NCBI GenBank assembly: GCA_963825135.1
Contig: CAWGRW010000009.1
Span: forward strand, 2,723,248 to 2,787,247
DNA from: an uncultured bacterium
GTDB lineage: Bacteria; Desulfobacterota_D; UBA1144; Nemesobacterales; UBA2774
DNA: 64,000 nt
Direction of reading: 5' to 3'
Numbering within the stretch: position 1 is the stretch's first letter; each line of letters starts with the position of its first letter. Under the pieces are notes generated by a model. It was not told the DNA's origin and made no database searches. It saw only the letters and a list, made by a program, of their open reading frames with translations. Shown in pieces: positions 1-64,000 of this stretch. Made by a program: the position numbers and the translations under genes.

Positions 1-918
1 AGGATAATATGGGCCAGCGACGGCTCGAAGGAATCATTGGAAGCGCTTAACTATGCAATATATCTCGCCCGGAGATCCCGGGCCGAACTGACGGGCATAT
101 ACGTGATCGAAATGCATCCGAGGCTCTTATACGACTACGCGAGGGACCCCGACAGCGACCTCTACGGATGGGTGGAGCAAGCGGCCGCCAGCCACAAGGC
201 GAGACTCGCTTCGGAGGCGGAGAACGCGGGCGTTGAGGGTCTCCCATTCCGTACCTCCGTCTTGATCGGAGACCCGAGCGTGGAAATCGTCAAACTCGCG
301 CGCCGCAGGAAGGCCGACCTCATAGTATTGGGGATACGCGGTCTCGGCCTAATAGACAGGATGCTGGTCGGGAGCACGGCGTTGAAAGTTTTAAGACAGT
401 CCGGTATTCCCGTCCTCGCCGTTAAGAAAAGGGACAAAACAAGTGCGATAGAGATACGGAACATTCTCGTCCCCCTGGATATATATGAAAAAGAAGAATC
501 CGCCCTGAGCTGCGCAGTAGATTTGGCGCAGGCGTTCAAGGCGAATATCTCGGTCGTGTACGCCTACAGGCTGTTCGCTTACGCCGCCCTCGAAGAAGGA
601 GAACCCCCGGTCGGAATAAATGAATTGGGCGAGGACGCGCTGAAGTTTTTTTCCGCAGAACTGGCGGCGCGGGTCGAGGAACCGAGACAAAGGCTTAAGA
701 CAGACGGCACAGAGGCCGGCAAACCGGGGATCACGACGGATCAGATCGAGGGAATAAACCCCGCGATGGGCATTGTCGAGTACGCGGACAATAAGGAAAT
801 GGACTTGATAGTAGTAAACACCCATGCGAGAAAGGGGATTAAAAAGTTTATCATGGGGAGTGTTACCGAGAAGATCGTTCAGGAGTCCGCCTGTCCGGTA
901 TTGGTCATCAAGCCGTAG
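1..918 (+). CDS. Universal stress protein with tandem USP domains (5' partial)
   Basis: Frame is open from base 1 (RIIWASDGSKESLEALNYA). Two USP domains with DLIVLG..G...LVGST and DLIVV..H...IMGSV..KIV..S.CPVLVIK motifs. Confidence 0.9.
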   Translation, partial: RIIWASDGSKESLEALNYAIYLARRSRAELTGIYVIEMHPRLLYDYARDPDSDLYGWVEQAAASHKARLASEAENAGVEGLPFRTSVLIGDPSVEIVKLARRRKADLIVLGIRGLGLIDRMLVGSTALKVLRQSGIPVLAVKKRDKTSAIEIRNILVPLDIYEKEESALSCAVDLAQAFKANISVVYAYRLFAYAALEEGEPPVGINELGEDALKFFSAELAARVEEPRQRLKTDGTEAGKPGITTDQIEGINPAMGIVEYADNKEMDLIVVNTHARKGIKKFIMGSVTEKIVQESACPVLVIKP

Positions 919-1016
919 CACACGGGTCTCTATGCAGGAGCTTCACGCAATGTTATAATCCCTGCTAATTCCGATTATCAATGATTACGTCGGCCATACG
1001 TTAAATAGAGGGGACG

Positions 1017-1772
1017 ATGATTATGCGAAGAATTAATTATAAAACGCTTGCGGGCGGCTTTATCTGGCTGAGTTTGGCGCTCATATTCATCATGCCGAAA
1101 ACCGTTCGGGCGCAGTATGAGTTTACAAACGACGAAGCGCAGTTTACGACCGAATATCCGGGCCTCGCAGTCCAGGACTTCAGGGGACTCGGCGTGACGC
1201 CGGGGTCGGATAGCAACTGCACCGCGCCCGTAGATGAATTAAGCAACGACGCGTGCTTTTCTCCCGGCGATATACTCCCGGGGATCGAATTCTCGGCTTT
1301 CCCCCAGGGGGATATTGCACTATTGGGCGCGTTCGTAGCCAATAACCCTTTCCCCGCGCTCGCGACCGACGAATTTTTGGATACGCTGGTTATAGGTTTC
1401 CTGAACGGAGACGTCAAGCAGGTGGGCATCGACCTCTGCTGTTTCGCAGAGGGGGGAGCGCCCTGCAGTGAAACCCTGAACGTAAACGTATTCAACGAAG
1501 ACGACGTACAGATAGGCTCAACGACGGTTATAGCCACGGACGAGTGCGACAGCTTCCTCGGCATATCGTCCGATAAGTTCATATTGAGGGTCGAGATCTC
1601 GGGACCGGACGATATTTTTCCGGGCGTCGACAAAGTGCTCTTCGGCAACCGGGTCGGGGAGAACGTCCCGACTCTGAGCGAATGGGGGATGCTCTCGGCC
1701 GCAGCGGGATTGGGATTGATCGGACTGTTCTTCGTTGCGAGGAGAACTAGGGCCGTGAGGCGGGCCGGATAA
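1017..1772 (+). CDS. IPTL-CTERM sorting domain surface protein
   Basis: Signal peptide; C-terminal VPTLSEWG + TM helix + basic tail (RRTR). Confidence 0.85.
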   Translation: MIMRRINYKTLAGGFIWLSLALIFIMPKTVRAQYEFTNDEAQFTTEYPGLAVQDFRGLGVTPGSDSNCTAPVDELSNDACFSPGDILPGIEFSAFPQGDIALLGAFVANNPFPALATDEFLDTLVIGFLNGDVKQVGIDLCCFAEGGAPCSETLNVNVFNEDDVQIGSTTVIATDECDSFLGISSDKFILRVEISGPDDIFPGVDKVLFGNRVGENVPTLSEWGMLSAAAGLGLIGLFFVARRTRAVRRAG

Positions 1773-1819
1773 ATCAACCCCGGACCGGATACCTGTTGAA
1801 GCTCCCGCCCGGATATATC

Positions 1820-1847
1820 TTTACAAAGACAGATAAGCCGTTATAAT
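1820..1847 (+). promoter_or_regulatory. Sigma70-like promoter
   Basis: TTTACA (1820-1825), 16 bp, TATAAT (1842-1847), just upstream of ATG 1857. Confidence 0.5.
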
Positions 1848-1856
1848 TCTGCGGTC

Positions 1857-2009
1857 ATGAGCGAACAAGAGAAAAAAGACGGACAGAAGAAGCTATTCGA
1901 GCTTTCGGAGCGCGAGAAATCGGGCGCGCTTTACATCATGGGCGTGGCAATACTCATATTCTCTATCGTATTCCTCGCCTCCCTCACCAACATAGTGCTC
2001 CATCCCTGA
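1857..2009 (+). CDS. Small single-pass membrane protein, 50 aa (not in ORF track)
   Basis: MSEQEKKDGQKKLFELSEREKSGALYIMGVAILIFSIVFLASLTNIVLHP*; charged N-terminus plus hydrophobic helix; fills the gap and has a promoter. Confidence 0.65.
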   Translation: MSEQEKKDGQKKLFELSEREKSGALYIMGVAILIFSIVFLASLTNIVLHP

Positions 2010-2013
2010 GTGT

Positions 2014-2514
2014 TCAGGCGGCCGATACCCACCTGATAAGGAGCGTTACGAGGCCGTGAGGGTCGAGCGGCCCGCCCGCGTTGTCCTTGTAAACTACTGC
2101 GCTATCTTCCTTGCTGAAATTAACCTTGATGAGCTGGATCGCTGACGAGAGCTTGCCCTCGCCGTCCTTTTCGGTCCTCCTAATCTTTCCGATCACCGTG
2201 AGCAAGTCGGGGTCTTCGTCGAACAGGACGACTATCCTCGATGGGGAGAATACCGAGAAACCGCCCCTCCTGCCGGGTATGGACAGGAAGAGTCCGAGGA
2301 AATCCGGCGTGAGCCTCTGGAGCGACAGCCTCATGCCCGGCGAGGCGTCGTTAAAAATAGTTACCGCACGCCTGGTGAGCACGTAAAACTCCTCTACGGC
2401 AGCGAGGAATACCTTGTCTTCGTCCGTGAGCGGGGGTATTGCCGCAGGTGTACCTTCACCCTTCTGCACGCTCCGTGCAATCGTCCTTATATCATTTTCG
2501 AAATCGTCGGCCAT
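2014..2514 (-). CDS. Hypothetical protein, 166 aa
   Basis: ORF with GAGGA RBS; no family recognised. Confidence 0.7.
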   Translation of the reverse strand: MADDFENDIRTIARSVQKGEGTPAAIPPLTDEDKVFLAAVEEFYVLTRRAVTIFNDASPGMRLSLQRLTPDFLGLFLSIPGRRGGFSVFSPSRIVVLFDEDPDLLTVIGKIRRTEKDGEGKLSSAIQLIKVNFSKEDSAVVYKDNAGGPLDPHGLVTLLIRWVSAA

Positions 2515-2712
2515 TTATAGTCCTCGTTATTTAGAGTCCCCCGCCCGGGAGCGAAGGCTCCCGCCATAGCGATGACAAATTATAATCGCGATAACACGGA
2601 CGTAAAGCACTATGGATATTCGAACTCGGAGGATCGTCCGTCCGCCCCTGATTTTTTTATCTATTATCAGCGTGCCCCGTGTGCTAGGATATAAATAAGA
2701 GGAGCAGAGATT

Positions 2713-2919
2713 ATGGCTAATGAATCCACGAGAGTTTCATTTGTGATTGATTCGGAGAAGCGCGTTTCGCTCGATAAGATCGCCTGCGCCTACGGCAAGA
2801 ACCTGAGCGCGGTCATAAACGAGGCGATAAACAATTACATAGACATCCACGGGCGGTATGCGAGCCTTGCGCAGATAGAGGCGGACGCCTCCGAAGACGG
2901 GGACTTCGCGACCGACTGA
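2713..2919 (+). CDS. CopG/ribbon-helix-helix family protein (antitoxin-like)
   Basis: RVSFVID..KRVSLDKIA.....LSAVINEAI..YI pattern; GAGGAG RBS. Confidence 0.65.
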   Translation: MANESTRVSFVIDSEKRVSLDKIACAYGKNLSAVINEAINNYIDIHGRYASLAQIEADASEDGDFATD

Positions 2920-3024
2920 GGGAACGAATCGCATTCCGTTCTTATGCGCCGTCCCGGATTGAAATCACATGCGAATCTGGTACTGTAACTCCCTGTTCAT
3001 GTGTGCTCCGGGGGGACATTCCAG

Positions 3025-4971
3025 TTGAAGACCAAACCGCTTTATGCGAGGGTTGCCGGGATAGTTTTACTCGCGGCGGCTTTGTACGGGTGCGAAACAG
3101 CCGGGTCCGACCTCTCGCTCAAAGGCAGGGTTATTGCCGGGGACGAGCCCGTATCGGGCTCGAGCGTGACCCTCTACGCGGCGGGCACCGTAATATCCGA
3201 GACCCTGGGCGGCGGCTCGACCGACAGCGAGGGGAATTTCAGCATAAAATTCAGAAGACCGGCCGAGAGCGGCATCATTTACGCCGTCGCCCGCGGGGGA
3301 ACGCCCCGGGGGAACGCCTCGCCTAACGAAGCGCTCGCGTTCCTCACCATAATCGGCGAAGTCAACGGCAGGCCGGACAGGGTGACGCTGAACGAGCTTA
3401 CGACCATAGCGTCCGTGTGGACGAACGCCCGGTTCCTGAGCGGGAGCGCGATAATAGGAAACAGCACCGGCATATATAACGCAGCCGGGAACGTACGGAA
3501 CATAGTCAATATAGAGACCGGCGCGCCGGGCGGGGTTATAGTGAACGCCGTGAACGGCTCCCCTGCCGGGGCGCTCGCATCAACCAACACGCTGGGCGAT
3601 ATTATCCACGCGTGCGCGGTTCACTCGCCCGCGGACGCCTGCGAAAAACTCTTCTCCGCGGCGACCCCTCCCGGATGGTCCGCACCCGGAGACACCATTT
3701 CGGCGCTCCACGACATAGCGCTTAACCCCTGGAACAACATCGATGGAATATTCTCTCTCCTGTCCATGGGCGAGCCCTATTCCCCGGTGCTCAACTCGCC
3801 CCCTTCGTCGTGGGCGGTCGCCCTTAAATACACGGGCGGCGGACTCGACTCGCCCGGAGCTTTAGCCATAGACGCGGACGGCGACGTCTGGGTGACTAAC
3901 AGCCTCCTGTCAGGCCCGGAGGACTGTCCGTCCGACGGGTCCGGGGCGACGAAGCTCGCTCCCGACGGCACGCCGCTCTCCCCGGCTTCCGGATTTACCG
4001 GAGGAGGCATAGACGGCGCGGGCTCCGGCATCGCCATAGACCAGACCGGGAACGTATGGATAGGGAACAGACGGGGGAACAGCGTATCCCTGATCACCCC
4101 CGACGGCTCGCCACTCTCCCCGGACGGGACGGGCTACAAGGCAAACGGCAATACTAGCAGGGTCGAGGGGGCGATAGTCGATTACGACGGGAACGTATGG
4201 TTCATCAACGGCAGGGCTTCTGACGAGTGCCCCGGATGCGGGAATTCGCTGATATTATTCCCCGGCGGGGACCCCAATAACGCGGTGACGTTCGTATACC
4301 CCGGCACAGATACGCTCGACTGGCCTTTCGACATGGCGCTCGACCTCGAAGGGGACATATGGATAACGAACGGCGCGGGCGGCACCGTGACCAGCATCGA
4401 CCCTCTGGGGAACCCGGCGTATCAGTCCTTACCCGGATGCTGCGGAATAAGCGGGCCCAAGGGCCTCGCCGTCGACAGCGTCGGCAACGTGTGGATAGCG
4501 AACTTCACGGGCGGGGAAGGCGCCGGCGCGGGGAGCGTCACGCTCCTCGACCCGTACGGAGCGAACGCCCCGGGATCGCCGTTCACAGGCGGCTTACAGG
4601 GCCCCTGGGGAATAGCGATAGACGGGGACGACAACGTCTGGGTAGCCGACTACAACGGGGGCGTTCTAGTGAACCTCTGCGGGGAGAGGAGCGAGAACTG
4701 CCCTCAGGGGCTTGCTACGGGGGACGCGATATCTCCCTCGGCCGGATACGACGGCGGGGGCGCGCTCCAGCACGTTACCTCGGTCGCGATAGACCAGGCG
4801 GGGAACGTCTGGGCCGCCAACAACGTGAACGACCCCGAAGCGTGCGCCAGGATGACGGAAGAAGGCTGCAGACAGGTGTCCACCGAATGCGGAGGGGACG
4901 GGGTGGTGGTCTTCTTCGGACTCGCTGCCCCTGTCGATGCGCCCCTTATCGGCCCTCCGAGGCAGCCGTAG
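3025..4971 (+). CDS. NHL-repeat beta-propeller lipoprotein
   Basis: Lipobox-like ALYGC; repeated P.GIAID..GNVWV.N motifs. Start (TTG 3025 vs GTG 3001) uncertain. Confidence 0.8.
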   Translation: MKTKPLYARVAGIVLLAAALYGCETAGSDLSLKGRVIAGDEPVSGSSVTLYAAGTVISETLGGGSTDSEGNFSIKFRRPAESGIIYAVARGGTPRGNASPNEALAFLTIIGEVNGRPDRVTLNELTTIASVWTNARFLSGSAIIGNSTGIYNAAGNVRNIVNIETGAPGGVIVNAVNGSPAGALASTNTLGDIIHACAVHSPADACEKLFSAATPPGWSAPGDTISALHDIALNPWNNIDGIFSLLSMGEPYSPVLNSPPSSWAVALKYTGGGLDSPGALAIDADGDVWVTNSLLSGPEDCPSDGSGATKLAPDGTPLSPASGFTGGGIDGAGSGIAIDQTGNVWIGNRRGNSVSLITPDGSPLSPDGTGYKANGNTSRVEGAIVDYDGNVWFINGRASDECPGCGNSLILFPGGDPNNAVTFVYPGTDTLDWPFDMALDLEGDIWITNGAGGTVTSIDPLGNPAYQSLPGCCGISGPKGLAVDSVGNVWIANFTGGEGAGAGSVTLLDPYGANAPGSPFTGGLQGPWGIAIDGDDNVWVADYNGGVLVNLCGERSENCPQGLATGDAISPSAGYDGGGALQHVTSVAIDQAGNVWAANNVNDPEACARMTEEGCRQVSTECGGDGVVVFFGLAAPVDAPLIGPPRQP

Positions 4972-5021
4972 GAATTGGTTGAGGTATCAGTTGTATCCTG
5001 CTTTATTACCTATACTTATAC

Positions 5022-5390
5022 ATCGACCTTCGACCCTTCGACTCCGCGCAGGGCAGGCTCCTGCTCAGGATGAACGGATTTATTTTTTTTAATGTACCCC
5101 CTCACCCTAACCCTCTCCCACGCTGGGGAGAGGAAACAAATATACGTCCTTCGACAGGCTCAGGACGGATAGATGAGATTGCCGCGTCGCTTCGCTCCTC
5201 GCAAAGACAATATAAGCCTGTCGTCGCGAGGCTACGCATACAGCCGCGTCGATCTCGCTTTTTCATGAGATTGCCGCGCTGCTTCGTAATCTGGTATTTG
5301 ATCTCCTGTGCGGCGGTTAAAGTGCTTATTTGCGATCAGCCAGGGGCGACCGATTGCTCTTTTTCATCGCAATCGTTGCAATGACATAAA
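5022..5390. repeat. Cluster of REP-like palindromes of several families
   Basis: cttcgac..ctcaggatgaacgg, ccctcaccctaaccctctcccc..ggggagagg and gagattgccgcg..cgcaatgac units that recur elsewhere in the window. Confidence 0.8.
5287..5376 (+). mobile_element. ~90 bp structured insert, copy A, inside a gagattgc...gcaatgac palindrome
   Basis: Shares atcagccaggggcgaccgatt...aatcgt with copies B, C and E; hairpin cgattgc/gcaatcg (5351-5375). Confidence 0.6.
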
Positions 5391-5467
5391 TTAAGGGAAT
5401 ATTAATCTCCTTGACTGATCCGGGCGAATGTTTATCATAAGAGTATCGGTAAATACGCTACGGAGGC

Positions 5468-7153
5468 GTGCATATAAGTAAAATATACGGAAAGACGTCA
5501 GGACTCACGAGAAGTGAAACAGGCAGCCTTGAAAGGCTTTACAGAAGGAAAATCCCACCGAAAGAAATAATAACACTGGAACTTGCCAGGACCCTCACCA
5601 GGCTCACGCACGAGATGAGGAGGGGTATCTCCGTCCTCATAGACAGGAAGGGGAAGGTCTCCGCCGTATTCCTCGGTGACTCCCACGAGCTTCCGTACGA
5701 CGAGGTGCTGGGGCGATCGAGGGAGGCCAAATACAGGCTCAGGGGCTCAAGGCTCGTCCACACGCACCACAAGAATTCCGCTTTGAGCGAGCACGACCTC
5801 GTGACGCTCGTAAACGAAAGGCTCGACCTGATGGGGCTTCTCGAAGTGAGGCCCGACGGCGACCCGGGCGCGTTCCATCTCGCGCACGTGCTCCCGCCGA
5901 ATAACGACGGAAAGAAATGGCGGGTGGAGGAGTACCGGGACCTCGGACAGGTGGACCTCAACTGCGACGAGCTCATAAGCGGCGTCGAGCAGAGCCTCGA
6001 AAAGTCGTATCACGAGCACGGGGGCGCGAAGGACCTCGAAGGGGTGCTCCTCGTGGGGTACTCGAAGAAATACCGCGCGGAGGCCGAGGAATCGCTCGAA
6101 GAACTGAAATCGCTCGCCAAATCGGCCAACAAGGCCGTGCTCGGCACGATCGTACAGATAAGAAGGGAGACCGACCCCAGATACCTGATCGGAAAGGGAA
6201 AGCTGCAGGAGGCGGTACTCGCGGCGAAGCAGGTCGGCGCAGAGAAGATCATATTCGACGTCGAGCTTACGCCCACGCAGGTAAAGTCGATATCGGACGA
6301 GACTAACCTCACGGTCATGGACAGGACCCAGCTCATTCTCGAGATATTCGCGAGGCACGCGGCCACCGCCGAGGGGAAGCTGCAGGTGAAGCTCGCCCAA
6401 TTCAAATACAACCTGCCCCGCCTGGTCGGGCGCGGCATAGAGCTCTCGCAGCTCGGAGGCGGCATCGGGACGAGGGGCCCCGGCGAGAAGAAGCTGGAAG
6501 AGGAGAGGAGAAGGATCAGAAAGCAGATAGACAACCTCGAGAAAGAGATCACGCAGCTAAGCAAGAGGCGGGAGAGGACGCGCGAGAAGAGAAAGGAGAC
6601 GGGGATACCGACCGTCACGTTCATAGGCTATACGAACGTCGGAAAATCTACCCTCTTCAACGCGCTCACCAACAGCGGGGTAATCGTCGAGAACAAGCTG
6701 TTCTCGACGCTAGTGCCGACTACCAGAAAGATAATGCTCCCCGGAGGGAGGGAGATACTCATTACCGACACTGTGGGGTTCATAAGCGACCTCCCGAAAG
6801 AGCTCGTCAACGCATTCAGGGCGACGCTCGAAGAGCTCGGGGGCTCGTCGCTCCTGCTGCACGTGGCGGACGCGAGCGACCCGATGGTGGACGAGAGGAT
6901 AGAGTCCGTCAACAAAATACTCTCCCAGACGGGCTACGATGCGATATCTCGGATGATAGTGCTCAACAAGGCCGACAAGACGCCCCCCGACGCGGCCAGG
7001 AGGCTTGGCAGGGTTTACGCCGCCCCGCTCATTTCGGCGCGGCAAAAGGACGCCATACCGGAGATGCTGGGGCTTATCGAGGACAGGATATTCGGGACGA
7101 GCCCCGAAGACGAGGCGCGGGGACAGATGGCGTGGGGCCTCAATACCGCATAA
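5468..7153 (+). CDS. hflX: GTPase HflX (long form with N-terminal extension)
   Basis: GGGIGTRGPGEKKLE, GYTNVGKSTLFN, DTVGFI and NKAD motifs. Confidence 0.95.
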   Translation: MHISKIYGKTSGLTRSETGSLERLYRRKIPPKEIITLELARTLTRLTHEMRRGISVLIDRKGKVSAVFLGDSHELPYDEVLGRSREAKYRLRGSRLVHTHHKNSALSEHDLVTLVNERLDLMGLLEVRPDGDPGAFHLAHVLPPNNDGKKWRVEEYRDLGQVDLNCDELISGVEQSLEKSYHEHGGAKDLEGVLLVGYSKKYRAEAEESLEELKSLAKSANKAVLGTIVQIRRETDPRYLIGKGKLQEAVLAAKQVGAEKIIFDVELTPTQVKSISDETNLTVMDRTQLILEIFARHAATAEGKLQVKLAQFKYNLPRLVGRGIELSQLGGGIGTRGPGEKKLEEERRRIRKQIDNLEKEITQLSKRRERTREKRKETGIPTVTFIGYTNVGKSTLFNALTNSGVIVENKLFSTLVPTTRKIMLPGGREILITDTVGFISDLPKELVNAFRATLEELGGSSLLLHVADASDPMVDERIESVNKILSQTGYDAISRMIVLNKADKTPPDAARRLGRVYAAPLISARQKDAIPEMLGLIEDRIFGTSPEDEARGQMAWGLNTA

Positions 7154-7158
7154 AAAAA

Positions 7159-7184
7159 AGCGGCGGCTCCTGGCAGCCGCCGCT
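7159..7184. terminator. Hairpin terminator between convergent genes
   Basis: agcggcggct/agccgccgct stem preceded by an A-run (U-tract on the minus strand). Confidence 0.7.
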
Positions 7185-7222
7185 CATTCACTCATCATTC
7201 ATCAAAGCAAGCTAAGGCAGTA

Positions 7223-8137
7223 CTAGACCTCTACTTCCGCCGTTCCGCCCTTTATCACTTTAACGTTGTCGCTCTTTCTGGTTACGTCGAAACCGAGGAT
7301 TACGTGCCCGTTCTCCCTGCCCTTCTCCCATCCGTCGACTATTATCGTGTCGCCCGGATAGACCGGAGCGGTAAACCGGACTCCGAGGGATTTCAGCTTC
7401 GACGGGTCGCTGTCCAGATAACTTTCTATTATCGCCCTCATCGTCATGGACATCGTGCAGAGGCCGTGGACTATTATGCCGCTCAGACCGGCATCTTTGG
7501 CCACCTTCTCGTCTATGTGTATGGGGTTCATGTCGTTAGACGCCTTGGAATATCTGTACGTTATGTCGGACGGAATCCGTATTATGTCCCTGAACGCAAT
7601 CGGCGGCTCTGCGGGGGCTTCTTTTTTGGGCTGTCCGTTGGAGGGGGCCGTTTTCGGCTTCTCGCCGCTGCCGATACCCCTTATGAAGAGACCCCAGTCG
7701 GACTCGACCACCTTCTCGCACTTGCCGTTCGTCGTGAGCACGTTTATCTTGAGGAGCTCGCCCGAGCCCTTGTCCTCTATGTCCACGATCTTCGTCCTGA
7801 ACGTGAGCTTATCTCCGGGCCTTATGGGCCTGTAGAATTTCATCGACTGGTCGCCGTGCACGAGCATGAGCACGTTCTTCTTCGCCTCCTCAACGCCCCC
7901 GTGGAGCTCGGGGTCGCTCCATACCCGCTCCAGTATGGGGAGCTCGTACGTTACGGCGTAGCTCGGCGGCGCCATGCCGGCCGGGCTTTCGTGGCTGAAG
8001 TTAAACGCCCCGTTATAGTTGAAATAACTGAGGTTCCTCGCCCCTATCGCCCACGCGTAGTCTATCACTTCCTCGGTGCTTACTACGTGCATCGACGGCT
8101 CGTATTCTTTTCCTATGAAGCTCTTGTTCAGTCCCAT
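7223..8137 (-). CDS. Tandem MaoC-family (hot-dog fold) dehydratase
   Basis: LVHGDQ in the N-terminal domain; Y..AS.D.NPIH.D...A...GL.GIIVHGL in the C-terminal domain. Confidence 0.9.
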   Translation of the reverse strand: MGLNKSFIGKEYEPSMHVVSTEEVIDYAWAIGARNLSYFNYNGAFNFSHESPAGMAPPSYAVTYELPILERVWSDPELHGGVEEAKKNVLMLVHGDQSMKFYRPIRPGDKLTFRTKIVDIEDKGSGELLKINVLTTNGKCEKVVESDWGLFIRGIGSGEKPKTAPSNGQPKKEAPAEPPIAFRDIIRIPSDITYRYSKASNDMNPIHIDEKVAKDAGLSGIIVHGLCTMSMTMRAIIESYLDSDPSKLKSLGVRFTAPVYPGDTIIVDGWEKGRENGHVILGFDVTRKSDNVKVIKGGTAEVEV

Positions 8138-8659
8138 GATTCGTCTCCTTTCTCTATGTGTTTAACCTTCCTCAGGCCGCATAGTATATTTCGCTGTTTT
8201 ATAACACTCTTTACCGCGTTAGCTTACAATATTGCGTTGTGTGAAGAAGTTCGGAAGAACTGATATGTAGAAATAGGCCGGTATTGCGGGGAACCGATAA
8301 ACCGCCTGCAATTATTGTCTTATCCCCAAACCCCCGATAAGCGCTCCGTTGAGGCACGTTCATTCTAGATATATAAATTAATCAGAAAAAGGGGTTCTTG
8401 TCAAGAGGTTTATTCGCAACTGCAAATACTTTTTGGGGCGTTTTAGACGCGGATGCGAGGGGGCAAACGCCGGCCGACCGACAATGCGATTGATGCCCCC
8501 GGTAAATGCCCGGCACGACTGTCGGCTTTCAATTGGCCTATCTCCTTCTTAATATTCAATTACTGAGTGTAAATATCATTTGTACTACGAAGCCTACAGG
8601 TGTTATCATCGTACCAGTTTATATACGCACACAGCAAACTTATTAAAGGGGGATCGAGT

Positions 8660-9109
8660 ATGAAAACTTTTAGTTTTCTTATATTATTAACAGTTCTGTT
8701 TGTCGCTGATTATGCCCTGGCGCAAAGCTGCCCTTGCGATACCCTGGAATTGGCAAACGGGACCACCGGAAACGATATCATTGAGATTCTTTGCCCAGGC
8801 GGTAGTCCCGGCGAAGGCACCGTTTACACAGTAAACTCGGATTCAGCCGGAGTTGTATCAGAAAGTTTTTCTTATGCTGCGGCACTTAACGAAGCGGTAT
8901 GTGAAATCGGTGAAGCCAAAGTGCAGAGTGATTTTTTGCCGCTTACCGACCAGGAATTTGAGAGTTGCAAGGCACGTTTGGCCGCGGCCTGCGGCCCGGT
9001 CAGGAACCCTATTCCCACACTCGGCGAATGGGGCATGATAGCGATGGCGGGGGTCCTGGGGATAATCGGGTTGATCGTTACCGCGCGCAGAAGGAAAGCA
9101 GCAGCGTAA
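8660..9109 (+). CDS. IPTL-CTERM Cys-rich secreted protein
   Basis: Signal peptide, CPCD motif, IPTLGEWG + TM + RRRK. Confidence 0.85.
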   Translation: MKTFSFLILLTVLFVADYALAQSCPCDTLELANGTTGNDIIEILCPGGSPGEGTVYTVNSDSAGVVSESFSYAAALNEAVCEIGEAKVQSDFLPLTDQEFESCKARLAAACGPVRNPIPTLGEWGMIAMAGVLGIIGLIVTARRRKAAA

Positions 9110-9151
9110 ACAAAGGATTTAAGTTTAAAAAAAAGCGTAAACAACGTAAAC

Positions 9152-9179
9152 AAGAGGGAGCCGAAGCTCCCTTTTGTTT
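9152..9179 (+). terminator. Rho-independent terminator
   Basis: agggagc-cgaa-gctccct followed by T-rich tail. Confidence 0.7.
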
Positions 9180-9395
9180 CGTGAATCTCGCCCTTAATAT
9201 ACATTTCCCTGCCCTCAGGCGTCAGTTTACAACCCGGTAAAGACTCAGCGCGATTGTCAGTTGTCAATTGGCCTATCTCCTTCTTAATATTCAATTACAA
9301 AGTGGTGAAATGTCATTTGCACTACAAACCTGCAGGTGTTATAATCGTATGAATTAGTATGCGCGCCTTGCAAACCACTAAATGGAGGATCGAAT

Positions 9396-9848
9396 ATGAA
9401 AGGTTTTAGCTTTCTTATATTATTAACAATCCTGGTCGTATCCGATTATGCCCTGGCGGGAAACTGCCCGTGTGATACCGAACAATTGTCAAACGGGCTC
9501 ACCGGCAACGACATCGTACATATAGACTGCCCCGACGGTCAAATCGCCGAAGGCAATATCTGGGTATTAAATCCAGGTGTGGTTGCGATTGGCGGTGAAT
9601 TTACATATCAGGTACTGTCAACCGACCCTCCGATATGTGAAATCACCGACTTTATTAATCCTCCTGTTGACGTGAAGCTTACCGATGAGCAGCTTGAGGG
9701 ATGCAGAGCGCGTCTGATACAAGGATGCAAACTAATCCTGGAGACCACAATCCCCACACTCAACGAATGGGGCATGATGGCGATGGCGGGGGCTTTGGGG
9801 ATAATCGGAATGGTTGTCGCTTCGCGCAGGAGAAAAGCGGCAGCGTAA
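9396..9848 (+). CDS. IPTL-CTERM Cys-rich secreted protein (paralog)
   Basis: Same architecture: CPCD, IPTLNEWG + TM + RRRK. Confidence 0.85.
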   Translation: MKGFSFLILLTILVVSDYALAGNCPCDTEQLSNGLTGNDIVHIDCPDGQIAEGNIWVLNPGVVAIGGEFTYQVLSTDPPICEITDFINPPVDVKLTDEQLEGCRARLIQGCKLILETTIPTLNEWGMMAMAGALGIIGMVVASRRRKAAA

Positions 9849-9881
9849 ACGAGGGATTTAAGCTTAACAATAATTGCAAAC

Positions 9882-9912
9882 AAAAAAGGGAGCCGAGGCT
9901 CCCTTTTTTTTT
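9882..9912. terminator. Bidirectional terminator
   Basis: aaaaaagggagcc-ga-ggctcccttttttttt between convergent genes. Confidence 0.8.
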
Positions 9913-9931
9913 ACGTTATTTGTGAGCTTTT

Positions 9932-10411
9932 TTAAGCAGACGCTTTTCTCCTGCGCGCGGCGGCGTAGAGTCCGATCATGCCCAGGACCACTACCATCGC
10001 TATACCACCCCACTCCGAAAGCGTGGGGACGTTAGTGACTGAGTGCAGGTTACATCTCCGGATCAATCCTTCCCTGCAAATTTCGTATTCTTCGTCACTG
10101 AGCTTAAATCCTTCTTCACCTATTGACTCTTCAAATATTGAACATACAAGATCACTGCCGTCGAAAGATACGGAATAACCCAGCTCCAGTTTTTCACCCG
10201 AAGGCCTGACAATTTCAACTTCATCCGGAATCAATATTGAATCGTTACCCGCCGCGAGATCTCCGCCGGGACACAGAATATCGACGATTTCGTTGCCGCT
10301 ATTACCATTCGGCAATTCGGCGGTATCGCACGGACAAGAAGATATTTGTCCGAATGCGTATGGAGCTACGAATAATACTGTTAATAACACAAGCAGGTTA
10401 ATGCTTTTCAT
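9932..10411 (-). CDS. IPTL-CTERM Cys-rich secreted protein (inverted paralog)
   Basis: AGGAGG RBS, MKSINLL signal peptide, CPCD, VPTLSEWG + TM + RRRK. Confidence 0.85.
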   Translation of the reverse strand: MKSINLLVLLTVLFVAPYAFGQISSCPCDTAELPNGNSGNEIVDILCPGGDLAAGNDSILIPDEVEIVRPSGEKLELGYSVSFDGSDLVCSIFEESIGEEGFKLSDEEYEICREGLIRRCNLHSVTNVPTLSEWGGIAMVVVLGMIGLYAAARRRKASA

Positions 10412-10564
10412 CTCAATCCCTCCTTTGATGAGTTTAGTATGCAATCAATAAATTAGAGTGATTATAGCATTTCCAGGTTCGCGGTACAAGAGACGTGTTC
10501 CCGCCGAATTACTAAGGATATACAGGCATGTAACCCGTTCATACTTTGACCGGCTCAGGACGAA

Positions 10565-10654
10565 CGGGCGGCGAGTCGCCGCAGACAATCGAAATTGCCG
10601 CAAATGTCGGATTGCGCCGAAGGGATTCGGAAGGATCGTATACGAGCGCAGGTT
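10565..10654 (+). repeat. ~90 bp dispersed repeat, family 2, copy 1
   Basis: cgggcggcgagtcgccgc.gaca...gaaattgccg...atcgta.acgagcgcag, similar to 29152-29240 and 42773-42863. Confidence 0.7.
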
Positions 10655-10665
10655 CTGCGCCTGGC

Positions 10666-11658
10666 CTAGAAGAGCGTCACGACGCCGAGCGCCGTGCCGA
10701 AGACGCCTAAAGGCGCCAGGTCATCGAGCGTGTCTATGCTCTTGTCCACCTTCAGCAGCGTGTCCTGGGCGTCCCTGTAGAGCTTATCGTCGTTCACGAG
10801 CTGACCGAGCGTGCCCTTGCCGGAATTCACCTTCTCCAGTATCTGGTTCAGGTTCGTGGCCGCGCCCGTGGCCTCGTTATAGAGCGTGGCGTCGTTAAGG
10901 AGCTTGCCGATCGTGCCGTTCGGGTTGTTGAGCTTCTCGGACACGTTACCCAGGCCCGAAAGAGCGGTCTTGGCGTCCGCATAGAGCGTGTCGTCGGTCA
11001 GGAGCTTCCCGAGCGTGCCCTTGCCGGCCCTGAGGGAAGAGGTTATCTCGTTCACGTTCGAGAAAACGCCCTTCGCGTCCGTGTAGAGGGCGTCGTCCTT
11101 GAGGAGCTTTCCGAACGTCCCTTCGCCGTTCTCGAGACCCTTGAGGACGGCATCGAGGTTGTTCACAATGCTCGTGAGCTGTTCTTTATTGTCGCCCAGC
11201 ACGTCGAAAGCGCCGAGCGCGGACTGAATCGAGCCCACGGCGGAGTCCACCTTTACCAGTATGTCGTTTATGTCCGCGGGCTCTTCGCTCGGAAGAATTG
11301 AACCCGGCGGCGCCACGGGGCTCTCCGGGCTTCCGAAAGACAGGTTGATGTAGCTCGTCCCGAGGAGGCTCGTGAGCCTGATCGTCGCGACGGAGTCCGT
11401 CTTTACGCCGCTGTCTTTAATCACGGTCATTTCGACCTCGATCTTCCTGTCGGCGAGCCTGATTTTCGAGATCTTCCCGACCGCGAACCCCTCGAGCTTC
11501 ACGGGGTTGCCCACCCGGAGCTCGTCGATCGACTGAAAATACGTCCTGAGCTTGTAATCGCTCCCGAAGAACGGCAGGTCCCCTACGAAATCGAAGACGG
11601 CGAGCAGTATCAGGAGGCCGACCACGAAGAATATTCCCACTTTCACGTGCTTGTTCAT
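10666..11658 (-). CDS. mlaD: MCE/MlaD family protein with helical repeat tail
   Basis: N-terminal TM, MCE domain (L..G.PV...G..VG.I; TSLLG..YI.L), four GT.G.L..D..LY repeats. Confidence 0.9.
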   Translation of the reverse strand: MNKHVKVGIFFVVGLLILLAVFDFVGDLPFFGSDYKLRTYFQSIDELRVGNPVKLEGFAVGKISKIRLADRKIEVEMTVIKDSGVKTDSVATIRLTSLLGTSYINLSFGSPESPVAPPGSILPSEEPADINDILVKVDSAVGSIQSALGAFDVLGDNKEQLTSIVNNLDAVLKGLENGEGTFGKLLKDDALYTDAKGVFSNVNEITSSLRAGKGTLGKLLTDDTLYADAKTALSGLGNVSEKLNNPNGTIGKLLNDATLYNEATGAATNLNQILEKVNSGKGTLGQLVNDDKLYRDAQDTLLKVDKSIDTLDDLAPLGVFGTALGVVTLF

Positions 11659-11664
11659 GTGCCT

Positions 11665-12498
11665 CTACCTCCTCGCCTGCTCGAACTGGGGTGTGATGAA
11701 TTCCCGGACGGCGTTGTCCTTGCAGCACCTTATATCATCCGGGGTTCCGTACTCTATAATCCTGCCCTCGCTGAGGATGGCTATCCTGTCGGCGACGTAG
11801 AAAGCGAGGTCTATGTCGTGCGTGACGACTATCTGGGTAATTTCGATCTTGTGTTTTAAGTCCCGGATGAGGTCCCCTATGGTGCGGGTCATCATCGGGT
11901 CGAGCCCGGAGGTGGGCTCGTCGAACAGTACGAGGTCGGGGTTCATTACGAGGGCGCGCGCCATGGCGACCCTCCTCTTCATCCCCCCCGATAGCATGGA
12001 GGGCATTATGCTCTCCTTCTCCTCGAGCCCGACTATCTCGAGCGCGCTCGACACGAGCTGACTAATCCTCCCGTCGTCGAAGACCTTATGCTCCTTGAGA
12101 TAGAGCGCCACGTTCTCCTCCACCGTGAGGGAGTTGAACAGCGCCGAGCTCTGAAACACCATGGATATTACGTGGTTCTTCTTGAAATCGGGGTCGTTGA
12201 TGTCCTCGCCTGCGATGAGTATCCTGCCCGCGTCCGGTTTTTCGAGCCCTATTATGTGGCGGAGCAGCACGCTCTTGCCCGTTCCGCTCTTCCCGAGTAT
12301 GACGACCGTCTCTCCGGGGCGGACGTCGAGGTCGATCCCCCTGAGCACGCGGTTCTCTCCGAAGGACTTAGTGAGCCCCGAAATCGAGACCCCCACGCGC
12401 GCTGATTTGAGGTAGCCCAGGAGCACGTCGCCCGCCCTGCTCCCGTTCCCCGGCAGGCCGGAGTTATTCCTGTTTTCGACGCTTTCACGCATGTCCAT
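11665..12498 (-). CDS. mlaF: MlaF-type ABC ATPase
   Basis: [43 protein letters not shown]. Confidence 0.9.
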   Translation of the reverse strand: MDMRESVENRNNSGLPGNGSRAGDVLLGYLKSARVGVSISGLTKSFGENRVLRGIDLDVRPGETVVILGKSGTGKSVLLRHIIGLEKPDAGRILIAGEDINDPDFKKNHVISMVFQSSALFNSLTVEENVALYLKEHKVFDDGRISQLVSSALEIVGLEEKESIMPSMLSGGMKRRVAMARALVMNPDLVLFDEPTSGLDPMMTRTIGDLIRDLKHKIEITQIVVTHDIDLAFYVADRIAILSEGRIIEYGTPDDIRCCKDNAVREFITPQFEQARR

Positions 12499-12502
12499 TA
12501 GT

Positions 12503-13270
12503 CTAATCCAATTTGAAAAATAATAAAATCCTCGTGGCGTAATAATCGAATACGAGCACCAGCACGAACGAAAGCACCACGGCTTTCGTGACGGACGTCC
12601 CTATCTCCCTCGGCCCGCCCTTGGTCTTGAGCCCGACGTAGCAGCTTACGATGGATATGATTACGCCGAACAGCATCGCCTTGATGAGCCCGTTGCAGAA
12701 AGCCGTGAAATCCACCAGGTCGGCCAGGTTCCTGTAATAGACCCCGAACGAGAGGTGGACTTCGGGGTTTATGGTCGAAACTATCGCTCCGCCGAACCAG
12801 CCGATGACGTCCATGTATACGACGAGCACGGGGAGGGCGAGCACCATGGCGATGAACCTCGGCATGACGAGGTATCTGACGGGGTTGATGTCCATGGTCC
12901 TGAGCGCGTCGATCTCCTCGTACACGCTCATGGACGCGAGCTCCGCCGCCATGGCCGAGCCTACCCTGCCGGCTATCAGTATCGACGCCATCACGGGGCC
13001 GAGCTCCTTGACGAGCGAGAGTCCGACGAGCCCGCCGACGTTTTCCTCTACCCCGAACCTCGCCAGCGTGGGGCCCGCCTGAAGGGCGAGCACGCCGCCC
13101 GAGAAGAGCGCGATCAGCGCCCCGACGGGGAGGGTCTGGTACCCGATCACGAGGAGCTGGTCCAGTATCTTGTCCGTGTTTTTAAACGCGGCCTTACACC
13201 AGTAGAGGGTCTCGAGCAGGAGACTGACGAGGCCGCCCGTTACCTTGAAGAATGACATTACGCCGTTCAC
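12503..13270 (-). CDS. mlaE: MlaE-type ABC permease
   Basis: ELGPV...L.AGRVGSAMAAEL..M...EEIDAL..M.INP..YLV.PR. Confidence 0.92.
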   Translation of the reverse strand: MNGVMSFFKVTGGLVSLLLETLYWCKAAFKNTDKILDQLLVIGYQTLPVGALIALFSGGVLALQAGPTLARFGVEENVGGLVGLSLVKELGPVMASILIAGRVGSAMAAELASMSVYEEIDALRTMDINPVRYLVMPRFIAMVLALPVLVVYMDVIGWFGGAIVSTINPEVHLSFGVYYRNLADLVDFTAFCNGLIKAMLFGVIISIVSCYVGLKTKGGPREIGTSVTKAVVLSFVLVLVFDYYATRILLFFKLD

Positions 13271-13274
13271 TGCG

Positions 13275-14769
13275 TTATCCTCCGCCGCTGCCGCCGGGTT
13301 CTTTCCCGGACTTCGTTTTAGAAATAGTAACCGGAATAAAGAGAATGCGCAGGGTCTTTTTTTCGGGCGTGAACTTGTAGCCCAACAGACCGCCCAGGAG
13401 ATAGAATTTGGACCTGTTCTCGGACTTCTCGAACGATATCACGGGTATTATCGGTCTCAGCTCGAACCTGACACTGTCCTTCGTCCGCTCGGTCCTGATT
13501 GTATTCCAGAGTATGGAAGACTGCTGGTTCCCCTCGGCGTCCATGCGCCAATCGACAAAATGCCAGAACGGGGACCAGTTCCTCTCCCTCGGGGGGTTGT
13601 CGGAGAGGAAGGGCTCGAGGAGCGACAGGAAATGCATGGTCGATACGCCGTCGGGCGTAGTCCTGTAGCTGAAGAAAGGCCAGAAATGCACCGACTTGGC
13701 GCTCTTGCCGCGCTCGTTGAAGGGGGTATCGGTCGTGTCCTTCAAAATGAAGAGAGCGAAAGTCCTCTTCGTCCTCATGTAGTCCTTGAATAAGTATTTC
13801 TTGTATCCTAAAACGGGCCACATCAGAAACCCGGTTTCGTATTCGTCCTCGAGCCTCCGCGAGTAGAACGGGAAGACCCTGTTCGTATGCACGGAGCCCC
13901 TGGAGAATGTAACGATGGGCCAGGGGACGTCCCACCTCCTCACGTCCACGGTTCGTATCGTCGATTACGTTAAAGAAAGGCCAGAGGTAAGTCCTCTGTT
14001 TCCTGCCGGGCGCGTCCGTGCCGTAATAAAAGGGGAGCAGAGCAGTCGAGCTAAGCTTCTCGCCGTAGAAGTCCCTCTCCCTGTGCATGTATATCGGCCA
14101 GAGCGCGAACTCGTCCTCGAAATCCCCCTCCTTCTCCCTGTATCCGAATACCGGCCATAGCCTGCCGCCCCTTACTCCGCCCCCCGAGTACACCCCGACG
14201 AAGGGCCAGAGGAAGTTGTAGTTCGTAGCGCCCTCTTCCTTAGTCCGGAGGTAGAGAGGGAAGAGCGCGAAGCTTATCTCGTCCTTGCCGAACTTGTTCA
14301 CGAGCTTCCCGTAAACGGGAAAGAGGGCGAAGTAGCTCTGTCCGGGCTCCTCGTATTTCCCGCCGAACAGGAACGGGAAGAGCATGTATTTATATTCCCT
14401 GAACCCGCTCGGCCGGAGGTCGGAGCTGTAATAGAAAAGGTATTCGAAGACCTGGAACTTGGTGTCCCCCTCGAAAGTGCGGTGCGTGAAGAAAGGGTAG
14501 AGGAAATCGAACGCCGTCCTGTCCTTGGCGTAATCGTGATAGTCGTAGAAGAGCGGACGGAAGCCGTATTCTTTCGTGTCCGGGGTCTTCTTGTACGATA
14601 TAAAGGGGCCGAGCGCGTCGATTGACCTGGTGCCCGAAGCCTCGTCCCTGTCTATGTACAGGAGCGGGCCCAGGTTGAGCACCTCCTCGGCCGCACCGGC
14701 GAGGGGCAGAAGGAGGTGCAATATGAGCGCGGCGATAGCGGCTATGGCTCTCGGGCTGGGCGGAGGCAT
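13275..14769 (-). pseudogene. Exported aromatic/Pro-repeat (L-[W/F/Y]-P) protein, split by a +1 frameshift near 13948 (probably an assembly indel)
   Basis: ORFs 13318-14769 and 13275-13949 join at ...DDTNR/DVRRWDVPWP; signal peptide; many LWPF/LFPF/LYPF units. Confidence 0.7.
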
Positions 14770-14880
14770 TCACTTAAATGTAACTCATCCCGTCTTAATA
14801 TCTTAATTGGGGAATTGAATTGATGTTCATGATGAGGATGTTGATTCCCGGCCTTATCTGAATCCTGTATCTGCGAACCC

Positions 14881-15969
14881 TCACACGTACCTCCGGGGGA
14901 CGCGCTTCCCCGTAATCGACAGCACCTCGTAGGATATAGTGCCGGCCCAGGATGCTACGTCGTCCGCGGAAACGAGCGAGTCCCCGAACAATACGACCTC
15001 GTCCCCGACGGATACGCCCGGGACGTCGGTAACGTCTATCATGATGAGGTCCATGCACACCGTCCCGACGACAGGGGCGAGCGCGCCCCTTATCGAGACC
15101 TTCGCGCGGTTAGAGAGCCTCCTCATGTATCCGTCGGCGTACCCGATCGGAAGAGTCGCTATGACGGACGGGCGCACGGTTATAAAAGTGCCGCCGTAGC
15201 TCACCGGCGTGCCCTCGGGGACCCTCCTCACCTGTATGACGACCGTCTTTAACTTCATCACGGGCCTGAGAGAAAGCCCGCCCGCGCCGTCCGAGCCGTA
15301 GAGCATTATGCCGGGGCGGACGAGGTCCATGTGTGTCTCCGGGTATCGCCTGAGAGCGGCGCTGTTGGCAGCGTGTACGTAGCGGGGCATAAACCCCCTC
15401 CCCCGGATCATGCCGACCAGGCCCGAGAATTCGTCCAGCTGCGCGCGGGTAGCCTCCGGGGACTCGGAAAACGCGGAGGCAAGGTGCGTGAACGCGCCCT
15501 CCATGACTATATTCTTATACGCGGCGAGCTCCGTAAGGAACTGACCCGCCTCATCGGGCCTTACCCCGAGCCTGGCCATGCCCGTGTCTATCTTCAGATG
15601 ATAGGGGAGCTTCCTGCCGGCTTTCGCGGCTTGGGCGTCGAGTGCCCGGGCCGCATCGAGGGAAAAGAGGCACGGGGTCAGCGAATATTCCGCCGCGACG
15701 GGCGCCTCTTCGGGTCTCATCCCGCCCAGGAGGAGAATCGGTATCTCTATCCCGTAGTCCCGGAGCTCGACCGCCTCCTCCACCGTCGCCACGCCCAGCA
15801 TGTCCGTCCCCGCCTCTTCGAGCGTCCTTCCGACCTCCACCGCGCCGTGCCCGTAGGCGTCGGCCTTTACGACGGAAAGCACCCCTACCCCCTCCCAGAG
15901 GAACCCTCTTGCCACGTTGAAATTATGAATTAAAGCGTCGAGATCGATCTCAGCCCAGGTAGGTCTCAT
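14881..15969 (-). CDS. alr: Alanine racemase
   Basis: VVKADAYGHG PLP lysine motif, HLKIDTGM.RLG, GYADG, G.VCMD. Confidence 0.97.
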   Translation of the reverse strand: MRPTWAEIDLDALIHNFNVARGFLWEGVGVLSVVKADAYGHGAVEVGRTLEEAGTDMLGVATVEEAVELRDYGIEIPILLLGGMRPEEAPVAAEYSLTPCLFSLDAARALDAQAAKAGRKLPYHLKIDTGMARLGVRPDEAGQFLTELAAYKNIVMEGAFTHLASAFSESPEATRAQLDEFSGLVGMIRGRGFMPRYVHAANSAALRRYPETHMDLVRPGIMLYGSDGAGGLSLRPVMKLKTVVIQVRRVPEGTPVSYGGTFITVRPSVIATLPIGYADGYMRRLSNRAKVSIRGALAPVVGTVCMDLIMIDVTDVPGVSVGDEVVLFGDSLVSADDVASWAGTISYEVLSITGKRVPRRYV

Positions 15970-16057
15970 GGATTCATGTAATTATCCGAATATTAAGAAT
16001 GGGGTCAATAAATCAGGATACAGGATGCACGGTGCATCTGGTCTTTTTTTTAATTCG

Positions 16058-16160
16058 TTCGCGCCAAGATGGCGCTCCTACAAGAGATGGGCGCTCTACC
16101 TCTGTAGGAGCGGCTCCCAGCCGCGACCACAGTTTATCGCACCAGGATGGCGCCCCTACG
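16058..16160. repeat. GTAG-type REP copies (REPIN-like arrangement)
   Basis: gtaggagcggctcccagccgcga plus reverse copies tcgcgccaagatggcgctcctac and tcgcaccaggatggcgcccctac. Confidence 0.75.
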
Positions 16161-16184
16161 GAGGCAGGACTTCGGAGTGCGCGC

Positions 16185-16229
16185 TTGACAGAATCCGCGG
16201 CCGGTATATAATTTAGACGAGTCTAAATT
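16185..16229 (+). promoter_or_regulatory. Sigma70 promoter overlapped by a DtxR/MntR-type operator
   Basis: TTGACA 16185-16190, TATAAT 16207-16212; perfect palindrome AATTTAGAC-GA-GTCTAAATT 16210-16229. Confidence 0.8.
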
Positions 16230-16247
16230 GTAATTTAGAGCGGGTAA

Positions 16248-16913
16248 ATGATCAGTCCGACCATAGAGGATTATTTAAAGGCTATATACAAGCTCGAAAA
16301 GCACCACGGGCGCGTAACCACCTCGGCCATAGCCGAGAAGCTCGCCGTGTCGGACCCCACGGTCACGTCCATGATAAAGAAGCTCGCCAGGGAAAAACTC
16401 CTCAAGCACGTCTCTTACCACGGCGTCGTCCTTACGGAAAAGGGGGAGCGGATAGCGATCGGGGTCATAAGGAAGCACCGCGTGGTCGAGCTTTTCCTAA
16501 AAGAGATACTGGGACTCGACTGGGACAAGGTGCACGTCGAGGCCGAGAAGCTCGAGCACGTAATATCGGACGAAATCCTCGACAGGATGGACCGCGTCCT
16601 CGGACACCCGACGATAGACCCGCACGGCGACCCGATCCCGACCGGCGAGGGGAAGGTCGAAAACGTCGGGAGGAACAGGTGCCTGGCCGACATGGACGTC
16701 GGCGACGCGGTCGAGATCAGCCGCGTGAGCGACGACGACCCGGACAAGCTCCGGTTTATGGCCGGGATAGGCCTCTACCCGCGCGTAAAGCTGCGGATAA
16801 CGGATAAATCCCCGTTCGAAGGAGACATCTCCATCAAAGTGGGCTCGCTCTCTCACCGCCTGCCGAGGGACGTCGCCAAAAGCATCTATGTCACGCAAAC
16901 GGAAAAAACCTGA
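16248..16913 (+). CDS. mntR: DtxR/MntR metal-dependent repressor with FeoA domain
   Basis: EDYLKAIY, R.HR..E.FL...LG, EAE.LEH..S, P..DPHGDPIP. Confidence 0.9.
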   Translation: MISPTIEDYLKAIYKLEKHHGRVTTSAIAEKLAVSDPTVTSMIKKLAREKLLKHVSYHGVVLTEKGERIAIGVIRKHRVVELFLKEILGLDWDKVHVEAEKLEHVISDEILDRMDRVLGHPTIDPHGDPIPTGEGKVENVGRNRCLADMDVGDAVEISRVSDDDPDKLRFMAGIGLYPRVKLRITDKSPFEGDISIKVGSLSHRLPRDVAKSIYVTQTEKT

Positions 16914-16929
16914 AGGAGGAGCCGCATAG

Positions 16930-18840
16930 TTGTCCAGAATTCGTTCCGCTTCCGATAATCAGAACTCCCTGGCTGAGGTGTTCGAGACCGTAAACGTGCC
17001 CGGTATCGGCTCCAGGTGGCGTCAGTGGCTCGCTTTCAGCGGCCCCGCCCTGCTCGTATCGATAGGGTACATGGACCCCGGCAACTGGGCTACCGACCTC
17101 GCGGGAGGGAGCCGCTATAATTATCAGCTCATCTGGGTGCTGCTGATGTCGAACCTCATGGCGATACTGCTGCAGAGCCTGTCGGCGCGCCTGGGCATCG
17201 TGGCCCGGCGCGACCTGGCGCAGGCCAACCGCGAGGAGTACCCCGCGCTTGTCAACATACCGCTCTACGTCCTGGCCGAGATCGCGATAATAGCGTGCGA
17301 CCTCGCGGAGGTGCTGGGCTCGGCCATAGCCTTGAACCTCCTGTTCGGACTCCCTCTGCTCTACGGCGTCCTTATCACCGCGCTCGACGTGCTGGTGCTG
17401 CTCATGCTGTCCCGGTTCGGCATACGGAAGCTCGAAGCGCTGATACTATCGCTGATAACGACAATAAGCGTGTGCCTCCTCATCGAGATAGTGCTCGCTA
17501 AACCCGAGTGGGGAGGGATCGTGCGCGGGTTCGTCCCGTCGCTTCCCAACAAGGACGCGCTCTATATCGCAATAGGCATCCTGGGCGCGACCGTCATGCC
17601 GCATAACCTCTACCTGCATTCTTCCCTCGTGCAGTCGCGAAAGATCGGAGACGACCGCGCGAGCATAAAACGGGCGATAAAGTGGAACACCATCGATTCG
17701 GCCCTCGCGCTGAACATAGCCCTTTTCGTAAACGCGGCCATACTTATAATGGCGGCTGCGGTATTCTACAGGAGCGGACACCACGACGTGGCCGAGATCA
17801 AGGACGCGCACCGTCTGCTCGAGCCCCTCCTGGGGGCGTCTATCGCGCCTATCGCCTTCGCGGTCGCGCTTCTCGCCTCGGGACAGAGCTCGACGATTAC
17901 GGGCACGTTCGCGGGTCAGGTCATCATGGAAGGGTATTTGAACCTCCGTATCCGTCCCTGGCTGAGACGGATGATCACGCGGCTCCTGGCCATACTGCCC
18001 GCGGCGTTCACGGTGTGGTATTTCGGCGACAACTCCACGGGGTCGCTCCTCGTGCTGAGTCAGGTGATGCTGTCGCTCCAGCTCCCGTTCGCAATAATCC
18101 CGCTCATACATTTCGTATCGGACAGGCGGCGCATGGGCGAGTTCGTCTCCCCCCGGTGGCTGAGCATGCTGGCCTGGATCACGGCGGCCATTATCGTCGT
18201 GCTCAACGTGAAGCTGGTCATGGACGAGATTCAGGGCTGGCTCAGCGGCTCGGGAGGGAACTCCTTGACGGTCGCGCTCACCGTCGTGCCCATAAGCATA
18301 GCGGTCGGAGTCCTCCTCCTCTACATAACCTTCCTCCCCTGGATAAGGAGGTACGTGATGCCCTGGGTCGGGGTGCACGGTCCCGCGGCGGCCCCGGATA
18401 CGGAGCTTCCGACGGTGGAGCCGTACAGGCGCGTGGGGGCGGCTATTGATTTCTCCGACGGGAGCATGAGGCTCCTCGCCGAGGCGGAGCGCATGGCGCG
18501 GGGCACGTCGGCGAAGATATTTTTACTGCACGTGGTCGAAAGCCCCGCCGCGCAGGTCATGGGACAGGAGGCCGCCGACCAGGAGACGCTCAGCGACAGG
18601 GGGCGGCTCGAGGCGCTCACGAAGAGGCTCCGCGACGCGGGCTATGACGCGGAATGGAGGTTAGGCACGGGGAGCCCGGCCGCGGGGCTCGCGCGGATAG
18701 TCAACGAGCTCGAACTGGACCTCGTGATACTGGGCGCTCACGGTCACTCGGGCATATCGGACATCATCCACGGCACGACTGTCGACGCGCTCCGTCATCA
18801 GGTACGCGCAAGCATACTGGTCGTGCCGCTGAAGGCGTGA
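16930..18840 (+). CDS. mntH: Nramp Mn2+ transporter MntH fused to a C-terminal USP domain
   Basis: GYMDPGNW, GATVMPHNLYLHS, GQSSTITGT; C-terminal AIDFS...LVILGAHGH..DIIHGTT. Confidence 0.92.
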   Translation: MSRIRSASDNQNSLAEVFETVNVPGIGSRWRQWLAFSGPALLVSIGYMDPGNWATDLAGGSRYNYQLIWVLLMSNLMAILLQSLSARLGIVARRDLAQANREEYPALVNIPLYVLAEIAIIACDLAEVLGSAIALNLLFGLPLLYGVLITALDVLVLLMLSRFGIRKLEALILSLITTISVCLLIEIVLAKPEWGGIVRGFVPSLPNKDALYIAIGILGATVMPHNLYLHSSLVQSRKIGDDRASIKRAIKWNTIDSALALNIALFVNAAILIMAAAVFYRSGHHDVAEIKDAHRLLEPLLGASIAPIAFAVALLASGQSSTITGTFAGQVIMEGYLNLRIRPWLRRMITRLLAILPAAFTVWYFGDNSTGSLLVLSQVMLSLQLPFAIIPLIHFVSDRRRMGEFVSPRWLSMLAWITAAIIVVLNVKLVMDEIQGWLSGSGGNSLTVALTVVPISIAVGVLLLYITFLPWIRRYVMPWVGVHGPAAAPDTELPTVEPYRRVGAAIDFSDGSMRLLAEAERMARGTSAKIFLLHVVESPAAQVMGQEAADQETLSDRGRLEALTKRLRDAGYDAEWRLGTGSPAAGLARIVNELELDLVILGAHGHSGISDIIHGTTVDALRHQVRASILVVPLKA

Positions 18841-18962
18841 TTGAAGGGCATAGGACGCTCGAATTCATAGTTCGGCCCCTATGACATAAAGGTTGTTTGG
18901 GTCTCTCGTATATGATAGCATTTCAAGATGTAAGGGATTATAGACTTAAAGGAGGAATTTAT

Positions 18963-19505
18963 ATGAGATACGTACTAAATTCGATTAGTTTTTTAATCCT
19001 TACAATGCTTCTGAGCGCGGGCTCGCTCGTGCTCGGTACTGGCCGGGTTATGGCTCAGCCATCTTGCGTCATAACAATTGAAAAAGTAGCGGACCCCGCC
19101 GACGACACTCCGTTTGGTTTCTCGGAAGGCGGGGATTTTGGCGGCACATTTTCATTAAGGGACCCGAGCGATCCTACAAGACCTCTTGGAATAGATATAG
19201 GTCAAACACTGACTATAACGGAAGACGTCGTTCCCGATGGATGGACACTCGACAGCATAGAGTGCGTGGAAGGGACAACCAGCTGCGGAACCACTTCTTG
19301 CCTCACCGCCACCGTGGACGGGAACCGCGTCACATTCGAATGTCTGGATGATGATACGGCGTCCTGTGTTTTTACAAACGTTATAGCGCCCGTAGCGCCC
19401 TCCGACATACCGACCCTCTCCGAATGGGGGCTTATAGCCATGGCGGGAATTCTGGGCATAGCCGGATTCATGGTCGTAATGAGAAGAAGGAAGGCAGCCG
19501 CTTAA
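18963..19505 (+). CDS. IPTL-CTERM surface protein (pilin/prealbumin-like beta domain)
   Basis: AAGGAGG RBS; I.K...P....F.F, .TE....GW.L.SI.C, C.FTN; IPTLSEWG + TM + RRRK. Confidence 0.85.
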   Translation: MRYVLNSISFLILTMLLSAGSLVLGTGRVMAQPSCVITIEKVADPADDTPFGFSEGGDFGGTFSLRDPSDPTRPLGIDIGQTLTITEDVVPDGWTLDSIECVEGTTSCGTTSCLTATVDGNRVTFECLDDDTASCVFTNVIAPVAPSDIPTLSEWGLIAMAGILGIAGFMVVMRRRKAAA

Positions 19506-19589
19506 GAGATACATTGTTTGATTAGATTATTTATGATAGAATTGCATCCGTACAAGCAGTAGTGAAGCTGCTTAAAGGAGGAATCTAAT

Positions 19590-20132
19590 ATGAGATACGT
19601 ATTAAATTTGATTAGTTTTGTTATCCTTGTAATGATAGTGGGATTAGGCTCCCTGGCGCTCGGCACGGGCCGGGCCGTGGCTCAGGACTGTAAGGTATCG
19701 ATTACAAAATCGGCGTCTCCCGCGAATAACTTTACATTTGTGTTCGTTGCAACGGGGGAGAGTGGTGAGTTCACCTCCGAATTAAAGGACCCGGACTCGC
19801 CCGAAACTTCTTTCGGAATGAACGTAGGCGAAACGGAGACCGTAACGGAAGAAGATGCCAATGGATGGGCACTTGAAAGTATCGTTTGCACGGAAGGAGT
19901 AACCAACTGCGGAGGTCCGGGGGAGTTCGTCCCATGCCTCACCGCTACAGTAGACGGGAACAGCGTCACATTCGAATGCCTGGATAGTGATACGGCGTCC
20001 TGTGTTTTTACGAATGTCGTAGCGCCCTCCAACATACCGACCCTCTCCGAATGGGGGCTTATAGCCATGGCGGGAATTTTGGGCATAGCCGGATTCATGG
20101 TCGTAATGAGAAGAAGGAAGGCAGCCGCTTAA
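19590..20132 (+). CDS. IPTL-CTERM surface protein (tandem paralog)
   Basis: Same motifs; 3' end nearly identical to the upstream gene. Confidence 0.85.
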   Translation: MRYVLNLISFVILVMIVGLGSLALGTGRAVAQDCKVSITKSASPANNFTFVFVATGESGEFTSELKDPDSPETSFGMNVGETETVTEEDANGWALESIVCTEGVTNCGGPGEFVPCLTATVDGNSVTFECLDSDTASCVFTNVVAPSNIPTLSEWGLIAMAGILGIAGFMVVMRRRKAAA

Positions 20133-20175
20133 AAAAGACTATCCATATATATATACAAACTCAGGCTATACAAAT

Positions 20176-20201
20176 AAAAGGGGGCGGAAGCCCCCTTTTT
20201 T
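20176..20201. terminator. Bidirectional terminator
   Basis: aaaagggggc-ggaa-gccccctttttt. Confidence 0.8.
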
Positions 20202-20303
20202 ATTTATCCGACGTACGCATGCAGACCGGGCGAAAGGAGAGCCGTTTCCGCGCGCTCCTCATCGCAGCTCACGCGGAGTCCGTTTTTCATCGAGGCGCGG
20301 GCT

Positions 20304-20480
20304 CTATATGTCGCGTATGGCCTTCTGACACTGCTCGACAACCTCGGCGGGGATTACATCCATGCCGTGCGCTTCCTTGGCATGCTTTGCCGCCTGATTC
20401 ATGATATCCTCTGCCGTCTCCCCCTTTGCCTCGAAGTCGCAGTCAACTCCGACGTCCCTGCAGCGAAGTACTTTCGTCAT
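20304..20480 (-). CDS. DUF1059 family small metal-binding protein, 58 aa (not in ORF track)
   Basis: MTKVLRCRDVGVDCDFEAKGETAEDIMNQAAKHAKEAHGM...; C-x2-D-x-G-x2-C and H-x4-H; AAGGAG RBS. Confidence 0.85.
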   Translation of the reverse strand: MTKVLRCRDVGVDCDFEAKGETAEDIMNQAAKHAKEAHGMDVIPAEVVEQCQKAIRDI

Positions 20481-20724
20481 GATTAGTCTCCTTTGTAAAG
20501 CGTATTTTTTCGTAGTTAAGAGTATATGCTCGATAGAGGAGCGAACGCCAGCCCTTCCGGAGTATCAGCGGCAGCGGATCGGGCTCAGGCTCAGGCGTAG
20601 GGACTCCGAATAATAGCGGCCCGTCGAATCGAAAGGCGAGCGCGCTCCCGCTCATACTCATGTCCGTTGTCCTGATTTCGGACAACCGTCTATAATCCAC
20701 ACTTGCAGGTATTGTCCGTCGTTA

Positions 20725-20740
20725 TTGAAAATAATTTTCG
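20725..20740 (+). promoter_or_regulatory. Putative Fur/PerR-family box
   Basis: TTGAAAAT-A-ATTTTCG inverted repeat upstream of the DUF4405 and peroxidase genes. Confidence 0.5.
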
Positions 20741-20800
20741 GCACTGTGCTTGCACTATCTAATTGAAGGTGAAAGTTCATTCCATAAAGGGAGAGACCGG

Positions 20801-21106
20801 ATGAAAGAGGACAATACCGCAGGGTACGGACAATATTTCGGCTACTCGGTTACGGCCGCGCTCATGCTGGCGTGGATACTTGCCGCGTGGACCGGGTTCA
20901 TGCTGGGCGTCGTGCCCTATTCGCCCGGAGACGACAAGGTGACGCTCCTGCTCGGATACACGAGGGCGGAGTGGGGTATTATACATTCATGGCTGAGCGT
21001 GATTGCCGTATTCGTCACGGCCGTGGAGATAGTGATAAGCCGGAAGTTTCTCAGGGAAGGCTTAGGTTATCTTACCGAGGCCGAGAGCAAGCAGGCCGCA
21101 GACTAA
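20801..21106 (+). CDS. DUF4405-like membrane protein
   Basis: Two TM helices; TG..L...P and LLG.TR.EW..IH.W motifs. Confidence 0.6.
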   Translation: MKEDNTAGYGQYFGYSVTAALMLAWILAAWTGFMLGVVPYSPGDDKVTLLLGYTRAEWGIIHSWLSVIAVFVTAVEIVISRKFLREGLGYLTEAESKQAAD

Positions 21107-21157
21107 ACCGGGCATCACACCGTCCGCGCGGCACATTAACAATCGAGAGGTTCGAAT

Positions 21158-22231
21158 ATGAAATTAAAATCAATGATTATGATTCTGGGGGTCCTGGCGA
21201 TCATCACGCCCTGGGCCTCGCACGCGGAAGACGATATGATGAAAAAGGCGGCCGCGCTCTTCAAGCCCATACCGGCAGCCGCTCCCGAGGACAAGGAAAA
21301 CCCCGTAACACCCGAAAAGACGGAGCTCGGGAAGATGCTCTATTTCGATCCGAGGCTCTCGGCCTCCGATCTCATTAGCTGCAATACCTGTCATAACCTG
21401 GGCACGGGAGGCGTGGACCTGCAGGAAACATCCATCGGACACGCCTGGCAGAAGGGTCCGAGGAACGCGCCTACCGTGCTAAACTCCGTATTCAATATCG
21501 CTCAGTTCTGGGACGGGAGGGCCAAAGACCTCGCCGAGCAGGCCAAGGGCCCCATGCAGGCGACCGTGGAGATGAGCAACACCCCCGAGCGGGCCGTAGA
21601 GACCCTGAAGAGCATGCCCGCGTACGCGGATCATTTTAAAAGATCGTTCCCCGGAGATGCGGACCCGGTAACGTTCGACAATACGGTTAAGGCCATCGAG
21701 GCGTTTGAATCGACGCTCCTTACCCCGGATTCCCCGTTCGACAAATATATCGGCGGGGACGGCTCCGCGCTCACAGAACACCAGAAGGAAGGCCTCGCCC
21801 TGTTCGTGAACAAAGGGTGCGCCGGGTGCCACAACGGCATCAACGCGGGAGGCGGCGGGTATTTCCCGTTCGGCCTCGTGGAGAAACCCGCGGACGAGGT
21901 AAGGCCTCCGGGAGACAAGGGGCGCTTCGCCGTGACCAAGACGAAGAGCGACGAATACGTCTATAAAGTCCCCACGCTCCGCAACATTACGCTCACAGCG
22001 CCTTACTTCCATTCGGGGAAGGTGTGGGACTTAAAAGAGGCCGTTTCGATAATGGGCTCCGTACAGCTGGGGATGAAGCTCACGGAAGGGGAAGTGGACA
22101 GCATAGTCGATTTCCTCGGGGCGCTCACGGGGACGCAGCCGGAGGTAGTATATCCCGTACTTCCGCCGAGCGGCCCCGACACACCGCGCCCGGTGCTCGA
22201 TATACCGTCCACAAACGGCAAGGGACGTTAA
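21158..22231 (+). CDS. ccp: Di-heme cytochrome c peroxidase
   Basis: CNTCH and CAGCH heme motifs, G.RNAPTV.N, QFWDGRA, KVPTLRN, PYFH.G. Confidence 0.95.
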   Translation: MKLKSMIMILGVLAIITPWASHAEDDMMKKAAALFKPIPAAAPEDKENPVTPEKTELGKMLYFDPRLSASDLISCNTCHNLGTGGVDLQETSIGHAWQKGPRNAPTVLNSVFNIAQFWDGRAKDLAEQAKGPMQATVEMSNTPERAVETLKSMPAYADHFKRSFPGDADPVTFDNTVKAIEAFESTLLTPDSPFDKYIGGDGSALTEHQKEGLALFVNKGCAGCHNGINAGGGGYFPFGLVEKPADEVRPPGDKGRFAVTKTKSDEYVYKVPTLRNITLTAPYFHSGKVWDLKEAVSIMGSVQLGMKLTEGEVDSIVDFLGALTGTQPEVVYPVLPPSGPDTPRPVLDIPSTNGKGR

Positions 22232-22442
22232 GGCCCGACATTAGTCCTGTCCCGGCGAAGGGATTCTCGGTTCGTACGGGAAACCGGTAATTCCTGTTAA
22301 GAGTCTGCGCAGAGCGAATACCCTATCGCTATAACCCTAAATATCTATATAATTCTCATAGGCGTCTCTACGGAAGGCGCCGCTCACAAGGCAAGTCCCC
22401 ATAGACCACAGTGCCGACATCCACATAAACGGGAGGACAGAT

Positions 22443-23700
22443 ATGTACGAGCTATTCAATTCGGCCGCGTTCAGGGAGGCGATAGTCCAGTTCGAGAGGG
22501 CGAGCAGGCTCCTGACGGACGACGACGGACTCGAAAACAGGTTCAGGCTCCCTCAGAGGACGCTCGTAGTGAGCTGTCCAGTGCGTATGGACGACGGCAC
22601 TATAAAGGTATTCGGCGGGTACAGGGTGCAGCACAACCAGACCCTCGGGCCTTACAAGGGCGGCATACGATACCACCCGGACGTGGACATGGGGGAGGTA
22701 GCCGCGCTCGCGATGAATATGACGTGGAAGTGCGGGCTCGCGGAGCTGCCGTTCGGGGGCGCGAAGGGGGGCGTGTCGGTCGACCCGCGCACGCTGTCCC
22801 AGGGCGAGCTCGAGAGGCTCACCAGGAGGTACACGGCCGAGATACTCCCCGTAATCGGCCCGAACAAGGACATACCCGCGCCTGACCTCGGGACGAACCC
22901 CCAGGTAATGGCATGGATCATGGATACGTACAGCGTGGCGCAGGGGTACACGGTCCCCTCCGTCGTCACGGGAAAGCCGGTCATCATAGGCGGCTCGCTC
23001 GGGAGGGAGGAGGCGACGGGATACGGGGTCGCTTACGTGACCGAGGACGCGCTCAGGAGATTCAAGAGGTACTCGGACTCGATAAAGGTGGTGATTCAGG
23101 GGTTCGGGAACGTCGGGAGCCACACCGCGCACAAGCTCGACGATATGGGGATCACTGTCGTAGCCGTGAACGACGTCTACGGGGGCATATACAACCCTAA
23201 CGGACTCTCCGTCGAGGATCTGATACGAACCGTCAGGGAGAAGGGAAAGGTGAACGAGTACGTCAAACGGGGACAAGGTGACGAACGACGAGATGCTCGC
23301 GCTCGAATGCGACGTGCTCATACCGGCGGCGCTGGGGAGGGCGATAACGAAGCAGAACGCGTCCGGGCTCAAATGCGGGATGGTGGTCGAGGGGGCGAAC
23401 GGCCCGACTACGGCGGAGGCGGACGACATACTCCGGGAGAGGAACATACCCGTGATACCGGATATACTGGCAAACGCCGGGGGGCTTATCGTGTCGTATT
23501 TCGAATGGGTTCAGGGGCTCCAGGAATATTACTGGTCGAGGGAGGCCGTGCACGACGAGCTCAAGAAGCGCATGAAGAGTACGTTTATCAAGGTAGCCGA
23601 GTACGCGGAGAAAGAGGGCGTGTCGATGCGTCTCGCCGCGCTGATGCTCGGCATAAGCCACGTATCCCGGGCCAAAAAGCTCCGGGGACTTTATCCGTGA
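22443..23700 (+). pseudogene. gdhA: Glutamate dehydrogenase (Glu/Leu/Phe/Val family), +1 frameshift near 23262 (probably an assembly indel)
   Basis: GPYKGGIRYHP, FGGAKGG, DIPAPD, QGFGNVG; C-terminus (EGANGP, PDILANAGG...SYFEWVQ) lies in another frame, 23278-23700. Confidence 0.9.
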
Positions 23701-23718
23701 GGTTTATATTTGCGAAGA

Positions 23719-23807
23719 ACGGTTCTGAGCGAGCGCAAGAACCGGTCGCTGCTGGCCGATTGCAATTAAGAAAGTTACCCACGCGCCATACCAAATGAAT
23801 CCAGCAA
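23719..23807 (-). mobile_element. ~89 bp structured insert, copy C
   Basis: Hairpin cggttct/agaaccg 23720-23744; long-range tgctgg/ccagca; lies inside the left palindrome of a REP doublet. Confidence 0.6.
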
Positions 23808-23851
23808 CCGCGGCAATCTTATGAAAAAGCGAGATCGCCACGACCAAAAAG

Positions 23852-23937
23852 TTTTGGATTTAGTATCGAATTGCCATAAGGTATCGTTTCACTGGAATCA
23901 TCCAGGGGCAACCGATTCCTCGCACGCTCGAAATCGT
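23852..23937 (+). mobile_element. ~86 bp structured insert, copy B
   Basis: ttttggatt...atcatccaggggcaaccgatt...gctcgaaatcgt inside gagatcgccacg...tctcgcgatgac. Confidence 0.6.
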
Positions 23938-23993
23938 TCTCGCGATGACAAAAAAAGAGGTGTCATTGGTTCGTCACTCTGTGTCTTCAAAAT

Positions 23994-24215
23994 TCAACTA
24001 GCTTCTTCGTATTCAATATATTCCGCCATGCTTGATGGAGCGGGAACTTCAAGACCATCCTCAATTAATCCCCGAATATGAAATGGAATTGCGTCTTTCA
24101 TAAGCTGCAAGGTTTCTTCAATCGTATCGCCGACTGCCACACAGCCGGGTAAATCGGGGCAAAACGCTCCGTAGGTTCCGGTTTCGCTCCGCTCAACTAT
24201 TATTAAATATTCCAT
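23994..24215 (-). CDS. HicB family antitoxin-like protein (solo)
   Basis: Y.IIVE....GTY.A.CPDLPGC.A.G.T.EE.......AI..HI.GL.EDG..VP.P. Confidence 0.88.
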   Translation of the reverse strand: MEYLIIVERSETGTYGAFCPDLPGCVAVGDTIEETLQLMKDAIPFHIRGLIEDGLEVPAPSSMAEYIEYEEAS

Positions 24216-24323
24216 TATTTCTAGCTCTCCCCTTTCCATTAATATCCTGCCTTCACAGCGGTGTCAATCCCGACATTTCATTCTCACCTGGCGGTTCATA
24301 CATAAATAAGTCACAATCTCTAC

Positions 24324-25397
24324 ATGCCAAACAAACCCGGCACCATAACTTTAGGCATAATCGGCTGCGGGGGAGTGACCGAGACATTCCACCTGCCCTC
24401 GCTCAAATCACTGCGCAACATTGAAGTTGTCGCGATCTCGGATGTCGATAAGAAGAAATTAGACAGGCTGGCCGAAACTTTTGAAATCAGTAATCTCTAT
24501 GAAGACCCGCACGAGCTGATAAACCGCCCGGAAATAGAAGCCGTCGCCGTATGCGCCCCTTCCGAATATCACTTCGCGCTAGGTATGGCCGTGCTCAATG
24601 CGGGCAAACACCTCTTCATCGAGAAACCCGTTGCACTAAGCCTGGAAGAAAGCGGGCAGTTGATAGAAAAAGCCGGAGAGTCTTCCGTTAAGGCGTTTGT
24701 CGGATTCAATCTCCGCTGGCATCGTAATGTGAGGAAAGCGAAAGAGGTCATTGAGGAAGGGAAGCTGGGGCCTGTAAAACTGGTGCGGAGTGTAATCTCC
24801 ACGAATCATCCGATGATCACCGAATGGAGGAAAAACCGGGGGCTCGGAGGCGGGGTTATACTGGAACTCGCAATCCATCATTTCGATTTACTTAGGTATT
24901 TATTTAATTCGGAAGTGGAAGAAATCTACGCGAGGAGCGTCTCAGGAGATATACAGGACGAGGCAGCATCGGTTACGCTGAAAATGTCAAACGGCATTCT
25001 GTCGTCGTCCGTCTTTTCGTTCCGGTCAAGTCACGGAAACGAAATCGAGGTATATGGAGAGTCCGGGAGCCTGAAGATATCGCCCTACGACATCGACGGA
25101 CTCGAGATAAGGCCGAGCTCGGCCGCGCCCGGCAGATTTATTTCCATGATCGGGAGACCTTTTCATACGGTCATGCAGACAGCCGGAAACGCAGGGGCGC
25201 TCAGTCACGGAGGAATTTTCAAAGAGTCTTACTATCGCGAATGGCAAAGCTTTGCAGATTCCGTGATTTATAATAAAAATACAGAATGTAATCTGGAAGA
25301 CGGAAGGCGCTCGCTCGAAATCGCTCTCTCGGCGGTCGAATCCGTATCGACGGGCATGCCGGTAAAATTATCCAACCTGCCCGGCGAGCCCGGATAA
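24324..25397 (+). CDS. Gfo/Idh/MocA family oxidoreductase
   Basis: GIIGCG, AGKHLFIEKP, GGGVILELAIHHFD. Confidence 0.92.
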   Translation: MPNKPGTITLGIIGCGGVTETFHLPSLKSLRNIEVVAISDVDKKKLDRLAETFEISNLYEDPHELINRPEIEAVAVCAPSEYHFALGMAVLNAGKHLFIEKPVALSLEESGQLIEKAGESSVKAFVGFNLRWHRNVRKAKEVIEEGKLGPVKLVRSVISTNHPMITEWRKNRGLGGGVILELAIHHFDLLRYLFNSEVEEIYARSVSGDIQDEAASVTLKMSNGILSSSVFSFRSSHGNEIEVYGESGSLKISPYDIDGLEIRPSSAAPGRFISMIGRPFHTVMQTAGNAGALSHGGIFKESYYREWQSFADSVIYNKNTECNLEDGRRSLEIALSAVESVSTGMPVKLSNLPGEPG

Positions 25398-25477
25398 AGA
25401 AGCGGCTGATTATATTTTACAATTCTCTGTATGACTGGATATTATTTGAAAAAAAATGATCCGGAGTTTACTCAGCT

Positions 25478-26433
25478 ATGAATATTTCTAATGGTCCCGA
25501 AATGTCGGTCGTGCTAATTACTCCGGATACCTACGGGACAATAAGGAGAACCGTCGAATGCCTGAAAGCACAGACCGTCAAGGACAAACTGGAATTGGTG
25601 ATCGTCGCGCTGTCCGCGAGCGGGCCCGGAATAAGCCCGGAGGAGTCGGGGTTTTTCACGGGTTTCAGGTCGTGAAGCCCGGGGAGATAACTTCTTACGG
25701 CGAGGCATTGTCGGCGGGCGTGAGAGCCGCGTCCGCGCCTGTCGTCGCCTTCTCGGAAGACCACGTATTCCCCGACCCGCACTGGGCCGAGGCGTTGATC
25801 GGATCGCATAGGAACGGCTGGTCTGCGGTCGGGCCTGTAATATGCAACGCGAACCCGAAGAGCCCGGTCGGATGGGCGGATATCCTGATGGGCTACTCGC
25901 CGTGGCTATATCCCAACGCCGGGGGAGAAATGAATCATCTTCCCGGACACAACAGCAGTTACAAACGCGATATCCTGCTTGAATACGGCCCCGAGCTCGA
26001 CAGTTTTCTCGAAGCTGAGAGCGTTTTGCATTGGGACCTCGTCTCGAAAGGACACAAGCTCTATCTCGAGCCCGCGGCTAAAATATATCACCTGAACTTC
26101 GGCGTTTTCTCCACGTTCCTGAGCGTCAACCGTCTAATGGGACGGATGTTCGCCGCATCAAGGTGTCAGTCGTGGCCGAAGGGCAAACGATTACTCTTCG
26201 CATTCGGCTCACTGCTCATCCCCTTCGTGCGCTTTTACAGGATTTCACGGAATTATTCAGGCAGCCTCGGTCTTCTCAAATCGAAGCCGCAGGTCTGTCC
26301 GATACTGATCGCAGGGCTCTTCGTGAGCGCGTTCGGAGAGATGACGGGCTACGTCTCAGGCCCGGGCAACTCCATACAAAAAACATTCGAATACCATTTC
26401 CACCGCGACAAGCACGCAAAGAAGGAATCATAA
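25478..26433 (+). pseudogene. Glycosyltransferase family 2, -1 frameshift in a T-run near 25655
   Basis: N-terminus MSVVLIT (25478-) continues as VVAFSEDH, GHNSSYKR in ORF 25558-26433. Confidence 0.75.
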
Positions 26434-26634
26434 AAAAGCTTGAGACGCACCCTCTACCACCTCCGCCTGCATATTGGTCATGATGTTCGGCACAAGCCGC
26501 ATGCAGAGAGCGAAGAAGCACCGTATAAATTTTATTATTGAGAGGGGATGAATCTTCCGAACAGCTTAGGAATCTTATATATATATGACCTTTAACCAGC
26601 TAAACTATACAGCTTCAGAATTTATGGTGACTCC

Positions 26635-27563
26635 GTGAACGCTATCATTTCAGTAAAAAACCTGAGCAAGACATACGCGTCGGGCTTTCAGGCACTTCGG
26701 AATATCGATCTCGACATACGGAGGGGGGAGATATTCGCGCTTCTGGGTCCGAACGGCGCGGGAAAGACGACGCTCATCAGCATCATATGCGGTATTGTGA
26801 ACCCGAGCGGGGGCACGGTGCTTGCAGACGGCCACGACATCATTTCAGACTACCGCGCGGCACGCTCGAAGATAGGCCTCGTCCCCCAGGAGCTCGACGA
26901 CGGACGTATTCGAGACGGTCAGGGACACGATGAACTTCAGCCGGGGGCTCTTCGGAAAGCCGCCAGACCCGGCCCATATCGAGAAGGTCATGGGCGACCT
27001 GTCGCTCAGGGACAAGGCCGACACGAAGATACAGGCGCTCTCGGGGGGTATGAAGCGCCGCGTGCTCATCGCCAAGGCCCTCTCGCACGAGCCCACAATA
27101 CTTTTCCTCGACGAGCCGACAGCAGGAGTCGACGTCGAGCTCCGCCGCGATATGTGGGAGATGGTCAGGGCGCTCAGGGAGGACGGCGTGACCATAATAC
27201 TGACGACGCACTATATAGAAGAAGCGGAGCTCATAGCCGACCGCATAGGGATCATAAACAAGGGCGAGATTATACTCGTCGAGGACAAGACGGCGCTCAT
27301 GCGGAAGCTCGGGAAGAGGCAGCTGAAGTTATATCTCCAGAACCCGATAGCCTCTATCCCCTTCGAGCTCGGCGGTCTCGACCTCGAACTATCGGCGGAC
27401 GGGGGCGAGCTCGTATACACGTTCGACGTGCACGGAGAGGAGACGGGGATAGCGCCGCTCCTTAAACGCCTGAGCGAGCACGGGATAGATTACAGGGACA
27501 TACATTCGAGCGAGAGGCTCTCTAGAGGAGATATTCGTGAGCCTCGTCACTGAGAAACGATGA
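26635..27563 (+). pseudogene. ABC-2 ATP-binding protein (YadG-like), +1 frameshifts near 26896 and 27516
   Basis: [26 protein letters not shown]; the restored C-terminus [11 protein letters not shown] overlaps the next ATG. Confidence 0.85.
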
Positions 27564-28339
27564 ACTTCTACGCGATACGGTCGATATATATTTTTGAGAT
27601 GTCGCGCACGTGGCGGACGCTGATGCAGAGCATCGCGTCTCCCATACTCTCGACCTCGCTATATTTCGTGGTCTTCGGCGCGGCTATCGGATCGAGGGTG
27701 GGGGATATCGAAGGGGTAAGCTACGGCGCGTTCATCGTCCCCGGCCTCGCCATGCTGACTATAATGAGCGAGAGCATCTCGAACGCGTCTTTCGGCATAT
27801 ACCTGCCGAAATTCACGGGCACGATTTACGAGGTCCTCTCGGCGCCTGTCTCATACATCGAGATCCTGATCGGATACGTGGGCGCGGCCGCGACGAAATC
27901 CGTCATACTGGGCACGCTCATACTGGCCACGGCGCGCCTGTTCGTCCCCTACGGGGTCCTGCACCCGTTCTGGATGGCGGGGTTCCTCCTCCTCACCGCG
28001 GTCACGTTCAGCCTGTTCGGTTTTATAATAGGCATATGGGCGGACGGCTTTCAGAAATTACAGATAGTGCCTCTGCTGATCGTAACGCCGCTTACGTTCC
28101 TGGGGGGGAGTTTTTATTCGATATACATGCTGCCGCCTATATGGCAGAAGATCACGCTCTTTAACCCCGTCGTCTATCTCATTAGCGGGTTCAGATGGAG
28201 CCTGTACGGGGTCTCCGACGTGAACGTGGAAATAAGCCTGGGTATGACCGTTCTGTTCCTCGCCGTCTGCATCGCCGCCGTATGGTGGATATTCAGGACG
28301 GGTTACAGGATCAAGAGCTCGAGGGGGAGCCGGGCGTAA
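27560..28339 (+). CDS. ABC-2 permease (YadH-like)
   Basis: [35 protein letters not shown]. Confidence 0.9.
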
Positions 28340-28362
28340 GTACGCATTCTCCCGATCCGCCC

Positions 28363-28893
28363 TCAATACTCCTCGGGGTCTAACTTCAGCGCCTCGTTGA
28401 ACCTGTTAATCATGTTGTATAGCGCGGCGATCATCGTAATCTCGACCACCTGGGAATCGCTCCAGTGCTTCTTTAGCTCGCCGTACACGGCGTCCGGGAT
28501 GCTGCCTGGATTTATGGTCAGCGCTTCGGCGTAACCGAGCGCCGCCTTCTCCGCGTCGCTTATGTGCGCGCTCCCCGGATCGTTCATCTCCGTAATCTCA
28601 TCGGGCGTAAAGCCCATCTTCGCGCTTATCTGCTCGTGCGCGTGGCAGCAGTACCTCGAACGATTAAGTTTCGACACCCTGAGTATGATCCTCTCCTTCA
28701 GCTTCGGGTCGAGCTCGTCCGGCTGCTGGACTGCGGCGACGAACGGGCCTATGGTGCCTAATATCGAAGGCTTGTGGGCGAGCGCCTTGTATATGTTCGT
28801 GACCTTGCCCCTCTTCTTCCGCATCCTCTCGAACGCTTCCTTTACCAGGGGATTATCCGTGGTCTCTTCTTCTATGTACTTTACCCTTGCCAT
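28363..28893 (-). CDS. Carboxymuconolactone decarboxylase/AhpD-like peroxidase family protein
   Basis: E.IILRVS.LN...YC..AH and YNM.NRFNEAL motifs. Confidence 0.85.
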   Translation of the reverse strand: MARVKYIEEETTDNPLVKEAFERMRKKRGKVTNIYKALAHKPSILGTIGPFVAAVQQPDELDPKLKERIILRVSKLNRSRYCCHAHEQISAKMGFTPDEITEMNDPGSAHISDAEKAALGYAEALTINPGSIPDAVYGELKKHWSDSQVVEITMIAALYNMINRFNEALKLDPEEY

Positions 28894-28987
28894 AATCTCA
28901 CCTCCCTTGCGTGCTATACAAGATTGTAGAACCGGGGGAGCGAGAGAGCAAGGTTTAATAATCGGGATAGGAGGGGAAAGCCAAATA

Positions 28988-29151
28988 CTAAATCCTCCCT
29001 AGCCCTCCTTTTTCTAAGGAGGGAATAAAAGATATGAAATATTATTTTCCCCCTTTCGTAAAGGGGGATTTAGGGGGATTTTAGATGACGGAGAAAGCTC
29101 CGCCCTTCGATCCTTCGACTTCGCTCAGGACAGGCTCCTGCTCAGGGTGAA
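28988..29151. repeat. REP-like palindrome cluster
   Basis: aaatcctccctagccctcctttttctaaggaggg; cccctttcgtaaaggggg; nested cttcgac..ctcagg units. Confidence 0.75.
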
Positions 29152-29240
29152 CGGGCGGCGAGTCGCCGCGGACATCTGAAATTGCCGAGGATGCCGGATT
29201 TACCGGCGGAATTGGAAGGAACCGTAGAACGAACTACGTG
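29152..29240 (+). repeat. ~90 bp dispersed repeat, family 2, copy 2
   Basis: Aligns with 10565-10654. Confidence 0.7.
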
Positions 29241-29279
29241 CGTGATTTAAAATGTTTGTATCGACGCCATGAGGGAGGG

Positions 29280-29705
29280 ATGAAAATGAACATAAAAGAT
29301 GCGATACGCTTGTCCGGGAATGCGAAGGAGGAGATAACGAGGGACCTGATCGCGTTAGGCGGCCTGCCTTTTTATTTCCTCGTCATAGTGAGGGCGTCCA
29401 TAGGCGGCTATCTCTCGTTCCTTTCTCACGTCGCGGTCGCACTGCCCGTGCTCTACCTCTTATCGAGGGCCGTGAGGGGCTCGAACCTCCATATTGCGAG
29501 GGGGTTTATCCTCGTCATTTTCACGTCCGTCTACTATAGCGCCCTCCCCTTCACGGTTTTTTCATTACTCGTTTGGTGCGGAATGATATACGCCCTCATC
29601 TATATGAAGACGGACAAAGGGGACATATTGAAGGGCATAGCGCTCGGCGTAGTGAGCGTAGCGATAAGCTATACGCTCACGCTCTTAATCATTCCCGTGA
29701 AATGA
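29280..29705 (+). CDS. Hypothetical membrane protein
   Basis: About 4-5 hydrophobic helices; GGAGG RBS. Confidence 0.7.
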   Translation: MKMNIKDAIRLSGNAKEEITRDLIALGGLPFYFLVIVRASIGGYLSFLSHVAVALPVLYLLSRAVRGSNLHIARGFILVIFTSVYYSALPFTVFSLLVWCGMIYALIYMKTDKGDILKGIALGVVSVAISYTLTLLIIPVK

Positions 29706-29946
29706 ACCCGGGGAAATTGTGTGTGTGGATAATAACAAGCTCAAGTGTTCCGTTTCATACTAAATCCTGTTTTTTTATTTGATATTCAAATTCAATTCTC
29801 AAACTAAACCGCTGCGATCATAGTGTAAAAATCGGGATTCTCGCAGAATGGCATGGCCCTTGCCCCCATTAACGACGAATGCCTGAGGCCAAGGCAGGTT
29901 GTTGATATACGGCGATAATGATTTATACGCGAAAAAAATATAGGAG

Positions 29947-30282
29947 GTGATTGACATGAGGAAGTCAATTATTTTCGGTTTAGCAGCACTGTCGTCAGCC
30001 TTCCTGTTTTCCGCAGACAACTCGTATGCGGACAGAGACGCAACCCCTTATGAAGCCGCCGCGGTTTACGGCGCTTTAAAAACACAGGGTTGCACTGTGG
30101 CGGATGACGTAGAAGTCGAACCTTTCGCCGGTATGTATAGGGGGACCGGTGCGTATAGATACGGCGAATCCGGCTATATGGTTCCGGGTATTTATACAAC
30201 GGAAGCAATTTGCGATGACGGGGAGAGGTACGACATAAAGATGGATTCGCAGTTAAATATCATATCGATGAAAGTAGATTAA
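29947..30282 (+). CDS. Secreted PepSY-like protein
   Basis: AGGAGG RBS, signal peptide, AL..QG....VE...Y..EA.C.DG..YDI.MD. Confidence 0.6.
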   Translation: MIDMRKSIIFGLAALSSAFLFSADNSYADRDATPYEAAAVYGALKTQGCTVADDVEVEPFAGMYRGTGAYRYGESGYMVPGIYTTEAICDDGERYDIKMDSQLNIISMKVD

Positions 30283-30326
30283 CTCTTTACTACTTAAATC
30301 GATGAATCCAGGTTCGTGAATACACT

Positions 30327-30363
30327 GGAATGCCCGGGTATCATCCCGGGCATTCCCATTTTT
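30327..30363 (+). terminator. Rho-independent terminator
   Basis: ggaatgcccggg-tatcat-cccgggcattcc followed by a T-run. Confidence 0.75.
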
Positions 30364-30401
30364 AAGGAAAAGAGACAGAAGAAAAACAAGGAGAAGAGAA
30401 A

Positions 30402-30689
30402 ATGAAAAAAATATTGATTTCTGTCTTAATAATATTGGCTTTCATTATTGCCGTACCAACCGCAAGTATGGCCGGCAATCATTACGGTAACCGTAATCAT
30501 CACAACGGGTACTACTATAATAATGGTCCTTATGTCAACGGGAATTTCTATTACAGACCCTATTATCCGAATCCGTATGTGTACTATGCGCCTCCCCCTC
30601 CTGTCGTGTACTACGCACCGGCGCCCTATCCCGTTCCATATTATCCACCGGTCAGCGGCAGTTTAATCTTCGGAATAAATTTTCATTAA
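30402..30689 (+). CDS. Small secreted Tyr/Pro/Asn-rich protein
   Basis: Signal peptide; low-complexity YYAPPPP region; ends in GINFH. Confidence 0.7.
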   Translation: MKKILISVLIILAFIIAVPTASMAGNHYGNRNHHNGYYYNNGPYVNGNFYYRPYYPNPYVYYAPPPPVVYYAPAPYPVPYYPPVSGSLIFGINFH

Positions 30690-30828
30690 AGGATTTCAGC
30701 ACGAATTGAAAAGTAGATTATCCAGCTCATCTTTGCACCCGGGGGGTGGTTCCGAACCGGAACCACACCGGAGCCTGCACGGGAATTTCCACGGACCCGC
30801 TGCCGATCGGCGGCAATCCGCCCCCCTA

Positions 30829-31548
30829 TCACCCGAGTATCTCCTCAATCACCGAGGAGAGGTCGAGGAGCGCCTTGCCGCAGTCCCCCTTGAACGAGGA
30901 GCCGTGCATTATGGCGAGCGTCTTCGTATCGAGGGCGGCGAGCTTCCCGAATATGCCGTTCATCTGCGGGGTGTAGGGTATGTAGTAAGCGAAGGGGCTC
31001 TGCTGCATGTTGCGGAGCGAATCGGCCGCGCGCCCGACGACGTCAGATTCCGTGAGCGGCTCCACCTCGCCAAAGTGCGTGAAGAGGTCCGAGCAGAAGA
31101 GCGTCCCGCCCGTCTCCTCGAAGAATACCCCCGCGTCCCAGCCGTGAGGCAGGTGGGCGGTCGAGCAGAACCTGAACGTCCGTCTGCCCGTCGTGAGCGT
31201 CTCGCCGTCGTTCATGCCCCTCGCCGGGCGCTTTGCGAAGTCGTTCACGCTCACGAGCGCTCCAAGCTCCGAGCAGACAGCCTCCGCGCGGGGCGCAATA
31301 TCGAGCCACCTGTTGAGAGAGCCGCACTCGTCGGACTCGAAGTGGCTGAACCCCACCCAGCGGATGCTCTCCGGCTTGATTATTTTCGATACCCCTTCTT
31401 TGATATCGTCGAACATGGAATTGAGACCCGAATGAAAGAGCATAGGCTCGTCGTCTTTAATGAGAAAGTGGTTGAACTGGAGACCTATTTCCTTATAGGT
31501 TACGGAAATGCGGTACACGCCGTCGGCTATCTCGTCTATCTGCGGCAT
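30829..31548 (-). CDS. MBL-fold di-iron protein (FprA N-domain/ODP-like)
   Basis: SHFESDECG, HLPHGWD, TLFCSDLF, MHGS. Confidence 0.85.
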   Translation of the reverse strand: MPQIDEIADGVYRISVTYKEIGLQFNHFLIKDDEPMLFHSGLNSMFDDIKEGVSKIIKPESIRWVGFSHFESDECGSLNRWLDIAPRAEAVCSELGALVSVNDFAKRPARGMNDGETLTTGRRTFRFCSTAHLPHGWDAGVFFEETGGTLFCSDLFTHFGEVEPLTESDVVGRAADSLRNMQQSPFAYYIPYTPQMNGIFGKLAALDTKTLAIMHGSSFKGDCGKALLDLSSVIEEILG

Positions 31549-31758
31549 CTATACGTCCCTCCTTTTGAATGGCGCGGTGTTGACCGGTGTCGTTATGCCG
31601 AAAAAGGGCTCCGGTATGCCCGGAGGTATAGAATAAATCATGGAATGCGGATTTTGAATAAGAATTAAAAAATGACGGGAAAATTTCGGAAAATACTCAA
31701 GTGAACGGCGTCCCGGAATGCTAACCGGGACGCCGGTTTATGCCTTAGTCGTGAATAC

Positions 31759-32109
31759 CTATCTTTTCCTGCCGCCCCCGCCTCCGCCTCCGTAGCCGCC
31801 GCCGTAACCACCACCACCGCCTCCGCCGCCGCCATATCCGCCTCCGCCGCCGCTCCGTCCGCCGCCGGGCTTGCCGGTGTTCTTGCGGGCCTCGTTAACC
31901 TTGAGCGCGCGGCCCTTGAATTCATAGCCGTCGAGCGCGTCCTTGGCCTTCTCCGCCTCGAGCTGTGTGCCCATTTCGGCGAACCCGAACCCCTTGTCGC
32001 CTATAACGCGGACGTCCGAAACCGTGCCGTACTGCGACAGAAGCTCCGTAATTTCCTCAACCGTCGTATTGTAGGTCAGGTTCCCTATATAAAGTTTCTT
32101 ACCTTGCAT
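31759..32109 (-). CDS. RRM RNA-binding protein with Gly-rich tail
   Basis: LYIGNL (RNP2), KGFGFAEM (RNP1), GR.LKVNEAR. Confidence 0.92.
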   Translation of the reverse strand: MQGKKLYIGNLTYNTTVEEITELLSQYGTVSDVRVIGDKGFGFAEMGTQLEAEKAKDALDGYEFKGRALKVNEARKNTGKPGGGRSGGGGGYGGGGGGGGGYGGGYGGGGGGGRKR

Positions 32110-32393
32110 TCGCTGCTCCTTTTGTAAATCGATTTGGTTCATCAAGCCTTACAGAGGCGGATGCAAGAAATCCGTAAAAACCTCCCCCACAATAACTTGT
32201 GACACGATTATTATACACAATCGAATACCATAAAAATACAGTCAACCGAGGCTGACGTAACCGCCCCGTTTCAAAGAAAAGAATGGGATCAGGGGAATAA
32301 CCCGGTCCGTATTATTCCGTAGAACAGCCCGCACTACCCCCGGGCTTCAAACAAGGAGCCTTGCCGACAGGTCTTCGACGAGATTATCAATGC

Positions 32394-32873
32394 TCAGCAT
32401 GGAGTGGGGGGTTCCTTCCAGCCGGTCGCCGCCAGGGTATTGCCGTAGGAGAACGCGTCCGAGCCCGCCCGCCAGCCTATCGTCAGCTTCCTCGTCGTCT
32501 TATCCTCTCCGACCGTGCGTATGGAGCACGACCTGGTGAACCGGTTTATCTGGTTGAACCCTCTCCGGTTTACGAACGTCTTTAACTCCCAGCCCTTCTT
32601 CGAGGCCTTGCGCCCCACTTCGTCCATCGCGGGCTCGACGACGTCTTTCCATAGCTTGTCCACCATGATGAACACGCCGCGGTCGAAATTAAGGACGTCC
32701 GATTTGTGAATGTAGTTCCTGACCGTTACGTCTACGAGCCTTTCGGTCTCTTTCAAGGTATTGCCGGTCATTTTGAGGTACGGGAGATCGGGGCATGAAG
32801 CGGAATAACCGATTTCAGTCTTTGTGAAGATCGCTAGATATTTACCGCATATGAGTTTGGCTTTGATATACAT
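32394..32873 (-). CDS. Protein with N-terminal HicB-like domain and unknown C-terminal domain
   Basis: YLAIF.KTE.GYSASCPDLP.....G.TL.E pattern; start uncertain. Confidence 0.55.
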   Translation of the reverse strand: MYIKAKLICGKYLAIFTKTEIGYSASCPDLPYLKMTGNTLKETERLVDVTVRNYIHKSDVLNFDRGVFIMVDKLWKDVVEPAMDEVGRKASKKGWELKTFVNRRGFNQINRFTRSCSIRTVGEDKTTRKLTIGWRAGSDAFSYGNTLAATGWKEPPTPC

Positions 32874-33117
32874 AGAGTACACTGCCCGGGGCCCGATAGC
32901 AAAGCGCGTGAGGAAATAGGGTGAGAACCGGGGCCGGGAAGCGCGGGGAGCGGGACTAAACATGTACTGGAATCAGACACTATATATCAGCGTGGATTCG
33001 CGTTCCCGAATATTCTCCAATGTTTATGGAGCGGCCCGCGATTGGCATATCGCTTGCACATATATTCCCGCAGTGCACAGGCTGTTACAGCTAAAATCTC
33101 ATGGGGAGGTGAGTCGT

Positions 33118-33543
33118 ATGAGTTTGGGACATATATGCAGGAGAGACGTAATCACGGTCGGTCCGGGGACGACCGTGAGCGAGGTTACGAGAATAATGGA
33201 GGACAAGAACGTCGGGAGCGTCATCGTCACCGGCAGTGGCGGCGAGTTCGGCATCGTGACCGACAGGGACATCGCCCTGAGGGTGGTGAACAGGTGTCTT
33301 GACCCGGTAAGGACGCCTGTCGAGGAAATAATGACCCGGGACATAGTCCTCACGCTCAGGGAGGACATGGGGCTTCTCGAAGCGCTCGACCTGATAAGAA
33401 AGAGCGCCGTCAGGAGGTTCCCGGTCGTGGACATGGACGGGAAGCTCAAGGGCATCATCACGCTCGACGATATAATCAGGCTCCTCGGCAGGGAGATCGC
33501 CGACGTGGCGAGCGTCATAGAGAACGAAGGGCCTACATTCTGA
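33118..33543 (+). CDS. CBS domain pair protein
   Basis: GIVTDRDI, VRRFPVVD...L.GIITLDD; GGAGG RBS. Confidence 0.92.
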   Translation: MSLGHICRRDVITVGPGTTVSEVTRIMEDKNVGSVIVTGSGGEFGIVTDRDIALRVVNRCLDPVRTPVEEIMTRDIVLTLREDMGLLEALDLIRKSAVRRFPVVDMDGKLKGIITLDDIIRLLGREIADVASVIENEGPTF

Positions 33544-33589
33544 AAACACTGCTTGTGGACGAGCGGTTGGGGATATACTTAGTGTCAAC

Positions 33590-33853
33590 ATGACGGATAT
33601 AAATAAAGCGATGCTCGACCCGACGAGCGTGTTCAGGGCCCCCGAAGACGTGCTAAAGGCGGGCGACATAACGAGAGAGCAGAAGATAGAGATACTCCGC
33701 AGATGGGAGTACGACGCGAGGGAGCTCGAGGTCGCGGACGACGAAAGCATGACCGGAGGCGGAAGCGACCTCCTTGAGAGGGTGCTCGAATCCCTTAGTG
33801 CGCTCGGATACGTGCCCGACCCCGACAGGGAACCGCCCACGAGGCAGGGCTGA
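33590..33853 (+). CDS. Conserved hypothetical protein, 87 aa
   Basis: A.LDP..VF..P.DVL....QKIEILRRWEYDA..L.VA..E.M. Confidence 0.7.
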   Translation: MTDINKAMLDPTSVFRAPEDVLKAGDITREQKIEILRRWEYDARELEVADDESMTGGGSDLLERVLESLSALGYVPDPDREPPTRQG

Positions 33854-33859
33854 CAGGCG

Positions 33860-35042
33860 TCAGGCGATTTCGTACCGCCCGTCGATTATCTTCTTCCACA
33901 TACCGGGCATCTCGCGGAGCATGCGCCGGGCCGTGTCCCTTATCGACCCGGTATCGACCCCTTCTCCGGCAAATTTAATATCGAGAAGCCGGGGCTCGTT
34001 TATGGGGCTCCCTATTCGTGAAACCAGAAAGGCCGAGGCCTCCGGGGCCAGGCCCGATTCCACTATGCTCCTGCGAGAGCTCTCCGGCGAAGAGGTTATA
34101 GAGCTTGCCCACGTGGCTCACGGGGTTCTTCCCGGCGGCAGCCTCGAGCGTCATGGGCCTGTAAGGGGTAATGAGCCCGTTGACCCTGTTCCCCCTGCCG
34201 ACCTGCCCGTCGTCCCCCTGCTCGGCGCTCGTGCCCGTGACCGTGATGTACACGCTCCCCTTTTCGTAGTCGTCCGCCGCGTTGATAACGACCCCCGCCC
34301 CGCGCGCCCATTCCTGCCCCGATAAGGCGCGCCTCACGGCCTCCACCTTGTCCGCGTAATCCCCGACCGATGAGACGTACCTGTCCACAACGGCCATGGC
34401 CGCGGTGAGCGTTATCGCGTCCCCCCTCCTAATGCCCATAATCTTCACGTCCTCGCCGATGAAGGGGAATTCCCTCTTGGCCGCGGGGCCGTTCAGGTAT
34501 CTCTCCGCCAGATATACCGTTCGTTCGAGCCTGTCGAGGGGGTAAAAACCCGTCCCGACCGAGGTATCGTTCGATAGCGGGACTTCGCCTGCGCCGAACC
34601 TCTCGAAGAGCTCCACGAGGTCCCTGCTCCCGGGCCTTATCCTGACGTCTATTTTTACGTGCGCATCGACGTCCAGGTGTCTGAGGGTCTCGGCAATCAC
34701 GCGCCTCGCGGCCCCGATTGAAATCTCGTCGACCGGGAGAGCCCTGCCCTTGTGCGTCTTGACCGCGCGCCCCGCCACTATCACCTCGAAGGGCTTTACG
34801 ACGCTCCCCCCTCCGAAAGACGGCTCCGATTCGCCGCCCACGAGGAGGGCCTTGTCCACGTTATGGTGCATGACGCAGCCGAATTCGGAGAGGTAATACT
34901 CCGACAGGGCCCTCGATATGCCCTCGGCTATGAGGTCGCAGAGCGTGTCCGGGTGTCCCGACCCCTTCCTTTCCACGGCCTCGGCCGGAAGCTCCCCCGC
35001 AAGGGGCCTCGCGAGCGGGCCTATTAGGATGTCGTCTTTCAT
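33860..35042 (-). pseudogene. mat: Archaeal-type S-adenosylmethionine synthetase, +1 frameshift near 34084
   Basis: [69 protein letters not shown]-terminus in ORF 33860-34063. Confidence 0.88.
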
Positions 35043-35371
35043 GCGGCGAGCCTCCGAAGGGAGAATATTACCACAGGGGGGCGGCCCATAGGGACGATGC
35101 GCCCGATGAATGTCGTATGCATTAAAAAAGGACAGGCGTGTCGCGGCCGCTGATACAGCGCGCCCCGGAATTGCCGTAATTTCTAACTCCCGTGCCTTTA
35201 TAATAGGCATTCGAGGACGGGCGGGGCGGGAAACAGGATGCGCCAACCGCCTCGCGCCCGTTATTTAATCCGCTTTTTAGCCCGGACGCTGCCGAATGGC
35301 ACCATACTTGCAAATACGTCAATCGAGAGAGGGACATTCCGTGTTAAATCCATAATCAAAGGAGCCGGGGT

Positions 35372-36097
35372 ATGGAACCGGTATCGATAATATTATTGTT
35401 TTCGACCTTCCTCTTCATCGCGGCGGCGGTCAATTCACCGGACGCCGAGAGCGTATATAGACATAGACGCATCGACATGGTCGAGGAGCAGATCGCCTCG
35501 AGAGGGGTGTCCCTGCCCGGGGTCCTCAGTGCGATGTGCGCCGTACCCAGACATAAATTCATTCCCGAATACCTTACCGAGCTGGCCTACAAAGACGCCC
35601 CTCTGCCCATAGGGATGGGTCAGACCATCTCTCAGCCCTATATAGTTGCGCTCATGACGGAGCTTCTCGCGCCGGAGAAGGGTCAGAAGGTGCTGGAGAT
35701 AGGGACGGGCTCGGGATACCAGGCGGCGGTCCTCGCCGAGATGGGGGCCGAGGTCTATACGGTGGAAATACTGGAGCCGCTCTCGCTTTTCTCAAGGAGC
35801 GTCATCAACGGGCTCGGATATACGAACGTGCACTTCAGAACGGGGGACGGCTACCTCGGGTGGGAGGACCACGCGCCCTATGACGGAATCATCGTGACCG
35901 CGGCCCCGGAGGAAATACCCGAGCCCCTCAAAGACCAGCTCAGGGAAGGGGGCAGGATGGTGATACCCCTCGGCGACGAAATGCAGGAGCTGCTCCTGCT
36001 CACGAAGGGGAAGGACGGGTTCGACGAGGAAAGAATCGCTCCGGTCAGGTTCGTGCCGATGACCGGGGAGGCCGAAAAGCACAAAGAACCCGGCTGA
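35372..36097 (+). CDS. pcm: Protein-L-isoaspartate O-methyltransferase
   Basis: VPRH.F, GQTISQPYIVA, VLEIGTGSGYQAA, APYD.IIVTAA, VRFVP. Confidence 0.95.
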   Translation: MEPVSIILLFSTFLFIAAAVNSPDAESVYRHRRIDMVEEQIASRGVSLPGVLSAMCAVPRHKFIPEYLTELAYKDAPLPIGMGQTISQPYIVALMTELLAPEKGQKVLEIGTGSGYQAAVLAEMGAEVYTVEILEPLSLFSRSVINGLGYTNVHFRTGDGYLGWEDHAPYDGIIVTAAPEEIPEPLKDQLREGGRMVIPLGDEMQELLLLTKGKDGFDEERIAPVRFVPMTGEAEKHKEPG

Positions 36098-36437
36098 ACA
36101 TCCCCCCGCGTAAACCATTCCCCGTCAATCCCGGCGGTACGCAATCAAATACATCCCGGCCGCCGGATTACACCTCCTCACCGGCAACCTCCCGGGAGAA
36201 AGCCCCGACTGACTTTCCGGGACGGAATATCCCGGGATTCCGGGCGGTTCCAGCCCGTGCGCATCCCGCGTTTTTATTAATGCCGAATATGTGAATACTG
36301 AAACCACTCCGGCAACAACCGCCGTATAATTAGATTCATCAAAGCTACCCGGCGCCGATTGCCGGCACGGGACGCGCATTACCGTTATTTGTATTCGCGA
36401 AATTACGGCACAGGCCTGACGGACGACGGATGATTTA

Positions 36438-37379
36438 ATGATAATGAGACAAAGCGCACTAACGGGCATTTTCAAAAGACTGCCGGAACGCGCCTCCCAG
36501 GACGTTCTGGATACGCTTTCCGAGAACATAGCGGTCCTCGACGCCAGGGGCGTGATTACCGCCGTAAACAGCTCATGGAAGAGGTTCCCTTCGGAGAACG
36601 GGGGAAACGCCCTCGACCGGGGGGCTATAGGCGAGAACTACATCAGGGGGTTCAGGGACGCCTTCGGCGGGGACGCGAAGTTTGTCCGGGCGGGCCGCGA
36701 GATAGGCTCCGTGCTCACGGGCAAAAAAGAGAGGTTCTCTATCGAGTACCCGTGTCACCGGAAGCACCAGAAACGGTGGTTCAGGCTTACCGTGACGCCG
36801 CTCAGGAAAAGGGGGGGAGTCTCGGGCGCCGTCGTGTCGCACGCCGACGTGACGAGGAGAAAGCTTGCGGAGATCCAGACCAGGAGGCTCGCGGTAATTG
36901 ACCCCATGACCGGGATCATGAACAGAAAGTCCGGTCTCGAATACCTGAAGAAGCAGATTAAGAGTTGCAGGAGGCGCAAACGGAGCCTCGCCCTCTGCTA
37001 TATAGACCTCGACAACCTGAAATTCGTAAACGACAACTACGGGCACAGCGAGGGGGACAAGACCATACGCTCCGCCGTAAAGATGCTGAAGAAAGTCCTC
37101 CGTCCCTCGGATACGATCTGCAGGCTCGGGGGGGACGAGATACTGCTCGTGCTCCCGGGAAATACGATTGACGAAAGCCGGCCAGTGGTGGAAAGGATCA
37201 TGGAAAAAATAGCGCTCAGGAACGAGAAATCGCGTATCCCGTGGAAGATGGATTTCAGCTACGGCCTCGCGGAGTATACCCCGGGCAGGAAGTGCAGCGC
37301 AGACGAGCTGGTGGATACGGCCGACAGAGACATGTACGTAATGAAAATGTCAAAGAGATACAAGAAGGGGGTTAATTAG
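36438..37379 (+). CDS. PAS-GGDEF diguanylate cyclase
   Basis: PAS; DPMTG..NR, D.DNLK.VND.YGH..GD, RxxD I-site, GGDEI. Confidence 0.9.
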   Translation: MIMRQSALTGIFKRLPERASQDVLDTLSENIAVLDARGVITAVNSSWKRFPSENGGNALDRGAIGENYIRGFRDAFGGDAKFVRAGREIGSVLTGKKERFSIEYPCHRKHQKRWFRLTVTPLRKRGGVSGAVVSHADVTRRKLAEIQTRRLAVIDPMTGIMNRKSGLEYLKKQIKSCRRRKRSLALCYIDLDNLKFVNDNYGHSEGDKTIRSAVKMLKKVLRPSDTICRLGGDEILLVLPGNTIDESRPVVERIMEKIALRNEKSRIPWKMDFSYGLAEYTPGRKCSADELVDTADRDMYVMKMSKRYKKGVN

Positions 37380-37646
37380 CTCTCAATACACGAGAATCAC
37401 TCGGGCATCCCGCCGCACCCGGAACCGGATAAGCCCTGAGCGCAGGCTGAAAGCCCTGCCCGCCGCGGAGAATGATTGGCCGGATACATCCGTCGGAGAC
37501 GGGCGGAGCGTGAGGCCGCGTGACGGTATATCCAGGCTGAACGGAGAATGAAGATTTCGGAATTTTCATCCAAAATACGCTTGGAATACGTATAATATAA
37601 AAAGCGGGGTACTAATTAACAAATAAAACGTATCCGGCGCGGGGCC

Positions 37647-38654
37647 ATGCTGGAAGGTATAACGAACAGGTTTATAAACAGAATCATCAATAATGCCATG
37701 TTAAGAAAAGAGAGAGCCAAGCCTAAAAGAAACGGGAATACGGAGTTCGACACGGTTCTCGCCGTACTCGACTCCCTGCCGGAGCACATAGGCGTGCTCG
37801 ACGGCTCGGGCGTTATAATCGCCGCCAACCGCGCGTGGAGCAGCCAGAGGGGAAAAAACGGCGGGGGCGCCGCGGAGAGGCCGGTCCCGGGGACCAATTA
37901 CCTGAGGATGCTGAAGAAGCACTCGGCGGAGAGCGAGAGATCCGCCCGGTTATGGAAGAACATCGTGTCGGTGCTCGGGGGGAATAAGGACAGGTTCACC
38001 ATGGAGTACACCTCCCACGAAGGCGGGGACAGAAAGTGGTTCCTCCTGTCCGTCACGCCCATGAAATCGGGAGCGCACGTCACGGGGGCGGTCGTCTCCC
38101 ATACGGATATCACCAGGAGAAAGCAGGCGGAACTCGAGACGAAGAGGTACTCGGTGACGGACCCCATGACGGGGATACTCAACAGGAAGGCCGGGCTCGA
38201 GTCCGTCCAGAAGCAGATGAAATTCTGCGAGAGACACGGGTGCAGCTTCACGATCTGCTACATCGACCTCGACAACCTGAAGCGGGTGAACGACAGCTTC
38301 GGCCATAAGGAAGGGGACAGGGTCATCATAGCCTTGGTGAACCTCCTCAGGGGCGCGCTCAGGGAATCAGACGGGATGTGCAGGCTCGGAGGGGACGAGA
38401 TACTCCTCATACTTCAGGAGACCTCGCTCGAGGGCAGCGGCGCAGTGCTCAGGAGGATTCAGGATTCCGTCCACGCGAGGAACTCGAAGAGCTCCAAGCC
38501 CTACAGCATAGAGTTCAGCTACGGACTCGCGGAGTACTCGCTCGGGAGCGAGCTCACGGCCGACGAGCTCGTGGACATTGCGGACAGGAACATGTATAAA
38601 ATGAAGACCGCCAAGAAGGCCGGGAAAGGCGGGAATTATGGAACCCGGTCTTGA
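37647..38654 (+). CDS. PAS-GGDEF diguanylate cyclase (tandem paralog)
   Basis: Same architecture, RESD I-site, GGDEI. Confidence 0.9.
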   Translation: MLEGITNRFINRIINNAMLRKERAKPKRNGNTEFDTVLAVLDSLPEHIGVLDGSGVIIAANRAWSSQRGKNGGGAAERPVPGTNYLRMLKKHSAESERSARLWKNIVSVLGGNKDRFTMEYTSHEGGDRKWFLLSVTPMKSGAHVTGAVVSHTDITRRKQAELETKRYSVTDPMTGILNRKAGLESVQKQMKFCERHGCSFTICYIDLDNLKRVNDSFGHKEGDRVIIALVNLLRGALRESDGMCRLGGDEILLILQETSLEGSGAVLRRIQDSVHARNSKSSKPYSIEFSYGLAEYSLGSELTADELVDIADRNMYKMKTAKKAGKGGNYGTRS

Positions 38655-38842
38655 CAGCGGCAATTTCCGGCCACAAACCGTAAATATCAATACATCCGAA
38701 CATACAGGGTAAATACACAGCCCCGGAAGGGCATGTGCCGCCCCGCTTCTATCCATTCCGCTACGAAATAATAATCCCATACAGGCATATACAAGCATCA
38801 GCGCTCATTTTTGCGTTTTATCCAACCCCTTGCCGGAATCGG

Positions 38843-41800
38843 ATGTATATTTCGAAAGGGGAGGTAATTCATATTGAAGCCGCGTCTCAATTTATTCCAC
38901 ACGATCCCGATCTCCGTATAAGTACAAAAATAAAATATGGAGAAACCGCTATAAAAACAGAAAGTTATTACGGAAAAAAACTTTTTGATTTTATCTCCGC
39001 GTGCGAGCAGTCCGTTGACGATACAAACCGCATACTGGACTGCGTCGATAGTGAAATATACCTCTTCGAGAACCGGTCGCTTTTATTCCTTCATGTAAAC
39101 AGGCCCGCGAGGGAAAACCTCGGGTATTCGTGGGACGAGCTTAAGAGTCTCACGCCTCTGGACCTGATGAGAGACTACACGCCCGAGTCTCTGGCGAACC
39201 TCCTTCGAAAGCTGCATACGGGCGAAGAAGAGACGGCCGCATACTCGACGTTCCATTATAGAAAGGACTGCACGTGTTATCCGGTGGAGGTCAAGCTGAG
39301 AGTGTGGAGCTGGAGCGGCATTCCGGCCTATCTGGCCACAGCCTTAAGCGCTACGGACCGGAGCATAACCGAGGCGCGCCTGAAGACGACTCTCGACGAC
39401 CTGGCGAAGCTCAACCGTTACGAAACCGTAATCAACGTCGTCACCCAGGCGGTGCACAAGACGATAGACCCCCATATGGTAATGGAAAACGCCGTCGACG
39501 CCCTCAGCCGGAACATGGACGCCGTGAACAACATATGCATATATCTCAGGGAAGGCTGGGAGGCCGTCATGCACGCCCACAGGGGATACCCCGAGTGGTT
39601 CGTCGAGAGGGTAAAGACCATTCCGTTCCCGAAGGGATTCACGTGGAAGACGCTCATAGACGGAAGGATGATCTACGTGGCCGATACGGAGAAGGATACG
39701 GTGATCGGACAGGCGGGCAGGGAGCTCGGCACGAAGAGCTATCTGTCTATACCTTTGAAATCGGATGACGAGACCGTCGGGGCGATAGTGATAAACTCGG
39801 ACAAAAAATACGCGTTCGGGCCGGACGAGCTGAGGGTGCTCGAGATCGTATCCCGTCAGATAGAGATCGCCATCCACAACGCGAAATACGCAGAATCACT
39901 GGTGCTTTCGGAAAAAGCCCTTAAAGAAAATATAATGCGCCTGTCCAAAAAGGAAAAATACGAAAGGATCATCAATACGGTCAGCAAGAGCGTCCACAGC
40001 ACGGTAAACCTGAAAGACGTTATGGAGAACGCGGTAAAGACATTGGAAGAGAACATCGAGCATGCCGACTTGGTGCAGATCCACATGGTGGAGGGGGATT
40101 TCGCGGTCCTGCAATCACAGCGGGGAGTCCCTGATTCATTATTGAACGTAGTAAAAAAACTCCCTTACCCGAAAGGACTGACGTGGAAAACTATAATCGA
40201 GGGCAAGACCCGGTTCGTCCCGGACACGGACACCGACACCGCGATAGGACCCGCCGGGAAGGAAGCCGGGATAAAGAGCTACGTCGCCCTGCCCATTAAT
40301 ATCGGGGACAAGACGATCGGATGTATAGGCATTAATTCCTTCGATAAGAACGTCTTCTTTGAAGACGAGCTCAACCTGCTGGAGATCATCAGGGAGCAGA
40401 TGGAGACGGCGATACTCAACGCGAAGCACGTGGAGGCGCTCGTGCTTTCCGAAGAGAGGTACCAGACGCTCACGGAGGTCGCGCCGATAGGGATTTTCCG
40501 CTCCGATACGGAAGGCAGGGGAGTGTACGTGAACAACAAGCTCTGCGAGATCACGGGGATCACGAAGGCGGAGGCGTACAGCGACGGCTGGATAGACAGG
40601 CTCCACCCGGACGACCGCGAGTACGTCGTTTCGAGATGGACCGAAGCGGTCGCCACCCGCCGGGAGTTCAACGAGGAGTACCGGTTCGTCAGCCGGGACG
40701 GAGACACGGTATGGGTTATCGCGCAGGCCCAGGAGGAGAGGGGTATACAGGGAGAGTTCAAGGGTTACGTAGGGACGCTCACCGACATCACGGACCGGAA
40801 GCTCTCGGAGGACAAGATACGTTTTCAGGCCTCCCTCCTGGAGCAGGTAAGGAATTCCGTAATAGCTACAGACCTCGAGGGCAATATCATATACTGGAAT
40901 AAGTACGCCGAAGAGCTCTACCAGTGGAAAGAGGAGGAAGTCCGGGGGATGCACATAATCGAGGCCGTCGTCCCGGAAAGCTCCGAGGGCAAAGTCATGG
41001 ATATAATGAAATCCGCAGCCAGTCCCGGTCACTGGGAGGGGGACCTCGTGGCGAAAAGGAAGGACGGGACCACTTTCCCCGTTTATCTCGTGCTGTCGGC
41101 GATAAAGGACGACAGGGGGAGAGTCTTCGGGCGCGTAGGGGTCGCCGCGGACATTACGGAAAGGAAGATGCTCGAAGCCAGACTGCTGAGGGCGCAGAGG
41201 CTCGAGAGCATCGGCATTCTCGCAGGCGGAATAGCCCACGACCTCAACAATATCCTCCAGCCGATACTGCTGTCCGTACAGCTGCTCAAACCGGGAATCA
41301 GCGGCAAAAAACACGAGAGGGTCCTGAATGTGGTGGAATCGAGCGCCGAGCGTGGGGCCGACCTCATAAAACAGGTGCTGTCGTTCGCGCGGGGCGCGGA
41401 GAGCGCCAAGCAGACGCTCAACATCAAGTATTTGATATCCGACGTTCTTAAAATAATGAAAGAGACCTTCCCGAAATCGATACAGATAAAGACTTATACG
41501 GACGGAGAAATCCGGAACATAACGGGGGACTTCACGCAGCTCCACCAGGTGATGCTAAATATATGTGTGAACGCCAGGGACGCTATGCCGGCAGGCGGAG
41601 ACCTGCTTATATCGACGAGAACCATGACGGCTTCTTACGACGGAACGAGAACGGACTACGACATCGAGCCCGGGGAATATGTCGAGATCACAATCACGGA
41701 TACGGGGTCGGGCATACCGGCCGATGTTATCGACAAGATATTTGATCCGTTTTTTACGACGAAAGAGGTGGACAAGGGGACGGGGCTCGGGCTATCGACC

Positions 41801-42364
41801 GCATACGGGATAATAAAGGACCACGGAGGACATATACACGTGGAAAGCGAGACCGGCAGGGGCTGCAAATTCATCGTCTACCTGCCCGCGATCCCGATGA
41901 AAACAGAACAGGAATCGAAAGCTTATGAGGACATAAACGCCGAAACCGTCACAGGCGGGACAGTGCTCGTCGTGGACGACGAGCCCGCGGTGCTCGATAT
42001 AACGAGGGCCATACTCGAGCAATTCGGATACAAGGTGCTGACCGCGAACAACGGACACGAAGCGCTTGACGTCATAACGGACAGGAAAAAACATATAGAC
42101 GTCGCGATCGTAGATATGATAATGCCCGTCATCGGGGGCAAAACCGTTATCCGCTCTCTCAAGAGGAAGCGTCCTTCTCTCAAGATAATAAGCTCAAGCG
42201 GCTACCAGAAAGAGCACGAGCTCGTAAACATGGAGGATAATCCGCCGGACGCCTTCCTGAATAAACCCTATGACGCCGAGACGCTGATCCGGACGCTGGA
42301 CAAGGTGCTGCATAAGGAAGAGGCCGAGAGCGGCGCCGAGCTTCGCAACGACAGCGCGAGTTAG
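38843..42364 (+). CDS. Hybrid sensor histidine kinase PAS-GAF-GAF-PAS-PAS-HisKA-HATPase-REC
   Basis: AGGIAHDLNNIL, NARDAM, DTGSGI, FDPFFTTK, GTGLGL, VVDDE...D..MP. Start uncertain. Confidence 0.92.
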   Translation: MYISKGEVIHIEAASQFIPHDPDLRISTKIKYGETAIKTESYYGKKLFDFISACEQSVDDTNRILDCVDSEIYLFENRSLLFLHVNRPARENLGYSWDELKSLTPLDLMRDYTPESLANLLRKLHTGEEETAAYSTFHYRKDCTCYPVEVKLRVWSWSGIPAYLATALSATDRSITEARLKTTLDDLAKLNRYETVINVVTQAVHKTIDPHMVMENAVDALSRNMDAVNNICIYLREGWEAVMHAHRGYPEWFVERVKTIPFPKGFTWKTLIDGRMIYVADTEKDTVIGQAGRELGTKSYLSIPLKSDDETVGAIVINSDKKYAFGPDELRVLEIVSRQIEIAIHNAKYAESLVLSEKALKENIMRLSKKEKYERIINTVSKSVHSTVNLKDVMENAVKTLEENIEHADLVQIHMVEGDFAVLQSQRGVPDSLLNVVKKLPYPKGLTWKTIIEGKTRFVPDTDTDTAIGPAGKEAGIKSYVALPINIGDKTIGCIGINSFDKNVFFEDELNLLEIIREQMETAILNAKHVEALVLSEERYQTLTEVAPIGIFRSDTEGRGVYVNNKLCEITGITKAEAYSDGWIDRLHPDDREYVVSRWTEAVATRREFNEEYRFVSRDGDTVWVIAQAQEERGIQGEFKGYVGTLTDITDRKLSEDKIRFQASLLEQVRNSVIATDLEGNIIYWNKYAEELYQWKEEEVRGMHIIEAVVPESSEGKVMDIMKSAASPGHWEGDLVAKRKDGTTFPVYLVLSAIKDDRGRVFGRVGVAADITERKMLEARLLRAQRLESIGILAGGIAHDLNNILQPILLSVQLLKPGISGKKHERVLNVVESSAERGADLIKQVLSFARGAESAKQTLNIKYLISDVLKIMKETFPKSIQIKTYTDGEIRNITGDFTQLHQVMLNICVNARDAMPAGGDLLISTRTMTASYDGTRTDYDIEPGEYVEITITDTGSGIPADVIDKIFDPFFTTKEVDKGTGLGLSTAYGIIKDHGGHIHVESETGRGCKFIVYLPAIPMKTEQESKAYEDINAETVTGGTVLVVDDEPAVLDITRAILEQFGYKVLTANNGHEALDVITDRKKHIDVAIVDMIMPVIGGKTVIRSLKRKRPSLKIISSSGYQKEHELVNMEDNPPDAFLNKPYDAETLIRTLDKVLHKEEAESGAELRNDSAS

Positions 42365-42452
42365 GCCGGGAATGGGCGTCCCTTCGGCCGTTTCGACGGC
42401 ACACTTCGTGTGCGCTAAGACGGAAGAAATGAAAACTAAATCCTCCCCGACC

Positions 42453-42544
42453 TTTTGGGCTTTAGCAGCATGAGACAGAAGTTGAATTTACGTAGGCATC
42501 TTGTTCGACATGACATCTACAGTACTTACGTTGCTCAGAATCGT
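42453..42544 (+). mobile_element. Degenerate ~91 bp insert, copy D, splitting an aaatcctccc...aaggaggg palindrome
   Basis: Ends ttttgggcttt and gctcagaatcgt match copies A-E; middle diverged; flanks rejoin to match the 28990 palindrome. Confidence 0.45.
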
Positions 42545-42772
42545 CCTTTACAAAGGAGGGAATTGAAATCAAACAGATTAGATTTCTCGCTCAGGCGAGA
42601 AATGAGAGAATAATGATCGAGCAAGTAGCTTCGTACAAGACTACTAAGGCATTGAAGTGACTTAAGCGATTCTTGCTCATAAGATTGCTGCGCAGCGTCG
42701 AATGACTTGGAAGGTAAGGTACACCCATTCTAGTTCCCCAAGCCGTGGAGGAGGAATGAAAAAATCGACAAA

Positions 42773-42863
42773 CGAGCGCGGGTCGTCGCTGACATAGCGA
42801 AATTACCGCGGTCGCTGAATTAGGCAGAGGAGGTACGGTAGAATCGTAAAACGAGCGCAGATT
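42773..42863 (+). repeat. ~90 bp dispersed repeat, family 2, copy 3
   Basis: gtcg.cgc.gacat..cgaaatt.ccgc...gaatcgtaaaacgagcgcag. Confidence 0.6.
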
Positions 42864-42871
42864 GTGTGCCG

Positions 42872-45671
42872 CTAGCCGGTGTTCTTGAGTCCGGCGGATA
42901 TGCCGTTTATGCTGAGCTTTATGTTGTCGGTGAGCGCCGTCATTTCTTCGGGGGTGAAGTCGCCCTTATACAGACGCCTGAGAAGCCCCACCTGGATGTA
43001 GCTGAGGGAATCGATGTACGGGTTACGGAGCTCGATCGATTTCTGCAGGAACGGATTATTGTCGAGTATGCGCTTCTGGCCCGTTATCTTGAGAATCACA
43101 CGGGACGTGAGATCGTATTCCTCCCTTATACGCGCAAATATCCTCTTCCCGACCTCTCTCGGGCGGACGAGGAACGAGTATTCGAGCGCGATCCACATGT
43201 CGGCCCGGCTGAGGGTCATCTGTATGTTGTCTATATGAGACCTGAAGAACCTCCAGCCCGAGTACATCTCACGAAGGAGCGCGAGGTTCCCGCGGGGGTT
43301 TTTGCGTATGAAGGAATCGAGCGCCGTGCCGACGGAATAAAAACCCGTGATCAGGTGGCGGTTCTGGGTCCAGCTGAAGACCCAGGGTATGGCGCGGAGG
43401 TCTTCTATGCGCCTCGACTTTTTTCTCCTCGCCGGACGCGAGCCTATGCCCATCTGCTGGATCACGGAAATGGGCGTGGACATATCGAAGTATGTATAGA
43501 AATCGGGGTCTTCGTACACGAGCGCCCTCCAGGCGGCCCTCGCCTGAGACGCTATCCCGTCCATAGCCTCCTCCCACACGGGCTTCACGTCCTCTCCGGT
43601 GAGGCTCGTGAGCACGACTGAGGACAGGACGAGCTCCAGATTATCCTCCGCAATCTCGGGGTTCGAGTAGTTGCTGTATATGACCTCCCCCTGCTCGGTT
43701 ATCTTTATCGCGCCCTCGACCGTGCCCGGCGGGACGGGCGAGTATGGCTTGATTCGTAGGCCCCCCTCCCCTGCTCACCGTGCCGCCCCTGCCGTGGAAA
43801 AACTTGTTCCTTATCCCGAACGAGTCGGAGACGTCCTTGAGCGTCGTCTGGGCCTTGTGTATCTCCCACCCGGCCGAGAGTATGCCGCCGTCCTTCCCGC
43901 TGTCGGAGTAGCCTATCATTATCTCGGAGAGGTCCCCCCTCGCCCTTATGTGCTCCCTGTAGACGGGGTTCGAGAATAGCTCCGTCATAATGCCGGGCGC
44001 GTTTCTGAAATCCTCTATGGTCTCGAAGAGGGGGACTATGCCGAGCCTGCTCGTGACGGCGCCCATGTCGGGCTTGTAGAGGCCCGCCTCCTTCGCGAGC
44101 AGCAGCACCTCCATTACGTTTGAGGCGCTGCGGGTCATGCTTATCACGTACGTATCTATGCACTCGGGGCTTATTTCGTCGAGGCACTCCGTTATAGTGC
44201 GGAACGTGAGGAGGAGCTCTTTAGTCTCGTCCGATAACGGGAGCCAGCCGGGCACGAGGGGGCGCGGGTTCGTTATCTCGGCCGTGAGCCACGCGAGCTT
44301 TTCAGGTCCGCTCATACGGCCGTAGGGAGGAAGACCGAGCCTCTCGGTTATCTCGTTGACCGCGCTCTCGTGTACGGCGCTGTTCTGGCGGACGTCGAGC
44401 TTCGCCATGTGGAACCCGAAGACCTCGACCTGCCTGATGAGCTTTCCGAGGATGGAGTCCGCGATGTGCCCTCCCCTGTTCTCGCGGAGGCTCCTGTCGA
44501 TAATGTAGAGGTCGCGGAGGAGCTCGTCCTTCCCCGCGTATGGGGGGACGCCGCTTGCGCCGCCGCCCTCGACGGCGTCGAGCGCCGCGCGGAGCCTCCC
44601 GTCCATGTACTCGAGCATCAGCCTGTAATACTCCTCCGGGTTATGAAGCCCGTGCGCCTCCGAGAGCTCTCTCACTTCCTTCGTTACGTACGACGCGACC
44701 TCGCCGCTCGCGGGGATTATTTTTACGGAGGAGCTAAGCTGCCTCTTCAGGCGCTCCATTTTCTCTATGTGCTTTTCGAGCGCGAGGGCCTTCTGTATTT
44801 TAAGGACCTCCCTCGTTATTTCGTGGGTGACGAAAGGGTTGCCGTCCCTGTCGCCGCCCACCCATGAGCCGAACTTCAGGAAAGGCGGCACTCTCGCGTC
44901 CTTTAACCCGTAATTCTCGATTATCTTCTTTTCGAATTTTTCGTATATCCTGACGAGCGCGCCGAATATTATCTCCCTGAAGTAGTAGTGTATGTTACGG
45001 GCCTCGTCGAGCGGGGTTATCTTGTAGGGGGGCACTTCCTCCGTCTGCCAGAGCCCTTCGAGCTCGGCGTGTATCTCGTCCTCCATGTCCCTTTTTTCAT
45101 CCGCGCTCAGCCCGGGGTTTTCCATGTTCCCCAGGTGGGAGGAGATGCGCCTGAATTTCTCGAGGACAATGTGCCTGTTCACCTCCGTAGGGTGCGCGGT
45201 GAGGACGAGCTCTATAGACATTTTGTCGAGGAGGGCCTTGAATTCGCCGTACGATACGCCCTCCTTTCCCAGAACCTCGAAGAGGTTATCGATCGAGCCC
45301 TCGCTCGAGTCCCTCACGTCGGATATGTACTTGTATTCGCGCCTCCGCCTTATCCTGTGTATCTGCTCGGCGATGTTGACGAGCTTGAAATAGACCGTGA
45401 AGGCGCGGGTGACCTTGTAGAGGTCATTATCGGAGAGGCTTCTTATAGTCGCGACGAGGTCGTCCTTCTGGCTCTTCTGATAACGACGCCTCATCTCTTT
45501 CGTGAGCGCCCTTATTTTCTCCTCGACGTCGAATATCCCCACCCCTTCCTGCTCCTTTATTACGGTCCCGAGGATGTTGCCGAGGAAGCGGACGTCGTTC
45601 CGGAGCGGCTTTTCCTTGTCGGTTTTGGCCGGTTTGGGCCGGCTTACGGTCTTCGTTTTCTGATGAGCCAT
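42872..45671 (-). pseudogene. ppc: Phosphoenolpyruvate carboxylase, +1 frameshift near 43735 (probably an assembly indel)
   Basis: VLTAHPTE, GSWVGGDRDGNP, MIGYSDSGKDGG, FHGRGGTVSRGGGP, LRAIPWVFSWTQ, GLKNTG; TEQGE motif restored by removing one base. Confidence 0.93.
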
Positions 45672-45796
45672 TATTAGGAGTCTCCTCGACGCATATAAAT
45701 CATATCTCAAATACGGGCGGCAGACCACAGAACGCGGCCGCGGCATCCCTCAAAACCGGCCGAATAAAGTGCGTGTTACAAAATACTTACCAAAAC

Positions 45797-45812
45797 ATTA
45801 CATTTTTGTAAT
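45797..45812 (+). promoter_or_regulatory. Cop/Cus-box-like operator 1
   Basis: ATTACA-TTTT-TGTAAT palindrome. Confidence 0.6.
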
Positions 45813-45916
45813 AATCGGTTTTGAGCGCATCAGACGATAGATTGAACATTACTAATAAAGTAGAATCATGCGGAGAGGCATTCGGAAGGCGTTAAATCGT
45901 CCGAATTACGGCGTGC

Positions 45917-47269
45917 ATGCCCAAGCGCGGTGACAACACGGTAATGAACATGGACGGGAGGCTGTTATCCCTGGTAACGGTGCTGATCTCGATCCTCTGC
46001 GCCGCGCACGAAGCCGGGGGGCAGGAATTCGTCAGAGGGGGTTTCAACCCGGACGACCCCCCTGAGGCCAATATAAGGCTCCTCCCCTATCTCTCCTTCG
46101 GCGCGCAGCTCGAGTTCGAATACCAGTATCAGCGAAACGCCGACCTCGATACCGGAAACGACGAGGACTTTACGACGCTTGAGCCCGCGCTCGTCATGGC
46201 GGTCTCTTTCGATCCGAGCAAATATTTTCAGGCCTATCTCGACATGAAGCTCGCGGGCGAGTTCGAGTACGCGGACGGCAGTACGACAAAGGACAGGGCG
46301 ACGCTCGAGGTCGAGCTCGCGTACATACTGCTGAAGGAGCTATGGAACGACAGGGTCGCGTTCCAGATCGGGAGGCAGAGGTTCGAGGACGAGCGCCAGT
46401 GGCTCTTCGACGACGAGCTCGACGGGGCGAGGGCTTTTCTTTATTTCTACGGCATCGACGCCGAATTCTCGGTCACGCGCGGAGGCATACTGGACAAGGA
46501 TTTAATCAATAAAGACGCGGGGGACAAGACCAACAATTACATCACGTACTGGACATATAATTTCTCCGAAGATACGAATATCGCGGCCTACTTCGTATTC
46601 CGCGACGATACGGAGGATAAGGAAGATAGCGCGGTTACCGTGGGCGTCCACTCGGACGGGGACTTTACCGACACCCTCGGCTACTGGCTAGAGCTCGCGT
46701 ACGCGTTCGGGACGAACGACGGCAGCGACATCAACGGGATAGGCCTCGATGCGGGCTCGACGTACGTCGTATATCCGAAGCTCGAGCCTTCTGTAACGCT
46801 CGCATACGCGTTTGCCGGGAAGAACTTCATGCAGACCGGGCTTCAGGGGAACGAAAGCGACTTCAACGGGGCCGCGGATTTTCTTTATTACGGACAGCTC
46901 TTTGACCCCGAGCTCAACAACATGTCGATCTTTACCGCGGGGGTCGGGATCAATCCGACAGAGGAGACATCATCGATCGACCTCGTCTATCACTACTACG
47001 TTCAGACGGAGGCCAGGGACAATCTAGTACATACCGGTATCGACGCGGAGCCCGACGGGAAGAACAAAAGCCTCGGCAGCGAGATCGACCTCGTGCTCGG
47101 ATACGAGGGGGAGGAGAACGGGTTCTCGGCCGCGCTCGTGCTCGGTTATTTCATTCCCGGAAGCGCGTTTGCGTCCGACGCCGGAAACAGCTTTCTCGCG
47201 AACCTCACGCTCGAATACAGGTTCCAGGGAAGGGCGGAAAGGGACGAGGGGGAAAGAGACGGGGAATGA
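45917..47269 (+). CDS. Alginate-export-family outer-membrane beta-barrel
   Basis: Signal peptide; IGRQ.F.D.R.W..D..LDG.R, LG.EIDL, GYF.PG.AF. Confidence 0.8.
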   Translation: MPKRGDNTVMNMDGRLLSLVTVLISILCAAHEAGGQEFVRGGFNPDDPPEANIRLLPYLSFGAQLEFEYQYQRNADLDTGNDEDFTTLEPALVMAVSFDPSKYFQAYLDMKLAGEFEYADGSTTKDRATLEVELAYILLKELWNDRVAFQIGRQRFEDERQWLFDDELDGARAFLYFYGIDAEFSVTRGGILDKDLINKDAGDKTNNYITYWTYNFSEDTNIAAYFVFRDDTEDKEDSAVTVGVHSDGDFTDTLGYWLELAYAFGTNDGSDINGIGLDAGSTYVVYPKLEPSVTLAYAFAGKNFMQTGLQGNESDFNGAADFLYYGQLFDPELNNMSIFTAGVGINPTEETSSIDLVYHYYVQTEARDNLVHTGIDAEPDGKNKSLGSEIDLVLGYEGEENGFSAALVLGYFIPGSAFASDAGNSFLANLTLEYRFQGRAERDEGERDGE

Positions 47270-47308
47270 TTTATAATTTATATACAGGGCTCAAGGGATA
47301 AGCAGGCC

Positions 47309-47983
47309 ATGCGCGTATTAGTCGTGGAAGACGATAAAAAGATAGCGTCGTTCGTAATGAACGGTCTGAGACAGGCGGGGTTCGCCGTAGACCACGCCGG
47401 GGACGGCGAGGAGGGCGCGCACCTCGCCATGCACGAGCCCTACGACGCGGCCGTCATCGACATCATGCTCCCGAGGCTCGACGGCCTGAGCTTGATAGAT
47501 GAGCTCAGGCGGAGCGGCGTGAAGACCCCTGTACTCATACTGAGCGCGAGGCGCACCGTAGACGACAGGGTGAAGGGGCTCGAGGCGGGAGGGGACGATT
47601 ACCTGACGAAGCCCTTCGCGTTCTCCGAGCTCCTCGCGCGCGTACAGGCGCTCATCAGACGCTCGTCGGGCTCGACCGGGGCCACGTTCATCAAGACCGG
47701 CGGGCTGTCGATGGACCTCCTCACGAGGAGGGTCGTGAGAGAGGGCGTAGAGATAGAGCTTCAGCCCAAGGAATTCTCTCTCCTGGAATACTTCATGAGG
47801 AACGAGGGCAGGGTCGTCTCCAAGACGCTCATAATGGAGCACATATACGATTATAACTTCGACCCCCAGACGAACGTGGTCGACGTGCTCGTGTGCAGGC
47901 TGAGAAATAAGCTCGACAAGGACTTCGATAAGAAGATGATCCAGACCATAAGGGGCGTGGGCTATGTTCTTAAGGAATCCTAG
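47309..47983 (+). CDS. OmpR-family response regulator (CusR/CopR-like)
   Basis: VVEDD, DIMLP, GGDDYLTKPFAF.EL.AR, NFDP.TNVVDV...RLR.K.D. Confidence 0.92.
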   Translation: MRVLVVEDDKKIASFVMNGLRQAGFAVDHAGDGEEGAHLAMHEPYDAAVIDIMLPRLDGLSLIDELRRSGVKTPVLILSARRTVDDRVKGLEAGGDDYLTKPFAFSELLARVQALIRRSSGSTGATFIKTGGLSMDLLTRRVVREGVEIELQPKEFSLLEYFMRNEGRVVSKTLIMEHIYDYNFDPQTNVVDVLVCRLRNKLDKDFDKKMIQTIRGVGYVLKES

Positions 47984-49346
47984 GCTCCTCTTCAAGTCGA
48001 GCAGCTTCAGGCTCATGACGTGGTACACGGTCCTGTTCGTCCTGAGCTCGCTCGCGATCAATATCTACATTTATTCCGTGATCTCGTCCTATATCTACGA
48101 GCAGAGCAGGAGCGAAATCGGGACGGACCTCAGGGACCTGGCTGTAATCTACGAGGAAGAGGGCATGGACGCCTTCCGCAAGGAGGTATTCGACGACCCG
48201 GACGACCCCTTCCTCGCGCGCCTCGCAGGGGCCGGGGGCGAGACGGTCATTTTGAGGGTCCCGGAGGGCTGGGAGGAATTCGACCCGGACGCGCTGCCGA
48301 AAACAGCCGCCGCGGGCGGCGCGGGGTGGACGCATCTGAAAGAAGGGGAGGAGGACGAAATCGAGGTGAGATCCATGAGACTCCGGGACGGGTCTCTGCT
48401 CCAGATGGGGCAGACGATAGACGAGCGCGAGGACCTGTTGAGGAGGATACGGAACGACTTTCTCTTCGCGATCCTGCCCGTAATCCTTATCGCGTACCTG
48501 GGGGGGCTCTTCGTGGCCGACCGCGCGCTTAACCCCATAAGGCAGCTCATCAACACGCTCAACTCCATAGTCTCGAAGACCAAGATAGACATGAGAGTGC
48601 CCGTACGGAACGAGGACAAGCTCAACGACGAGATCATCTCGCTCTTCAATACGATGCTCGACAAGATAGAGACGCTGATGAACGGAATGAGGAACGTGCT
48701 CGACAACGTCGCCCACGACCTCAGGACGCCGATGACGAGGCTCCGGGGGACGGCTGAGATGGCGCTCGAATCGGGGCAGGACGGGGACGCGCTCAGGGAA
48801 GCCCTCTCCGACTGTATAGAGGAGTCAGAGCGCATACTCATAATGCTCAACACCCTGATGGACGTATCCGAGGCCGAGACCGGGGCCATGAAGCTAAACC
48901 TCGAGGAGATGAACGTCGCGCCGGTCATCGGGGACGTCGTCGACCTCTACGGATACGTGGCCGAGGAGAAAGGGGTTTCGGTGCACGCGGGATTTCCCGA
49001 AGAGCTTTACCTCACCGCCGACCGGAGCAGGATACGGCAGGTCCTGGCAAACCTGCTCGATAACGCGATCAAATACACCCCTTCGGGCGGCAGGATAGAC
49101 ATAGGGGCCAGTCTCGGGGAAAACGAGGTCGAGATCACCGTCAAGGATACGGGCGTCGGCATCTCGGACGACGAGCTCGACAACATATGGGACCGTCTCT
49201 ACAGGGGCGACAAGAGCCGCTCGCAGAGGGGGCTCGGCCTGGGACTGAGTCTCGTGAAGGCCGTAGTCGGGGCCCACAGGGGACACGTCGAGGTATCGAG
49301 CAAGCCCGGCGCGGGCTCCGTATTTTCCGTTTATCTCCCTCTTTGA
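47964..49346 (+). CDS. HAMP sensor histidine kinase (CusS/CopS-like)
   Basis: Two TM helices, AHDLRTP, NLLDNAIKYT, DTGVGI, GLGLGLS. Confidence 0.92.
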   Translation: MFLRNPRLLFKSSSFRLMTWYTVLFVLSSLAINIYIYSVISSYIYEQSRSEIGTDLRDLAVIYEEEGMDAFRKEVFDDPDDPFLARLAGAGGETVILRVPEGWEEFDPDALPKTAAAGGAGWTHLKEGEEDEIEVRSMRLRDGSLLQMGQTIDEREDLLRRIRNDFLFAILPVILIAYLGGLFVADRALNPIRQLINTLNSIVSKTKIDMRVPVRNEDKLNDEIISLFNTMLDKIETLMNGMRNVLDNVAHDLRTPMTRLRGTAEMALESGQDGDALREALSDCIEESERILIMLNTLMDVSEAETGAMKLNLEEMNVAPVIGDVVDLYGYVAEEKGVSVHAGFPEELYLTADRSRIRQVLANLLDNAIKYTPSGGRIDIGASLGENEVEITVKDTGVGISDDELDNIWDRLYRGDKSRSQRGLGLGLSLVKAVVGAHRGHVEVSSKPGAGSVFSVYLPL

Positions 49347-49382
49347 TTTACCCGCATAAATAGCCGCATCATAAATCCCAAC

Positions 49383-49398
49383 CTTACGAAACCGTAAT
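49383..49398 (+). promoter_or_regulatory. Cop/Cus-box-like operator 2
   Basis: CTTACG-AAAC-CGTAAT followed by g....cggaaat. Confidence 0.6.
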
Positions 49399-49467
49399 GC
49401 GCCGGAAATATTCCGGCAACCCTGTACTGATACGATGTTATTAAAATCCAGATTCAGGAGGTGCCGT

Positions 49468-50292
49468 ATGAGAAGCATAAAAGGGTTTTCAGGGTTTGTC
49501 GCGAAGGGTACGGAAACGCGGGGCAGCCTGCTCTTCTCCGCCTTCTTCCTCACCGCGATGATATTGCTCGGCATGACGGCGTTCGGTCCGGAGCGCGCCG
49601 CGGCGAAGAAGAAAGAAGCGGTCCCGTTCGAGGAGGCGAAGATGCGGATAGAGTTGAATTCGACAGCCGGGGACGCCGGCCTTCAATTCGAACTCGACGC
49701 GGACCCGTGGAGGATGCTCGAGATCGAGGACCCGAAAGGGCACACGATCTTCTCCGTCAGGAGCCTCGGGAAATTAAAGGCGCTCGGTAATACGGAGCTG
49801 TTCACGGAGAGTAACGAGCCCCCCTTCGACGAGCTCCCGCTGAAGGAGCTCCTCAAGATGTTCCCAAAGGGAAACTACGAGTTTAGCGGAATTACAATAG
49901 ACGGGGAAGAGCTCGAAGGGGTAGCCGCGTTCACGCACAATATGCCGTGCGGGCCCGAGATCACGTCTCCCGGAGACGGCGATACGCTCGACCCGGACCT
50001 GGACGTCGTAATCGAATGGGAACCTGTCACGCACAAGATCGACACGGGCTCGAAAATGGGCGATTGCAGTAATTCGACGGATATAGATATCGTAGCCTAC
50101 GAGGTTATAGTCGAGCTTGACGGAGCAGACCCCGCAAAGAGCTTCGACATTTTCCTTCCCGCCGACGCCGCGCAGGTTACAGTCCCCGCGGAATTCATCG
50201 TGCCCGTCGCGGTGTACAAGTTCGAGGTGCTCGCCATAGAGGCGGGCGGAAACCAGACCATATCCGAGGGTTTCTTTATGACGTCGAGTTAA
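49468..50292 (+). CDS. Secreted hypothetical protein (beta-sandwich/FN3-like C-terminus)
   Basis: AGGAGGT RBS, signal region, IE.N.T.GD.GLQ, ELF.ESNEP, YKFEVLAIE.GGNQT. Confidence 0.75.
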   Translation: MRSIKGFSGFVAKGTETRGSLLFSAFFLTAMILLGMTAFGPERAAAKKKEAVPFEEAKMRIELNSTAGDAGLQFELDADPWRMLEIEDPKGHTIFSVRSLGKLKALGNTELFTESNEPPFDELPLKELLKMFPKGNYEFSGITIDGEELEGVAAFTHNMPCGPEITSPGDGDTLDPDLDVVIEWEPVTHKIDTGSKMGDCSNSTDIDIVAYEVIVELDGADPAKSFDIFLPADAAQVTVPAEFIVPVAVYKFEVLAIEAGGNQTISEGFFMTSS

Positions 50293-50548
50293 CACCCGGC
50301 ACATACGTCCGGACGTATTTCAGGGACTCCTCCCGGCGTAGCCCCCAGGGCTATGAGGAATGCGGGGGGAGTCCCGCACGAATGCACGGATTTAAATCAA
50401 AATCACCCTCATCCCTCATTACCTGCACCCGCCCTGTTCCTGACAAGTATCGGCGAACGGGGCGGGTTACTTTTGCTCTGGCCGGACTTCCATCCGGAAT
50501 GACAACTTCTTATTTAAATGAAATTAAGAAAATCTGAGACCCCGAATA

Positions 50549-50636
50549 TTTTGGCTTGATAAACGAATAAGCGGAGAATAGTTACATCATTGGATTCAGC
50601 CAACGGCATCCGTTTCTTGCACACGCTCAGAAACGT
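50549..50636 (+). mobile_element. ~88 bp structured insert, copy E, inside gagaccccgaa...ttcagggtgac
   Basis: Hairpin cgtttct/agaaacg 50611-50635; long-range ttggct/agccaa. Confidence 0.6.
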
Positions 50637-50758
50637 AATTCAGGGTGACTAAATTTAATTGACGGAAAGTAACACCCCCATCCTACCCTTCCCCCCTCAA
50701 GGGGGAAGGAATCAATAAAAAGGACGAACTGATATTTAGTTATAACTGTGATCCGAAC

Positions 50759-50774
50759 CTTACAGACTTGTAAT
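50759..50774 (+). promoter_or_regulatory. Cop/Cus-box-like operator 3
   Basis: CTTACA-GACT-TGTAAT followed by g....cggaaat. Confidence 0.65.
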
Positions 50775-50847
50775 GTTTCGGAAATGGGCCCGCAACGTTC
50801 GTTCTATATCATAGTAGCAAATACGGCATCAGACAGGAGGTTACGAA

Positions 50848-51579
50848 ATGATCAGGAAGACAGGATTATCGGCTCTGATTTTGACCCTGGCGTTCCTCGC
50901 CATGGGCGGGTGCAGCGGAGGGGGCGGAGGCGGGAACGGCGGCGCATGCCCTGATACGAACATGGGGATCGAGGTATGCGACCCCGAAACCGGAGGCCCG
51001 TTCTCTCTCGTAATCGACAACGGGTTCTTTCCGTTAGTCGTCGGGAGCGAAACAGTGCTCGAAGGCACGGACGATGAAGGGGTATTCGTCCGGGTGGAAA
51101 CTACCGTGCCGGGAGATACCGAGATGATTGCGGGCGTAAACACCCGCGTCCTCGTCGAGACGGAGTTCCAGGACGGCGAGCTCTCCGAGATATCGAGCAA
51201 CTTTTTCGCGCAGGCCCCGGACGGGACTGTCTGTTACTTCGGCGAGGACGTGGACATATACGAGGACGGCGAGGTAGTAGCGCACGACGGGGCGTGGCGC
51301 GCCGGGGAAGGAGAGAACCTGCCGGGTATCGTGATGCCGGCTGACCCCGAGCCGGGGATGATATTCCTCCAGGAGTTCGCTCCGGGCGTAGCCGAAGACC
51401 AGTCTGAAATTATCGCGCTCGGGGAAACTATAGACGTACCTGCGGGTACGTTCGACGATACGCTCACGGCGGAAGACTGCGACGCTCTCGACGGATCGAT
51501 CGATACGAAAGTCTACATCAACGGCATAGGGCTCGCGATAGACGAATTCGCGGAGCTCATAGAATTTTCGGGTTTCTAG
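50848..51579 (+). CDS. Acidic lipoprotein, hypothetical
   Basis: Lipobox MGGC; IDN.FFPL, FAQ..DG.V.YFGE, GAWRAG; AGGAGG RBS. Confidence 0.78.
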   Translation: MIRKTGLSALILTLAFLAMGGCSGGGGGGNGGACPDTNMGIEVCDPETGGPFSLVIDNGFFPLVVGSETVLEGTDDEGVFVRVETTVPGDTEMIAGVNTRVLVETEFQDGELSEISSNFFAQAPDGTVCYFGEDVDIYEDGEVVAHDGAWRAGEGENLPGIVMPADPEPGMIFLQEFAPGVAEDQSEIIALGETIDVPAGTFDDTLTAEDCDALDGSIDTKVYINGIGLAIDEFAELIEFSGF

Positions 51580-51674
51580 GAAATAGAAATCAAAGGGGCG
51601 GGATTTATTGTCCCGATCCCCGCCCCTGTTGCTGCTATTCCATCATCTAACCGGGTTTACGGGCAATCGGCGCA

Positions 51675-52988
51675 TCACCTGAGCGTCTTGTCATTAAGCG
51701 CGAGCGGCGGTCTCCACGCATCTTGAACCACGCCCGGGGCGCGTCGGCCCCAGGTGTTGTCGCGCTTGTCGGGCGCGTCGGTGAAGAACCTTACCAGCAG
51801 CCTGTGGAGCATATTCATCTTGGGCATGATGCCGTGGAAACCACCTATCTCCGTCAGGACCTTGTCTCCTATCTCCCAGTACCCGTAGTCGTCCGGCGTC
51901 ACGCAGACGAGGTTCTCCGGGGCGAGGAACTTCGGCTGGGCGCCCTCGAACGGGACCGTGCCGTCGCCCGTGAACCTGCACTGCGGGTCGGTGATGTTTT
52001 GAGGCATCCACTTGTTGTCCCTGTCCGAGGAGCTGAAATCGAACTCCGGGAACTTGCCGTTCTTCACGATCTTCAACCTGACCCTGGTAGTAGAATTTAC
52101 ACCGACTACGGCAAGCCACCTGTCGGGACTCATTCCGGCGTCAGCAAGGTTAAACGTATTGATACTCGTCCTGTGGGTTTTACCGAATCTCAGCATATTC
52201 GCGAATATCTCTTCCGCGAGCTCAGCCGGGTTCCCCAACGGAAGCCCTTTCAGGCGTATCCAGGATTGTATCGACTGCACGATGCTCGGCTGCCACGCCC
52301 CCGGATCGAAGAGCGACTTCGGCACTCCGTCGGGCACCTGCATTCCTCCGCTGAAGCTCGGCACGAGATAATAGAGCGAGGGAGTTACGCGGGCTGATTC
52401 TCTTTCACGCGAGCTCGGCGGCGAAGTGCCGAGGTTCGCGGTGCCGGTGGTCACCTTGATCACCGCTTCGAATGAGCCCTGATACGGGGTCGCGAGCGTC
52501 GCGACCTTGTGCACGGGCGACTGAACGCCCTTGCTTTTGAGGTAACCCGTGATAATCAGCCCTCCCATCGAATGGCCCACGAGGTTCACCTTCGGGTCGT
52601 CGTGATAGCCCGCTTTGTAGTAATGCTTAAGGAGCTTCGTGCGGTCGATCACCTCCCCGATGAACGAGTCGAGCTCGGCCTGTACGTCCTCGAGCCTCAT
52701 CCTCCAGTCGTATCCGAAAGGATAGACGGGCACGGGCTCGTCCTCCCGCGAGCTCAGGTTATAGCGGAGCTCTTCTATTAATTCCTTATACGCGATTTCG
52801 TAGAGCTGGTCCGATTTAATCCGGGCGGGCTCGGACGCCTCGTAGCGGAGGTCGTTCGGATGGAGCGCCAGCCGCTCGAACTTCTTCGTCATGACCGTCC
52901 ATACGTATTCCGGGGGCAGGTCGTATTCATCCTTCAGATAAGTCGCGGTAATGCCGGGGATTACTATTACGGGGTAAGGTAAAGGCAT
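51675..52988 (-). CDS. Alpha/beta hydrolase, lipase/LCAT-like acyltransferase
   Basis: IPGI, YDWR, GHSMGG, TPYQGS, GDGTVP, catalytic His. Confidence 0.85.
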   Translation of the reverse strand: MPLPYPVIVIPGITATYLKDEYDLPPEYVWTVMTKKFERLALHPNDLRYEASEPARIKSDQLYEIAYKELIEELRYNLSSREDEPVPVYPFGYDWRMRLEDVQAELDSFIGEVIDRTKLLKHYYKAGYHDDPKVNLVGHSMGGLIITGYLKSKGVQSPVHKVATLATPYQGSFEAVIKVTTGTANLGTSPPSSRERESARVTPSLYYLVPSFSGGMQVPDGVPKSLFDPGAWQPSIVQSIQSWIRLKGLPLGNPAELAEEIFANMLRFGKTHRTSINTFNLADAGMSPDRWLAVVGVNSTTRVRLKIVKNGKFPEFDFSSSDRDNKWMPQNITDPQCRFTGDGTVPFEGAQPKFLAPENLVCVTPDDYGYWEIGDKVLTEIGGFHGIMPKMNMLHRLLVRFFTDAPDKRDNTWGRRAPGVVQDAWRPPLALNDKTLR

Positions 52989-53185
52989 ATATAATCCTCC
53001 TTGCCGGGTTTATATAATTCGACGACTGCTGTTCAGTACTCGCGATATACAGTAATTAATTAACCACAAAACATAAAGCTGTGTCAAGAGCGCGAGTAAA
53101 AAGCAAGGTAAAGAAGGAATCGAACCCGGTGATTAGAGTTTTACCGCGGATGCCGGCTATCCCAACACAGGTATCCGGGAAATAA

Positions 53186-53503
53186 TCAGTCGTTCACTAT
53201 CCTGAATATCTGCCAGCGGGCCGTGCCGGAGACCACGTACTTCTCGAACTCCTTTCCCCACTTCTTGTGCGTCTTGAGCTTGGCCATCTTCGCCCACGCC
53301 TCGTCGAGCTCTTTCAGCTCCTTTATCTTTACTTCCGTCTCGATAGTGGATTCGTTGGCGCCTATGGATCCCGTAAGGACCCTTACCTTGTCGGGCTTCC
53401 ATCCGACCTGCGAGCCCACTTCTTCGAGCCACTTCTTCATGGAATTTAAAGCGGCCTGCTTGTAACCGAACTTCGCTTCTACCTGCCACCTGGCTATGAA
53501 CAT
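53186..53503 (-). CDS. Hypothetical protein (NIPSNAP-like dimeric alpha/beta barrel)
   Basis: GGAGG RBS; alternating beta-alpha pattern. Confidence 0.65.
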   Translation of the reverse strand: MFIARWQVEAKFGYKQAALNSMKKWLEEVGSQVGWKPDKVRVLTGSIGANESTIETEVKIKELKELDEAWAKMAKLKTHKKWGKEFEKYVVSGTARWQIFRIVND

Positions 53504-53580
53504 GAGAAGACCTCCCCTGAATGTTTTCTTTTAAAACGTTTAAAACATTACGCCCTGCTGCATTCGTACGGAAAAAGGCT

Positions 53581-54021
53581 TTAGAACGAGACCCCGGCGG
53601 CGGATGTAATGCGGAGTACGGCTTCCTGATTGAAGAGCTTTTTGTACGTCTCCTTTATCTCTTCGATCGTGTCGTCGACCTCGGCGCTCGATTCGTCATC
53701 GTAGAGCAGTATCAATATCCTGGAATCCTCCTTTATCACCTCCCCCGACTCCATCATCCACTGGCCGTCCGAGTCGACGATCGTCAGCCCTTCCTTGAAT
53801 TTCGGGGTAACGTACGTATCGACGAATTCTATCCATTCCGCCTCGGAGACGGTACCGCCGCCGGGTTTCGACAGGCCGAATACGAGGAGGGTCTGCACGT
53901 AAGGCTTGCCGTAAAAAGGCTCTACCGTTCCCTTCACGTTCCCGTTAGAGTCCGTACAAGAGAGGCACGAGACCGTCAGGAGGATAATATACAGGATGTA
54001 ACGACTGCGGTGAAGGCTCAT
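53581..54021 (-). CDS. DUF3574 family lipoprotein
   Basis: L.FGL....G..VSE.EW..F.D..VTP.F..GLT..D..GQW; Y...F.QEAV. Confidence 0.85.
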   Translation of the reverse strand: MSLHRSRYILYIILLTVSCLSCTDSNGNVKGTVEPFYGKPYVQTLLVFGLSKPGGGTVSEAEWIEFVDTYVTPKFKEGLTIVDSDGQWMMESGEVIKEDSRILILLYDDESSAEVDDTIEEIKETYKKLFNQEAVLRITSAAGVSF

Positions 54022-54094
54022 TATTCGATATCCCGGTCAAAAACCCCAATCCCAGATTTCAAATAATACACTCATACGCTCCGCAATGTACAGG

Positions 54095-54708
54095 TCATGA
54101 TTCGGGCCGTTTCAGAAACCGGCGGAGCTCCTTTTTAGCGCCGCTGATAATCGGCTCGCCGTGGGCGAAGAGCAGGGCGTCGAAATCCCGCTTGAGATGG
54201 GACGTGAAGACCTTTTTTAATCCGCGCCTGACCCCTTCCGGGTCGTCCCCCATGAGGTAATCCGGGACGAAGCAGAGCTCTCCGTCCTCCCTTATTATCG
54301 CGTCCCCTATGGAAAGTATCCCCTTGCCGAGCGGGATATGGAACGCGGTCTCCTCGGGACAGAGCACCCCTACCCCGAGCGCCAGCACCCCTCCCGGAAG
54401 CTCGTCCCCGCGCCCGAAGCCCGAGACCTTCTTATCCCCGCCGAAGGCGTGGAGCCCTACTTGTGACACCAGACCCTTGCGCCGTAGTGTTTCGCGAACC
54501 TTCCGCTGTGACGGTAATGGAGACGGTTGGTGAGATAGATATTCGCGGGGGGATTATGCTTCCCGAACCAGCCGATCTTTTCATCAGGCACCCTGGGGTC
54601 GATGAGGAATGCGGGGTTCGCATCGGATATGTAATACGAATGGACGTCCTGGCCTATGCCTTCGTGAAACGTCGTCCAGTGAAATACGCCCGGCAGGATT
54701 TCCTTCAC
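54095..54708 (-). pseudogene. MBL-fold protein, -1 frameshift near 54462
   Basis: LIDP, LTNRLHYR in 54457-54708; GDA and FAHG in 54095-54469. Confidence 0.7.
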
Positions 54709-54777
54709 GACCCCTCCTTGAAATGCTCAAGCATGCCCGCCCCGGGAGATGCGCGACACGGGGGAGCGCCGGGACCG

Positions 54778-55314
54778 TCAGTCCCCGTAGTCTCCCTTGA
54801 CGACGCTGTCGAGCATGCCCGCGAGCGTGCCCTTGACGGCGAAGTCCCATTTGCCTTCGTACTCGACGTCGCTTATGAGCCAGCCGGATTTCCCCTTCTC
54901 GAGCACGGCCGAGTCTTTCCACGTAAAGGTCTTGCCGTCGCCGGGGTTCGTGTTCTTGAACTCGACCGGGCAAGAGGCCTTCGCACCCTTCTCCTCGCAC
55001 GGCAGGACCTTGAACGAATCCGCGCCCTCGAAGAGGGACGTGAATATATCGCCTTCCACGAGCGGGGGCACCTCCCCCTTCGTCTCTTCCTTGTATGCTA
55101 TCTCCGCGTCGTCGGCCGATTTGAGAAGAGCCGCGAGCGCGGGGGTTACATACGGCTTATACCCGGCTAGCTCCTTCGCCGTTGGAATGCCCCTCGTCTT
55201 TAGCTTGATGTAGGTGTTATAGAACCCGGTCACGGTGCTCTCGGGGGTGCCTGCGGCATAAGAGACAGAAGCCGCCGCTAAAACCAGAATCCAAATGGTA
55301 ATTAATTTTTTCAT
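54778..55314 (-). CDS. Secreted DUF3828/YbjP-like protein
   Basis: Signal peptide; P......FY..Y, EGDIFTSL.EG, W.I.DV.Y. Confidence 0.7.
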   Translation of the reverse strand: MKKLITIWILVLAAASVSYAAGTPESTVTGFYNTYIKLKTRGIPTAKELAGYKPYVTPALAALLKSADDAEIAYKEETKGEVPPLVEGDIFTSLFEGADSFKVLPCEEKGAKASCPVEFKNTNPGDGKTFTWKDSAVLEKGKSGWLISDVEYEGKWDFAVKGTLAGMLDSVVKGDYGD

Positions 55315-55439
55315 TGCAGGTGGTTCTCCTTCGATGCGCGCCATTTCCCGGATCAAGAGCGCTCCCCGCGCGTTCCATTGATTATAAACCGCATTGTAAA
55401 TAATCCGCAAGCGGCGAGTCGCCGCGGACATACGGGGTG

Positions 55440-55622
55440 TAACCCGTTCATACTTCGATCCTTCGACGAGCTCAGGACAGGCAGGCTCAGCACGAACGGG
55501 TTTGGTTTTGTTATCGATTTTGGCTGCGGGATTGCCACTATCACAGAATGCGTTCTCTCGCAATGACAGATAAATTAATGTACACCCCCACCCGTACCCT
55601 CCCCCCTCAAGGGGGAGGGAAA
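55440..55622. repeat. REP-like palindrome cluster
   Basis: Nested cttcga..ctcagg units, gattgccac..cgcaatgac, cccccctcaagggggagg. Confidence 0.75.
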
Positions 55623-55834
55623 TAAAGAATAAAAGACGGACGGGCGGGGTGTCCGCGCGGACATACGGGAGTGTAGGGAAAGCTGAAGAGGAGGGGAGAG
55701 GGAATTAAAAACTGCTCCCGTCCCTTATGTTATAGTAGTAGCGTTCGATTGCCCTTTTTTCTAAAACTAAAACAGCCGCACGGGCCGATTCACGCCCGGG
55801 CGGAGCCGTTAATAAAAAATTCCGGAGGTGATTT

Positions 55835-56770
55835 ATGCTCTCAAATATCGTGAACAGGTTTTACGACCCCGCGTTCGCGGAGAAGGTCTTCGACCGGCTC
55901 GTCACGTCGGGCTCGAGGATCCTGATAATAGCCGTTGGGGCGTACGTGCTCACACGAATAGTGAACGGGGTGATAGGAAGGCTCGAGAAGGTAATCGCGG
56001 GAAGGAGCGCCGGGTACGCGAGCGCGGTCGAGACGGAGAAGCGCGTGAAAACCCTGACCGCGCTCCTGCGCAGCATATTGTTCGTGCTCATAGCCGGGGT
56101 AGCCGTGGCAATGGCGCTTAAAGAGCTCGGCATGGACATCGCGCCCATCATCGCCGGGGCGGGCATACTCGGTCTCGCCGTGAGCTTCGGCGCGCAGAAC
56201 CTGGTGCGGGACATCATAAGCGGGTTCTTTATCATATTCGAGGACCAGGTGAGGGTCGGGGACTCGGCCGTAATAAACGGCAAGAGCGGCACGGTGGAGG
56301 AGATCAAATTCAGGACCATAGCGATAAGGGACCTCGACGGGACCCTCCACATATTCCCGAACGGCTCCATAACGCAGCTATCCAATCAGAGCAGGGACTG
56401 GTCCAGGTACATTGTGGACGTGAGGGTCGCCTACGGGCAGAACCTCGACTACGCGGTCGAGACGCTCCGGGAGATCGGGAAGGGCCTCTCCGGAGACAAG
56501 CGGTTCGAGTCTCTCATAATCGAGCCCCTGGACGTCCTGGGCGTGGACAGCTTCGGGCCTTCGGAAGTCGTCATCAGGTGCCTCTTGAAAACCCTCCCCC
56601 AGAAGCAGTGGGGCGCGGGCAGGGAGCTCAGGAAGAGGATAGTCAGCGGTTTTATCGATAAGGGGATAGAGATACCGTACCAGAACGTGAGCGTTTTCCC
56701 GGGCGGCAGCGGCGGTCCCTTCGGCGTGAGGCTCGAAGGGGGCCAAAAGGCGGGCGCGGCCGGGGAGTGA
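55835..56770 (+). CDS. mscS: Small-conductance mechanosensitive channel (MscS/YbiO-like)
   Basis: AGAGI.GLAVSFGAQ.LVRD..SGFFI..EDQ..VGD, PNG.I....N.SRDWS. Confidence 0.9.
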   Translation: MLSNIVNRFYDPAFAEKVFDRLVTSGSRILIIAVGAYVLTRIVNGVIGRLEKVIAGRSAGYASAVETEKRVKTLTALLRSILFVLIAGVAVAMALKELGMDIAPIIAGAGILGLAVSFGAQNLVRDIISGFFIIFEDQVRVGDSAVINGKSGTVEEIKFRTIAIRDLDGTLHIFPNGSITQLSNQSRDWSRYIVDVRVAYGQNLDYAVETLREIGKGLSGDKRFESLIIEPLDVLGVDSFGPSEVVIRCLLKTLPQKQWGAGRELRKRIVSGFIDKGIEIPYQNVSVFPGGSGGPFGVRLEGGQKAGAAGE

Positions 56771-56909
56771 GAGGGCCTCAGGCGGGGCCGCCCCGGATCG
56801 AGGCCGGCGACTACGGCCGCAGGGCCGATTTCCGCAGCCGGAAGCCGCTCCAACATTAAAAAATAACCTTGACGCCGCCTTTATTAATATCCACAGTTAT
56901 AGTATATTG

Positions 56910-57404
56910 ATGAAGATGAAAACAAAAACCGAACCGAAGAACGGCAACGGGCACGCAAAGTTCGAGAATCTAAAGTTGAGCGAGTGCCTCGAATGCATGT
57001 GCTACGAATTCCGGAAGACCTCGCGTTACGTCATAAATTATTACGATACGGTGCTCAAGGACGCTGATTTAAAGAGCAACCAGTTCATCATTCTGGTGTC
57101 GATAGCGCACCTCAAGTCGCCTAACTTCAAGACGCTCGCGGAGTTCGTCGGCATAGACCAGAGCACGCTCGCCCGGAACCTGATCACGGTCGAGAAGCAG
57201 AGGCTCGTCAGCGTCAAAGCCGGGAAAAACCGGAGGGAAAAGATAATCACCCTCTCTAAAAAAGGAGAGCAGAGGCTGGTGAAATCCTTCCCGCTCTGGA
57301 GAAAGGCGCAGGGCGGTCTCCTGGGCGAGCTCGGCCCGGAGCGCTGGAAGCATATCCGGAGCGAGCTATCGGACGTGGTCAACGCCGCCAAGCTGCTCGG
57401 TTGA
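56910..57404 (+). CDS. MarR family transcriptional regulator
   Basis: C.C...RK.SR.V...YD, LA...GID.STL.RNL, W..AQ. Confidence 0.88.
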   Translation: MKMKTKTEPKNGNGHAKFENLKLSECLECMCYEFRKTSRYVINYYDTVLKDADLKSNQFIILVSIAHLKSPNFKTLAEFVGIDQSTLARNLITVEKQRLVSVKAGKNRREKIITLSKKGEQRLVKSFPLWRKAQGGLLGELGPERWKHIRSELSDVVNAAKLLG

Positions 57405-57845
57405 GCCGCCGCGCACAGACCCATACGATGCGCAGTGCGGCTTGAATTCCGCCGCGTACAGGTTGCTTGAGCTTTTTTTCTGCCGCTCATAAAATCAGCT
57501 AAAACGATTTATCTGTATTTATCAGGAATAATTTTTCCTGCACCGTCGCTCATTTCCAAAAATCATGCCGGAGAATTCCCGGTCACGGCATCAGGACTAA
57601 AACCTCCTCAAAATCATTGACAGATTTTAGAAACAGCCCGATACTTGGCGTAATAGCACTCATATCCGCGCCGTCCGACAATCCGGTTACGCCCCCTTGC
57701 ATTAGCAGGGGGTTTTCACATCTCTTCCCACCCGGGGGGTTCGAGGAATGAGCGGGCCGAACGAGCAAATGCATATGACCTTTTCACGGAACCGGTAGCG
57801 AAGCCGGAGAAAACCCGAATCAGTATTACGCCCCGGAGCGGCGGA

Positions 57846-60800
57846 ATGGACACGCGGAACAGGAAAACGAAGACCACGGACCCAATCGAATTAAAGAAGA
57901 AGCCCAGGAACGAGCTCGTGGGTCAGATCGAGCTTCTGTGCAAGCAAAATGCCGAGCTTCATTCGGCGCTCGATGAAAAGGAAGCCTATTTAGAGAGCCT
58001 GAAACACCTGGGCGCGATACTCGAAGAGTCCATATTCGAGATATGCGTGTTCGATAAAAGAACCCTCGGGATAATCCACGCGAATAAACCGGCGAGGGAG
58101 AAACTCGGATATACGATGAAGGAGCTTTCCCGCCTGGGCATCTCCGATCTGAAAAAGGAATTCGACGAAGCGCGGTTCGTCAGGATGATAGAGCCGCTGA
58201 GAGAGGGTAAGGCGGACAAAATCGAATACAGCGCGTCCCACAAGCGGAAGGACGGGACCACGTATCCCGTGGAAGTGCATCTGCAGAGCTCGACATTCAA
58301 CAAGACCCCGGCATTCGTAGCCGTGATACTCGACATCTCCAAGCGTATTCATGCCGAAGACAGGCTCAAGGAGACGCTCGGCCAGCTATCGAAGATCAAC
58401 CGTTACGAGAGCATAATAGGAATCGTAACGAGGACGGTGCACAGGTCCATAAACTTCAAAACCGTCATGGAGAACGCGGCCCACGCCGTGCATAAAAACA
58501 TGGACCTCGCGAAGTACGTGGCGATCTATCTGGTCGAGGGCTCGGAGGCCGTGCTCCACGCGCACAGGGGATTGCCCGAATGGTTCGTGGAGAAGGCAAG
58601 CAGGATTCAATTCCCGAGGGGGACGACGTGGCAGACCATAATTCAGGGAAAGACGGCGTATGTGCCCGACACCGATGAGGACAAGCACATGGGACAGGCG
58701 GGGTTCGAGCTCGGAATCAGGAGCTACGTATCGATACCGCTGAAGAACGAGGGGAAGGTGCAGGGCGTGCTGAACATATTCACGGACGACAGGAACTCCT
58801 TCAGGGCGGACGAGCTCAGGCTGCTCGACATAGTGTCGAGGCAGATAGAGATAGCGATAAACAACGCCAGGTTCGCGGAATCGCTGATTAACTCCGAGAA
58901 GGCGCTCGAAGAAAAAATAAGCGCCCTGTCCAAGAAGGAAAGCTACGAAAAGATGATAAACACCATAGCGGGTTCGGTCCACAGCTCCGTCGATTTCGAC
59001 GAGGTGCTGCAACTGACGAAAAACGGGTTCAAGCAGAACATCAAGAACGCGGATTTCTTCGGCGTCTATTTCGTCGAAGGGAGCGAGGCCGTGATGAAGA
59101 CCTGCTACGGGTTCGAAGAGGGCTTCCTGAAAAGGGTGGGAAGGGTCCCCTACCCCAGGGGGTTTACCTGGAGGGCCATCATCGACGGGAAAACCCGGAT
59201 CGTGTCCGATACGGAAAGCGACGATGTGATAGGGCCGGCCGGGAGACAGGCAGGCATAAGGAGCTATATCTCCATGCCCGTAAAATCCGTCGGAAACACG
59301 ATCGGGTGCATCTCGCTTGCCTCGAAGAGCCCCGACGCCTTCGACCGCGAGGAACAGACGCTCCTCGAATCCATAGCGGAGCAGATTGGGGTTGCGCTAC
59401 TGAACGCCAAGTACGTGCGGGAGATAGAATCGAACGAGAAGAGGCTCAAGGCCCTCGTAGGCTCCGTCGACGAGATAGTCTTCGAATTCGACGAGCAGGG
59501 CACTTACCTGGGAATCTGGACGGAGAACGAAAAACTTCTTGTAAGGCCCAAGAACGAGCTTCTGGGAAGGCGCATCTCCGATTTCTTCGACGCGGGGTTC
59601 TCCGACTCCCTCACAGTCGCCATAAAACGGGTGCTCAGGAACAGGAAGTCGGAAGTCGTGGAGCTGAATATCCCGCTTTTCGGCAGGGACAGGTGCTTCA
59701 GATGCAGAATAAACCCGATATTTTCCTCAGACGGAATACCCGAAACAGTCTCCATGCTCGCCAGGGACATTACCGAAAGCAAGGCTCTGGAGACACAGCT
59801 GTTCCGCTCGCAGAGGCTTGAGAGCATAGGAAAACTGGCCGGCGGCATAGCGCACGACCTCAACAACATCCTCCAGCCTATACTGATGTCGGCGCAGCTC
59901 CTGAATAGCAGAATTACCGACGAGAAGGCCCGGAACTGGCTCAGGATACTCGACCAGAGCGCCCAGAGGGGAGCCGACCTGACAAAGCAGATATTGTCCT
60001 TCGCGAGGGGGCTCGAAAGCAGGAAGCAGCCCTTCGACCTCATGTACCTTGTCAGGGACGTCGAGAAAATGCTCACCGAGACTTTCCAGAGGTCGATAAA
60101 CCTGCATACGGAATTCGAGGACGGCCTGCCCCCGGTCTTCGGAGACTATACGCAGATCAGCCAGGTATTCATGAACCTGTGCGTGAACGCGCGCGACGCG
60201 ATGCCCGAAGGCGGCGACCTCACGCTGTCGATCAGGCGTATCAGGACGGGTGAAGACGGCAGTCCGGGGTTCCTAAAATCCGAATACGGCGAATACATAC
60301 TGATAGCCGTGTCCGATACAGGGTCAGGCATCCCCCCCGAGCACATGGAAAGGGTATTCGACCCGTTCTTCACGACCAAGGAACAGGACAAGGGCACCGG
60401 CCTCGGTCTCTCTATAGTTTACGGGATAGTCAAGGACCACGACGGCTTCATCAACGTCGAGAGCAGGGTCGGAAAGGGGACGACATTCACCATATATCTG
60501 CCGGTAATCGACTCGCCCGCATCCGACCGGAAGACGGAGGAGCTTTATCCGAAGGCCCCCGCCGGGAACAAGGAGCTGATACTTGTGGTCGACGACGAGA
60601 GCACGATAACGGACATGACGAAGACGATACTCGAGGAATACGATTATAAGGTGCTGGTCGCACACAACGGCGAGGAGGCGGCCAGGGTTTTCCTCTCGCG
60701 CAAGGACGAGATATACGCCGCGATCGTGGACATGATGATGCCGGTCATGGGCGGAAAGGCCGCGATACGCATCCTGAAGAACGCGAGGCCTTCCCTCAAG

Positions 60801-60932
60801 GTCGTAGCCATGAGCGGATACCAGAGGGAGCACGAGCTCGTCGACCTGAAGGAAGGCGACGTGGACGCGTTCCTCCCGAAACCCTTCAGCGCGGAGACGC
60901 TGCTGCGGACGCTCGGCGACGTGCTGCATTGA
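57846..60932 (+). CDS. Hybrid sensor histidine kinase PAS-GAF-GAF-PAS-HisKA-HATPase-REC
   Basis: Paralog of 38843-42364 with the same H, N, G and REC motifs. Confidence 0.92.
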   Translation: MDTRNRKTKTTDPIELKKKPRNELVGQIELLCKQNAELHSALDEKEAYLESLKHLGAILEESIFEICVFDKRTLGIIHANKPAREKLGYTMKELSRLGISDLKKEFDEARFVRMIEPLREGKADKIEYSASHKRKDGTTYPVEVHLQSSTFNKTPAFVAVILDISKRIHAEDRLKETLGQLSKINRYESIIGIVTRTVHRSINFKTVMENAAHAVHKNMDLAKYVAIYLVEGSEAVLHAHRGLPEWFVEKASRIQFPRGTTWQTIIQGKTAYVPDTDEDKHMGQAGFELGIRSYVSIPLKNEGKVQGVLNIFTDDRNSFRADELRLLDIVSRQIEIAINNARFAESLINSEKALEEKISALSKKESYEKMINTIAGSVHSSVDFDEVLQLTKNGFKQNIKNADFFGVYFVEGSEAVMKTCYGFEEGFLKRVGRVPYPRGFTWRAIIDGKTRIVSDTESDDVIGPAGRQAGIRSYISMPVKSVGNTIGCISLASKSPDAFDREEQTLLESIAEQIGVALLNAKYVREIESNEKRLKALVGSVDEIVFEFDEQGTYLGIWTENEKLLVRPKNELLGRRISDFFDAGFSDSLTVAIKRVLRNRKSEVVELNIPLFGRDRCFRCRINPIFSSDGIPETVSMLARDITESKALETQLFRSQRLESIGKLAGGIAHDLNNILQPILMSAQLLNSRITDEKARNWLRILDQSAQRGADLTKQILSFARGLESRKQPFDLMYLVRDVEKMLTETFQRSINLHTEFEDGLPPVFGDYTQISQVFMNLCVNARDAMPEGGDLTLSIRRIRTGEDGSPGFLKSEYGEYILIAVSDTGSGIPPEHMERVFDPFFTTKEQDKGTGLGLSIVYGIVKDHDGFINVESRVGKGTTFTIYLPVIDSPASDRKTEELYPKAPAGNKELILVVDDESTITDMTKTILEEYDYKVLVAHNGEEAARVFLSRKDEIYAAIVDMMMPVMGGKAAIRILKNARPSLKVVAMSGYQREHELVDLKEGDVDAFLPKPFSAETLLRTLGDVLH

Positions 60933-61046
60933 CCCTCACGCGGTAGTCCCACCCGAAGCGTAAGTGACAAGCGACAGTCGTGCAGAGTTATATACGCAGG
61001 ACATCTGTCACATTGTCACTTGGCAGATAAAGCTAAAGAATAAAGA

Positions 61047-61225
61047 CGAGATTGCTTCGCTTTGCTCGCAATGACAACTACGAGATCCCAAAACAAGCCT
61101 GCCCTGAACTTGTTTCAGGGTTCAGGACGACTATTTGAAAGACAGATCTCTCGACTGCGCTTCGAAATAACAAACGAAAATACAGATAAATCCCCCTGAA
61201 TCCCCCTTTTTCTAAGGGGGAAAAC
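61047..61225. repeat. REP-like palindrome cluster
   Basis: gagattgcttcgctttgctcgcaatgac (empty site), nested ccctgaacttgtttcaggg, aaatccccctgaatccccctttttctaaggggg. Confidence 0.75.
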
Positions 61226-61293
61226 AAAGCGCAGAAAAAGAAGACTCCGGGCAGCACATATGTCTTACAAGGGGCTTTTTTATTTCTATACCG

Positions 61294-62121
61294 TCAGGTC
61301 CCGGAATTAAACAGAGCAAGGTAGTCCTTCGAGCTTTTCACTATCGCGCTCCCGGTTTTCTTCATCTCCTCGTCCGTTATGCCCTCGACGGGTTTCATAT
61401 CCGCGTCCACCTCGAGCGCGAGACGCCCGTTCTTAAAAACGTATCCGGAGAAAGGGCCCTTGCAGAATTTGACGGCCCCGTCGAGATAATAGATCTCCGC
61501 CTTCTCAGCGCCTGAGCCGGGGCCGGACAACGTGAGCTTCACGGGCTTTCCGTCCACGGTCCATAATTCGACCTTCCTCTTTTCCAAACCTTTAGTCTCG
61601 GGCTCGAGCGTCTTTTCGGCTTTCTTATATTGGGCGGCGCTGCCGTCCACGTACTTCATGTACTCGACGGCGTTGTCTATATAGAGTTTATTCATCGCGG
61701 CGCGCCAGTCCCTGAGCGCCGCGCTCGACGCGGGGTCTTCTTTATCAAACGTTCCGCTCAGGTAATCGTCGGCCTTTATGGCAAGCGATTTCCCGGTGAG
61801 GTTTCCGACAGTGTATTTCACCGCGACCGGGTCGGGATACCTGTCCGTGTTAGTCGTGAGAACGAGCTCGTTCCCCCGGACCTTCCAGTCAAGCCCGTTC
61901 ATGGACGCGATGCCCACGAGCTCTAAAGTCCCGTCAGCGTGGAGATAGAAACCTTCCTTACCGCCCTGCCCTCCCCCGTCTCCGCCCATGGGCCTCAGCC
62001 ACAGGCCCTCCATAGCGGAAGCCGATACCGCGCTCCCCTCGCCCGCCTGAGCAAGGCCTGACGCGGCGGAACAGAACAGCATCAGTAAAGCGAAGATATA
62101 GCGTACGGATTTGCTTGTCAT
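61294..62121 (-). CDS. Secreted hypothetical protein (lipocalin-like N-domain)
   Basis: Signal peptide; G.W..P....EGF.L..DG....GI.....W.....L.L. Confidence 0.65.
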   Translation of the reverse strand: MTSKSVRYIFALLMLFCSAASGLAQAGEGSAVSASAMEGLWLRPMGGDGGGQGGKEGFYLHADGTLELVGIASMNGLDWKVRGNELVLTTNTDRYPDPVAVKYTVGNLTGKSLAIKADDYLSGTFDKEDPASSAALRDWRAAMNKLYIDNAVEYMKYVDGSAAQYKKAEKTLEPETKGLEKRKVELWTVDGKPVKLTLSGPGSGAEKAEIYYLDGAVKFCKGPFSGYVFKNGRLALEVDADMKPVEGITDEEMKKTGSAIVKSSKDYLALFNSGT

Positions 62122-62255
62122 ATTCGGATCCTCCCTCACGGCCATTCACAGATAGTAGCATAATCCGGGGCATAAGTGTGTACCCGCCGGGAGATATTGA
62201 AATAATTACTAATAAATTGTATTATGTCGAAAGTCATGACAGACGGAGGATGACG

Positions 62256-63329
62256 ATGATGAAATCTCTATTTTCAACCTTGCTAATATTGCTTCTTTCA
62301 GCGGCGGCGGGCTTCGCCGAGCCGTTCGCCTATGTCTCGAATTACGACGGCGACTCTGTATCCGTAATAGACACGGCTACGAACACAGTCGTAGACACGA
62401 TAAGCCCTTTGGACGGACCCTGGGGCGTCGCGGTATCCCCCGACGGTACGAGGGTTTATACGGCTGATTACGACGGCGGGACCGTATCCGTTATAGATAC
62501 GGCGACAAACACCATTATCGCCACGATACCGGTCGGGAATAATCCTTTCGGTCTGGCTGTAACGCCCGACGGCGAAAGGGTGTACGTCGCGAATTACGAT
62601 GACGGAACGGTATCCGTGATAGACACGGCGACTAACAGCGTGATAGACACGATACCGGTCGGGACCCATCCCTATGGACTTGCGATAACGCCCGACGGCG
62701 CGAGGGTGTATGTCGCGAATTACGATGACGGAACGGTATCCGTAATCGATACCGCTACTAATACCGTGATAGCCACGATACATGTCGGGGGCTTTCCCGT
62801 AGGAGTTGCGATCGCACCGGACAGCGAAAGGGTCTACGTCACAAATGAGAATCCCGGATCAGTATCTGTAATCAGGACCGCGACCAACACCGTAATAGAC
62901 ACCATAACAGTAGGCCTGGCCCCCGAATTTGACGCCGTATCGCCCGACGGCGAGAGGCTATACGTCTCGAATTATACGGACGGAACGGTATCCGTAATCG
63001 ATACAGTGACCGACACAGTGATAGACACCATCACAGTGGGGGCCAATCCCGAGGGAATTGCGTTTACACCGGACGGCGCGAGGGCATACGTCGCGAATTA
63101 CGCCGATGACTCCGTAACGGTAATTAACGCATTGACGCATACCGTTATAGATACGGTTACAGTCGGAGACGGCCCCGGGGCGTACGGCATATTTATCGTT
63201 CCCGCGCAGACGCCGATAATTTCAGGGACGGTGCCGACTCTTTCTGAGTGGGGGGCAATCGCGTTCGCCCTGCTTATCGGAATGTCGGCCGTGATTTTCC
63301 TTAAGAGAAGGAAGGCCGCGAGCGCTTAA
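62256..63329 (+). CDS. YVTN beta-propeller repeat protein with IPTL-CTERM
   Basis: About seven 42-aa repeats PDG.RVYVAN....TVSVIDTATN.VI.TI.VG; VPTLSEWG + TM + KRRK. Confidence 0.92.
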   Translation: MMKSLFSTLLILLLSAAAGFAEPFAYVSNYDGDSVSVIDTATNTVVDTISPLDGPWGVAVSPDGTRVYTADYDGGTVSVIDTATNTIIATIPVGNNPFGLAVTPDGERVYVANYDDGTVSVIDTATNSVIDTIPVGTHPYGLAITPDGARVYVANYDDGTVSVIDTATNTVIATIHVGGFPVGVAIAPDSERVYVTNENPGSVSVIRTATNTVIDTITVGLAPEFDAVSPDGERLYVSNYTDGTVSVIDTVTDTVIDTITVGANPEGIAFTPDGARAYVANYADDSVTVINALTHTVIDTVTVGDGPGAYGIFIVPAQTPIISGTVPTLSEWGAIAFALLIGMSAVIFLKRRKAASA

Positions 63330-63478
63330 AAGTCACGCGGTACGGCAGGTTTCGTTTTTCGGTAGGAATGTCATATCGGCGGAGCCGTATCCGCCCGAAA
63401 AATGCCGTCTATCGTAATTATTCATACCGTACTATAATTACTCATTATTAATCACATATCTTTACGGAGGGTAATGGT

Positions 63479-63742
63479 ATGAACGCAACGCCCGTACAAA
63501 GCGGTTACGACACCTCGCCTATGAGCGTAAAGGACTGGGTCGTCACTATGATTCTCCTCGCCATACCGGTCGTAGGACTGGTAATGCTTATACTCTGGAT
63601 AGTGAGCAGCACGGGGAATATTAACAGGAGGAACTACTGCCTGGCTTCCCTCGTCATCGCTGCTATCTTCATAGTGCTCGCTATAATCTTCGCCGTATTC
63701 TTCGGCGGCATGGCGGCCCTGATGGGGAACCACGGTTCATAG
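63479..63742 (+). CDS. Small membrane protein, 87 aa
   Basis: MSV.DW......IPVVGL.ML..W.......N.RNYC.A; GGAGG RBS. Confidence 0.75.
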   Translation: MNATPVQSGYDTSPMSVKDWVVTMILLAIPVVGLVMLILWIVSSTGNINRRNYCLASLVIAAIFIVLAIIFAVFFGGMAALMGNHGS

Positions 63743-64000
63743 ATAACACGCGCGCGGCTCCCGGCGGATCAACGCCGGGGAATTCCGGCAATAATACAAA
63801 GTATTTAACGAGACGGCCACCGGTGCGGCAGTATTCCAAGATTCAGGATGCTGCCGCTCAGAGGTCGTGGAGCAGGAACGATCCGTCCGCGGGGCGGAAG
63901 AATTCCGGTAGAATCGTAGAATCACACACCGTGAGTGTCGCTTAGAGGTCGAGGAAGAGCCCTTTTGCCGCATCCGACGTGAGCTTCGATACCGACGTTA

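Follow-up and report, generated by a model that had tools for sequence, protein, structure and literature searches.

The window, by which we mean the whole stretch of 64,000 nucleotides analysed, carries copies of a non-coding module of about 70-97 nt (typically about 90 nt) that is present in more than 100 copies in the uncultured host bacterium, is restricted to one bacterial family and is located mainly in the loops of GAGAT..ATGAC palindromes. Because it occupies the tips of nuclease-linked hairpin repeats, the module is likely a small mobile element of an undescribed sort and not an ordinary repeat. Our best reading, to which we give about an even chance as a whole, is that of a lineage-restricted, non-coding and non-autonomous DNA element that would enter hairpin tips at the level of single-stranded DNA and be moved in trans.

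A structured repeat family and its palindromic hosts

The first-pass annotation had assembled five segments of the window into one family of inserts nested in palindromes. These segments (copies A to E), their hosts and the uninterrupted palindromes of the window are listed here, with bit scores from R1, the covariance model of the module.

5175..5208, plus strand: empty palindrome, uninterrupted GAGATTGCCGCGTCGCTTCGCTCCTCGCAAAGAC
5267..5385, plus strand: host palindrome of A, left arm GAGATTGCCGCGCTGCTTCG at 5267-5286 and right arm GCAATGAC at 5378-5385; on the minus strand GTCATTGC..GGCAATCTC
5287..5377, plus strand: copy A, with 5' end TAATCTGG, core CAGCCAGGGGCGACC, hairpin CGATTGC/GCAATCG and end CGTT; R1 66.6 bits at 5285-5381 (plus strand)
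23708..23821, minus strand: host palindrome of C, AAGATTGCCGCGG .. CTTCGCAAATA, its tag end degenerate
23718..23807, minus strand: copy C, the best-scoring copy; R1 81.3 bits at 23714-23810
23831..23949, plus strand: host palindrome of B, GAGATCGCCACGACC .. CTCGCGATGAC
23852..23938, plus strand: copy B; R1 64.6 bits at 23848-23942
28990..29027, plus strand: empty palindrome bearing a Shine-Dalgarno (SD) sequence, AAATCCTCCCTAGCCCTCCTTTTTCTAAGGAGGGAAT, with an ATG 9-10 nt after GGAGGG
42438..42566, plus strand: host of D, of the SD-bearing palindrome type, AAATCCTCCC..(C)CTTTACAAAGGAGGGAATT
42453..42544, plus strand: copy D, decayed, with the 5' half and a remnant of the 3' loop and stem kept
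50536..50649, plus strand: host palindrome of E, GAGACCCCGAAT .. ATTCAGGGTGAC
50549..50638, plus strand: copy E; R1 74.7 bits at 50545-50641
61048..61075, plus strand: empty 28-nt palindrome, GAGATTGCTTCGCTTTGCTCGCAATGAC

Copies A, B, C and E are members of a genuine repeat family, well past chance, and the claim of a multi-copy, non-coding and non-autonomous module is borne out by further copies across the genome. A profile built from 42 copies gave 136 matches at E<1e-3 against none in the reversed genome, and R1, applied to 150 of 518 candidates, gave at least 138 matches at E<=0.01. The fifth segment, D, belongs to the family only as a decayed copy: it has lost the GGCGWCC core and the 5' stem strand and obtains only 0.6 bits with R1. 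Its body aligns to a copy at 218 kb of contig C9 with a score of 12.5, against -5.5 +/- 3.8 (maximum 4.0) in 200 shuffles, and this score, together with its location, which matches that of other copies in both palindrome type and position, identifies it as such.

The arms of the host of A are of the type of the empty units 5175-5208 and 61048-61075, and many metagenome contigs match only the 34-nt unit 5175-5208, with loose ends at both borders. Uninterrupted units therefore exist where they had been reported, but the one at 28990 is of a different palindrome type. The hosts of B and C form a head-to-head doublet, both arms of which are occupied as first described, and empty forms GAGATCGCCACGACC-ACAGTACGGT-CTCGCGATGAC are found elsewhere in the genome.

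The defining 3' part of the module leads from GGCGWCC through a hairpin of 7 bp, in which the stem covaries and the pyrimidine-rich loop of 10-11 nt is conserved, to GTT. It is preceded by a body that varies and, in the majority of copies, by a TTTGG box, and identical 3' modules are joined to differing 5' bodies. The compensatory changes noticed in the hairpins of the window extend to the family: changes on both sides affect 5 of 7 stem pairs among 42 copies (95.9% of cells paired, a stem value reached by 0 of 500 shuffles) and 6 of 7 among 56 copies from 10 or more genomes (93.1% paired). The second, long-range stem proposed at the same time, between 5' TTGG and CCAA, receives moderate support only, with 64% pairing in a MAFFT alignment and 80% in a model-fitted one, mostly through G.U pairs.

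Such strong covariation and a conserved loop are also what would be seen if the copies were structured small RNAs or cis-acting RNA elements, whose transcript is selected and which ride on the palindromes. The TTGG/CCAA helix points the same way, being kept largely through G.U pairs that are possible only on the top strand. The hairpin gives the opposite strand hint, since its mismatches on the module top strand comprise 23 C.A or A.C cells versus 2 G.U, so that it pairs better on the strand bearing the GTCAT tag of the hosts. In copy B, the pair that mismatches as C.A in the hairpin CGATTCC/GAAATCG on the plus strand reads as G.T on the other strand, and the hairpin is complete, as had been observed, on the reverse strand alone. 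Moreover, the 89 intergenic copies are not consistently oriented with respect to the ORFs on either side (OO 29, SS 24, OS 20, SO 16), and decayed copies such as D speak against selection of a transcript. Rfam, whose use had been suggested, returned no known RNA family: there was no match at gathering score in the window, nothing besides tRNAs at E<=1 in seven copy-rich loci and nothing even at E<=5 in 23600-24060. We therefore regard an RNA function as unlikely, and the evidence on single-stranded DNA versus RNA action leans toward DNA.

In agreement with the initial description, neither terminal inverted repeats nor an ORF were seen in the module, and no target duplication was seen in palindromic hosts. 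An enzyme gene is likewise absent from the window, and the search for a longer copy with the same ends enclosing one was unsuccessful. A regex scan for 3' modules without the 5' box retrieved different bodies, one of them a repeat of about 290 nt, with no enclosed gene; Pfam on 128 ORFs of 15 small contigs recognized solely a broken IS3 element; and clustering of the ORFs adjoining copies produced only spurious repeat ORFs and a family of exported-protein paralogues. A narrow literature search found no description of a palindrome-loop insert like the module. Two palindrome strings occur in the literature, as primers only. Readings as integron attC, Xer site or ribozyme were dropped upon inspection of the sequence, the defining motifs being absent. 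Even if the module is immobile, it is a lineage marker, and the spurious ORFs that overlap it call for caution with gene callers.

Insertion points, nesting and tRNA flanks

The fixed orientation of the module relative to its GAGA..TGAC host holds genome-wide: 39 of the 136 copies have GAGAT to the left and TGAC to the right, and none has the inverse arrangement. No clean replication-strand bias accompanies it, copy orientation being inconsistent with respect to GC skew. The module occupies six or more unrelated stem types and is not confined to REP-like palindromes as first supposed, for it also occurs in SD-bearing palindromes, in the hairpin of older module copies and behind four tRNA genes. 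The flanks do rejoin into units of the empty type, as had been stated, except that filled sites lack 3-10 nt of the palindrome tip. Among the 50 SD-type palindromes of the genome, 10 are filled, all at one point, TAACC^[CTC lost]^CTTTTT. Four independent self-nestings likewise all follow CCNNTT of the host hairpin, with a loss of 4-5 nt (ACGC, GCTT, GCTC and CTTAC), and nesting is seen at two of five paralogous loci, the other three lacking it. Self-nesting destroys the hairpin of the host copy, a further point against selection for an RNA.

These regularities have to be set against a recombinational origin. BIMEs are mosaics with conserved motifs between palindromes, and the Neisseria intergenic mosaic elements comprise repeat units with short palindromes between them; the module could be a long-loop variant of the palindromes, BIME- or NIME-like, generated by recombination, gene conversion or slippage, the short 'empty' palindromes being in part deletion derivatives. 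Several observations fit this scenario. The GAGA..TGAC unit and its insert recur as a single block in other genomes, as for the 114-nt E unit in sister genomes (BLAST, 80-92% identity), where matches begin and stop at query 837 and about 950, the edges of 50536..50649. The copy at C9:55239 is chimeric, its left arm and 5' stem belonging to one type and its 3' stem and right arm to a second, and the differing 5' bodies with common 3' modules are of the same kind. Palindromes are nested in palindromes too, several repeat modules form a mosaic in the intergenic DNA of contig C10, and the empty loop of the E type, ACGA, resembles the module end ACGTA, next to a GAA repeat. What argues against such an origin is the occurrence of the module in unrelated stem types, in SD-type palindromes, at tRNA flanks and within itself, the reproducible insertion points within one host type, and two related genomes (G010 and G016) in which palindromes and the GIY-YIG gene described below are present with almost no module. 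On balance we attribute a small probability to it. The motif between BIME palindromes also differs from the insert described here, which is about 90 nt long, structured, placed within the loop of a single palindrome and found without palindromes as well.

A subset of copies, to which the five of the window do not belong, forms arrays behind tRNA genes for Arg-ACG, Arg-CCT, Arg-TCT and Glu-TTC; with a strain-variant duplicate included, arrays lie behind 5 of the 48 tRNA genes called. Successive array units each end with a copy of the tRNA 3' end, and GGGGACGC or GGGCGCGC follows 17 of the 136 copies. Simple tandem duplication does not account for the arrays, since adjacent units have unlike stem sequences. 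They are co-oriented with the tRNA genes and could thus be co-transcribed, which would suit an RNA. In E. coli, tRNA-linked repeats also lie behind tRNA genes with each unit ending in a tRNA 3' copy; here, the array units are of the same family as the palindrome-borne inserts. The tRNA-end repeats of 9-15 nt have more the look of integrase-type or target-primed events than of tip insertion. An origin of the units from tRNA was considered and rejected, as the likeness of one unit type to the T-arm region fails in the other arrays.

Comparison of filled and empty sites in relatives, which had been recommended, revealed presence and absence at orthologous positions. Five sister genomes lack the B and C units: at the orthologous site, the B unit is missing as a whole from G001, G002, G004, G005 and G007, and the palindrome orthologous to that of C contains a different 36-nt filler in G005. 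Such variation counts against a selected RNA, while the joint presence or absence of the whole unit at the B locus would suit the recombinational scenario. The E site lacks a module in G003 but holds one in G005, where the insert shows no differences from copy E and the flanking genes are 77% identical; this lack of change between two species is what a selected RNA would lead one to expect. Within the population, strain-variant contigs displayed no recent insertion polymorphism, yielding only one unrelated 83-nt gap as a filled/empty pair, and no excised or circular form of the module was seen. A 23841->23938 joint, found in a search of short contigs from four DNA metagenome runs, was discarded as an empty allele and attributed to a repeat match, as its match on one side spans just 22 letters and the letters in between are unknown.

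Candidate enzymes

Read on the opposite strand, the host palindromes have the form GTCAT..ATCTC, which is the layout of the Neisseria NTS and Ssn-related motifs (SRM), repeats found with small GIY-YIG nucleases that act on single-stranded DNA. The hosts had been described as REP-like; they are not REPs of the RAYT type, and on our best reading the main ones are this lineage's version of NTS or SRM. REP/REPIN-RAYT systems and BIMEs of enterobacteria and pseudomonads consist of extragenic palindromes with inverted doublets and a repeat-flanked cognate gene. Inverted doublets, mosaic layout, a repeat-flanked cognate gene and covarying stems are shared with the repeats described here, but this genome has no RAYT and the tag is GTC, not GTAG.

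A gene for a GIY-YIG protein, one of the enzyme types named in the first-pass annotation, is present elsewhere in the genome.

C9:191934-192224: GIY-YIG gene, 97 aa from an inner ATG; Pfam GIY-YIG 56.6 bits and no other domain

The homologue in the related genome G004 has 96 aa and scores 63.1 bits. The closest solved relatives of the protein are UPF0213 proteins of about 100 aa, and NCBIfam gave only a sub-threshold match to a group I intron endonuclease. Inverted palindrome doublets flank the gene on both sides. In 11 of 12 homologous loci a palindrome lies within 400 nt of the gene, and in 6 of 12 on both sides, against a genome background of 0.056 palindromes per kb; the flanking palindromes carry modules in 4 of the 12 loci. 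One flanking palindrome, TGTCATTCCCGCGAAAGCGGGAATCCA in G002, is a near-match to the published NTS consensus (PMC11893778).

The likeness to the Ssn system, as far as the accessible part of the publication describes it (Chenal et al. 2025, PMC11893778), includes a small single-domain GIY-YIG gene with hairpin repeats on both sides, hundreds of dispersed repeat copies, and a GTC tag, palindrome and ATC tail in set orientation. By eye, the layout of tag, palindrome and tail is alike to SRM; the published SRM search pattern detects the palindromes no more often than chance, with 16 matches in the genome versus 18, 21, 23, 32 and 21 in five genomes simulated by first-order Markov chains, and none of the 15 examples printed fell within the palindrome family. 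The palindromes described here are of many stem sequence types with longer loops, and the loop insert, the self-nesting module and the tRNA arrays are peculiar to this lineage as compared with what that part of PMC11893778 describes. From the same text, SsnA cuts only single-stranded DNA, on one strand, and does so even if the two NTS halves are given separately, a property consistent with palindromes that are split by an insert in the loop. The published cut site lies a few nt 5' of the motif and not in the loop, and so does not alone explain insertion at the tip.

In the 33 genomes of the family compared, which are related and hence not independent samples, module and gene occur together in 20, the module only in 2 (both fragmented assemblies), the gene only in 2 and neither in 9; the gene is thus found in 20 of 22 module-bearing genomes versus 2 of 11 module-less ones. 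G014, without the gene by the query used, has three weak module matches at a looser threshold. This co-occurrence may reflect simply that the module needs those palindromes as hosts.

Mobilization by an IS110-family or IS621-like element had been put forward as a precedent. IS621 (IS110 family) and IS1397 (IS3 family) also enter extragenic palindromes in a specific orientation, but they are autonomous, about 1.3-1.5 kb long and equipped with their own recombinase, while the module has no ORF. Closer in kind is MITEPpu9 (ssr9) of Pseudomonas putida, moved in trans by ISPpu9 of the IS110 family: according to the text available for PMC12288879, it is a short non-coding module that occurs singly, in tandem or beside the recombinase gene, sits in extragenic palindromes and has no inverted repeats. 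IS110 elements likewise have neither inverted repeats nor long duplications and target palindromic repeats in one orientation (PMC12288879, same text). The module might by analogy be a MITE-like passenger of an element with a DEDD recombinase and a bridge or seek RNA. IS110-family elements of G001 and G004 lie in an SD-type palindrome, 4-5 nt from the module insertion point, the module directly abuts the right end of the element in G004, and the left end of the IS has bridge-RNA-like patches matching the target and its own ends. Given that 10 of 50 such palindromes are filled, chance alone would lead one to expect a single adjacency in two IS copies. MITEPpu9 has 8 copies, and its ends (A'/B' boxes) copy those of the IS (PMC12288879, available text), whereas the module has more than 100 copies and ends (TRNTTTGG.. 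/ ..CCGTT) that do not resemble those of the only IS110 nearby (TGTATCTTAAAA.. / ..GACGGTAT), an IS missing from most genomes searched. More generally, neither the broken IS3 element nor the IS110 elements of relatives have ends in common with the module. The DEDD_Tnp_IS110 domain is detected in just 6 of 33 genomes, 2 of them module-poor, and not in this one, although its absence is weak evidence since short IS contigs may have dropped from bins. A search for guides comparing module interiors with their own flanks found no guide-like signal, the longest common substrings being alike for self and non-self pairs in four orientations and the flank-core duplex energies being -11.0 for self and -10.1 for non-self. 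The proposed precedent thus finds little support, and we judge movement by an IS110 element to be improbable.

Still less probable is that the module is the remnant of an HUH element (IS200/IS605, RAYT or IS91-type) or of a retro-element acting on hairpins. Its subterminal hairpin, the lack of inverted repeats and duplications, and the GTT that immediately precedes many 5' ends and occurs at all 3' ends are reminiscent of such elements, and the variable 5' part, constant 3' part and variable tRNA-end repeats recall target-primed events. Against this, the genome, which is 94% complete, has no Y1 HUH transposase, reverse transcriptase or TnpB. Y1 occurs in 5 of 33 family genomes, and in G003 the RAYT-like gene that was examined is bordered by another REP, of the GTAG type; Y2 occurs in one of 33, a module-free genome; and no HUH or reverse transcriptase gene bounded by module ends was found in module-rich genomes.

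A possible route of spread and its significance

On the reading that we prefer, the module would land in hairpin-forming repeats in one orientation with loss of 3-10 nt of the tip, and would spread as single-stranded DNA, its landing sites being extruded or replication-exposed hairpin tips and its moving enzyme being supplied in trans. At tRNA 3' flanks, different copies would arrive in succession, each with a tRNA 3' end, and build the arrays. The arguments for and against the single-stranded route seem to us about evenly matched. An Ssn-like GIY-YIG nuclease system is the leading candidate for the enzyme, and dependence of the module on it is suggested tentatively, at clearly lower confidence, by the association of gene, palindromes and module. 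We further consider, as an unlikely but specific version, that the module is the payload of this GIY-YIG (Ssn-type) system acting on single-stranded DNA: the hairpin tip would be opened and the module copied or ligated in, replacing the tip.

The description of the Ssn nuclease family and its motifs in 2025 left their spread open in the text available (Chenal et al. 2025, PMC11893778). If the module is indeed such a payload, it would represent a non-HUH, non-DDE route for moving small DNA elements and would explain the proliferation of Ssn-related palindromes as well as their nested forms and tRNA-linked arrays. To our knowledge, multiplication of short bacterial palindromic repeats is known only for the RAYT/REP case. 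With one small nuclease gene and many palindrome stem types, this lineage is a tractable natural experiment, in which a 90-nt module records insertions through its orientation, the loss of the tip, self-nesting and tRNA-flank arrays. Should the route through single-stranded hairpins prove true, the module would stand for a new class of enzyme-poor mobile DNA, and the long-unexplained tRNA-linked repeats would be tied to the same route.

Module copies and their 3' hairpin

The five segments reported in the window by the first-pass annotation match its description in sequence, and A, B, E and, on the reverse strand, C form the shared family claimed for all five, aligning over ~95 nt, whereas D aligns poorly. 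D scores 0.6 bits with R1, the covariance model of the module; it is a decayed copy, since it lies at the standard insertion point of a standard host palindrome and its alignment with a sister copy clearly outscores those of shuffled sequences. Across the window's own genome (3.13 Mb, 17 contigs), a profile built on A, B, C and E hit 68 further places (E<1e-3), and a 42-copy profile gave 136 matches, 72 on the plus and 64 on the minus strand, against 0 in the reversed genome. R1 returned at least 138 matches at E<=0.01 among the 150 of 518 candidates scored. Because the small contigs C1-C8 and C11-C17 are variant forms of parts of the main contigs C9 and C10, with 93-99% identity, the assembly mixes strains and the non-redundant copy number is nearer 106 (C9 plus C10). 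Copies are crowded on C10, with 34 in 224 kb, as well as at either end of C9, and nearly missing from C9 0.7-2.2 Mb.

The constant part of the module is its 3' end: GGCG(A/T)CC is followed by a 7-bp hairpin, whose pyrimidine-rich loop of 10-11 nt is of type TTGCGCTCGCTC or TCTTATTCATC, and GTT closes the module. Stem letters vary with pairing kept (GGTTCT/AGAACC, GATTGC/GCAATC, AGTTGC/GCAACT, GAATTC/GAATTC, TGCTCT/AGAGCA). Indeed, two-sided changes affect 5 of the 7 pairs in 42 copies, with 95.9% of cells paired, a value reached by 0 of 500 shuffles, and 6 of 7 in 56 copies drawn from the window's genome and 10 or more related ones, which bears out the compensatory changes first proposed. Non-standard cells comprise 23 C.A/A.C vs 2 G.U, many from related copies and thus not independent events; by this count the hairpin pairs better on the complementary strand. 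The claim of a second long-range stem varying in concert stands in part: the 5' box TTTGG and CCAA in the core may form a real helix, with some true exchanges (TTGG/CCAA, CTGG/CCAG, TAGAT/ATCTG), but its pairs are mostly G.U, with 64% paired on a structure-neutral alignment and 80% on a model-fitted one. The body between both helices is variable, and the 3' module is common to very different bodies, including a ~290-nt repeat.

Landing sites and turnover

Four types of host were found. The first consists of GAGAT-stem-loop-stem-ATGAC palindromes of at least six stem types, 62 of which are empty in short form in this genome. A GAGAT-like left and TGAC-like right flank occurs in 39 of the 136 copies and the inverse arrangement in 0, in line with the fixed orientation noted earlier. 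The 34-nt empty palindrome at window 5175-5208, by itself, matches dozens of soil and sediment metagenome contigs with unrelated flanks in four runs (X1-X4), so this type is widespread beyond the genome; depth rises to 575 in bin 5000-5663, with loose ends at 5175 and 5208.

The second host is the palindrome AAATCCTCCCTAACCCTCCTTTTTCTAAGGAGGGAATT, whose right arm is a Shine-Dalgarno (SD) sequence; of 50 genomic copies, 10 (the host of D included) contain the module, always at one position and with loss of CTC. The copy at window 28990-29040 has a perfect SD end with an ATG 9-10 nt downstream, and the 5' arm CCCTCC, which is anti-SD, is split by module insertion. Given this SD end, ATG spacing and anti-SD arm, the palindrome looks like a dispersed translation-masking hairpin.

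The third host is the module itself: in four nested cases the incoming copy enters an older copy's hairpin after its sixth base (CCNNTT), at the cost of 4-5 host bases, and five paralogous loci at C9:662-667 kb carry a nested copy in two cases and none in three. A ~170-aa paralogue family (11 members; C9:662-667 kb, 2203-2208 kb and 12-14 kb) ends in a hydrophobic tail of type ..EWGMIAAAAGLMLVGVFFAVR, reminiscent of IPTL-CTERM sorting signals, and in 7 of the 11 ORFs an opposite-strand module overlaps the final 20-24 nt. The fourth host is the sequence 3' of four tRNA genes, Arg(ACG), Arg(CCT), Arg(TCT) and Glu(TTC), which carries arrays of 2-7 dissimilar units; after every unit come 9-15 nt repeated from the 3' end of that tRNA. 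As first reported, no target duplication was seen when filled and empty palindromes were compared; filled tips are 3-10 nt short of empty ones of the same type.

At the B/C locus five same-genus genomes lack the 620-nt spacer and have instead 87-150 nt made up of other palindromes or of unrelated spacer; in one of these relatives (G005) a small reverse-strand ORF is shared, the whole B unit is absent and C is substituted by a different filler. Contig C12 holds a variant of this locus with a 24-nt spacer without repeats. The E locus has a 64-nt spacer in G003 and other repeats in other genomes. In G005, E is present without any difference in the insert, with flanking genes 77% identical and the adjacent spacer unalignable. 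The 114-nt GAGA-to-TGAC unit of E is found again as one block at other places in sister genomes, with 80-92% identity. Among 120 genomes sampled across the phylum, 22 were R1-positive at E<=1e-9, all in the window's own family (21 of 32 besides its own genome), against 0 of 87 in the other eight families; three same-family genomes scored negative have 2-5 weak matches each at E<=1e-3. In its fixed orientation, reproducible points of entry, insertion into its own copies, decay and presence or absence at orthologous sites, the module acts like inserted DNA rather than a fixed gene.

Candidate enzymes and a possible route of movement

The module encodes nothing, as expected of the non-autonomous element first suggested, and must therefore be moved in trans. 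No Y1 HUH transposase, reverse transcriptase or TnpB was found in the 94%-complete genome; Y1 occurs in 5 and Y2 in 1 of the 33 family genomes. The one Y1 gene examined (G003:C8, locus L090 1276-1902) is RAYT-like with its own GTAG-type repeat. This flanking repeat, CTGTAGGAGCGGCTTCCAGCCGCG, is unlike the module hosts and also has copies in the window's genome (e.g. C9:369290) and in G004.

IS110-family elements occur in 6 of the 33 genomes, and the same one sits in the SD-type palindrome, with CT on both sides, in two relatives:

L081 (G001:C119) 1250-2480, IS110-family element
L080 (G004:C15) 960-2200, IS110-family element

Patches in its left non-coding end match the target (GATCCTCCCT) and the ends of the IS itself (GGACGGTATCTTAGG), which would be expected of a bridge RNA. 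A module abuts the right end in G004, and PMC12288879 offers a parallel in the ssr9 module of ISPpu9. However, the ends of module and IS differ, one such adjacency is expected by chance and a search for guide-like complementarity gave none, so that movement as an IS110 passenger appears highly improbable.

The leading candidate is a system like the Ssn family of small GIY-YIG nucleases described in 2025 (PMC11893778). On the other strand, the host palindromes take the form (T)GTCAT-stem-loop-stem-ATCTC, the layout of NTS, the Neisseria hairpin motif CGTCATTCCCGCGMAVGCGGGAATCYRG. The genome has one small GIY-YIG gene (C9:191934-192224, outside the window; with its flanks, L130 1150-2000), with inverted doublets of a GTCATTTCGA..GAGAAATCT palindrome on either side. 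Outside these, a 57-nt sequence in two direct copies, itself a hairpin (GGGACAATGGG..CCCATTGTCCC), brackets the locus; gene, doublets and bracket may have arisen as one unit through duplication or insertion at a hairpin. Of the 33 family genomes, 22 have homologues of the gene, and 11 of the 12 loci examined have such palindromes within 400 nt (TGTCATTCCCGCGAAAGCGGGAATCCA in G002), 6 on both sides, against a genome-wide background of 0.056 per kb; in 4 of 12 the flanking palindromes carry the module. Module and gene co-occur in 20 of the 33 genomes, while 9 lack both, 2 have only the gene and 2, both fragmented assemblies, have only the module; these related genomes are not independent, and a need of the module for palindromes as hosts may alone explain the association. 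Since the published degenerate pattern of the Ssn-related motif was not found above chance in the genome's palindromes, they are termed Ssn-like by layout and gene linkage, not members on this criterion.

According to PMC11893778, the Ssn enzyme is active on single-stranded hairpin DNA alone, and a split motif still serves as substrate. Together with the hairpin-forming nature of every landing site, this favours a route in which the module would enter hairpin tips as single-stranded DNA, its enzyme being supplied in trans, with an Ssn-like system as first candidate. The cleavage position published for Ssn, the tRNA-end repeats and the G.U-rich 5' helix do not fit yet, and no insertion polymorphism caught in the act was seen. 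We hold spread through hairpin tips as single-stranded DNA to be an evenly balanced proposition, and its dependence on the candidate nuclease to be doubtful. Palindromes are themselves nested, co-oriented, in loops of another stem type (L090 2780-2840 in G003; L139 1300-1350 in G004), so that loop entry belongs to the whole repeat superfamily and not to the 90-nt module alone.
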